Part shown: positions 1 through 32,000 of the stretch, one piece after another
How the letters are laid out: each line of letters opens with the position of its first letter
Numbering within the stretch: position 1 is the stretch's first letter
Source of the DNA: Nitrosococcus oceani ATCC 19707
GTDB lineage: Bacteria > Pseudomonadota > Gammaproteobacteria > Nitrosococcales > Nitrosococcaceae
NCBI RefSeq assembly: GCF_000012805.1
Contig: NC_007484.1
Span: forward strand, 1,740,001-1,772,000
Direction of reading: 5' to 3'
Length of the DNA stretch: 32,000 bases
Position numbers and translations under genes: made by a program
Notes under the pieces: generated by a model
Database searches by the model: none
What the model was told of the DNA's origin: nothing
What the model saw: the letters and a program-made list of their open reading frames with translations, nothing else

Positions 1-171
1 ATAATCGGTTCTTGCCCCCCGTTTGATAAGCGCTTGTTGCCCAGGCGCTCGCTTATTGAGACTATTCATGATCAATTCAAAAATATCTCTCAAATTGAGC
101 ACACTCGTCGTCGCAGCATTGCCAATTTCATGGTTAATTTAGTCGCCGGGATGATTGCCTACACCCATTAG
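1..171 (+). CDS. DDE transposase, C-terminal end only (IS982-like); the gene runs off the left edge of the window
   Basis: Frame 1 is open from base 1 to TAG at 169-171 and reads ..[42 protein letters not shown]. It has the R-x3-E-x6-K spacing of the YREK signature of IS4/IS5/IS982-type DDE transposases. The QIEH-x-R-x-RS tail is one I associate with IS982-family proteins. Confidence 0.5.
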
Positions 172-220
172 CTGCTCAAACCCTCACTTAACCTGACCAA
201 TACAGAAGACGGGCCATCAC

Positions 221-616
221 CTATTTTCCCTGTGGCGGCAACGCCAAGACTTTTCTTGCCTCGTTGGGTGTGAATACCACCGGAAGACGCGACGGCTTTT
301 TTGCCCGTTCCACCTCATCCAGCCATTCCACGTCCTGCTTCAAACCCCCGCGATACAAGAACAGAATGGCGTTGAGCGCCTGATTCTGCGTGGAAGCCGC
401 CACCTTTCCCTTGACGGCGAGATGGGTTAAAAAAGCACTGATCTCCACTTTGCCCATATCGCCAGGGTGGCGCTTGCCATAGAAAAAAATGAAGCGCTTG
501 ATCCAACCCCGATACGCTTGTTCTGCGCGGATGCTGTTGTGCCTGACACGAATAGCCGCCCGCACTTGATCGAGGAGCTTAGGTTGAGACTTGGGTTTGA
601 GATGCTCATGCGTATA
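221..616 (-). pseudogene. intI: Integron-type tyrosine recombinase (IntI), N-terminal SAM-like domain only; catalytic C-terminal two thirds missing
   Basis: Translation reads KLLDQVRAAIRVRHNSIRAEQAYRGWIKRFIFFYGKRHPGDMGKVEISAFLTHLAVKGKVAASTQNQALNAILFLYRGGL..RAKKPSRLPVVFTPNEARKVL. This matches the IntI N-terminal pattern (RHYS-x-RTEQAY..WI-x-RFI..H..RHP..FL..LA..VSASTQNQAL..L-x-FLY). It breaks off about 115 aa in, next to the IS982-like end. No in-frame ATG is present, and the nearby ATG at 607-609 is out of frame. Confidence 0.6.
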
Positions 617-865
617 TCACCGATTAGCAAAACTCAATAACTTCAGCTATAGATATGATATCGGCGGTTTTTTCCTGTTTAAGAGAGAGGAGGCGTCTTA
701 TAAGACGCAGGTCGTAAAATGAATATAAAATAAAGTGGAGGTGCGTATTTGCCAAAACCAATATACGTTGTCAGGGTTAGTAATTATTTGATGTAAGGAT
801 AGAAATAGGGACTGGATGGTGGTCGGTTGCGTATAAAAAGGCGCAACTTAGTCAGTCAATTTCAT

Positions 866-894
866 GATAGGTCGGCGCGAAGCGCCGACCTATC
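866..894. repeat. REP-like perfect hairpin (13-bp stem, GAA loop)
   Basis: The sequence is gataggtcggcgc-gaa-gcgccgacctatc. Its core (gatagg-cggcgc-NNN-gcgccg-cc) recurs in inverted orientation at 918-947. Confidence 0.6.
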
Positions 895-917
895 GGGTCG
901 AAGTTGACCCCCCGGTC

Positions 918-947
918 GCCACGGCGGCGCAAAGCGCCGCCTATCTC
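918..947. repeat. REP-like hairpin unit, copy A
   Basis: The sequence is gccacggcggcgcaaagcgccgcctatctc, with an 8-bp stem ggcggcgc/gcgccgcc and an AAA loop. It matches 2386-2415 at 28 of 30 positions. Confidence 0.6.
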
Positions 948-1101
948 CCGTAGGTAATTTAGGAAGCCAGGTCCAAAGATCTTTTTTAGCAAATTTATTT
1001 GGTAGCGTTAAATTAGGTCTTGTAGTTCTACCCGTTGCTGAGCGCCGAACCCTTGGTTCCTGCTGTGCAGAGCTGCTGATACAACTGCACGAAAATAAGC
1101 T

Positions 1102-1563
1102 GTGTTACCTGAGAGGACTACTACCGTATACATTGATGACAACATCCCCCTTAGCGATGAAGCCAAAGCTCAGCTAGATTCAGTCGGAATCCGCGTTCAT
1201 ACGAATTGCTGTTCAATTGAACACGCCGGCATTCAAGCCGCAGATCATGCATCTCATGCTTTAGGGTCTATGCTCATGGAGCAGATGGGTTTGATAACCA
1301 AACGCGTCAAAGCAGGAGAAAACTCTGGATACCATCCTGACGAATTGATTGAGCTTGGCTTTGAACTATGGGCGAGTCTTCGTTACGCACTATTCGGTAA
1401 CAATGAGTACATAGAGGGGCTTTCATCGCCACCGGATGATCCAGCTAATCCTTATTTTAGAGTCGAGGGTATTGGGTTATACATATCTCCCGACTGCCAA
1501 AAAGATTTAGAGGAGAACTCGCGCCAATGCTTTGGCATCAACTACCTAGGGTGTATCCATTAG
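1102..1563 (+). CDS. Hypothetical protein (cassette-like orphan ORF; GTG start or 5'-truncated)
   Basis: A 153-codon ORF on the cassette strand with low GC. A stop lies immediately upstream of the GTG. I do not confidently recognise a family; a GIQAADHASHALG segment is faintly DUF3800-like. Confidence 0.45.
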   Translation: MLPERTTTVYIDDNIPLSDEAKAQLDSVGIRVHTNCCSIEHAGIQAADHASHALGSMLMEQMGLITKRVKAGENSGYHPDELIELGFELWASLRYALFGNNEYIEGLSSPPDDPANPYFRVEGIGLYISPDCQKDLEENSRQCFGINYLGCIH

Positions 1564-1653
1564 TATGAGCATCAAGCCCATGCTCGCATATGCATCTATT
1601 ACCCAGGAGAACCCACCAGTCAACTCCCCGATTCGGCTTATAGCAGATTAATA

Positions 1654-1848
1654 ATGGTATATTCGTTAGATGATTTAACTAATCTGTTGATTGGAGATCG
1701 AGCTAGATCGACTGTTTCAATTCTGATTGAGGCTGCCGCTAATGCCCTAGGCTTAATAGGTAATGATCTTCGAGCCCCAAGTAAAAAGATGGACCAATTT
1801 GTTGACTCCTACATAGTCAGTGGACGGGATCTCATAGCATCTGCTTAG
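1654..1848 (+). CDS. Hypothetical small protein (64 aa)
   Basis: ATG-initiated ORF on the cassette strand. There is no recognisable domain. Its stop overlaps a gcTTAGGT motif at 1843-1850. Confidence 0.3.
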   Translation: MVYSLDDLTNLLIGDRARSTVSILIEAAANALGLIGNDLRAPSKKMDQFVDSYIVSGRDLIASA

Positions 1849-2385
1849 GTTGCTAAGGACGAAACAGTGCAAAGAACATTATTAGTTCAGGCGATATCAA
1901 AATTAACACAGGGTGCAGCAGCAACCACTGACCTTTATGCTCAAGCTACTGCTCAATATTTTATTGGTGTGTGCTTTTTTGTTTACGGGAATAGGATAAC
2001 GTAATATTTTGGTTTAAGCGCGCACATGATACTCTCGAAAATCATTTTTATGAACTTGATACTAAGGATAATAATGCTCTACGTACTGAAGAAGTCCTAA
2101 CTCTTGCTGCAGGGTTAGGATTGTACTTGAGGAGTCGGAGGAGGAAACGATCCTTGGAGTATCGTCAATTGGTTGTAAAACTAGTTGTTTCTATTGAAGA
2201 AGTGTTAAGAAATTATGGGGTACAATACAAGCCGTTTAGTAAGTTTGACGCTCTCGATAATCCGGACTCTGGCGGTGATATGCCTGCGCCTTAGCTTTGT
2301 CGAACGGCGAAACGGGGTCAAGCTTGAAAAGTTGAATTGTGAACTGGCTAACGAAGTCAATGCACTCGGACTACTCCCTGCGGTT

Positions 2386-2415
2386 GCCACGGCGGCGCAA
2401 AGCGCCACTTATCTC
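2386..2415. repeat. REP-like hairpin unit, copy B
   Basis: The sequence is gccacggcggcgcaaagcgccacttatctc, 28 of 30 identical to 918-947. It lies in a non-coding stretch between cassette-like ORFs. Confidence 0.6.
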
Positions 2416-2503
2416 TCGTTGGAGCGGACACCGCTGCGCAGCTTTCCCCGATAGGCTTAGCTATTTATGTGGTCTATCCGAAATTTAAATAGAGGTGGTG
2501 AAA

Positions 2504-2980
2504 ATGAGTTGGGCTGAGATCTGTCAAGATCCTACGCTAAGGGACCTTCCTTATAAAATTCAGACCGACAAATGGGGAAACATTGTAATGAGTCCTGCCA
2601 CTAATGAGCACGGGATTTATCAAGCCAAAATTGTTGCCTTACTTAGCAAGTTAATGAATGAGGGTACGATAATTTCAGAGTGTTCCGTTCAAACTAGCGA
2701 AGGAATAAAAGTGGCGGATGTGGCTTGGGCTTCAGAGAAATTCATGCAAAATAATAGAGGTAAGAGTCCATTTGATGAAGCACCTGAAATATGCGTAGAG
2801 ATATTGTCACCCTCAAATACCAAAATGGAGATGGAAGAAAAAAAGGAATTATATTTTGCTAGAGGAGCTAAGGAATTCTGGATGTGTGATAAAAAGGGAA
2901 GTATCAGTTTTTACAAAAACACAGGTCCATTAGAACACAGTAATATCATAGAAGGGTTTCCTGGCACGTTATCAGTTTAG
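2504..2980 (+). CDS. Uma2-family (DUF820) PD-(D/E)xK-type endonuclease
   Basis: The ATG at 2504 is preceded by agaggtgg. The product reads ..PYKIQTDKWGNIVMSPATNEHG..VADVAWAS..APEICVEILSPSNTKMEMEEKKELYFARGAKEFWMCD, the typical Uma2 pattern (D..E-x-L-S-P-S..K..Y...G..E-x-W). Confidence 0.75.
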   Translation: MSWAEICQDPTLRDLPYKIQTDKWGNIVMSPATNEHGIYQAKIVALLSKLMNEGTIISECSVQTSEGIKVADVAWASEKFMQNNRGKSPFDEAPEICVEILSPSNTKMEMEEKKELYFARGAKEFWMCDKKGSISFYKNTGPLEHSNIIEGFPGTLSV

Positions 2981-3040
2981 CCTAACTCGGCGCTGCACCG
3001 GAGGCCGCTAGCGCGGCCCCGGTGAGCTTGGTCGTTAGGT
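2981..3040 (+). other. attC recombination site (canonical)
   Basis: It starts one base after the Uma2 stop. It has the inverse core gCCTAAC at 2980-2986 (the first g is the last base of the stop codon), the core GTTAGGT at 3034-3040, imperfectly paired inner arms (tcggcgctgcaccgg / ccggtgagcttggtc) and a central palindrome ggccgc-tagc-gcggcc. Length is 60 bp. Confidence 0.65.
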
Positions 3041-3104
3041 TTTTCTGTACCTTGCCTTTTACATCATCAATAGTATGATAATAAATCATACTTAGAGGTG
3101 ATAC

Positions 3105-3347
3105 ATGAGCAAGGCGAAAATTGCGATCACGATTGATAAACCCATTCTGGCGCGCATTGATAGGCTGGTAGCCAAGCAAGTCTTCTCCAGCCGCAGCCAG
3201 GCTATTGAAGCAGCAGTAGAGGAGAAAATTGAGCGTCTAGCGCACGGGCGACTTGCACGGGAGTGCGCCAAACTCGATCCTGCCTTTGAAAAGGCGTTAG
3301 CTGAAGAAGGGCTCTCCCAGGAGTTGGATGAGTGGCCCGAATATTAA
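3105..3347 (+). CDS. Ribbon-helix-helix (CopG-type) antitoxin partnered with a MazF-family toxin
   Basis: The product reads [40 protein letters not shown].., i.e. beta strand, helix, helix. It overlaps the toxin gene by 16 nt. Confidence 0.8.
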
Positions 3348-3670
3348 GAGGCGATATCCGCTGGGCTGATCTCAATCCCACTCGGGGTTATGAGCAGGCC
3401 GGTTTTCGGCCGGTGGTTATCCTCAGCCACGATATCTTTAACGAACGCTCCAGCACAGTCATCGCTATGGCGATTACTAGCCAGCCTCAGCGAGCCGGTT
3501 TTCCGTTAACTCTGGAATTACATTCAGGGGGTCTGCCTAAGCGTTCGTGGGTTAAGATCAGTCAGATTCGCACTTTGTCTGTTGAGCGGATTGGCAAGAA
3601 GATCGGGAGAACATCGCCTGAAGAGTTAGCTCAGCTTGTCGAAGGGTTAAATGAAATCATCGTAACCTAA
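3332..3670 (+). CDS. mazF: PemK/MazF-family type II toxin (mRNA interferase)
   Basis: The product reads [55 protein letters not shown], which matches the MazF/PemK signature. Confidence 0.85.
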
Positions 3671-3714
3671 CTTGGCGCTCAACTCGGAAAAACAGATAAT
3701 TCCTACGCTTAGGT
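3666..3714 (+). other. Degenerate attC-like site
   Basis: The 5' half cctaacttggcgctcaactcgg is homologous to the 5' half of the attC at 2981 (cctaactcggcgctgcaccgg). The 3' end carries cTTAGGT instead of GTTAGGT, and internal pairing is poor. Confidence 0.35.
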
Positions 3715-3752
3715 AAATTATAGACTCTGTAAAGAATATTGAGGAAAGGAGT

Positions 3753-4106
3753 GTGGCGTCGGAGGACAAAAAAACTAAAAATTTCTGGGAGAAATTGTCT
3801 TCGGTATCTACTCTTATATCAGGAGTATTGATAGCAGGAATTGGCCTTTGGGCAACACAAACTTACGACTATCGGCAATTGGAAATTAATAAACTTTCGG
3901 CGTTAGACAAACTTAGACCCCTCTTGATTTCAGAGAATCCTAATGAACGAGTATTTGCTTACTCTGCATTTGTCACACTTGAACATGAGGAACTTACTAT
4001 TCGAATGATCTCCCAAAATCAAGATGAAGCGGGAAAAAAATTCTTACGAATCTGGCAAAGAAATCAGAAAAAAATACCATACGAAGCTCTGCCAGAGAAA
4101 CGCTGA
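3753..4106 (+). CDS. Hypothetical membrane-anchored protein
   Basis: A 117-codon ORF with GTG start and one N-terminal hydrophobic helix (VSTLISGVLIAGIGLWA). It may be the head of the broken gene that follows. Confidence 0.4.
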   Translation: MASEDKKTKNFWEKLSSVSTLISGVLIAGIGLWATQTYDYRQLEINKLSALDKLRPLLISENPNERVFAYSAFVTLEHEELTIRMISQNQDEAGKKFLRIWQRNQKKIPYEALPEKR

Positions 4107-4126
4107 CGGCTTTAGAAAGGATCTAG

Positions 4127-5026
4127 GTACTTGATAATGCGGACCCGGACTATACGAACCCTCCGTTTGGCGACACGTTGTCTTTATTGAATAACACCGG
4201 GAATGTAACCAAAACTATTCGCGGATTTAATATCGCTCAGACAGTAGGAAATCATAAACTAATAGCTGCGTCTCCTGATGGTAGCTACGTCCTTGTTGCT
4301 GAAAATGTCAGCGGCAAACTCTCAAAGTACGACGGAGCACTTAATATGGCTTGATCTACGACATATCCCGATGGGGAGATTGGTATGGAGACAGTAGCTA
4401 TTTCTTCGTCAGGTTATGCATATGTTCTTACTAGTAGTGGCACCATATATGGACATAGCATTCTTCGGGTTGATCCCACTGATGGAACAACCTTGGGTGG
4501 AGCGGCCTTCGGAGGGTTTGATGTTGCCATAGATGATACGAATTATGCTATCTGGATCGTCGGGGCTGATGTAAAGAAACTCAATATCTTCTTAGAGCAA
4601 GAATGCGCGCTTGATCCGGTCGAATGGACTGCCGTTTCTGTTGATTTTGATTCGAGTGGTTCTATATGGATTGCAGAAAGAAAGCACTCGTAAGTAGAGG
4701 GTAGTAAAAATAGACTTCTGAAGGTAGATACAAATTTTAATATAATCAAGGTCATCGATCTTCTTTCTACTCCGCGGGCCGTTAAAGTAGACAGGCGAGA
4801 TGACACTATATGGGCGATCATCGGAAAAAAACTATACAAGTTCACCAAAGACGGAAATGAGATTTTACATACCGAGGAGCGAGTCGATAGCATAACTCTT
4901 AACGAATAGGACAGTACTGTATGGGCTGCTGGATTTAAAGAAGTCCTTCATTATAGTAGCGATGGAAGACTCCTTCTAAGAAAAGGCGGATTTTCGGGTG
5001 ACCAAAAATACATCGTAATATCCTAG
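4127..5026 (+). pseudogene. Beta-propeller-like repeat protein, broken by frameshifts and in-frame stops
   Basis: Consecutive fragments in different frames carry repeats of one type: SPDGSYVLVAEN, SSGYAYVLTSSGTIYG, DTNYAIWIVGAD, DSSGSIWIAE, RRDDTIWAII, DSTVWAAGF..YSSDGRLL. They are separated by stops at 4352-4354, 4691-4693 and around 4907. Confidence 0.5.
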
Positions 5027-5164
5027 GATGGAAAGTAGAATCATTATTAGCCTGTTCCCTTATTCCGTAAGAAGAGGCGATCTTGTTTAGTTTTCTCGCT
5101 AGCAGTGCTGGCTGGCTTTGGCGTTTTGCCATGACTGATTGCGGTTCGGTCCCTCCTTACCTTG

Positions 5165-6306
5165 TCAGCCTGGAGAATTCGCGTTTCTCAGCGGTCCTCG
5201 GGCGGTGGCTAGGCCACGGCCCTTGGGGTCTTGACCGCTCCACCTGCCTGCAGCAGGCAGGCGCACTTTAGAGGTTCCGGCGCTCCCCGCCGTACCGAAC
5301 AACACAACATTTTTGGCTGCGTTGATGTCCCTATCGTGGACAGCCCCACATTCACACACCCATTCACGGACTTTGCTGGTGGATGCCCAACGGTCCACGA
5401 TAAAAACATCACGGCCCTACCATTGGGCCTTATATTCAACCTGCCGCCGCAGTTCATACAGGCCACAGTCCGCAATGGCTCTGCTCAGGCGGCGGTTTCT
5501 TAACATTCCTTTGATATTCAAATCCTCCAGGCAAATCACTAGGTTCTCGCTCATCAACCTGTTGGATATTTAGTGCAAAAAATCCCGGCGGCTGTCTTTA
5601 ATCCGGGCATGGATTCGAGCGAGGCGGACTTGTTGCCTGCGCCTCCGCTGAGAGCCTTTCTTCTTGCTAGAGAGTCTGCGCTGCGCCATTCTCAGTTGCC
5701 GGGCATAGCGGTAAGTGTATTTAAGCGCGCCAGACCTCCACCCCTCGGAGGTGATGACCACATCCTTCACGCCGCATCCACACCGAAGGCATTCCTCCGC
5801 GCCAGCAGCCCATTCATCTCCACCTCACAGGCCATGCTGACGAAATAACGGCCCGCAGGGTCTTTATTCACCGTCACCACCTTGGGAATACCGCCTACCT
5901 CGCACGACCATTTCAACTTCAGCGCCCCAAGCTTGGGCAATATCAATCTCGTGCTCTCGGCGTTGAACTTCTTCGCTACATGGCGCTGGTCCAGTTGATA
6001 GCGTACCGATGGGGTGTGGTGGTGGCTTTTAAAGCGATGATAGCGAGCACGGCCAGAAAAGAAGTTCCTGAAAGCCGTGTCCTGTTCTTTGAGCTTTTTA
6101 GGTAGGGCAACCGGCGGTGGCTTCGCTAAAAGCCAAGGGCACGCCGTTTGCTTTAGCGCCGTCAACTGACGGTTCAGGATCGAATAGTTCAGCGACTCTT
6201 TGCTCTCCTTATACGCCTTCGTTCTCGTCTCCAGCGCCCAATTCCACACAAACCGGGCATGGCCGAACTCAATGGCCAATTGCCGCTTCTGCGTAGGCGC
6301 GCTATG
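5165..6306 (-). pseudogene. tnpB: tnpB (IS605 OrfB / RNA-guided nuclease family), inactivated
   Basis: Fragments read PTQKRQLAIEFGHARFVWNWALE..; GVDAA* (a 1-nt deletion in the GVDxGxKD RuvC-I motif near 5767); ..RRDFLH*ISNRLMSENLVICLEDLNIKGM.. (TAA stop, canonical RuvC-II E-D); YKAQW* (TAG); [17 protein letters not shown] (zinc finger and RuvC-III). About the first 10 codons are missing. Confidence 0.85.
5243..5261. repeat. 19-nt perfect palindrome, right-end copy
   Basis: The sequence is cctgcctgc-a-gcaggcagg, identical to the core of the hairpin at 6510-6540. Confidence 0.7.
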
Positions 6307-6347
6307 CTAATATACAACAATTGTAATACAATGGTTAGGTGATCGCA

Positions 6348-6500
6348 ATGGCAAAAGCATTGTTAAATGCGCGCATCGATTCCGCGCTCAAAAAGAAGCT
6401 TCAAACTTTAGCGGAAAGAGAAAACCGAACGCTATCCAATCTCGTCGAGACCGTGCTGGCTACTTACGTGAAACGCGAATTGATGGCAAAACGCAAGTAA
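6348..6500 (+). CDS. Small ribbon-helix-helix (CopG/Arc-like) DNA-binding protein, 50 aa
   Basis: This ORF is not in the supplied track because it is under 60 aa. The ATG at 6348 is preceded by AGGTGA with 6-nt spacing. The product is MAKALLNARIDSALKKKLQTLAERENRTLSNLVETVLATYVKRELMAKRK, with a strand (LNARID) followed by two helices. It is divergent from the tnpB pseudogene across about 41 bp. Confidence 0.6.
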   Translation: MAKALLNARIDSALKKKLQTLAERENRTLSNLVETVLATYVKRELMAKRK

Positions 6501-6509
6501 GGCGGCCCT

Positions 6510-6540
6510 CGCCTCCCTGCCTGCAGCAGGCAGGGAGGCG
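6510..6540. repeat. 31-nt perfect palindrome (left-end hairpin of the element and/or terminator of the RHH gene)
   Basis: The sequence is cgcctccctgcctgc-a-gcaggcagggaggcg, beginning 10 nt after the RHH stop. There is no T-tract afterwards, so it is not a textbook intrinsic terminator. Confidence 0.6.
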
Positions 6541-6560
6541 TCGTACATCCCTGTACTCCT

Positions 6561-7526
6561 TCAATGCCAAAGACCCGTAATATGCCAATGAGGTTTTCTT
6601 CTTACCCGAATAAAATGCGGGGGGAGTTGGAAGGTAGCCTCCCCTAGGCTAGGCACGAAGGAAGCGCTAGCGGGCGGTTTCGGCTTCAACGATAAAAGCC
6701 GTTGTATGCGTTCTTCAGTTCGAGGATGGGTGCGGAGTAATGAGGGCTCTGGGCTATGGCGATCTGGCGTCAGCAGACGTTCCAGCAATCCCCTATGTTG
6801 CCGTTCTAATTTAACTAGCGCTGAGGCAAGACCTTGGGGATCTCCCGTAAGATTAACGGCGCTTAAATCAGCGTCAAATTCGCGAGTTCGGGAGAGGGCG
6901 AGTTGCAGTAACGCGCTGATAGTGGGGGCAAGGATGAGCAGCAGGATGGCAAGCCACGAAAGACTCGTTTTGGTCAACAAAAATAAAGGTAGATTAATCA
7001 CTACTAACAGTTGCCCAAGAAGGGAGAGGGCATGGGTCATGCGACTGGCTAGATCGGCGAGTGTCATGACCCATATATCATTGTTGCGAATATGACCAAT
7101 TTCATGCGCCAGCACTCCCGCCAATTCCCGTAAGGTAAGTTGACGTAATAGGCCATCGGTAATAGCAATGACGGCGTCGGTACGCTTCCCCACTGTAAAT
7201 GCGTTTATAATCTGGCTAGGGATATAATAGAGAACGGGTGTTTGTAATAGGCCAGCCCGTTTTGCTAATTCCTGAGCGAGTGTGTAAAGCTGAGGGGCAT
7301 CGTAGGGTGTTAGACGGCGGCCCCCGTACATGCCAAGGAGCAAGCGGGGTGGGATTTTGGGACCAAGTGCCAGTAGGAATATACCGCTCGCCACAGTCCC
7401 TATCATGAATAGAGGCCCCCCTAAAAACCATCCGGGCATGGCAAGCAATAGAATCATGCCTAGTAACAATAACGCGGACTGGAGCCAATTCGTTATTCTA
7501 TGTTTCAGCAGGTGGTCTGTCTGCAT
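6561..7526 (-). CDS. htpX: M48-family zinc metalloprotease, HtpX-like
   Basis: It has the HEXXH motif in LAHEIGHIRNNDIW, four or more hydrophobic helices and REFDADLSAVNLTGDPQGLASALVKLE. I place the start at the ATG at 7526 (MQTDHLL..). The 54 extra codons in the track ORF lie in an AT-rich promoter-like region. Confidence 0.8.
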   Translation of the reverse strand: MQTDHLLKHRITNWLQSALLLLGMILLLAMPGWFLGGPLFMIGTVASGIFLLALGPKIPPRLLLGMYGGRRLTPYDAPQLYTLAQELAKRAGLLQTPVLYYIPSQIINAFTVGKRTDAVIAITDGLLRQLTLRELAGVLAHEIGHIRNNDIWVMTLADLASRMTHALSLLGQLLVVINLPLFLLTKTSLSWLAILLLILAPTISALLQLALSRTREFDADLSAVNLTGDPQGLASALVKLERQHRGLLERLLTPDRHSPEPSLLRTHPRTEERIQRLLSLKPKPPASASFVPSLGEATFQLPPHFIRVRRKPHWHITGLWH

Positions 7527-7583
7527 GGAAAGGACCTGAAGTAAAAAGATTATTGTACCTATTAATTTTAAAAAATTAATAGG

Positions 7584-7611
7584 TTGAAAATCGATTCCTG
7601 TAGCTCTATAT
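7584..7611 (+). promoter_or_regulatory. Candidate sigma-32 (heat-shock) promoter for hsp20
   Basis: The sequence gTTGAAA-N14-CTCTATAT compares with the consensus CTTGAAA-N13-14-CCCCATNT. It lies about 75 nt upstream of the hsp20 start. Confidence 0.3.
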
Positions 7612-7687
7612 AAAAAGTTAATCCTGGTATGTATCACGATAACAGGAGAAATAGTTATTGGATAGAAATATAGGTTTGAGGAGAGCA

Positions 7688-8209
7688 ATGATGGCTAAAG
7701 ACAAAAGGAGTAAGGAAGTGGCCCATTCGGAACCACGGCAGGAAGTACGGTCGGGAAGCGTCACGCATGGGCTGAGTCCTTTCGAGGAAATGGATCAGAT
7801 TTTTGAGCGCTTTTTCCCGCGGGGATGGCTGCAGCCATTTCGCCGGGAATGGCCGATGAGAAATGAACTAATGACACCCTTTGAAGTACAGATGCCCCGC
7901 GTGGATGTTATTGATCGGGACGAAGAAGTGGTGGTGCGCGCCGAGATACCCGGCGTGGATAAAAAAGATCTGGATGTCTCGGTGACCGAGAATACGGTGA
8001 CTATCAACGGCCATAGATCTGCCGAGGAAGAGGAAGATACGGGCGACTACTACCGCCGGGAAATTTCCCGAGGCGCTTTTTCGCGTACGGTGATGTTGCC
8101 GAGAGAAGTGGATGGCGAAAAAGCGAAAGTCTCCTTCAAGGAAGGAACCCTAGAACTCATTCTACCTAAGGTAGAAAAATCAAAGCGGCATAAAATCAAG
8201 GTTGAATAA
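7688..8209 (+). CDS. Small heat-shock protein, Hsp20/alpha-crystallin family
   Basis: The ATG at 7688 is preceded by GAGGAGAG. The alpha-crystallin domain reads VDVIDRDEEVVVRAEIPGVDKKDLDVSV..GAFSRTVMLPREVDGEKAKVSFKEGTLELILPK. Confidence 0.9.
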   Translation: MMAKDKRSKEVAHSEPRQEVRSGSVTHGLSPFEEMDQIFERFFPRGWLQPFRREWPMRNELMTPFEVQMPRVDVIDRDEEVVVRAEIPGVDKKDLDVSVTENTVTINGHRSAEEEEDTGDYYRREISRGAFSRTVMLPREVDGEKAKVSFKEGTLELILPKVEKSKRHKIKVE

Positions 8210-8315
8210 GCATTTTATGTTTATCCCAGGAGCCTGGCGTGGGCTGGGCTCCATATCTGCTATTGTGCCTATTAAAGTATAAATTCAGGTTCACCGTAAT
8301 GGGTAGAAAAGGACG

Positions 8316-8819
8316 ATGGCCAAGACAGCGGGAGAGACAGAAAAAATTTTAGAAGGGCCGAGGGAAATTATGGGAGACACTCGGCGCTATTGGTCGCTCA
8401 TGAGCTTTTATGAGCGATTTGAGCATGCTGTTGCGCTGGTATTAACAGGATTGATTGCGGCCATCATATTAATTGCTTTGTGGCGGCTGATGGGCTCGGT
8501 CTGGACTTTGATTGTCATTCAATCCCGCGATCCCTTGGATCATGCTGTTTTCCAAACGGTGTTTGGTAATATCATGACGTTACTCATTGCCATGGAGTTT
8601 AAACACTCTATATTGAGGGTAATAGAGCGTAAGGAACGGATTATCCAGGTTAAGACCGTGCTACTGATCGCCCTGCTTGCTTTAGCACGAAAATTTATTA
8701 TTCTAGATATCTCAGCAATATCGGCTTCTCTGCTAGCAGCGCTAGCATTGTCTTCCCTTGCTCTTGGAAGCGTATATTGGTTGTTGCAGGAGCGGGATGA
8801 TCGGCGGGGCTCTTCTTGA
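8316..8819 (+). CDS. PsiE-family (phosphate-starvation-inducible E-like) membrane protein
   Basis: Four hydrophobic segments are present. The motif ..LLIAMEFKHSI..VKTVLLIALLALARKFIILD resembles the PsiE family core. Confidence 0.55.
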   Translation: MAKTAGETEKILEGPREIMGDTRRYWSLMSFYERFEHAVALVLTGLIAAIILIALWRLMGSVWTLIVIQSRDPLDHAVFQTVFGNIMTLLIAMEFKHSILRVIERKERIIQVKTVLLIALLALARKFIILDISAISASLLAALALSSLALGSVYWLLQERDDRRGSS

Positions 8820-8845
8820 TGAAGCCTAATTTATTTTTCTTAAAT

Positions 8846-10342
8846 TTAGGTTTGGCGATCCTCAGTATTATTGTTTGTATTAAAAGGCTTGGTATTGTTA
8901 GCAATCGCATTAAATTGCCGTTCGATCTCGATTCCAGGGGCGGTGCTTAGCAAACTAGCGCCGACAATGGCGATAGCTGAGAAAATAAAGCCGGGCACCA
9001 GTTCGTAGAGGTCAAAAATTCCCCCGTTTAACTGCTTCCATAATAAAATCGTCATTCCTCCCACGATAATTCCAGCTAGTGCTCCTTGTCGGGTCATTCG
9101 TTTCCAGTAAAGGGCCATGAGGAGGGTGGGGCCAAAAGCAGCGCCAAACCCAGCCCAGGCATAGGCCACTAGTTCCAAAACTTGGCTTTCCGGATCGAGG
9201 GCTAGCCATAATGCCAGGGAAGCAATGATGACGACGGTGGCCCGGCTCACATAGACCAATTCCCGAGCACTTGCTTGATGGCGCAGGAGGGCTTTATAAA
9301 AGTCATCGGTAAATACCGCCGAGCAGACCAATAGTTGGGAATCGGTGGTGCTCATTATAGCTGCCAGGATAGCGGCTAGTAGGACTCCGGCAGGCAAGGG
9401 GTGGAAGAGGATACTGACCATTTCAATGAATACTTTTTCGCTGTCAGCCGTGGAAAGGGGTGGATGTAAGAAGGAGGCTCCCGTAATTCCCACCAAGAGG
9501 GCGCCGATTAAGGTCAGGGTCACCCAACCCATGGCGATCCGCCGCGCCTGGGGCACGGCGTTAAGGGAATGAATGGCCATGAAACGAACCTGAATATGAG
9601 GTTGGCCGAAATACCCTAACCCCCATCCTAGCAGGGAGAGAATAGCGATAGCCCCTAGGGGCTCATCGGTCGTCGCTACAAACAGGTAGAGCCGTTCAGC
9701 ATCAATGCCGGCCAAGGTGGCCTGCCAGCCCCCCAGGTGGAGAATGGCGACCACAGGAACGGCGAGCAGGGCGAGCAGCATCAATAGGCCCTGCACCAGG
9801 TCGGTCCAGGAGACGGCGAGAAATCCCCCGACGAAAGTATAGCTCATAATGGCCAGGGTACCGGCGGTTACGGCCCACGTATAGGGTAGACCGAAGACGG
9901 CGTTGAACAGTTTTCCCCCCGCCACCAAGCCTGCACTGGTATAAAACAAGAAAAAAATCAGAATGAAAGCTGCCGCAACGCAGCGTAGCAGATGGCGATG
10001 ATCATGAAAGCGCTGAGCCAAAAATTCCGGCAAGGTGAGTGAATCTCCAGCAGCCGTGGAATAGGCCCGCAACCGGGCAGCCACCAGGCGCCAGTTGCCA
10101 TAGGTGCCCAACCATAAACCGAGGGCAATCCAGCCAGCTTCCAAGCCATGAAGATAAGCGTAGCCAGGTAGTCCCAAAAGGAGCCAACCACTCATGTCAG
10201 AAGCCCCTGCACTCAAGGCAGTGGTCCAACTTCCGAGCTTGCGGCCCCCAAGGATATAGTCGGATAAATCCCGGGTCCGGACGTAGGCCAGCAGGCCAAG
10301 CAGCAGCATGACGGCGAGGTAAATGATAAAAGTGACTATCAT
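8846..10342 (-). CDS. putP: Sodium:proline symporter (SSF family)
   Basis: The product reads ..DYILGGRKLGSWTTALSAGASDMSGWLLLGLPGYAY.. and has about 13 hydrophobic helices. The start is uncertain: ATG at 10342 or the upstream TTG at 10366 used in the track. Confidence 0.85.
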   Translation of the reverse strand: MIVTFIIYLAVMLLLGLLAYVRTRDLSDYILGGRKLGSWTTALSAGASDMSGWLLLGLPGYAYLHGLEAGWIALGLWLGTYGNWRLVAARLRAYSTAAGDSLTLPEFLAQRFHDHRHLLRCVAAAFILIFFLFYTSAGLVAGGKLFNAVFGLPYTWAVTAGTLAIMSYTFVGGFLAVSWTDLVQGLLMLLALLAVPVVAILHLGGWQATLAGIDAERLYLFVATTDEPLGAIAILSLLGWGLGYFGQPHIQVRFMAIHSLNAVPQARRIAMGWVTLTLIGALLVGITGASFLHPPLSTADSEKVFIEMVSILFHPLPAGVLLAAILAAIMSTTDSQLLVCSAVFTDDFYKALLRHQASARELVYVSRATVVIIASLALWLALDPESQVLELVAYAWAGFGAAFGPTLLMALYWKRMTRQGALAGIIVGGMTILLWKQLNGGIFDLYELVPGFIFSAIAIVGASLLSTAPGIEIERQFNAIANNTKPFNTNNNTEDRQT

Positions 10343-10559
10343 CACGGTTTGGAAAGTTAACCTCAAGGAGTAGAGATAGGGGCGGAATTATAAGGAGATA
10401 TTCATGGCGCTAAAATATGTTTTTGAGCTTGCTCCTGGGTGAAGAAGGCTACACGAAGTGCAATATCTAGTGAACATCTAAAGAGTCAGAAAACTACTCG
10501 GTTTAGTTAAAACAAAAAAGTATCTCACCTCTGCAGGCTAAGCTTCAGAATTGCGTGCG

Positions 10560-10967
10560 GTAGTGGCCGTGTGTTCCGCGACTTTGAGCATCCCAACACC
10601 GATGTGGAGCAAGCTAAGGTCATTCTGGCCGACCAAATTAAAAGATGTTAAGTCGATTTTTGCTTTATGCCCTCCGATCAAATGATTTTCAGAGCCAAAT
10701 AAGAAATTTGGCTTCAGACTCCACAGTTCAGCATATGCGCGTGCCTGATTCGAAGGTGCTAACGCTTACATTACCATCACTAGAAACTTAAAAGCGCTTG
10801 GTAGAAAAATTGATTTTATTTCGGATGAGTATGAGAATTTATCTGAAGTTTACCAGCAAAGACTCACCGCCCTTGCTGAACTGAAGCAATCCTTCCTGCA
10901 CAATGCCTTCACTGGAGAACTGACCGTAAAATCTGACACCGTCCTCAAGCACGGGGCGGTGGCATGA
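10560..10967 (+). pseudogene. hsdS: Type I restriction-modification specificity subunit (HsdS) remnant
   Basis: The C-terminal conserved helix ..YQQRLTALAELKQSFLHNAFTGELT ends at TGA 10965-10967. Upstream there are only broken fragments (..PNTDVEQAKVILADQI..). Confidence 0.4.
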
Positions 10968-11026
10968 ATGAAGCCGAAGCCCGTGGCGAGGGGATTTACC
11001 AGATTGCTAAGGAGATAGAGAAATGA
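10964..11026 (+). pseudogene. hsdR: Type I restriction subunit (HsdR) N-terminal stub, 20 codons
   Basis: An ATGA overlap with the hsdS remnant gives MNEAEARGEGIYQIAKEIEK*. MNEAE(T/A)R is the usual HsdR start. The rest of the gene is absent. Confidence 0.3.
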
Positions 11027-11277
11027 CCCACAAACACATCGGCTCTTCCTGAAGGAGGAGGGCATTTTTGAGGAAGCTACCCCCCCATGCCTTCAAGCGC
11101 ATGCTAACCTGGCAGATTACTGAAGCCATGGAGGTCAAGGGACTTACCACGACCGCCATGGCGCGCCATATGAAGATCAGTTGCGCCCAGCTCGATCGTC
11201 TGCTGGACCTGAACAACGAGAAGGTGCAGCTCGCTGCCTCCGCTGTTGGCCGTACCCTGCGTATTAAATTGGCCTGA
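11023..11277 (+). pseudogene. XRE-type HTH antitoxin-like gene with two frameshifts
   Basis: The three pieces are MTHKHIGSS* (frame a), LKEEGIFEEATP (frame b) and PHAFKRMLTWQITEAMEVKGLTTTAMARHMKISCAQLDRLLDLNNEKVQL..GRTLRIKLA (frame c). The second shift falls in a C7 homopolymer at 11050-11056. Confidence 0.55.
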
Positions 11278-11450
11278 AGTAGGGAGAGAGTCCTGCTTTG
11301 CTTCCTGAAATAGGGATGGCCGGAGAATTCAAAAAAATCGTATGCTCAGCCTTTGGCGGCGTCCTTAGCAGTCGGAAGCAGCCTCGCTGGATCCATTTAC
11401 CCTGTTATGTTACCAGTTATAATTAAATTACTACGATCAAGGATATTCAC

Positions 11451-11669
11451 ATGACTGAGAAATTTAAAGTTGGCGATCACGTAACGTGGAACTCGGAAGC
11501 TGGCCGCGTCAGCGGGACGATCCAGAAGGTCCATACCAGCGACTTTGACTACAAGGGCCACACGCATCGCGCTTCCGTCGACGATCCGCAATATGAAATT
11601 AAAAGCGATAAGACTGATCATATCGCAGCACATAAAGGCAGTGCGCTTACGAAGTCGGCACGCAAATAG
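11451..11669 (+). CDS. DUF2945 (hypervirulence-associated Tudor-like) protein
   Basis: The product MTEKFKVGDHVTWNSEAGRVSGTIQKVHTSDFDYKGHTHRASVDDPQYEIKSDKTDHIAAHKGSAL is the characteristic DUF2945 sequence. Confidence 0.8.
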   Translation: MTEKFKVGDHVTWNSEAGRVSGTIQKVHTSDFDYKGHTHRASVDDPQYEIKSDKTDHIAAHKGSALTKSARK

Positions 11670-11677
11670 ACGAGAGG

Positions 11678-12220
11678 GTGCTTCCATTCTACACGATCGG
11701 CCATTCCGCGCGGACGCTCGATGCCTTTCTCGATCTGCTGAGAGCAGCCCAGGTGACGGTTGTGGCCGACATCCGCTCGGTGCCAAAATCGAGAACTAAT
11801 CCGCAATACAATAAGGATATACTGCCAAATACGCTGACCGCCTTTCAAATTGGCTACGAACACATCGCCGAGCTGGGCGGATTGCGTGGCAAGGCCAAGT
11901 CTGTAGAGCCGACTGTTAATAGCTTCTGGGAAAACCGAAGCTTTCAAAATTATGCCGATTATGCTCTCAGTGTCTCATTCCGCGCTGGCCTGGATCGGCT
12001 AATCGCGCTGGGGCATGCACGACGATGCGTGATGATGTGTTCGGAAGCCGTATGGTGGCGTTGCCATCGGCGGATTGTCGCGGATCATCTCATTGCCCGT
12101 GGTGAGAGCGTTATTCATTTAATAGGCAGGGATAGGGCTGAACCGGCAAAGCTGACCGCAGGCGCGTGCGTTCATAAAAATGGGAGGGTGACCTACCCAG
12201 CGGGAAGTATCGAGGGTTAA
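11678..12220 (+). CDS. DUF488-family protein
   Basis: The product reads YTIGHS..LD-x-F..LL..V-x-VADIRS-x-P-x-SR-x-NPQ..CSEAVWWRCHRRIVADHL, the DUF488 hallmark. It has a GTG start. Confidence 0.8.
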   Translation: MLPFYTIGHSARTLDAFLDLLRAAQVTVVADIRSVPKSRTNPQYNKDILPNTLTAFQIGYEHIAELGGLRGKAKSVEPTVNSFWENRSFQNYADYALSVSFRAGLDRLIALGHARRCVMMCSEAVWWRCHRRIVADHLIARGESVIHLIGRDRAEPAKLTAGACVHKNGRVTYPAGSIEG

Positions 12221-12693
12221 ATAGGAACGGCGATCGCAGAAATTAGATGCTATTACCACCGTTGCTTGTCCTCCGGTTGCTCTAGAATCAGCACCATTTG
12301 ATCGTAGATCAATGAGCATAGGTAACTTAGACTGGGAAAACCTTTAATACCTCTCAATTACTTACTAGGGATCGGCCCACGAAACGGGAAAAATCGTACG
12401 CTAAGTCGCTCGTGGCGCATAACGGTTTTAGTCGTCGGATCTATCGGAAATTGCAGTATCGCCTTATACCGAACCGACGGTATAATGTGATAGATTTGTG
12501 ACTTCGGCGTCGTTGAGATGTTCCATTCCATGTCCGCTTCGTTGGTATCCCGCGACCAAGTGCTTGATCGTCCGAGCTTCGTTTTCATAGCGTGCGGCCT
12601 GGCCACAACCGCGTCATTTGATCGGACCCTCCAAGCTCTGCTGGATCGTGTGCTTGCGCCGGTAGTTTGATACCAGGTCACAGGAGAAATCTA

Positions 12694-12904
12694 ATGACTG
12701 AGCTAACCCCCGCGCCACGCGTTCATTACGTCGGACTAGATATTTTCTACCAAGGGGCCGGACACCAAGCACGGATTCCCTACCTCGTCGCCTTTGTTCT
12801 GGAACTTCATCCTGCTACTGAATGACGGCTATCATGTCGTTGCACCCGACTATCGGGCTTCGACTAACCCGCTACACGCTATTAATTATTCGATTTCTGA
12901 GTAA
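12694..12904 (+). pseudogene. Alpha/beta-hydrolase N-terminal fragment, frameshifted and truncated
   Basis: AGGAG precedes the ATG at 12694. The product reads ..VHYVGLDIFYQGAG.. then shifts frame to ..LLLNDGYHVVAPDYR.., compared with the usual G-x-x-IFY-x-EAG..LLLLHGFP..YHV(I/V)APD-x-x-G-x-G. The nucleophile elbow and the remainder are absent. Confidence 0.5.
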
Positions 12905-12968
12905 ACATGAGTGCACATAGCGCATTTTGGTTCGGGCGACCAGGCGTAGTTGATCGCGTGGGCTTGCC

Positions 12969-14438
12969 ATGATGGCGGTCTGGGCTGCGTTGCCCATCGG
13001 GGTCGCGCTTGGGATGCTCGTGTTCCGCGTCGGACCGATCGGGACGGCCGCGACCGCGCTGGCCTGTGGCGTGGGTGTGGCGATGGGAGTGTTTGCCGCC
13101 GAAATGGGCCCAATCTTATCCGCCCAGGCTGCAATGGCGTCGCTGTTTGTCGAGGTTGCAGCCATCTTGTTCGGTGGCCTTTGGCTGAGCCGGATATTGA
13201 CAGCGACCGGCGCGCAGCAGCGCCTGGCCGGCTGGCTGACGGGTATGTGTCGCGATCCGGCTCGGGCGGTCCTGCTGGTCGTACTCGGCGTGGTGCCGTT
13301 CGCGGAGTCGATGACGGGTTTCGGGATCGGCGTTGTGGTCGGTATTCCGCTGCTGATCCAATTCGGCTTCCCTCGGGTTCACGCCGCCATACTCGGGCTG
13401 TTGGGACTGATCATCGTCCCGTGGGGCTCATTGGGACCCGGTACACTGGTCGCGGCCCGCTTGACTGGCATTGATTTTCAGGCGTTGGGCATTGCCTCCG
13501 CGTTGCTGTCGGGGCCAGTCTTTATATTGATGGGTGCGGGGGCTCTGACGCTGGGTGTCGGCGGGCGGCGTGCCGCGGCCGCCTGGCCTGATTTGGTACT
13601 GACCGCTGGCGTGCTCTGGGTTGCGGTCTGGGGCGTCAACGTCGTTCTCGGAACGCCACTGGCCGGGGTATTGGGTAGTTTGGCCAGTATCAGCGCCTTA
13701 TTGATTCGGGTGCGTTTGTATGAGCGGCAGTCGCTGGTCATCCCACTGCTGGTTCGCCGCGATCTGGCGCCTTACGCGATGCTGATTGCGGGACTGCTTG
13801 TGACCTCGGCATGGATGGCCTTGTGGCCTGGCAAGGCGCCCGCCTGGTTGAGGGTGCTGCACAGTCCCGCGACTTGGTTGCTGGTAACCGCTGCGTTGAC
13901 ACCCGTACTGCTTGGCCAATCCATGCAGGCCCAGCCGAGGGCGCTGCGCCAGACGCTTAGCGGCTGGTGGCCGATCGCCCTAGCTACGGTACTGTTCCTA
14001 GCGTTAGGCACGTTGTTGAGCAGCACCGGGATGAGCACGGTGCTGGCCCAGGCCGGCGCGCAACTAGGACCCGCCTATCCGGCCCTTGCGCCCTGGATTG
14101 GCGCGCTCGGCGGCTTTCTGACCGGCTCGAACACCGGGGCAAGTGCCATGTTTGCCGCTAGCCAGGCGCAAGCGGCGCAGGCGATTGGCTACCCGGTGCT
14201 GACGTTGGTGGCGTTTCAGAACGTTGCGGCGTCGTTGGCGACTATGGCCGCAGTACCACGCGTGATGATGGCCTGTCGTATCGCACAAGATGCACCACCA
14301 CCGCAACAGGCAATATTTGCGACAGGTGTTACGGCGGACGCGTCGGTCGTCTCCCGATCCCACGTCTGGCCGATCGTCTTGGTGCTCAATGGTTTGATAT
14401 TAGTGGTGCTCTCGGCTCTGTCGATGGGACTGATGTGA
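12969..14438 (+). CDS. L-lactate permease (LctP) family transporter
   Basis: A 489-aa polytopic membrane protein. The motif ..VVPFAESMTGFGIGVVVGIPLLIQFGFP..IVPWGSLGPG.. resembles the LctP core (F-x-E-x-x-x-GFG-x-x-V..). It is much more GC-rich by eye than its surroundings. Confidence 0.7.
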   Translation: MMAVWAALPIGVALGMLVFRVGPIGTAATALACGVGVAMGVFAAEMGPILSAQAAMASLFVEVAAILFGGLWLSRILTATGAQQRLAGWLTGMCRDPARAVLLVVLGVVPFAESMTGFGIGVVVGIPLLIQFGFPRVHAAILGLLGLIIVPWGSLGPGTLVAARLTGIDFQALGIASALLSGPVFILMGAGALTLGVGGRRAAAAWPDLVLTAGVLWVAVWGVNVVLGTPLAGVLGSLASISALLIRVRLYERQSLVIPLLVRRDLAPYAMLIAGLLVTSAWMALWPGKAPAWLRVLHSPATWLLVTAALTPVLLGQSMQAQPRALRQTLSGWWPIALATVLFLALGTLLSSTGMSTVLAQAGAQLGPAYPALAPWIGALGGFLTGSNTGASAMFAASQAQAAQAIGYPVLTLVAFQNVAASLATMAAVPRVMMACRIAQDAPPPQQAIFATGVTADASVVSRSHVWPIVLVLNGLILVVLSALSMGLM

Positions 14439-14739
14439 TGGCCAATGAGTTATTGGCCGGCACTTTACTACCCCGGTCCCGCCGATGGTCAAGGGTTGCA
14501 ACGGCTTGTGGATTTTGCCCTCGTTCACAAGGACCATTGTTTAAATTGCCCCTCGATAGCGGCTTTCTCCTGGGTCAGCTTGGCCCTGGTGGTGGCCATT
14601 ATACTCAACCCATAATATTAGCCCGAAGCCCGCCTGGTGGGCTAGAATAGCCCATGAAGCACAGGGGATCGGCGTACCTCTCAGGGTATACGCCAGATAG
14701 CTACGGATATCGCTAAGGTATTATACGCCTAATTTATCT

Positions 14740-15027
14740 GCTGACTTTGGTGCGCCGTGTGCTCGAAAAATCGTAGGTGCTGTTGACGATAATATGCTCG
14801 CCCTCAAGGCTAATCATGGCCATGATTATATTGCATACCGTGCTGGCAATTCTAGCTTCCGGGAAGATGAGTGCCGTGTTCACGACCCCATGGCGGGAGG
14901 CAACTTCGCCCTGCTTCGCAAGATCGCCATCAGTCTGCTCGTCCGGGACCGCTCCAACAAAACTAGTCTGCGTGGCAGATGCAGAAAAGTAGCCTGGGAC
15001 AACGATTATATGCGCCAACTTTTTTAA
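14740..15027 (+). pseudogene. ISAs1-family transposase remnant (internally deleted C-terminal part)
   Basis: The fragment ..GAPCARKIVGAVDDNMLALKANHG.. joins directly to ..SFREDECRVHDPMAGGNFALLRKIAISLLVRDRSNKTSLRGRCRKVAWDNDYMRQLF. This compares with the ISAs1 pattern ..LALKGNQ.. and ..AFREDESR..G-x-A-x-x-NFA-x-LR-x-IALNLL..K-x-A-x-WD-x-x-YL. Confidence 0.6.
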
Positions 15028-15209
15028 ACCAATTTCATTGCGCTATCCCTGCGCTTCTTGGGAATTCAAAACCGTAGGTTCCTGTTCAAATGTGCTCGCT
15101 GGTCCCAGTTGAAAGAATTCCGCGCTGAGTAAAGAAATTCTGAAGGAATTCAGTTTGACGCCGAAAAAGAGAAAACATTCACCGCACGCTTAATTTTTTT
15201 CTTTACCCA

Positions 15210-15929
15210 ATGACCCCCCTTGATGAAAAAACTTTTGAAGCACTCCAGGATGAATGGTCCCATGTGCTTGAGCTGCATAAAGCGGCTCGCCGTAAACGCA
15301 TTCATGCCAGAGTGATTCAGTGGGAAACGCGCCTTTCTGAGCTAAAAGATGAGCAGAAGAGGCTTATCAACTCGGGGCGGTGGGTGAGAGGGCCTGCGGA
15401 CATCCTTTCTGTCATCGGCAAGGCCCGGAGAGAGCTTTATCATTCGGCTATTTTACGCTGGTTGCTTGATCCCCTATCGCCTCATGGGCTTGGGATTAAA
15501 TTTCTCCGGGGATTTCTTCAAGCAGCGAAGCTCCCCCCGCTCGTAACTAAATTGGCACCTGAGGATATCCTCTCTATTGAGACCGAAGTGGCCCGTGTGG
15601 AAGCGAGGGCGGATATCGTCATTTCGACCGTTAGCGGTTTAATCATCATAGAGAACAAGATAGATGCCTCGGAAGGGGATAACCAATGCCAGCGTCTGTT
15701 CGAAGCATTTAGGCGTGAAAATGCCTGGTTTATCTTCTTGACCTCCAATGGTAGGACGCCCTCATCAGCGCCCGCTTGTGTTCGGGCGCATTTTAGACCC
15801 ATAAGTTACCGCCAAATACAGCGATTGCTGATGGCAGCTCTAGAAAGCAGTCCACAAGGTAATCCGGATGCTCCAGGCAGAGCTTCCGCGCGTAGCTACT
15901 TAGCCACTCTTCAAAAAGAGGTGTTATGA
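15210..15929 (+). CDS. PD-(D/E)xK nuclease superfamily protein (PDDEXK_4-like)
   Basis: The product reads ..RELYHSAILRWLLDPLSPHGLG-x-KFLRGFL.., then ARADIVIS..GLIIIENKIDASEGDNQCQR (D..E-x-K core), then WFIFLTSNGRTP. Confidence 0.65.
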   Translation: MTPLDEKTFEALQDEWSHVLELHKAARRKRIHARVIQWETRLSELKDEQKRLINSGRWVRGPADILSVIGKARRELYHSAILRWLLDPLSPHGLGIKFLRGFLQAAKLPPLVTKLAPEDILSIETEVARVEARADIVISTVSGLIIIENKIDASEGDNQCQRLFEAFRRENAWFIFLTSNGRTPSSAPACVRAHFRPISYRQIQRLLMAALESSPQGNPDAPGRASARSYLATLQKEVL

Positions 15930-16504
15930 AACGAATTGAAGATGAACGCATCCAATTTTTTCTCCGCCACCATAAGCTGATTCGCCAGTGGGCCGCTATT
16001 GAGCCGGAGGCTCGGAAAGTTATCAATGAATTCCTTCAAACGCTTGGAGATTTTGCTAAAGATCAACAAAATTCAGCCCCAGATTCCTGGAAGATTTGCT
16101 GGGATTTTAATAGCTCCTGGCCAAGGATTTTACGGTTTCTACCGGAATGGGGTGAATCTGAAGGGACTTTGCCCCGGGTAAGCATTGGTTTGGAATGGTA
16201 TAAGCCCTCCGTGGATCTTCTGTCTCCTACCGGTTCACCTTATGTCGGCGTTCGGATTGATCCCAACCTGCAAGGGAGCAGGATACTCCACGATAGACTC
16301 CAGCAAAGCTGTCAACATTGTGCTCAAGGTTATGGCTTTGGCTCTGAGCGTTGGTGGCCAGCCTTTAAATCCATCCCGCCTAGTGATGAGGAATTTTGGA
16401 AAGACTTGGATGCCTATAGAGCGCAGCTTGACAAGGAATTTGAGCAAGCATGGGAATTATTCGCTCCTATTGTGAGCCAGACTCTCCGCGCATCTAATCC
16501 ATGA
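15926..16504 (+). CDS. Hypothetical protein translationally coupled to the PD-(D/E)xK gene
   Basis: An ATGA start/stop overlap at 15926-15929 opens a 192-codon ORF. It is Trp-rich and I recognise no domain. Confidence 0.6.
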   Translation: MKRIEDERIQFFLRHHKLIRQWAAIEPEARKVINEFLQTLGDFAKDQQNSAPDSWKICWDFNSSWPRILRFLPEWGESEGTLPRVSIGLEWYKPSVDLLSPTGSPYVGVRIDPNLQGSRILHDRLQQSCQHCAQGYGFGSERWWPAFKSIPPSDEEFWKDLDAYRAQLDKEFEQAWELFAPIVSQTLRASNP

Positions 16505-16862
16505 CACTGATCTCCCCGCAGCTTAGTGATTATCAAGAGAGCCCTCTACTTCTTAAAGCTTCACCACCAATCCCGCCATTGGCTCAGCAAAGCCTGGATG
16601 TCCACGGTCTTTGAACCTCAATTGGACGAAAAAGTACTATAAGCTTCTTCAAACATCGGAATTGCTATCGAATGGCGCCAGATACGACTCTTGAGGTTCA
16701 AAGTCCTACCCAGGCGATTTATGACATGATCAACGACAGCGCCAAGGAACGCGTGGTGAATAAGCGTAAAATCCGGGAGATGCGCCATCAGGCGGGGATA
16801 CGTTTCTAGATTTTACGCCGGTGATGATGGTGGTCAGCGCCTAGAGGATGGCTTATCAAGTA

Positions 16863-19214
16863 TCAAGCTTGCTGGGAAAGTTCGATTTCCTGCGCCTGCA
16901 CCGCGGCAATAGCGGCAATGTTCACGATAGCGTCCACGGAAGCATCCCGTTGCAATACATGATAGGGCTTGGATAAGCCCGTCAAGATTGGCCCGATGGC
17001 CTCGGCGCCGCCCAATTCCACCAGTAGCTTATAGGCGATATTCCCTGAGGTCAGATCAGGGAATATCAGCACGTTAGCGTCTTCCTTCAGCCGACTGAAG
17101 GGGTAGGTGGAAGAGAGAATGTCTTCATTAGTGGCGGTGTCGGCCTGCATTTCCCCGTCTACAACCAAATCCGGACGCCGGCGGTGCAGGATTTTCACCG
17201 CTGCTTGGACCAAGTCAACTAAGGAATGTTTAACCGAGCCAAAATTGGAAAAGGAGAGCAGAGCAACCCGAGGTTCAATATCGAAGTGGTGCGCCGTATC
17301 TGCCGCCGATAGGGCGATTTCGGCCAGGGTTTCCGCATCGGGGGTAATATTGACGGTGGTATCGGCGCAAAAGATAAGCCGGTTTTTGAACAAGAGCATA
17401 TAAAGCCCGGAGGCATGGGAAATTCCTTTAGCCAGGGGGAGGATTTGCAGGGCAGGGCGGATGGAGTCAGGATAATGGTAGGTCTCGCCACAGACCACCG
17501 CTTCCACTTCCCCTTGCAGTAATAGCATGGGGGCATAGTAATGGCGGCGTAGCATATAGCGCCGGGCTTCGGCTAAGGTCACGCCCTTGCGGGCTCGCAT
17601 GGCAAAGAACTGCTGGGCCAAATCCTCCCGCTGGGGGTGGGTCTGGGAGTCGAGTAGATCGATTCCCTCCAAGTTAACGGAGAGTTGTTTTGCTAAGGCT
17701 TGGATCTCATCAGGTTTGCCAAGCAGCACGGGCTTGCCGATACCTTCTTTGACAATCCGGGCAGCGGCACGAATGATGCGTTTATCATCTCCCTCGGGAA
17801 AAGCAATCCGGAGCGGGCCGGGGGAAACCGGCTTTTCCACGGGAGAGGTTTTAGACTCAAGGTGTTGGGTAGACAGTTGAGAGCGGCGCCTGGCCTTGTT
17901 GATGACTTGCCGCATAACCTCTTTGGAGCGTCCCAGACGGCGTTCCAATTGTTCCCGGTAGGCTCTAAAATCCCTGATAGGAACACGGGCTACCCCTGAT
18001 TCGCCAGCCGCTTTCGCTACCGCAGTGGTGACTTCCAGTAATACCTGGGGATCAAAGGGCTTGGGAATGAGGTATTCCCGGCCAAATTCGATTCTTTCCA
18101 TGCCGTAAGCCCGGCAGACACTTTCTGGCACCCCTTCCTTAGCCAGGGCAGCTAGGGCCTGGGCTGCGGCGACTTTCATGGCTTCATTGATGGCACGGGC
18201 CCGGACATCCAGCGCGCCCCGGAAAATGAAAGGAAAGCCGAGTACATTATTGACTTGATTCGGGTAGTCGCTGCGGCCGGTGGCCATAATTACATCGGGG
18301 CGGGCGGCCAGGGCATCGGGGTAGGTGATTTCCGGATCGGGATTGGCCAAAGCAAAAATAATGGGATTGTCGTTCATGGAGCGCACCATGTCGGGCGTGA
18401 CCACATTGGCCACGGACAGTCCGCAGAAGGCATCTGCTCCCGCCAGGGCTTCTGGCAAGGTACGGAGCCGGGTAGGCCGGATAAATTGGGCTTTGTATTC
18501 ATTATAGCGGGGGCGGCCGGGCATCAGATCCTCCCGTCCCTTATAGAGCACCCCCTTGCTATCGCAGAGGAGCAAGTTATCCGGGTCCACGCCCAGGGTA
18601 AGATAAAATTTGGCGCAGGCAATACTGGCCGCGCCAGCGCCATTCATGACCAGCTTGATATCCTCTAGCCGTTTGCCTGCCAGTTCGCAGGCATTGAGCA
18701 GAGCCGCACCCGAGATAATGGCGGTACCATGTTGATCGTCATGGAAAACCGGGATAGTCAGAGTTTCTCTTAACCGTTCTTCAATATGGAAGCAATCGGG
18801 GGCGGCAATATCCTCCAGGTTGATGCCGCCGAAAGTAGGTTCAAGCAACTGACAGGCTTGAATCACCTCCTCGGCGGTGGGGGCATTGAGTTCGATATCA
18901 AACACATCGATATCGGCAAAGCGTTTGAATAACACCCCTTTGCCTTCCATTACCGGTTTACTGGCCAGTGGCCCCAGAGGACCCAAGCCGAGTACCGCAG
19001 TGCCATTGGTGACGACCGCTACCAAATTGCCTTTACCGGTATAAAGATAGACATCATCGGGAGAGCGATGAATTTCTCGGCAAGGCTCGGCTACCCCGGG
19101 GGAATAGGCCAACGCCAGGTCATGCTGGGTAAGACAAGGCTTGCTGGGGATGACCTCTAGCTTGCCCGCCCGGCCCCGCCGGTGGTATTCCAGTGCTTCG
19201 TCGCGGAAAATCAT
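16863..19214 (-). CDS. maeB: NADP-dependent malic enzyme with C-terminal phosphotransacetylase-like domain
   Basis: The N-terminus is [40 protein letters not shown]. It has an NAD(P) Rossmann motif ([11 protein letters not shown]) and a PTA-like C-terminal half. GGAGGAGG precedes the ATG. Confidence 0.95.
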
Positions 19215-19632
19215 GAATACCTCCTCCGCAGGTTAAGGGTGATTTAGATGCTTTTCCAGTCTATCACTTTAACCTGAATAGGGTTGAAATAGGTATTCTT
19301 ATGTCTTCTGAAACAAGGCTAGCCTTCGGCGTTGCGAACACCTGCTAATCGGGATTTTCACACAACTAGCTAAGTGCCCATGCTTGCTATACGCTTTACT
19401 GATAACTGGAGAGTTAATTAGGCGAGCGGAAACCGCGAACGAATATTCACATTCCTTTTTTGTCTCTTCGTGAACGCCTCTACTTCTATGGGAAAAGGCC
19501 ACTCTTTCAGCTCACCTTGGCGAGCAATCACCGGTGTTCTGAAAGAAGGGCATATACACTAGTAATTCCACCCTCTTGGGACGCTAGCCACATTGACAAC
19601 CCGAATGGAATTAGTGACTTAATGCCGATGAT

Positions 19633-19791
19633 TCACTCTCCGTGAAACCTAACGGTGCGTTTCAGCGGCTGCGAGCTGTCCGACTGCAAGGGTTTTGTCT
19701 TGGGATTTTGATGCCAATCATGCTTTCCGCCATGGCGAATAAAGACGCAACCCATTTCTTCAAGTTTCTTGATCAGATCCCGTCTTTTCAC
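19633..19791 (-). CDS. hicA: HicA-like toxin (52 aa; C-terminus atypical, possibly degenerate)
   Basis: VKRRDLIKKLEEMGCVFIRHGGKHDWHQNPKTK.. matches the HicA core. The GTG start overlaps the stop of the upstream hicB-like frame (tcGTGAaa). Confidence 0.5.
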   Translation of the reverse strand: MKRRDLIKKLEEMGCVFIRHGGKHDWHQNPKTKPLQSDSSQPLKRTVRFHGE

Positions 19792-19980
19792 GATATCTCA
19801 AGCTCAGCGATCCTACGAACGTTAGGAATATTGCTGCTTGTCAATTCCTTGTAGATATCGATTAAATGTTCCTTTAATTCTTCCTCTGTTTCACCTTCTT
19901 GCCCAGTAGTCCGGAAATTCTTCAAGATATCCGAGCCACATATCATCATCTTTCCAATAAATGTACTTCTTTCTCATCAT
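19788..19980 (-). pseudogene. hicB: HicB-like antitoxin N-terminal domain gene with a 1-nt frameshift
   Basis: MMRKKYIYWKDDDMWLGYLEEFPDYW is followed by a +1 shift, then QEGETEEELKEHLIDIYKELTSSNIPNVRRIAELEIS*. The 193-nt span is not a multiple of three. Confidence 0.5.
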
Positions 19981-20567
19981 TTAAGCACCACTCATCAACT
20001 GTAGCGAGGGAAACAGAGACTAACATTTTATATAAGGGGCGCGAATCGCGGTGCGTCCCAGTGAGCGAAGCGAACAACTTGATGCAATTGTTAGGTGTTT
20101 TCATGCATTTCCATTATGTGTAATAGCTCACTTGATTTTACGATGGTAGCTGAGAAAATTCTTTCTAAACCTGGTTTCATTTTTGTTATCCGCTCGCCCG
20201 TTGTTACGAAATCACCACTCTATTTCGATGCCTTAAATACATGCTCTGTATCTTTTTTTATTCGTTGCTGTCCACTAGCGTGTTAAGTCTAAAGTAGAGT
20301 TTTTACAGACGGCCGGGATCTGAGTGGTGTTTAAAATACTTTTAAAGTGTATTCAAGCAATTTCTACTAAGTTTCTTCCTATTGCTGTTTAGTTTGGTGT
20401 TGGTGTAAGCCTAATTAATCCTTATCCCGTAATTATATCCTTTCCCGCAGGTTTATAATCATGGTGGGTATTTTAGATCTGAGCAAGGTAAACTAGTCGT
20501 TTTAAAGTAGTTATTAAGTAACTAAGCGTGTTTGGACGAAGTAATTTTTTTATCGGTTTTTGCTAGG

Positions 20568-23500
20568 ATGAGAGGAAGAATGGCAGCAGACAATGCACCG
20601 ACTCTTGAAGGTACTGCCTTCTCCGAGCTATTTCAGGTCGCTGGACTGGAAGTTCTGGATAAACAGTTTTTGAATTTATTAAAGCGTGAGGATTCTGAGC
20701 TTTATCAACACCTCGCCCGTTACCGTCAGGCTCCAGAGCCCTTGCCGCCAGTGGCGGAAAGTAAATTACTTTTGGCCTTGGCCCCTCATCTGGAAGATTT
20801 TTTAGCAAGTTTCTTTGGCATTGAAGAGCCATTAGCCGTTAGCCGCAGTGCCACCTTGAGCCATGATCCGGTGATGGCTTTTAAAAAGGAATGGGTGCTG
20901 CGCCGGGGGCGCCGCTACCGGAAACCTATCGAGCAGCCTTTCTCTGCCCTGGATCGATGGTTGAGCGGGCAGCTTCAGAAAGCTGGATTGGCGGAGTTTG
21001 ATCGGGAAGGAGCGGTTGCCCAATGGGCTCAGCGTTTGTTGCAGGACCAGGAAAATAATGGGGAGGCTATCGAGGCTTTAACCCAATGGTGCGCTTTGGC
21101 GTTGACTGATCCGGAGGGACGGCAGGCGGTAGCCAGTTGGACCAGTTTTCATTTGCCGCGAAAAGTGGATCATGCCCGCCTCGTTCCTTTAGAGCACCGG
21201 GAAGAAGATTCGCTCCAGCGCCTCCAGGCCGATCCCGCTACCTTTCGACGCCGCGATGGATTTAAGCTCACCGATCCACGCATGCCGGCGCGGGCGGTGC
21301 AGGGAGAGGTTCACTATTGTATCTATTGCCATGAGCATGATGGTGATTTCTGCTCCAAGGGTTTTCCGGAAAAAAAGGATCAACCCGAATTGGGGTTTAA
21401 GACCGATCCGCTAGGCGTCATTCTGACCGGTTGCCCGGTTGAGGAAAAAATCTCTGAGATGCATGCTCTGAAGCGGGAGGGACGCACCATCGCTGCTTTG
21501 GCCGTTGCCATGGTGGACAACCCCATGGTGCCGGCCACGGGGCATCGGATTTGTAATGATTGTATGAAGTCCTGTATCTATCAGAAACAGGACCCTGTCG
21601 ATATTCCCCAAATAGAAACCCGAGTGCTGACGGATGTTTTGGATTTACCCTGGGGGGTGGAGATCTATGATCTGCTCACCCGTTGGAATCCTTTGCGCCA
21701 GCGGCAGTTTCTCCCTCAACCTTACAACGGCCATAAGGTGTTGGTGGTGGGGATGGGGCCCGCGGGTTTCACCATGGTCCACCATTTGACCATGGAAGGA
21801 TGCACCGTCGTGGGCATTGATGGGCTCAAGATGGAACCTTTGCCCGAATCCCTTGTGAAACAGCCTATTCGGGACTGGTCCACCCTTAGAGAGTCCTTGG
21901 ATGAGCGTATTTTGCTAGGATTTGGCGGAGTTGCCGAGTATGGCATTACCGTGCGTTGGGATAAGAACTTTTTGAAACTCATCTATCTCAGTTTGCTTCG
22001 GCGCCCCTTGTTCCAGGCTTTCGGAGGGGTGCGCTTGGGGGGAACCCTGACCTTGGAGGATGCCTGGCAATTAGGATTTGATCATGCTTGCATCGCCACC
22101 GGCGCTGGCTTGCCACGGGTCATTCCCATGGGTAATAGTCTGGCCCGGGGGATGCGTCAGGCGAGCGATTTTCTGATGGCGCTGCAGCTCACCGGTGCTG
22201 GCAAAGAAAATAGCTTGGCCAATCTGCAAGTTCGGCTACCCGCCGTGGTCATTGGTGGTGGTTTGACGGCCATTGATACCGCCACGGAGGTGCAAGCCTA
22301 TTATATTAAGCAAGTGGAGAAGATCCTCACGCGCTATGAGAAGTTGGCGGCAGCCCGGGGCGAGGAGCAGGTGCGGGCGGGTCTTGGTGAGGAAGATGAG
22401 GCAATTCTAGAAGAATTTTTAACCCATGGCCGTTTGGTCAGGGCTGAGCGGCAACGGGCTGCCCAGGCAGGAGAAGCGCCCGATTTTATCCCTCTTTTGC
22501 ATGCCTGGGGCGGTGTTACTCTAGCTTACCGCAAGGGACTGAATGCCTCGCCTGCTTATCAGCGCAACCATGAGGAGGTGATTCAGGCCATGGAGGAAGG
22601 GTTGTATTATGCGGAGGGCCTGGAACCCTTACGGGCAGAGCTGGATAAGTATGACCATGTGGCGGCGCTGGTGTGCCGACGCATGAAACAGGAGGAGGGC
22701 CGCTGGCTGGGAACCCGGGAGGAAGTCACTTTGCCCGCCCGCGCCGTGTTCATTGCTGCGGGTACCAAGCCTAATACCATTTATGAGCATGAGCATTCCG
22801 GTAGTCTTGAATTAGAAGCCGATCATTTTCTGCCCCATGTGGAGCATGCTGAGGGTTTGCAGCCGGTGCAGGTGGCCGAGCACTGTAAATCAGAGGAATT
22901 TGGTCCCTTTACTTCTTACCAGCAGGACCATCGGATGGTCACTTTTGTCGGCGATACCCATCCGGTGTTTCAAGGCAGCGTGGTTAAGGCGATTGCCTCA
23001 AGCAAGCGTAGCTATCCTCAGGTAATGGCCGCCCTGGCACTGCGCCCGCCTGGAAATAAAGATGATTATAGTATCTTTCAGGCGCAGATAGCCGATTTAC
23101 TCACGCCGCGAGTGAGTCAAGTTAACTGTAGTAATCCTGCGGTAGTGGAAGTTTGGGTGCGGGCGCCCCTTGCCGCCCGCAATTTTCGCCCTGGCCAATT
23201 CTTCCGCCTGCAAAGCTTTGAGTCCACTAGCCCCGAGATAGAAGGAACTCGTCTGCAAATACCCTTGCTGACTGTGAGCGGCACGGGGGTTAAGGACGAT
23301 CAGATCCGGTTAATGGTGCTGCAATGGGGGGTTGGACCCCGCTTGGTGGGACGTTTGCAGCCAGGCGATCCCCTGGTGCTCATGGGGCCAACGGGCGCAC
23401 CTACCGACATTCCCCAGGGAGAGACGGTGCTAGTGGTCGCGGGCCGCTGGGGAGCGGCAGTGATGTTGGATATTGGTCCCGCCTTGCGGGCGGCGGGCAA

Positions 23501-24092
23501 CCGGGTCCTCTATGTGGCCGCTTTTGGTTCGGCCTCTGAGCTAGATCATCAGGATGAACTTGAAATGGCTGCTGATCAGATCATCTGGTGTACCGCACGG
23601 GAGCCTAAAATTACTCCCCGCCGGCCTCAGGATCTGAGCGTGGTGGAAACAGACATGGTGGCGTTGCTACAGCGTTACGGCGCTAGCGAGTTAGGAACTC
23701 ATGACGGTGGCCGATATCTTTCCCTGGCGGCAGTGAATCGGTTTCTGGTGATGGGTTCCACCGGTCTATTGCGGGGCTTTCAAGGGGCTTTAAAAGAGCG
23801 CCTGAAAGAAGTTTTCCGTCCTGATCTCAAAGCCATTGGCATGGTGGGGAGTCCGATGCAGTGTATGCTAAAGGGCGTTTGCGCCCAGTGCTTGCAGTGG
23901 CAGATTGATCCAGAAACGGGAAAGCGTACCCGTGCGGTTTTTTCCTGTGCCGAGCAAGAGCAACCTTTATCGTGGATTGATATCGATAATCTGGTGGCTC
24001 GCCAGACTCAGAACCGTCTCCCGGATAGGCTGGCCGCCCAGTGGCTGGATTATATCCTTTCCCAAGAAAGCCCCAAGACAAGAAATAATTAG
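20568..24092 (+). CDS. Large fused flavoprotein oxidoreductase: unknown N-terminal region, GltD/NfnB-like Fe-S/FAD-NAD(P) module and PyrK/NfnA-like FAD/[2Fe-2S] module
   Basis: Cys clusters are present (HYCIYCHEHDGDFC.., CPVEEKI.., GHRICNDCMKSC). It has a Rossmann GxGxxG (VLVVGMGPAGF) and a second dinucleotide fold (VVIGGGLTAIDTA). A PyrK-like beta-barrel (FRPGQFFRL..) and a C-terminal Cys cluster (C-x-x-GVCAQC..FSC) follow. The start is uncertain between 20532 TTG, 20568 ATG and 20580 ATG. Confidence 0.8.
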   Translation: MRGRMAADNAPTLEGTAFSELFQVAGLEVLDKQFLNLLKREDSELYQHLARYRQAPEPLPPVAESKLLLALAPHLEDFLASFFGIEEPLAVSRSATLSHDPVMAFKKEWVLRRGRRYRKPIEQPFSALDRWLSGQLQKAGLAEFDREGAVAQWAQRLLQDQENNGEAIEALTQWCALALTDPEGRQAVASWTSFHLPRKVDHARLVPLEHREEDSLQRLQADPATFRRRDGFKLTDPRMPARAVQGEVHYCIYCHEHDGDFCSKGFPEKKDQPELGFKTDPLGVILTGCPVEEKISEMHALKREGRTIAALAVAMVDNPMVPATGHRICNDCMKSCIYQKQDPVDIPQIETRVLTDVLDLPWGVEIYDLLTRWNPLRQRQFLPQPYNGHKVLVVGMGPAGFTMVHHLTMEGCTVVGIDGLKMEPLPESLVKQPIRDWSTLRESLDERILLGFGGVAEYGITVRWDKNFLKLIYLSLLRRPLFQAFGGVRLGGTLTLEDAWQLGFDHACIATGAGLPRVIPMGNSLARGMRQASDFLMALQLTGAGKENSLANLQVRLPAVVIGGGLTAIDTATEVQAYYIKQVEKILTRYEKLAAARGEEQVRAGLGEEDEAILEEFLTHGRLVRAERQRAAQAGEAPDFIPLLHAWGGVTLAYRKGLNASPAYQRNHEEVIQAMEEGLYYAEGLEPLRAELDKYDHVAALVCRRMKQEEGRWLGTREEVTLPARAVFIAAGTKPNTIYEHEHSGSLELEADHFLPHVEHAEGLQPVQVAEHCKSEEFGPFTSYQQDHRMVTFVGDTHPVFQGSVVKAIASSKRSYPQVMAALALRPPGNKDDYSIFQAQIADLLTPRVSQVNCSNPAVVEVWVRAPLAARNFRPGQFFRLQSFESTSPEIEGTRLQIPLLTVSGTGVKDDQIRLMVLQWGVGPRLVGRLQPGDPLVLMGPTGAPTDIPQGETVLVVAGRWGAAVMLDIGPALRAAGNRVLYVAAFGSASELDHQDELEMAADQIIWCTAREPKITPRRPQDLSVVETDMVALLQRYGASELGTHDGGRYLSLAAVNRFLVMGSTGLLRGFQGALKERLKEVFRPDLKAIGMVGSPMQCMLKGVCAQCLQWQIDPETGKRTRAVFSCAEQEQPLSWIDIDNLVARQTQNRLPDRLAAQWLDYILSQESPKTRNN

Positions 24093-24110
24093 CGAATAAG
24101 GGGCGGTAAA

Positions 24111-24150
24111 AGGCCCTGGTTAAGGCAGCTTACCACCTTAACCAGGGCCT
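24111..24150. terminator. Bidirectional stem-loop terminator between convergent genes
   Basis: A perfect 15-bp stem (aggccctggttaagg at 24111-24125 and ccttaaccagggcct at 24136-24150) with a 10-nt loop, followed by gttt. Confidence 0.65.
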
Positions 24151-24156
24151 GTTTAG

Positions 24157-24909
24157 TTAGAAGGCCATTGTAACGATATGGCTTTTTTCCCCCAGTTTGA
24201 GCCCAAGGCGTAATGCTTTGGCGGAATGGGCTTCCTCCTTGCCGGGAAAGAAGAGATAGCCATAGGCAAGCTCGCCGGGGCGGATGCGCTCGTTGCGCAG
24301 GGACTCTCGAAGCAAGTCTTGACGAATCTGTTGATCGAGCTCGCCATGACGTTTGGTGCCGCCATAGAGCGCGCCGGCGGCGGCGCCCGCGGCTGCTCCC
24401 TTGGCGGTAATTTCACCGATATTTTGCCCGGTAACGATTCCAATCGCCATGCCGGCCAAGGCGCCTGCGGCGCCAAGAAGCGCGGCGGGCTTGCTGGCCC
24501 CTTTTGCCGTCTCTCCCAATTCCACATGACTGCGGACTCGTTGGTAGGCTTGCTCGGCTGTTAGTAAAGGCCAAGCCTGGCCTTGATCGTCAACGAGAAA
24601 AGTCTGATCCGCTCTTACCCTGGCTGCCAGCGGGCTTTGGTTGTCGATAACAAAACGGATGGGAAATAGCCCAGCACCGCGGATATCAAAGCCAAAGGCT
24701 TGATTGGCTTCCTTGTTGTTAGCGAAGGCCCGGGCAACCACTTTGGCGCCATCAACATCCACATGGTCGGATTGAGCTTCGGGAAAAGGGACGGGCGCTA
24801 CCCGCTCCCCATAAGTAGCACAGGCAAGCAGGGTAAAGAGTAGCCCTAACAGGAGCGTTAGACGGCCTCCAACGGCCAAAATTTGGTCTGGAGTTCCTGT
24901 CTTTGCCAT
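24157..24909 (-). CDS. Lipoprotein with a glycine-zipper region
   Basis: The signal peptide with lipobox (..LLLGLLFTLLAC) follows the ATG at 24909. A Gly/Ala-rich zipper reads AALLGAAGALAGMAIGIVTG..GAAAGAAAGALYGG. Confidence 0.7.
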   Translation of the reverse strand: MAKTGTPDQILAVGGRLTLLLGLLFTLLACATYGERVAPVPFPEAQSDHVDVDGAKVVARAFANNKEANQAFGFDIRGAGLFPIRFVIDNQSPLAARVRADQTFLVDDQGQAWPLLTAEQAYQRVRSHVELGETAKGASKPAALLGAAGALAGMAIGIVTGQNIGEITAKGAAAGAAAGALYGGTKRHGELDQQIRQDLLRESLRNERIRPGELAYGYLFFPGKEEAHSAKALRLGLKLGEKSHIVTMAF

Positions 24910-25037
24910 CGGGGAGTGGGATGTTTTCGGATTAGAGGATTGACAGCCATAAACATCATTGAACATAGTGCTTTCCTAACTAAATGATAGAGACATGATT
25001 AAAAGAAAGATTCACGAATTACCGTTTGGAGTGATTG

Positions 25038-26681
25038 ATGAGTAGTTCCTTGAAAGAATACCTAAGAGAAATGATACATGGAATATACCCGCCTATTTTG
25101 CAAGGAAGTGAGGCTGCGCCATCGCCCCATTCAACGCAACCGTCCCGTGTTGGAGAAGGGGTGATTGATGAATCCACCTTCCAGGTGATAGAAGCGGATA
25201 GGCTTTTCGATGCGATAAATACCGCCCATACAGTGATAGGCCAGGCCGTGCTTTATCGCTCTTTGGCCCAGCCGTTAGCTGACATAAAAATCATCAAGGC
25301 CAAGCAAGAAGCATTACAGGAGCTGGCGTCGAACCCTAGCCTTCGGGAAAAAATAGAATCATTGACAAAAAAAGCTTCTAAACGGGAAAAGTCATTTTAC
25401 CGTTTACTTTTTAGTAAATTTACCGGTTTTTTTGGCAGTTCGAGAGGGGATACTGAAATTGAGGGATATGGCTATGCTACTTATGAAAGGGGAACAACTT
25501 TTATGCTCGAACTGGTTAAGGATGCAAGGACTTTGCCTGCGCCAGAGAGTAATTATCTCAGAATTCTAATTGATGATCTCAAGGGGTTCGGCGCTACTAA
25601 AATTCATTCTTTGATGAAAGGACCCGTTTATTTAACAGAGAGTGGAATTAGGACGAGAGAAGAAAAAAAATGGTTTATTCCTGCTGTAAAATTCAGGCCA
25701 ACTTTGTTTAAACCACTTTTTATACTGGCAGTATTGCTGGGAATTGTTGCGCTCTTTATGTATGGGCCTATGGTGCTGGGTATCTCTTTTTCTTCCTCGC
25801 CCATACTGATACTTTTTCTCCTGCCAGCCCTCATATTTTATATGCCTATGGTGGGTACATTTGACCGTGACAGTTGCATCTATCCTTTGCAGAAACGCTA
25901 CCAAGAATCGGAAGACGTACATACTGCGCTGGAAGCTTTGGGAAAGTTGGATGAATTGCTTGCCTTTCATCATTATGGGAAATCGTTTGGTAGCCCTACA
26001 GTACTGCCACGAGTTATTGCGGCAAAAAATCATACCCTGATACTCAGGGAGGCGAAAAATCCTATCCTGGGTAAGGATAACCCTAATTATGTTCCCAATG
26101 ATATTGACCTGGATGGCCAAAAGCTCACCTTTATTAGCGGTCCCAATAGCGGCGGCAAAACGGCCTTTTGCAAAACAATCGCTCAAATTCAATTGCTCTC
26201 CCAAGTAGGCTGTTATGTGCCCGCGGAAGATGCTGAAATTTCTGTTGCTGATCGTGTTTTTTACCAAGTCCCTGAAATTAGCTCCTTGGAAGATGTAGAA
26301 GGGCGGTTTGGAAAAGAACTTAAGAGAACCAAGGATATGTTTTTAATGACGAGCCCAGAGAGCTTGATAATTTTAGATGAATTATCGGAAGGGACGACTC
26401 ACGCAGAAAAATTGGAGACCTCTTTCCATGTACTCAACGGGTTTTATCGAATAGGAAATAATACGCTTTTAGTGACCCATAACCATGAGCTGGCGGAACG
26501 ATTTAAAGAAAATAAAATAGGTCAGTATTTTCAGGTTCAGTTTATAGGAGAAGGACCCACCTACAAAATTATTGAAGGGATATCAAAAGTAAGCCATGCG
26601 GATAGAGTCGCCAGAAAAATAGGATTTGGGAAGGAAGATATAGAAAGGTATTTAAAGGAAAAGGGGTTTGTTAGCGGGTAG
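25038..26681 (+). CDS. MutS-related ATPase (core domain III-like plus domain V) with two internal transmembrane helices
   Basis: GGAG precedes the ATG at 25038. The product contains ..TVIGQAVLYRSLAQPL-x-D..I..KQEALQEL (MutS domain III entry), two hydrophobic helices (LFILAVLLGIVALFMYGPMVLGI and ILILFLLPALIFYMPMV), Walker A GPNSGGKT, Walker B LIILDELSEGT and LLVTHNHELA. Confidence 0.8.
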   Translation: MSSSLKEYLREMIHGIYPPILQGSEAAPSPHSTQPSRVGEGVIDESTFQVIEADRLFDAINTAHTVIGQAVLYRSLAQPLADIKIIKAKQEALQELASNPSLREKIESLTKKASKREKSFYRLLFSKFTGFFGSSRGDTEIEGYGYATYERGTTFMLELVKDARTLPAPESNYLRILIDDLKGFGATKIHSLMKGPVYLTESGIRTREEKKWFIPAVKFRPTLFKPLFILAVLLGIVALFMYGPMVLGISFSSSPILILFLLPALIFYMPMVGTFDRDSCIYPLQKRYQESEDVHTALEALGKLDELLAFHHYGKSFGSPTVLPRVIAAKNHTLILREAKNPILGKDNPNYVPNDIDLDGQKLTFISGPNSGGKTAFCKTIAQIQLLSQVGCYVPAEDAEISVADRVFYQVPEISSLEDVEGRFGKELKRTKDMFLMTSPESLIILDELSEGTTHAEKLETSFHVLNGFYRIGNNTLLVTHNHELAERFKENKIGQYFQVQFIGEGPTYKIIEGISKVSHADRVARKIGFGKEDIERYLKEKGFVSG

Positions 26682-26694
26682 ATAGAAGAAGTAG

Positions 26695-26724
26695 GGCGCT
26701 AGTAATTCTTTAGCTACTAGCGCC
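26695..26724. terminator. Stem-loop between convergent genes
   Basis: A 10-bp stem (ggcgctagta at 26695-26704 and tactagcgcc at 26715-26724) with a 10-nt loop. Confidence 0.5.
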
Positions 26725-26750
26725 ATAACTTATTATGGGTCGCCTGGTAT

Positions 26751-27416
26751 TTATTTTTCAAACACCAACGCATTAGGGTTAGCGCCAAGTTCAACCAAAG
26801 CATTATTGATATCTTTTGTAAACTGGGGCGGGCCGCACGTGTAAAACTGCTGATTAAAGTCAGCGATATTTTGTTGCAAAAATTCTCCGGTAATCAATTG
26901 ATCGTCGTAGCCTGGAGCGCTGGTTTCGGTACAGGTCAAAATACATTTTTCATTAAAGTAATGACGGAATTCCTTTTCGCAAATAATATCTGCTGGCGTT
27001 TTGTTGGAAAAGATCAAGGTGTGATTGGCGAGTTTATCTTGGTGGGAGAGCTGGCGAATGATAGCCATAAAGGGAGTGATTCCGGCTCCGCCGGCGATAA
27101 AAACTCCCGTTCCCTGATAGGTAATGGTGCCGAAGGGATCTGACATGAGTAGTTCTTCGCCTGGCAGCAAAGTATGCAGTTTTTCGGTTACACCGTGGTG
27201 GTCGGAATATCTCTTGATAGTGAATTCCAGCACTTTATCTTCCCCGAGGGAGGTGGGGGTAAAGGGCCGCCCCTGGTCTTTCCACTCGGGTTGATTAATA
27301 GCCAACTCAACACCTTGGCCAGGTTGGTAGTCAAAGCCGGGTGGCCGGCTCACGATAAAGCGCTTGACATCATGCGTAACGAATTCCGCCATTAATAAAG
27401 TCACGGTATAAGTCAT
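26751..27416 (-). CDS. FNR-like FAD/NAD(P)-binding oxidoreductase (flavodoxin/ferredoxin reductase type)
   Basis: It has an FAD beta-barrel (..RPFTPTS..FTIKRY) and an NAD fold (GVFIAGGAGITPFMAII). The C-terminal motif is YTCGPP. Confidence 0.85.
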   Translation of the reverse strand: MTYTVTLLMAEFVTHDVKRFIVSRPPGFDYQPGQGVELAINQPEWKDQGRPFTPTSLGEDKVLEFTIKRYSDHHGVTEKLHTLLPGEELLMSDPFGTITYQGTGVFIAGGAGITPFMAIIRQLSHQDKLANHTLIFSNKTPADIICEKEFRHYFNEKCILTCTETSAPGYDDQLITGEFLQQNIADFNQQFYTCGPPQFTKDINNALVELGANPNALVFEK

Positions 27417-27524
27417 AGATAGTCCCCCCTGTTATATATCGACATAATTGTTGATCCCTATCAAATATAGGCCAAGAAGCCTCTCAGGTCCACGTTTATC
27501 AATCCCCGCCCAAGAGCCCTTCCT

Positions 27525-27686
27525 TCAGGGAGGGGATGTAGGGCGGTTCTGTTGCTCAATGTCGCGCTTAATTAAATCCTTGATGTACTCGGCAAGCGAA
27601 ATGCCCTTCTTTTCAGCTTCTCGTTGCGCCGATTCTTTGAGCCATTTTGGGAGCACCATTTCATATCTAATTTGGTTTGCCATCAT
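27525..27686 (-). CDS. Small ribbon-helix-helix (CopG-like) DNA-binding protein, 53 aa
   Basis: This ORF is not in the supplied track. It lies antisense to the spurious N-terminal extension of ORF 27448. The product is MMANQIRYEMVLPKWLKESAQREAEKKGISLAEYIKDLIKRDIEQQNRPTSPP, a strand (YEMVLP) plus two helices. A strong minus-strand promoter (TTGACT-N17-TAATAT) lies upstream. There is no obvious Shine-Dalgarno sequence. Confidence 0.6.
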   Translation of the reverse strand: MMANQIRYEMVLPKWLKESAQREAEKKGISLAEYIKDLIKRDIEQQNRPTSPP

Positions 27687-27693
27687 CGTGCGC

Positions 27694-27746
27694 TTGATTT
27701 ACGTAAAATATTACGTAATATTAGCACCTATGAGCACGGTAGTCAA
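27694..27746. promoter_or_regulatory. Face-to-face divergent promoters with tandem TTACGTAA palindromes (candidate RHH operator)
   Basis: On the + strand, TTGATT (27694-27699)-N16-TAATAT (27716-27721) ends 8 nt before the tnpB ATG. On the - strand, TTGACT (27746-27741)-N17-TAATAT (27723-27718). TTACGTAA occurs at 27699-27706 and 27711-27718, with centres 12 bp apart. Confidence 0.4.
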
Positions 27747-28821
27747 AACACTCAAAGTCCGCGTCAAAGACAATAAAGCCAACGCCTTAAACCGCATGGC
27801 TTTTGAGGTCAATCAGGTCTGGAATAACGCCAACGAAATAACGGCGGAGTACTCCAGTGTGCCTATGCCTGGGTTTGGCTATCTGCGTAGTAACTTCTCC
27901 GCCTACGATCTGCACCCCTTTCAGAAAAGATACCGAAAAGAGCGCGGACTTAATATTACGGCCCAAACGGTGCAGGAAGTGACTGAGGCCCACGCCAAAG
28001 CCCGTAGACAGTTCAAAAAAGATAAGCTGCGCTGGCGTGTTTCTGGTGGTCCGCGTCGTTCTCTAGGATGGGTGCCTTTCAAAAAGGGCGCGGCTAAATG
28101 GAAAAATGGCTGCCTTTATTTTGCTGGGCACTATTTTAAGGTCTGGGATAGCTACGGACTATCCAAGTACGAGTTCCGCTCCGGTTCTTTCTCTCAAGAT
28201 GCTAGGGGACGCTGGTATTTCAATATTGCCGTTAGCGTCCCTGTGGAGAAAACGACGGCGACCAAAGCAGTAGGTATGGACCTGGGTTTAAAGGATACCG
28301 CCACTTGTAGTAACGGTTTCAAACTGGAAGCGCACCGTTTCTACCGGAATGGAGAAGCGCAACTTGGAAAAGCGCAACGCGCTAACAAGAAAAAACGGGT
28401 AAAGGCTATCCATGCCAAGATCAAAAATAGGCGTTTAGATTCTATTCATAAATTCACAACCCAAGTGGTTCGTGAAAACGCATTTATCGTTGTGGGTAAT
28501 CTCAGCAGTTCCGGCCTTGCTAAAACCAAAATGGCCAAATCTGTTTTGGATGCAGGCTGGTTCATGCTGAAAACGATGATTGAGTACAAGTCCAAAAGGA
28601 CGCAATCGGAGTTCATAGAAGTCAACGAAGCGTACACTACCCAAGCCTGTTCGTGCTGTGGTTGTATCAGCGGCAGCAGTCCGAGAGGTAGGGCGGGACT
28701 TGGAATAAGAGAATGGTCATGCTCTGAGTGTGGAGCGCATCACGATAGAGACGTGAATGCAGCCATGAACATTCTCGCGGCGGGGCATCGCCGTCTCGCA
28801 GGAGGAATCCCCGTCCTTTAG
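27730..28821 (+). CDS. tnpB: TnpB-family protein (IS605 OrfB / RNA-guided nuclease family), intact ORF, non-canonical RuvC-II motif
   Basis: The ATG at 27730 gives 363 aa: MSTVVKTLKVRVKDNKANALNRMAFEVNQVWNN.. Motifs are RuvC-I VGMDLGLKD (D184), CxxC..CxxC (CSCCG..CSECG) and RuvC-III HDRDVNAAMNIL. The motif that is usually (V/I)-E-D-L reads VVGNL (G256, N257). The C-terminus ..GGIPVL* is typical of this family. Confidence 0.9.
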   Translation: MSTVVKTLKVRVKDNKANALNRMAFEVNQVWNNANEITAEYSSVPMPGFGYLRSNFSAYDLHPFQKRYRKERGLNITAQTVQEVTEAHAKARRQFKKDKLRWRVSGGPRRSLGWVPFKKGAAKWKNGCLYFAGHYFKVWDSYGLSKYEFRSGSFSQDARGRWYFNIAVSVPVEKTTATKAVGMDLGLKDTATCSNGFKLEAHRFYRNGEAQLGKAQRANKKKRVKAIHAKIKNRRLDSIHKFTTQVVRENAFIVVGNLSSSGLAKTKMAKSVLDAGWFMLKTMIEYKSKRTQSEFIEVNEAYTTQACSCCGCISGSSPRGRAGLGIREWSCSECGAHHDRDVNAAMNILAAGHRRLAGGIPVL

Positions 28822-28860
28822 GGCGGGGAGGATGTCAAGAGAAATCTGCCACGTTGCAGG
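28700..28860 (+). ncRNA. Candidate omega (right-end) guide-RNA scaffold of the tnpB element; extent is a guess
   Basis: This is by analogy only: TnpB omega RNAs overlap the 3' end of tnpB and the right end. The hairpin ccccgtcc-ttta-gggcgggg (28809-28828) is present. I could do no covariation or expression test. Confidence 0.25.
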
Positions 28861-28985
28861 TGCTCTTTTCTGGTAAGTCTCGAATTTAAAGAGGATGCCC
28901 TGCTCCAGGGGACTATTAGGACCACTCGTCATTAATATCCAGTGGGAAATTGAAATCGCCCGCCAAGCCGCGCTCGGCGTGGTAG

Positions 28986-29472
28986 GAGAAGCGAGGCGAT
29001 GCTCTAGGTTTTGAGTGGTTGGTGTTCGATGTTTTAACTATCTCGAAGTATCTCATTTTTCTGGTTGCGGCGATGCTGATTGCCCCTTTCGCTGGGCCTG
29101 CCATGAATGCAGCATTGGCCAGCGACTGGCCACTTCCATCTAATTCGGCGCAGCCTTGGCCGTTATATCCTCGGGCTGATAGTGACTGCCGGGGTCGCGG
29201 CGTTTCTCACTTGGATCTTCCGGTTGAGCGCAGCAACAAGTTTGATGGTGGAGGCGAATGCTCGTTTTACCCGGACTAATATTCCTGGGCAAAACTCACT
29301 CCTTGCCCTTGTCTATGTCCAACCCATCAAAACAATTATCCTTTCGGACGCTAATGAAGCCAAACTTAAACGGTACCTTGCCCATCAGATACAGCAACAC
29401 CTTCTGAAGGCCGGTTTCAATGTCACGCCTCTCGTTTCGGTGACAGTCCTTAAGCCACCCGAGGGAAACTAA
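28986..29472 (+). pseudogene. DUF389-family membrane protein remnant (5'-truncated, frameshifted)
   Basis: ..LVAAMLIAPFAGPAMNAALA (DUF389 motif AMLIAPLMGP) shifts frame near 29110 to ..GHFHLIRRSLGRYILGLIVTAGVAAFLTWIF.. The expected N-terminal domain is absent. Confidence 0.5.
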
Positions 29473-29684
29473 TTCATCGTAAGTATTAGCTGTCGCTTGG
29501 CGAGTCAAAGTGAAAAAATGGGTATTAATTTAAAAGGCAGGTGCTATAGTTAACTCTATACAATGCCTTCATAAAATATGCTACTGCTATTACCAGCAAT
29601 GGATATTGGTGTTTGTTAATGAGGATGATTTATAAAACTTACTAAGTTGTAAAATTTACTCAAATTGAGGCGGGAGAATTTATT

Positions 29685-30242
29685 ATGTTTTTTGATGACT
29701 GGTCTGGAATAGGGCGGGTTTTAATGGCCACGTTGGTTGCCTATGGGGCTTTGATTTTTTTGCTTCGCCTTTCTGGTAAAAGAACGCTTGCTAAAATGAC
29801 CGCCTTTGATTTTGTGGTTACCATTGCCATTGGCTCTGTGCTAGCTAATATTGCTTTATCAAAAAGCACCCCTTTCATGGAAGGAATGACAGCCTTGGTG
29901 GTGCTGATAGGCGCGCAATATCTAATTTCATCCATGTGTATCAAATCCAAAAAAATAGAACATTTAGTTAAGCCGCAACCGGCTTTGTTGTTGTATCAAG
30001 GACAGTTTCTGCAGGAGACGATGCGCAGTGAACGGGTAACGGAAGCGGATATACTGCTAGCCCTTCGTCAGCGGGGGCATTCCTCAGTTAAGGATGTGGA
30101 AGCGGTGATCCTAGAACCTGATGGAAGCTTCAATGCCGTAATAAATGAAACGCTTCCAGCTTCTGAATCGGCGCTTAGAAATGTGCATAATTATCGTCCT
30201 CAAGATCATGAAGTGACCTCTGAATCTTTCTCACAATATTAG
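29685..30242 (+). CDS. DUF421 (YetF-like) membrane protein
   Basis: ..LLRLSGKRTLAKMTAFDFVVTIAIGSVLA.. is the DUF421 signature. Confidence 0.8.
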   Translation: MFFDDWSGIGRVLMATLVAYGALIFLLRLSGKRTLAKMTAFDFVVTIAIGSVLANIALSKSTPFMEGMTALVVLIGAQYLISSMCIKSKKIEHLVKPQPALLLYQGQFLQETMRSERVTEADILLALRQRGHSSVKDVEAVILEPDGSFNAVINETLPASESALRNVHNYRPQDHEVTSESFSQY

Positions 30243-30602
30243 CGGGTAGAATTTATATAATTATTTCAGCAATTAAATATCCTCATGATTTATGAAAAAC
30301 AGGATATAGAAATTATACTTTAAATTAATATCTAATGATGTTTGATGGGCAGCGTTGCAGCCCAACTCTGCGTAATTGTAAAAATTACAAAATTTCCCCT
30401 CTTTTTGCATCCCCTTCTTTTTTCGTTTTGTAAATATAAATGAGTTGAGTTTTAAGTATTTCTGCGAAATAAATATTTCGGTATGAGTAGTGCTAGATTT
30501 TTAAAATATCTTAACTATATTTAATTCTAAATAACGAACAAATTAGGATTGATGGCTTTGTTCTATATTTCAAATTTTAAGAAGTAATGAAGGAGATCCA
30601 CG

Positions 30603-31247
30603 ATGGATAAAACTTACTCAAACTCAAGCGGCCATTCCCCCGAGACGGGGATTAAGGACCAAGCACGGCAAGAAGCACACCGTCTTGCAGATAAAGCCAA
30701 GGAGCAGGGCCGGGATCTATTGGCTGATCGTAAAAGGGCCACAGCGGATGAAATCGGAAGCGTAGCGGAAGCTCTGAGTAAAACGGCCCAAGAAATGTAT
30801 CAGCAAGAGCACCCCCCCCTGATCACGCCCTATGCTGAGCAGGCAGCTAATAGTCTTAAGAGATTCTCTAATACACTGCGGGAGCGTGATCTTAGCGTTT
30901 TGGCTAGGCAAACGGAAAATTTTGCTCGCCGCCAGCCGGGAGTCTTCCTAGGGGGTGCAGTGGTAGCCGGTTTCCTGTTAGCCCGCTTTTTTAAAAGCTC
31001 GGAGCTTCATAGCGAGTATGATTACGCTCAGCCTTCTAGCGGTGGCCTATCTACAAGCAATTCGGGGGCCACGGAGAGCTCTTTTGCTTCATCCAGTACT
31101 GGCTCCACCACAGTTCCCCCGGCAACACCACCACCTTACAGCACCGCTATGCCTGCATCTTCTGCTGGTGCTAGACCTATGGGCGGTGCGTCCACGTCCA
31201 CTACAGAAACCACTCCCGCCAACACTCAACCTAAAGGAGAGCTCTGA
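30603..31247 (+). CDS. Hypothetical stress-cluster protein with one C-proximal transmembrane helix and a low-complexity S/T/P tail
   Basis: GGAG precedes the ATG. It has a helical charged N-terminal half and the segment ..RRQPGVFLGGAVVAGFLLARFFKSS. Confidence 0.6.
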   Translation: MDKTYSNSSGHSPETGIKDQARQEAHRLADKAKEQGRDLLADRKRATADEIGSVAEALSKTAQEMYQQEHPPLITPYAEQAANSLKRFSNTLRERDLSVLARQTENFARRQPGVFLGGAVVAGFLLARFFKSSELHSEYDYAQPSSGGLSTSNSGATESSFASSSTGSTTVPPATPPPYSTAMPASSAGARPMGGASTSTTETTPANTQPKGEL

Positions 31248-31702
31248 TGTCAGCCTATGATCCCCATACCCCGCCGGAAAACCGCTCTATTATCTCGCTT
31301 CTCTCAGAGTTAACTCAGGAAGTGACCACGTTAGTTCGGCAAGAGCTGGAGCTCGCCAAGGCCGAGGCATCTGAAAAGGTATCCCAGGTCGGTTCAGGGA
31401 TAGGCGCTGTGGTGGCGGGTGGCGCGGTTGCGTTTGGCGGCTTTCTGGTGCTTCTGCAAGCCCTGGTTTACGGCCTTGCCGATATTCTAGGTGAAGGCAA
31501 CATCTCTCCGCTGTGGATAGCTTCCCTGATTGTGGGGGTAGTAGTCCTGCTTATTGGCTATGGTTTACTTAAAAAGGGGCAAAGCGATCTTAAGGCTAAA
31601 CATTTAGTGCCTCGTCGGACGACCCGATCCCTGCGGAAGGATAAAAATATGGTGAAAGAAGAAGTTCGTGGAAACAGGAGCAGATACGATGAAACATACT
31701 GA
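31247..31702 (+). CDS. Holin-X / phage-holin-3_6-like membrane protein
   Basis: An ATGA overlap links it with the upstream gene. The product reads ..SLLSELTQEVTTLVRQELELAKAEASEK.. followed by two hydrophobic helices. Confidence 0.65.
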   Translation: MSAYDPHTPPENRSIISLLSELTQEVTTLVRQELELAKAEASEKVSQVGSGIGAVVAGGAVAFGGFLVLLQALVYGLADILGEGNISPLWIASLIVGVVVLLIGYGLLKKGQSDLKAKHLVPRRTTRSLRKDKNMVKEEVRGNRSRYDETY

Positions 31703-32000
31703 GTATCCCTATCAGGAAAAATCTTATGAAGATAAATCTCCCGCTGAAATTGAGGCGGAGATAGAGCAAACGCGCGCTGACATGAATAACACGTTGCATG
31801 CGCTTGAGCGGAGATTTTCTCCTGGCCAGTTAATGGATCAAACCCTAAGTTATTTTCGTGGGGCGGGGGAGGAAACCAATGAGTTTGCCACTAACCTAGG
31901 CCGGAATATTAAGGACAACCCTATACCTGTGGCTTTGCTGGGTATTGGTCTGGGATGGCTAATGATGGGCGGTTCCGAGAGATCGGACCATCGCTACAGT
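31689..32000 (+). CDS. DUF3618-family protein (partial, runs off the right edge)
   Basis: ..SPAEIEAEIEQTRADMNNTLHALERRFSPGQLMDQ.. is the DUF3618 N-terminal signature. The ORF overlaps the previous gene by 14 nt. Confidence 0.7.
   Translation, partial: MKHTEYPYQEKSYEDKSPAEIEAEIEQTRADMNNTLHALERRFSPGQLMDQTLSYFRGAGEETNEFATNLGRNIKDNPIPVALLGIGLGWLMMGGSERSDHRYS

Follow-up and report, generated by a model that had tools for sequence, protein, structure and literature searches.

Results

Two tnpB loci in the window

The window, the whole 32,000-nt stretch of the Nitrosococcus oceani genome analysed here, carries two loci at which a small ribbon-helix-helix (RHH) gene lies beside tnpB or tnpB-like sequence. 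At both, the small ORF is divergent from tnpB across a short gap, 43 bp between RHH-B and tnpB-B and ~34-41 bp between RHH-A and tnpB-A, and neither a Y1 nor a serine transposase was found within the window, as the original prediction had it. The TnpB of A and the TnpB of B share only 28.6% identity, with Gly at RuvC-II in B and Glu in A; the predicted pair of distinct lineages was thus observed, but only one of the two genes is intact, tnpB-A being a pseudogene. Since the window contains no Y1_Tnp gene and only a 24-codon 3' remnant of one, we regard both elements as non-autonomous derivatives. Both RHH genes fall within blocks that are conserved between copies at different genomic contexts, in support of the claim that they belong to the elements rather than to the neighbourhood.

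Element B (~27500-28840), of the IS200/IS605 type, is intact and lacks tnpA. It runs from a left-end (LE) hairpin through the RHH gene on the minus strand, a 43-bp promoter/operator region and tnpB to the omega-RNA scaffold with the right end (RE), as follows.

27495..27499, plus strand: TTATC just outside the left end, a putative insertion target and predicted TnpB TAM
27500..27552, plus strand: left end, with an imperfect hairpin at 27506-27546
27504..27575, minus strand: retained 3' end of an ancestral Y1 tnpA, from tblastn
27525..27686, minus strand: RHH-B, encoding a 53-aa Arc/CopG-like RHH protein
27694..27746, no strand: divergent promoter/operator region
27730..28821, plus strand: tnpB-B, intact, 363 aa, of an RNA-guided nuclease clade with Gly at RuvC-II
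28670..28840, plus strand: predicted omega-RNA scaffold and right end, overlapping the tnpB 3' end

The tnpB-B product matched NCBIfam guided_TnpB with 237 bits, as well as OrfB_IS605 and Cas12f1-like_TNB, and is 100% identical to a protein of N. oceani AFC27. It retains the RuvC-I D and the RuvC-III D (HDRD), and its RuvC-II Gly aligns with ISDra2 E278 across the whole clade. The database annotation of this gene is wrong at the N-terminus, where it adds 49 residues whose coding sequence overlaps RHH-B. An omega-RNA scaffold appears to lie at the tnpB-B 3' end and to finish at RE, as judged from the limit of similarity, a terminal motif and RNAalifold, which predicted 33 pairs from 19 sequences (9 of the 33 with compensatory changes). 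Two RE hairpins were observed (28777-28794 and 28808-28830), and the element terminates in GGATGTCAAG. Similarity between copies stops after GGATGTCAA, a motif found in most of 80 related loci. No Rfam family was matched at gathering thresholds across the whole window.

The left end was placed at ~27500, where similarity to L001, L002, L108, L083 and the tnpA-bearing L084 stops. Its single-stranded DNA fold reached -12.9 kcal/mol (z = -3.2), and both the LE and RE hairpins contain AATCCCCGYCC...GGGGA(G)GATGT, which is kept in relatives. TTATC or TTACC adjoins the left end in five of six copies (the window's, L001, L002, L083 and L084, not L108), the predicted TAM being TTAYC, and the flanks vary among copies. 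An empty site, sought via the flanking gene, was not found; every contig with that gene was from N. oceani and bears element B. The alignments of copies place the RHH gene inside the ends of element B, with no end falling between it and tnpB.

The RHH-B gene

Clean RHH profiles had been predicted for both small ORFs. This was observed for RHH-A, with an RHH_1 score of 23.0 bits against a Pfam gathering cut-off of 20.5, but RHH-B reached the gathering score of no Pfam family (sub-threshold HicB, CopG_antitoxin and RHH_5, E 0.01-0.1) and is assigned to the RHH class by its structural model. The AlphaFold2 model (pLDDT 78.7) has an extended N-terminus followed by two helices (residues 14-27 and 31-46); ~36 of its residues can be superposed on Arc and CopG at 0.6-1.5 A. 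Nearly all of its best Foldseek matches in the PDB were RHH proteins, e.g. VapB26, Arc, CopG, NikA and AmrZ, with E-values >0.1 that do not reach significance at this short length. The model supports a beta-alpha-alpha (RHH) fold for RHH-B. PDB sequence searches with RHH-A and RHH-B returned nothing significant.

Homologues of RHH-B with 77-88% identity were observed in four other copies of element B, in each case inside the left end, and three of these four copies sit in different flanks. The small ORF is therefore kept in other copies, a point raised with the original prediction. Searches of protein collections, in which small ORFs are scarce, gave four matches with RHH-B and three with RHH-A; none of the database matches of RHH-B was an NCBI-sourced entry. 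Few relatives carry an RHH gene: of 80 representative genome loci whose TnpB is 56-71% identical, a homologue of RHH-B was present at none and a different RHH-like ORF at one. Weak tblastn matches of RHH-B near TnpB relatives proved to be the common tnpA tail and left end. The same TnpB without any RHH gene was observed in N. halophilus L083 and in many solo copies. Contig ends were also seen to fall at 27682-27690; these would be 5' ends of RHH transcripts if runs SRR22137107, SRR22137118 and SRR22137162 are RNA libraries, and a search of the literature for N. oceani RNA-seq work that might explain them gave nothing usable. Assembly breaks at 28388-28396 point to a further copy of element B, full or partial.

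The dN/dS of RHH-B was 0.055-0.066 (vs L001 and L002) and that of RHH-A 0.11 (vs N. halophilus). Purifying selection acts on RHH-B and has acted on RHH-A. These values bear on whether the small ORFs are spurious and their adjacency to tnpB coincidental, as might be suspected of RHH-B from the missing significant Pfam match and NCBI-sourced entry. Selection at dN/dS 0.055-0.11, the RHH-A score above the Pfam threshold and its CopG family annotation in N. oceani, the modelled RHH fold, and an ORF retained in five copies of element B all argue against it. We give this explanation virtually no credence, and consider it ruled out by the selection and conservation data.

Relation of RHH-B to tnpA

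The closest comparison for element B is L084, whose TnpB is 75% identical and which carries a 149-aa Y1_Tnp gene (Pfam E = 9e-41) divergent from tnpB over 46 bp. Residues 124-147 of the L084 TnpA align with the remnant at 27504..27575 (71% identity, E = 7e-8). This remnant encodes residues 38-53 of RHH-B and runs on beyond the RHH-B stop codon, so that the C-terminal tnpA codons of L084 and the LE hairpin are retained beneath the RHH-B 3' end; the L084 TnpA ends in ...LKQYIEQQNRPTSPPWRRG and RHH-B in ...IKRDIEQQNRPTSPP*. Other relatives also have tnpA, including L006 and L012. Because the final 16 RHH-B codons are a leftover of the tnpA tail and a Y1 tnpA occupies the same place in L084, we conclude that the RHH cassette literally replaced tnpA in element B. 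The prediction that the RHH gene takes the tnpA position is supported for both elements, the literal replacement being that of element B.

Divergent promoters and a candidate operator

The region between RHH-B and tnpB-B contains two promoter-like sites. The RHH promoter (P_RHH) was called by the consensus scan, with a -35 TTGACT at 27746-27741 and a -10 TAATAT at 27723-27718. The tnpB promoter (P_tnpB), with a -35 TTGATT at 27694-27699 and a -10 TAATAT at 27716-27721, was read by eye; it scores only 8/12 on the plus strand and was not called by the scan. The window's copy, L002, L108 and L109 all keep the P_RHH hexamers, TTGAC(T/G)-N17-TAnnnT, the tnpB -35/-10 pair and an inverted repeat of 18 bp. 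This repeat, the candidate operator TACGTAAAA|TATTACGTA at 27700-27717, lies between the tnpB -35 and -10 hexamers, and the L109 version is a perfect palindrome, TACACAATATATTGTGTA. The half-sites track residue 9 of the RHH beta-strand, with Glu accompanying ACGTAAT and Gln accompanying ACACAAT. This covariation comes from two sequence types, probably the outcome of one evolutionary split.

The placement of the repeat is relevant to a possible action of the RHH protein on transposition, by binding LE and RE, by hindering a TnpA acting in trans, or by binding the TnpB-omega RNA complex. An RHH-B ORF that extends into the LE hairpin and has a TnpA-derived tail would suit such a role. RHH proteins recognise double-stranded DNA, however, whereas the ends of IS200/IS605 elements work as single-stranded hairpins, and the only conserved operator-type inverted repeat is that of the promoter region, with none at the ends of element B. 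An earlier proposal that Arc contacts TnpB-omega RNA is cited by Moon et al. (2026), but ChIP-seq of Arc homologues gave the intergenic promoter as the predominant site. We judge an action on transposition to be improbable.

Element A

Element A is decayed and of a lineage unrelated to element B, with a like layout. The features observed were as follows.

5113..6565, minus strand: element A, a decayed IS200/IS605-type element with RHH-A; its extent is the block common to the N. halophilus copy at a different genomic context
5165..6313, minus strand: tnpB-A pseudogene, at least four ORF fragments with OrfB_IS605, HTH_OrfB and TNB Pfam matches
5243..5261, no strand: second 19-nt palindrome, in the tnpB-A 3'/omega-RNA region
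6320..6348, minus strand: promoter-like site for tnpB-A (TTGCGA, 17-nt spacer, TACAAT), from the consensus scan
6348..6500, plus strand: RHH-A, a CopG-family RHH gene of 50 aa (53 aa from a GTG at 6339)
6510..6540, no strand: perfect 31-nt palindrome right after the RHH-A stop codon

Element A and its N. halophilus counterpart (L088) share 72% identity over 1494 nt (blastn), and the two ends of this alignment set the limits given above. RHH-A is preceded by a Shine-Dalgarno sequence (AGGTGA) and is unrelated to RHH-B (hhalign probability 0.8%). Inspection of the sequence and its comparison to L088 revealed several lesions in tnpB-A: the ATG start has become ATA, 26 nt are missing close to the 5' end and 1 nt at RuvC-I, the frame contains two stops, and the first zinc-finger CxxC has been lost. 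The canonical Glu at RuvC-II is retained. Metagenomic relatives of tnpB-A were only 35-44% identical, and upstream of them neither an RHH gene nor tnpA was found.

A palindrome, ATTGTA-T-TACAAT at 6320-6332, overlaps the promoter-like site of tnpB-A and is a candidate RHH-A operator, only partly kept in N. halophilus. Matching hairpins had been predicted to enclose both RHH-tnpB pairs. Those of element B are conserved in relatives, but the palindromes of element A are not found in N. halophilus: the 31-nt palindrome (z = -5.6) has a 19-nt core, CCTGCCTGCAGCAGGCAGG (6516-6534), the 19-nt palindromes are missing at both positions of the N. halophilus homologue, and the one at 5243..5261 corresponds to a clean 19-nt indel. 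We rejected these palindromes as TnpA-recognised ends of element A, given their absence from N. halophilus and a conserved block (5113 to ~6565) that outruns them.

The tnpB of element A is dead in both Nitrosococcus species, with the RHH-A ORF intact and with lesions that differ by species. The lesions being independent, the selection signal on RHH-A reaches back in part to the period before the elements decayed. Purifying selection was accordingly rejected as proof that RHH-A works after tnpB decay, as the signal may predate that decay, and any regulation by RHH-A is now vestigial because its partner tnpB is dead.

These observations could also be read as those of a passenger or relic, captured by chance at the loss of tnpA and, in element A, perhaps retained now only by virtue of a host function, or no longer retained. 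An intact RHH-A beside a dead tnpB in both species would fit this, as would an RHH-A paralogue that exists without any tnpB (L087) and the rarity of RHH-carrying copies in the TnpB-B clade. Chance capture is harder to reconcile with purifying selection on both RHH genes and with an RHH gene that arrived together with the matching palindromic promoter region now driving tnpB. In addition, unrelated RHH sequences have come to occupy this layout at least twice and possibly three times (RHH-A, RHH-B and the L008 ORF). The differing tnpB-A lesions weigh here as well, with a selection signal that covers the time before decay and not function after it. Overall, we find a passenger gene an unlikely explanation.

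Discussion

Identity and proposed function

We consider it likely that the two N. oceani loci are non-autonomous IS200/IS605-family (IS605-type) TnpB elements in which an Arc/CopG-like RHH gene, with its own promoter/operator, replaced the Y1 transposase gene. Element B could be mobilised only with TnpA in trans.

The RHH proteins are most likely Arc-like repressors acting on a palindrome that spans both divergent promoters; that RHH-A and RHH-B bind DNA and repress transcription is suggested by what Moon et al. (2026) found for analogous Arc proteins of IS605-family elements. A repressor role fits because the divergent promoters and palindromic operator are conserved and because of the published Arc ChIP-seq and reporter work. 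An RHH dimer would bind the inverted repeat that fills the tnpB promoter spacer, also covering the start of the RHH promoter. Binding would repress tnpB, and hence the omega RNA, which arises from the tnpB transcript by processing of its 3' end, and may also repress the RHH gene itself (autorepression).

An addiction or toxin-antitoxin partnership had been offered as an alternative, in which an RHH antitoxin neutralises the TnpB nuclease by protein contact. By sequence and by fold, both RHH proteins do match antitoxins best (VapB26, RelB/DinJ, BrnA, CopG_antitoxin). RHH antitoxins typically have a C-terminal toxin-binding extension, but RHH-A and RHH-B, at 50-53 aa, are close to the bare DNA-binding fold, and the short tail of RHH-B derives from tnpA. 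The genes are divergent instead of forming a co-directional operon led by the RHH gene; the elements are mobile, occurring in different flanks; and close relatives (N. halophilus L083 and many solo copies) have the same TnpB without an RHH gene. Altae-Tran et al. (2023; PMC10691335) read archaeal RHH/MazE-TnpB pairs in this way, but RuvC-III here is the canonical HDRD and not the D-to-H variant of the archaeal clade. The addiction reading thus receives little support, and we regard it as very unlikely.

Significance

The N. oceani elements add to what is known of such pairs in several ways. The Arc-TnpB association is extended from Clostridia to a marine gammaproteobacterial nitrifier. Element B shows the origin of such an arrangement at nucleotide resolution, with an RHH gene and a palindromic promoter replacing tnpA and its native promoter, and with a left end in which the last 16 tnpA codons were kept and now form the RHH-B C-terminus. 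The operator prediction is testable and comes with a natural specificity pair (Glu9/ACGTAAT and Gln9/ACACAAT). Annotation corrections include RHH-B, which had no NCBI-sourced entry among its matches, the false extension of tnpB-B, and the pseudogene status of tnpB-A. The current picture of IS605 biology is unchanged by the N. oceani findings.

A wider and speculative proposal, to which we assign a low probability, is that RHH cassettes have replaced tnpA repeatedly, as a directional stage of TnpB element evolution that makes a host-tolerated, repressor-gated RNA-guided nuclease module. The transposase would be lost, the incoming RHH gene with its operator would be fused in frame to the tnpA tail needed inside the left end, and the RHH protein would become the regulator of tnpB and of the omega RNA. 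RHH-A, RHH-B and an Allochromatium ORF would then be three independent instances. If true, this could mark the start of a path to domesticated TnpB systems and would have a parallel in the regulators of Cas12k transposons.

Comparison with known systems

Archaeal RHH/MazE-TnpB pairs (PMC10691335) resemble the N. oceani loci in that a small RHH gene adjoins a TnpB with a non-canonical catalytic site. They differ in being co-directional, with the RHH/AbrB gene upstream, immobile, and D-to-H at RuvC-III, and in being read as toxin-antitoxin systems; the N. oceani pairs are divergent, mobile and bacterial, with RuvC-III intact and Gly at RuvC-II. We observed neither a co-directional operon, nor the RuvC-III Asp to His change, nor an immobile locus here. 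CvkR is likewise a transposon-encoded repressor divergent from the gene of a TnpB-derived RNA-guided protein, but it has a MerR-type fold and targets cas12k/tnsB in a Tn7-like element rather than an IS.

Canonical IS200/IS605 elements (ISDra2, IS608 and, here, L084) share with element B the LE and RE hairpins, the tnpB clade (75% identity to L084), an omega-RNA scaffold overlapping the tnpB 3' end and a pentanucleotide 5' of the left end, conserved in five of six copies. The RuvC-like nuclease and TNB zinc finger of an IS200/IS605 TnpB are present in B, and A has the same domains as a pseudogene; element B also has subterminal LE and RE hairpins without terminal inverted repeats. The elements here differ in lacking a transposase gene, whose place is taken by an RHH gene and another intergenic promoter.

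The closest likeness is to Arc-containing IS605-family elements. The original prediction was aware of no description of the pairing, but RHH-tnpB pairs are already known, and the N. oceani elements are new examples. Arc-like RHH genes adjoining tnpB were reported by Zedaveinyte et al. in 2023 (doi 10.1101/2023.11.20.567912), and were characterised by Moon, Zedaveinyte, Wiegand and Sternberg (bioRxiv, September 2026; doi 10.64898/2026.09.24.754181), who used ChIP-seq and reporters to show that Arc occupies the intergenic promoter in IS605-family elements and that it represses transcription from the tnpB promoter, also in elements with arc and tnpB only. As in those elements, a small stand-alone RHH gene lies within the transposon boundaries, divergent from tnpB over a short bidirectional promoter with inverted motifs that overlap the promoter hexamers (identified here from consensus and comparative evidence); arc plus tnpB-only forms exist, and such small genes are often unannotated. 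This likeness is one of layout and promoter features rather than of compared RHH sequences, and since RHH-A and RHH-B are mutually unrelated, at most one of them could be a close member of the Arc clade (seeds WP_003367503.1 and WP_094548610.1). The published elements are mostly from Clostridia, often with a tnpA co-oriented with and overlapping arc, and some are IStrons, whereas those described here are from a gammaproteobacterial ammonia oxidiser. Element B further differs in showing the replacement itself, a tnpA exchanged for an RHH cassette with its last 16 codons kept in the left end.

RHH genes in two TnpB elements

Both loci named in the original prediction were present, and in each a ribbon-helix-helix (RHH) gene lies inside the element and divergent from tnpB, in the position of tnpA, the Y1 transposase gene of IS200/IS605 elements. 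The layout thus stood, but tnpB-A proved to be a pseudogene and the hairpins proposed to bound element A are not conserved as its ends (see below).

Features of elements A and B and of one related locus (window positions unless a locus is named)
27525-27686, minus strand: RHH-B ORF, 53 aa, divergent from tnpB-B and 43 bp upstream
27730-28821, plus strand: tnpB-B, intact, 363 aa, NCBIfam guided_TnpB 237 bits
27746-27741 (TTGACT), 17-nt spacer, 27723-27718 (TAATAT), minus strand: promoter-like site, from a promoter scan
27694-27699 (TTGATT), 16-nt spacer, 27716-27721 (TAATAT), plus strand: hexamer pair, read by eye
6348-6500, plus strand: RHH-A, above the Pfam RHH_1 gathering score, annotated CopG family in N. 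oceani
5243-5261 and 6516-6534: identical 19-nt palindromes CCTGCCTGCAGCAGGCAGG flanking element A in N. oceani, the latter within a 31-nt perfect palindrome (6510-6540)
L008:2290-2421, minus strand: RHH-like ORF, 43 aa, RHH_10 and VapB matches below threshold

The RHH assignment of the two small peptides was upheld by profile for RHH-A, but RHH-B gave only sub-threshold RHH matches in the Pfam sequence search. In the AlphaFold2 model of RHH-B (pLDDT 78.7) an extended N-terminus is followed by two helices, and its top PDB structure matches were almost all RHH proteins (VapB26, Arc, CopG, NikA, AmrZ), with E-values that are not significant, the chain being so short. Since its dN/dS was 0.055-0.066 against two homologues, we regard RHH-B as a real gene. 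The database matches included no NCBI-sourced entry for it. The public annotation makes TnpB-B 412 aa long (27448-28821), and the 49 extra N-terminal residues, from an upstream start, overlap the RHH-B gene on the opposite strand. Three contigs at 100% identity to the window (L115-L117; runs SRR22137107, SRR22137118, SRR22137162) end at 27690, 27685 and 27682, at the RHH-B start codon, with Illumina adapter sequence directly abutting 27685 in one of them. If these are RNA libraries, the contig ends would be RHH-B transcript 5' ends and would imply a nearly leaderless mRNA.

A protein of N. oceani AFC27 is 100% identical to TnpB-B, and several N. oceani assemblies include contigs with 100% identity to the window. 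Aligned to ISDra2 TnpB, TnpB-B has the RuvC-I and RuvC-III aspartates, with Gly at the position of Glu278. A VGN(V/L) motif is common to nearly all of the 120 listed TnpB-B relatives, and this motif and the Gly fit the groups for which Altae-Tran et al. (PMC10691335) describe a "rearranged RuvC-II". Four independent N. oceani assemblies (L111-L114, one the NCBI C-27 draft) break within tnpB-B, all at 28388-28396; these shared breaks suggest a second, partial copy of the tnpB-B 3' part elsewhere in the genome. A MutS_III/MutS_V-domain gene (25035-26681, 548 aa) adjoins element B.

Ends and copies of element B

Retention of the RHH gene in other copies was confirmed in four (L001, L002, L108, L109), whose RHH homologues (77-88% identity) stand beside the tnpB 5' end. 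The flank outside the left end differs from that of the window in all three copies for which it was available (L001, L002, L108), and similarity among RHH-bearing copies stops after a hairpin just past the RHH stop codon (window ~27500), where TTATC precedes the left end. N. halophilus L083 and the metagenome relative L084 (TnpB 78% and 75% identical, respectively) have this left-end sequence too. On the right side, similarity ends after GGATGTCAA(G/T), ~19 nt beyond the tnpB stop codon, a motif found again in most of 80 related loci. The last 170 nt contain a conserved structure, with compensatory changes in 9 of 33 predicted pairs, as expected of an omega-RNA scaffold overlapping the tnpB 3' end. 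In metagenomic L001 (1-175) an internal tnpB deletion that spares the RHH gene has fused this gene and its promoter region directly to the last ~20 tnpB codons (..HDRGINAAKNIL..).

An RHH cassette in place of tnpA

L084 carries a canonical Y1 transposase gene (149 aa; Pfam Y1_Tnp, E = 9e-41) divergent from tnpB by 46 bp. Its TnpA ends in ...LKQYIEQQNRPTSPPWRRGLWAGEW and RHH-B in ...IKRDIEQQNRPTSPP before the stop, and TnpA residues 124-147 match window 27575-27504 (71% identity, E = 7e-8, tblastn); the last 16 RHH-B codons are therefore the tnpA tail. This tail, lying within the left end, could not be dispensed with, while a cassette of RHH residues 1-37 and a new promoter region took the place of the tnpA body and native intergenic promoter. 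In N. halophilus L083 the same left end is joined straight to tnpB, with neither RHH gene nor tnpA.

The survey of upstream partners covered 80 genome loci whose TnpB shares 56-71% identity with TnpB-B. Complete or remnant tnpA was observed at ~23 of the 80, an IS607-type serine recombinase at one, a different RHH-like ORF at one (L008), and an RHH-B homologue at none. The recombinase, in Thiothrix fructosivorans (L011:1731-2309, minus strand; TnpB 66% identical), has a MerR-like N-terminus and replaces Y1 TnpA, so the partner gene of the TnpB-B clade is exchangeable. The L008 ORF, in Allochromatium warmingii, terminates in the left-end hairpin and lies 77 nt upstream of a divergently read TnpB gene (68% identity to TnpB-B); it may be a third RHH gene in the tnpA position, unrelated to the other two.

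Predicted operator and mechanism

The minus-strand promoter-like site is kept as TTGAC(T/G)-N17-TAnnnT in L002, L108 and L109. The plus-strand pair lies 8 nt ahead of the tnpB ATG and scores 8/12, under the scan threshold. Its spacer is an 18-bp inverted repeat (27700-27717), a perfect palindrome in L109 (TACACAATATATTGTGTA). Half-sites are ACGTAAT in copies with Glu at RHH beta-strand residue 9 (window, L108) and ACACAAT in those with Gln (L001, L002, L109), both arms being altered symmetrically; this is the pattern expected of an RHH operator, but it probably reflects one evolutionary split only.

The best-supported reading is that the RHH protein is a predicted autoregulated repressor of the divergent promoters, which would hold down tnpB and omega-RNA expression in a transposase-less element. 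Archaeal RHH/MazE-TnpB pairs have been interpreted as toxin-antitoxin systems (Altae-Tran et al. 2023, PMC10691335), a weak alternative here given that the RHH and tnpB genes are divergent, the RHH proteins are missing a toxin-binding extension, RuvC-III is canonical, and close relatives have the same TnpB with no RHH gene at all. The RHH protein may also act at transposon ends, or bind TnpB itself.

Element A

N. halophilus carries a homologous element in another genomic context, with 72% identity across 1494 nt. The block common to both spans 5113 to ~6565 of the window, placing RHH-A inside the element. The N. halophilus RHH-A homologue is an intact ORF (78% identity, dN/dS 0.11). In tnpB-A, ATA stands in place of the ATG start codon, the KFRFYPTP codons have been lost through a 26-nt deletion, and the zinc finger is without its first CxxC; a 1-nt deletion at the RuvC-I motif and a pair of in-frame stop codons disrupt it further. 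The N. halophilus homologue is also broken, by other lesions. Any regulation by RHH-A in element A is vestigial. No RHH gene was found upstream of more distant tnpB-A relatives (35-44% identical).

The 19-nt palindromes are not conserved ends of element A, both being missing from N. halophilus, where the right-end difference is a clean 19-nt indel. They behave as hairpin modules inserted or deleted. A solo RHH-A paralogue (87% identical) without adjoining tnpB was observed in N. oceani C-27 (L087, JPGN01000029.1, 2000-3156), with fragments of IS5-like and IS630-like transposases upstream and a longer, related palindrome, CCTGTCTGCGTGCGGACACGCACAGGCAGG, at the equivalent spot (~3190-3230). A gene for a PemK-family toxin (~2350-2670), with which loci L089-L091 open, is located a few kilobases away from element A.

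Comparison with published systems

The tnpBs are, as predicted, of clearly different lineages (28.6% identity), and the RHH proteins have no detectable relation (hhalign probability 0.8%); the layout therefore arose independently in both lineages. New here are the nucleotide-level view of how an RHH cassette displaced tnpA and left a chimeric C-terminus, a concrete operator prediction for RHH-B, the extension of the RHH-TnpB association to Nitrosococcus, and several annotation corrections.

The pairing itself, of which the original prediction knew no description, was published in 2023 and 2026. Besides the archaeal pairs, Zedaveinyte et al. 2023 (doi 10.1101/2023.11.20.567912) described an IStron-borne Arc-like RHH ORF, with Arc-like homologues beside tnpB numbering in the hundreds. 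Moon et al. (bioRxiv, 28 September 2026, doi 10.64898/2026.09.24.754181) described Arc of IS605-family elements, including those with only arc and tnpB, with arc within the elements and typically divergent from tnpB; ChIP-seq showed Arc binding at the intergenic promoter, and work with an RFP reporter, protein mutants and site mutants showed that it represses the tnpB promoter. Because of these reports, the architecture and preferred mechanism of the original prediction, whose interpretation is supported in part, coincide with a published class.

Follow-up and report, generated by a model that had tools for sequence, protein, structure and literature searches.

A non-autonomous IS200/IS605-family element of Nitrosococcus oceani encodes a TnpB with a probably relocated RuvC-II glutamate

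The product of the intact tnpB gene described here belongs to the known 'rearranged RuvC-II' type of TnpB and is most likely an active omega-RNA-guided nuclease, a reading to which we assign a probability of about 0.88. The gene lies in a stretch of 32,000 nucleotides of the Nitrosococcus oceani ATCC 19707 genome (contig NC_007484.1, positions 1,740,001 to 1,772,000), hereafter called the window. The genome comprises 3,522,111 bases in 2 contigs and contains at least 30 TnpB-like matches. In the encoded protein the canonical RuvC-II glutamate is replaced by glycine, and a glutamate located further downstream, Glu300, is predicted from sequence comparison to reach Asp184 and Asp341 in space. 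We infer the nuclease activity, that of the present copy included, as well as the TAM and the guide. The features of the locus are collected in Table 1.

Table 1. Features of the tnpB locus in the window (position 1 is the first nucleotide of the window)
Feature	Positions	Strand	Basis or remark
Target/candidate TAM TTAT	27496..27499	+	directly 5' of left end
Non-autonomous IS200/IS605-family element with tnpB, 1339 bp	27500..28838	+	empty site in genome G002
Left-end subterminal nested hairpin; inner stem 27517-27523 with 27529-27535	27506..27546	+	DNA fold
53-aa ribbon-helix-helix (RHH, Arc-like) ORF	27525..27686	-	tnpA position, divergent from tnpB
Tandem palindromes TTACGTAA-AATA-TTACGTAA	27699..27718	.	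candidate operator, RHH ORF/tnpB intergenic
tnpB	27730..28821	+	intact ORF, 363 aa (translation)
Asp184, RuvC-I (G-M-D-L-G)	28279..28281	+	invariant 64/64; on model strand 179-185
Gly256 (GGT), canonical RuvC-II Glu position	28495..28497	+	pairs with ISDra2 Glu278
Asn257 (AAT)	28498..28500	+	codon reading
Glu300 (GAA), putative relocated RuvC-II Glu, motif V-N-E-A-Y-T-T-Q	28627..28629	+	invariant 64/64
Zinc finger CxxC...CxxC, Cys307/310/331/334	28648..28731	+	Cys in 79/81 loci
Asp341, RuvC-III, H-D-R-D = residues 338-341	28750..28752	+	invariant 64/64
Right-end/omega-RNA terminal hairpin, 9 bp, loop TTTA	28808..28829	+	spans tnpB stop codon
Near-invariant terminal GGATGTCAA	28830..28838	+	element end after TCAA
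Predicted omega-RNA guide segment (flanking DNA read-through)	28839..28858	+	inferred from TnpB biology

Curated family models identified the product as a TnpB, all with scores above their cut-offs: NCBIfam NF040570 (guided_TnpB) matched with 237.2 bits (cut-off 100), Pfam PF01385 (OrfB_IS605) with 48.9 (cut-off 30.5) and Pfam PF07282 (Cas12f1-like TNB) with 83 (cut-off 26.3). The nearest named homologue is from Nitrosococcus halophilus. The first-pass annotation of this DNA, made from the letters and their translations, had named the motif residues and several of their codons, and translation and codon reading bore out all of these coordinates. RuvC-I with Asp184, the zinc finger and RuvC-III with its HDRD motif are intact in the protein, and Glu300 stands in VNEAYTTQ as had been described.

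The same annotation had stated that the canonical RuvC-II glutamate is missing, and had asked for an alignment with characterised TnpBs that could reveal a mis-registered motif. When the protein was compared with PDB sequences by phmmer, 'FIVVGNLSSSG' was placed over 'EIIGTEHLKPD' of ISDra2 TnpB (8bf8/8h1j), so that Gly256-Asn257 occupies the canonical site and Gly256 sits on the catalytic Glu278. A profile of 64 homologues aligned with the same ISDra2 TnpB gave an identical register, and both phmmer and the profile paired 'VNEAY-TTQ' with 'VSPYFPSSQ' of ISDra2. The absence of the canonical glutamate was thereby upheld. As an internal control, we aligned by MAFFT nine canonical TnpB paralogues from the same genome, which are 34-38 % identical to the protein; in all of these, positions 255-258 read [LM]-E-[DT]-L and positions 299-300 read D/P-R. 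The two patterns are reciprocal: the paralogues carry Glu256 and Arg300, whereas the protein studied here carries Gly256 and Glu300. Another TnpB of the window (5165-6306, minus strand) belongs to a different lineage and is broken by several stops and frameshifts; it has the canonical L-E-D-L motif, reading ...VICLEDLNIKGM... at 5519-5530 as previously noted.

Relatives of the protein number in the thousands: a word index gave 7535 hits, and 15,728 cluster representatives, canonical TnpBs among them, matched at E <= 1e-3. To describe conservation we used 64 near-full-length representatives with 35-77 % identity. Asp184, Glu300 and Asp341 were each present in 64/64 representatives, and position 256 was Gly in 63 of them and Pro in one. 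Cys310, Cys331 and Cys334 were invariant in this set and Cys307 was kept in at least 90 %. When the query was added to 80 loci from genomes, Gly256 was found in 81/81 and Glu300 in 78/81. Because of this retention, the Gly256/Glu300 pattern is a character of the clade and not a chance lesion. Comparison with the closest intact copy gave a dN/dS ratio of 0.20; for more distant copies, where dS is saturated, the ratio was about 0.1. Two other candidates for the compensating residue were rejected: Glu297 is kept in only 35/64 representatives, and residue 257, Asn in the present protein, is Asn or Asp across the clade.

A link to a solved rearranged active site came from a phmmer comparison in which residues 277-355 served as the query. 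T291-Q-S-E-F-I-E-V-N-E300 aligned with Y458-G-T-E-V-V-N-V-N-E467 of ApmFanzor2, the Fanzor2 of Acanthamoeba polyphaga mimivirus (PDB 9b0l), and H-D-R-D341 aligned with A-D-R-D501 of the same protein. By this alignment Glu300 is homologous to Glu467, a glutamate whose catalytic role is experimentally established. The catalytic triad of ApmFanzor2 seen by cryo-EM is Asp324/Glu467/Asp501, with Glu467 displaced by about 50 residues relative to the canonical site, a trait of Fanzors and of 'TnpB2/pro-Fanzor' proteins (PMC11832414). Cleavage by ApmFanzor is abolished by E467A, and all Fanzors and TnpBs with Pro or Gly in place of the canonical Glu hold a conserved alternative Glu about 45 residues off (PMC10530073). 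The archaeal TvTnpB, which has the rearranged site, cleaves in a TAM-specific manner and shows no collateral activity (PMC10530073). The largest rearranged group, RIIr-5, has Gly in place of Glu together with a Glu that compensates for it, and has been likened to RuvX, whose Glu is found on beta-5 instead of beta-4 (PMC10691335).

The predicted fold was in line with this comparison. An AlphaFold2 model computed from the 64-sequence alignment reached a pLDDT of 92.4 and a pTM of 0.83, and the full TnpB fold (WED-REC-RuvC-TNB) was recovered in this model. Foldseek matched it to structures over their whole length: the TnpB of ISFba1 (TM 0.77, E 9e-19), ISDra2 TnpB (0.75) and ApmFanzor2 (0.70). 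In the model the strand 250-257 carries Gly256 at its end and Glu300 follows directly after the strand 294-299; these positions match the described shift from beta-4 to beta-5. Both residue features of the rearranged class were found in the protein, namely a non-acidic position 256 and a conserved Glu 44 residues downstream, after beta-5.

The boundaries of the element were defined by a precise empty site in a genome of the same genus (G002), which reads ...GGTTTAT/GAGAAATATGCC... (slashes mark the junctions). The corresponding junctions in the window are ...CGTTTAT/CAATCCCC...GGATGTCAA/GAGAAATCTGCC..., so that GGTTTAT/GAGAAAT of the empty site stands against TTTAT/CAATCC...GTCAA/GAGAAAT of the window. 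According to this comparison the left flank stops at 27499 and the right flank begins at 28839, with no target-site duplication at the element junctions; homology to fragments elsewhere in the genome likewise stops at 28838-28840. Insertion 3' of TTAT and the lack of a target duplication are hallmarks of the IS200/IS605 family, and the empty site shows that the element was recently mobile. TTAC precedes the sister copies in three other genomes (G001, G003 and G004) and TTAT precedes eight Denitrificimonas copies. By analogy with IS608 and ISDra2, TTAT/TTAC (TTAY) would be the TAM. Beside the insertion, the right flank at about 28918-29060 is not collinear with G002 (about 140 nt here and about 800 nt there), which represents an indel.

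The right end of the element is strongly conserved. In nearly all relatives the hairpin and GGATGTCAA stand at the end, and the sequences diverge completely past TCAA. Across 48 distinct right ends of relatives, 91.4 % of the cells of the hairpin were paired as compared to at most 68 % in slid controls, and double-sided changes occurred in 7 of the 9 pairs; none of 500 shuffles reached the observed values. The final 241 nt before the right end gave a fold z score of -3.8, which is compatible with a predicted omega-RNA whose sequence overlaps tnpB at its 3' end. A search with Rfam revealed no family at gathering score across the whole window. At the left end, the motif CCCNNCC-TTYA-GGNNGGGGATG is also located just past the tnpA stop in autonomous relatives.

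Of 80 related loci, at least 17 carry a divergent Y1 TnpA, and all five of the TnpAs that were scanned with Pfam matched PF01797 (E 1e-28 to 1e-45). The element in the window lacks a Y1 TnpA and retains only a vestige of the tnpA 3' end. Since it has no TnpA of its own and some of its relatives do, we regard it as a non-autonomous derivative. The genome holds one intact copy and two 3' fragments of this element family, and two intact Y1 TnpA genes that belong to other elements. One fragment (2039304-2039775 of contig C1) shares 96 % DNA identity with the element and the other (3135483-3135813 of contig C1) 72 %; both stop exactly at the right end (GGATGTCAA) and possibly represent solo omega-RNA/right-end remnants. 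Several genomes of relatives are multi-copy, and G001 contains at least four internal-deletion derivatives in which the left end is retained together with about 110 nt from the 5' end and about 430 nt from the 3' end.

The place of tnpA is taken by a small ORF with an RHH pattern. Its Pfam matches, to HicB and CopG, were all sub-threshold. The last codons of this ORF (IEQQNRP) match the C-termini of TnpAs, and the DNA beneath its C-terminus matches the tnpA 3' end of autonomous relatives. These matches point to a replacement or deletion of tnpA that spared its last codons. The ORF as a mere degraded tnpA was rejected: its C-terminus is tnpA-like, and the rest is an RHH pattern conserved in five sequences. 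Its homologues comprise four database proteins with 77-100 % identity, and the ORF is kept in G004. Arc-type RHH repressors of IS605 elements have been described in a 2026 preprint (bioRxiv 10.64898/2026.09.24.754181). Upstream of tnpB, where the window has the tandem palindromes, another perfect palindrome, ACACAATATATTGTGT, is found in the sister copy of G004 (L094); the dyad symmetry is kept while the sequence is changed, as expected for an operator, for which these palindromes are a candidate. In addition, a related element of Allochromatium warmingii (L018) carries a small RHH-like ORF (MKFDTYRKLKKAATDEDISFAHMIDSLLDLYKRE..., L018:2790-2921, minus strand) between its left end and tnpB, which has no detectable sequence similarity to the RHH ORF of the window.

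How the parts would work together can be outlined as follows. Gly takes the place of the canonical Glu at the end of the RNase-H strand beta-4, and Glu300, at the end of beta-5 and 44 residues downstream, would complete the triad with Asp184 and Asp341. The protein would then be the omega-RNA-guided DNA endonuclease of the non-autonomous element. Its omega-RNA scaffold would overlap the 3' part of tnpB and end at ...GGAUGUCAA, with the guide running into the right flank. Such a complex would cut the element-free allele, in which TTAT is followed by GAGAAATCTGCC..., and homologous repair of the cut empty allele would retain the element.

TnpB2/RIIr (PMC10530073, PMC10691335) is among the closest known systems, and we found no essential difference between it and the protein studied here: Gly, rarely Pro, at the canonical RuvC-II Glu, an alternative conserved Glu that follows beta-5 at a distance of about 45 residues (44 in our protein), intact RuvC-I, RuvC-III and zinc finger, and an IS605 context with relatives that have Y1 TnpA. 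With RIIr-5 the protein shares the Glu-to-Gly character. TvTnpB, the member examined by experiment, comes from an archaeon and is only distantly related to our protein. ApmFanzor2 (PDB 9b0l; PMC11832414) shares the V-N-E-x-x-T-T motif, but it comes from a eukaryotic virus, is 520 aa long, possesses an N-terminal extension as well as an NLS, and lies outside any IS200/IS605 element. ISDra2 TnpB (8bf8/8h1j/8exa) resembles the protein in fold, domain order and zinc finger, and probably also in serving its transposon as a homing nuclease with a 3' omega-RNA; however, its triad is the canonical D191/E278/D361, whereas the present protein has Gly at the 278 site and would draw the acid from the next strand. 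With respect to the element, we note TTAT/TTAC targets, the TCAA end, the lack of a duplication and hairpins at both ends as IS608-like traits. IS608 of Helicobacter pylori inserts 3' of TTAC, has TCAA at its right end, generates no target duplication and carries subterminal hairpins at both ends, together with tnpA and a TnpB with the canonical site. In contrast, the element in the window has the Arc-like RHH ORF where tnpA would be, and a TnpB with a rearranged site.

The first-pass annotation had left two readings side by side, a relocated glutamate and a dead nuclease of the TldR type, and had held that sequence alone could not choose between them. This latter view did not hold, as comparative sequence analysis can discriminate: the invariant Glu300 corresponds to Glu467 of ApmFanzor2. 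The relocated glutamate gained strong support from this invariance and alignment, and the TldR-type reading was disfavoured by the intact C-terminus and the mobile element. Under the TldR-type reading, the protein would be an RNA-guided DNA-binding protein with an inactivated RuvC that represses a target gene, which we consider very improbable. It shares with TldRs its origin from TnpB and a non-canonical DED, the canonical RuvC-II Glu is missing, the genome has a single intact copy without tnpA, and a repressor-like RHH gene adjoins tnpB. However, TldRs typically have lost at least two DED residues and/or the C-terminus, and the authors who described them name a pattern such as the present one as a source of false dead calls (PMC10705468). 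In TldRs the catalytic loss is uncompensated, the C-terminal zinc finger/RuvC-III is often gone and the gene is fixed beside fliC or oppF without transposon ends (PMC10705468); the protein studied here shows neither the DED/C-terminal loss nor the status of a fixed non-transposon gene. A single DED position is altered and is accompanied by an invariant, presumably compensating Glu homologous to a proven catalytic one, and Asp184, Asp341 and the four Cys are present, so that the zinc finger and RuvC-III are complete. Moreover, the gene lies within left and right ends, a relative has the empty site, there is no fixed host-gene neighbour, and the sister copies are multi-copy and TnpA-associated.

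An unlikely but somewhat more serious alternative is that the clade is active and the present copy is a functionless relic, stranded without its cognate transposase and too young for decay. That the genome holds one intact copy and two truncated ones, and that tnpA is missing from the element, was counted against the activity of the present copy. Such a fate would also agree with the small ORF in place of tnpA and with the state of two sister copies: in G004 the best segment covers residues 1-256 only and contains an internal stop, and in G001 (L100) it covers residues 144-363 only. On the other hand, all 363 codons are intact with every catalytic and zinc-binding residue present, the dN/dS of about 0.2 points to past purifying selection, TnpA is not needed for TnpB homing, and the genome contains two intact Y1 TnpA genes at other places. 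Although its rearranged triad looks intact, the gene is single-copy, without tnpA and under an Arc-like regulator, and the host or the element could have recruited it for some function besides homing, for example to bind or repress under RNA guidance or to nick DNA by an altered chemistry, in which case the Gly/Glu arrangement would modulate or abolish double-strand cleavage in the clade; we regard this as very unlikely. The chance that the motif was mis-registered and a canonical RuvC-II Glu lies misaligned nearby is negligible. We found no point in its favour, and it was refuted by three independent alignments (phmmer, the 64-sequence profile, and MAFFT with the nine paralogues), each of which put Gly256 on the canonical Glu; the neighbouring residues are V255 and N257, and there are zero acidic residues in 250-262.

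The rearranged class has already been published (as TnpB2 by Jiang et al. 2023, PMC10530073, and as the RIIr clades by Altae-Tran et al. 2023, PMC10691335), and the tnpB product is an ordinary member of it, so that the locus opens no new question. For the annotation of TnpB proteins it offers a caution: before a TnpB that lacks the RuvC-II Glu is called a dead nuclease, its beta-5 position (V-N-E-x-Y-T-T-Q) should be inspected. At the same time, the locus is a compact (363 aa) and cleanly bounded bacterial example of the rearranged class, and its defined left and right ends, candidate TAM (TTAY) and predicted guide start could be used to probe how the relocated Glu affects cleavage and collateral activity.
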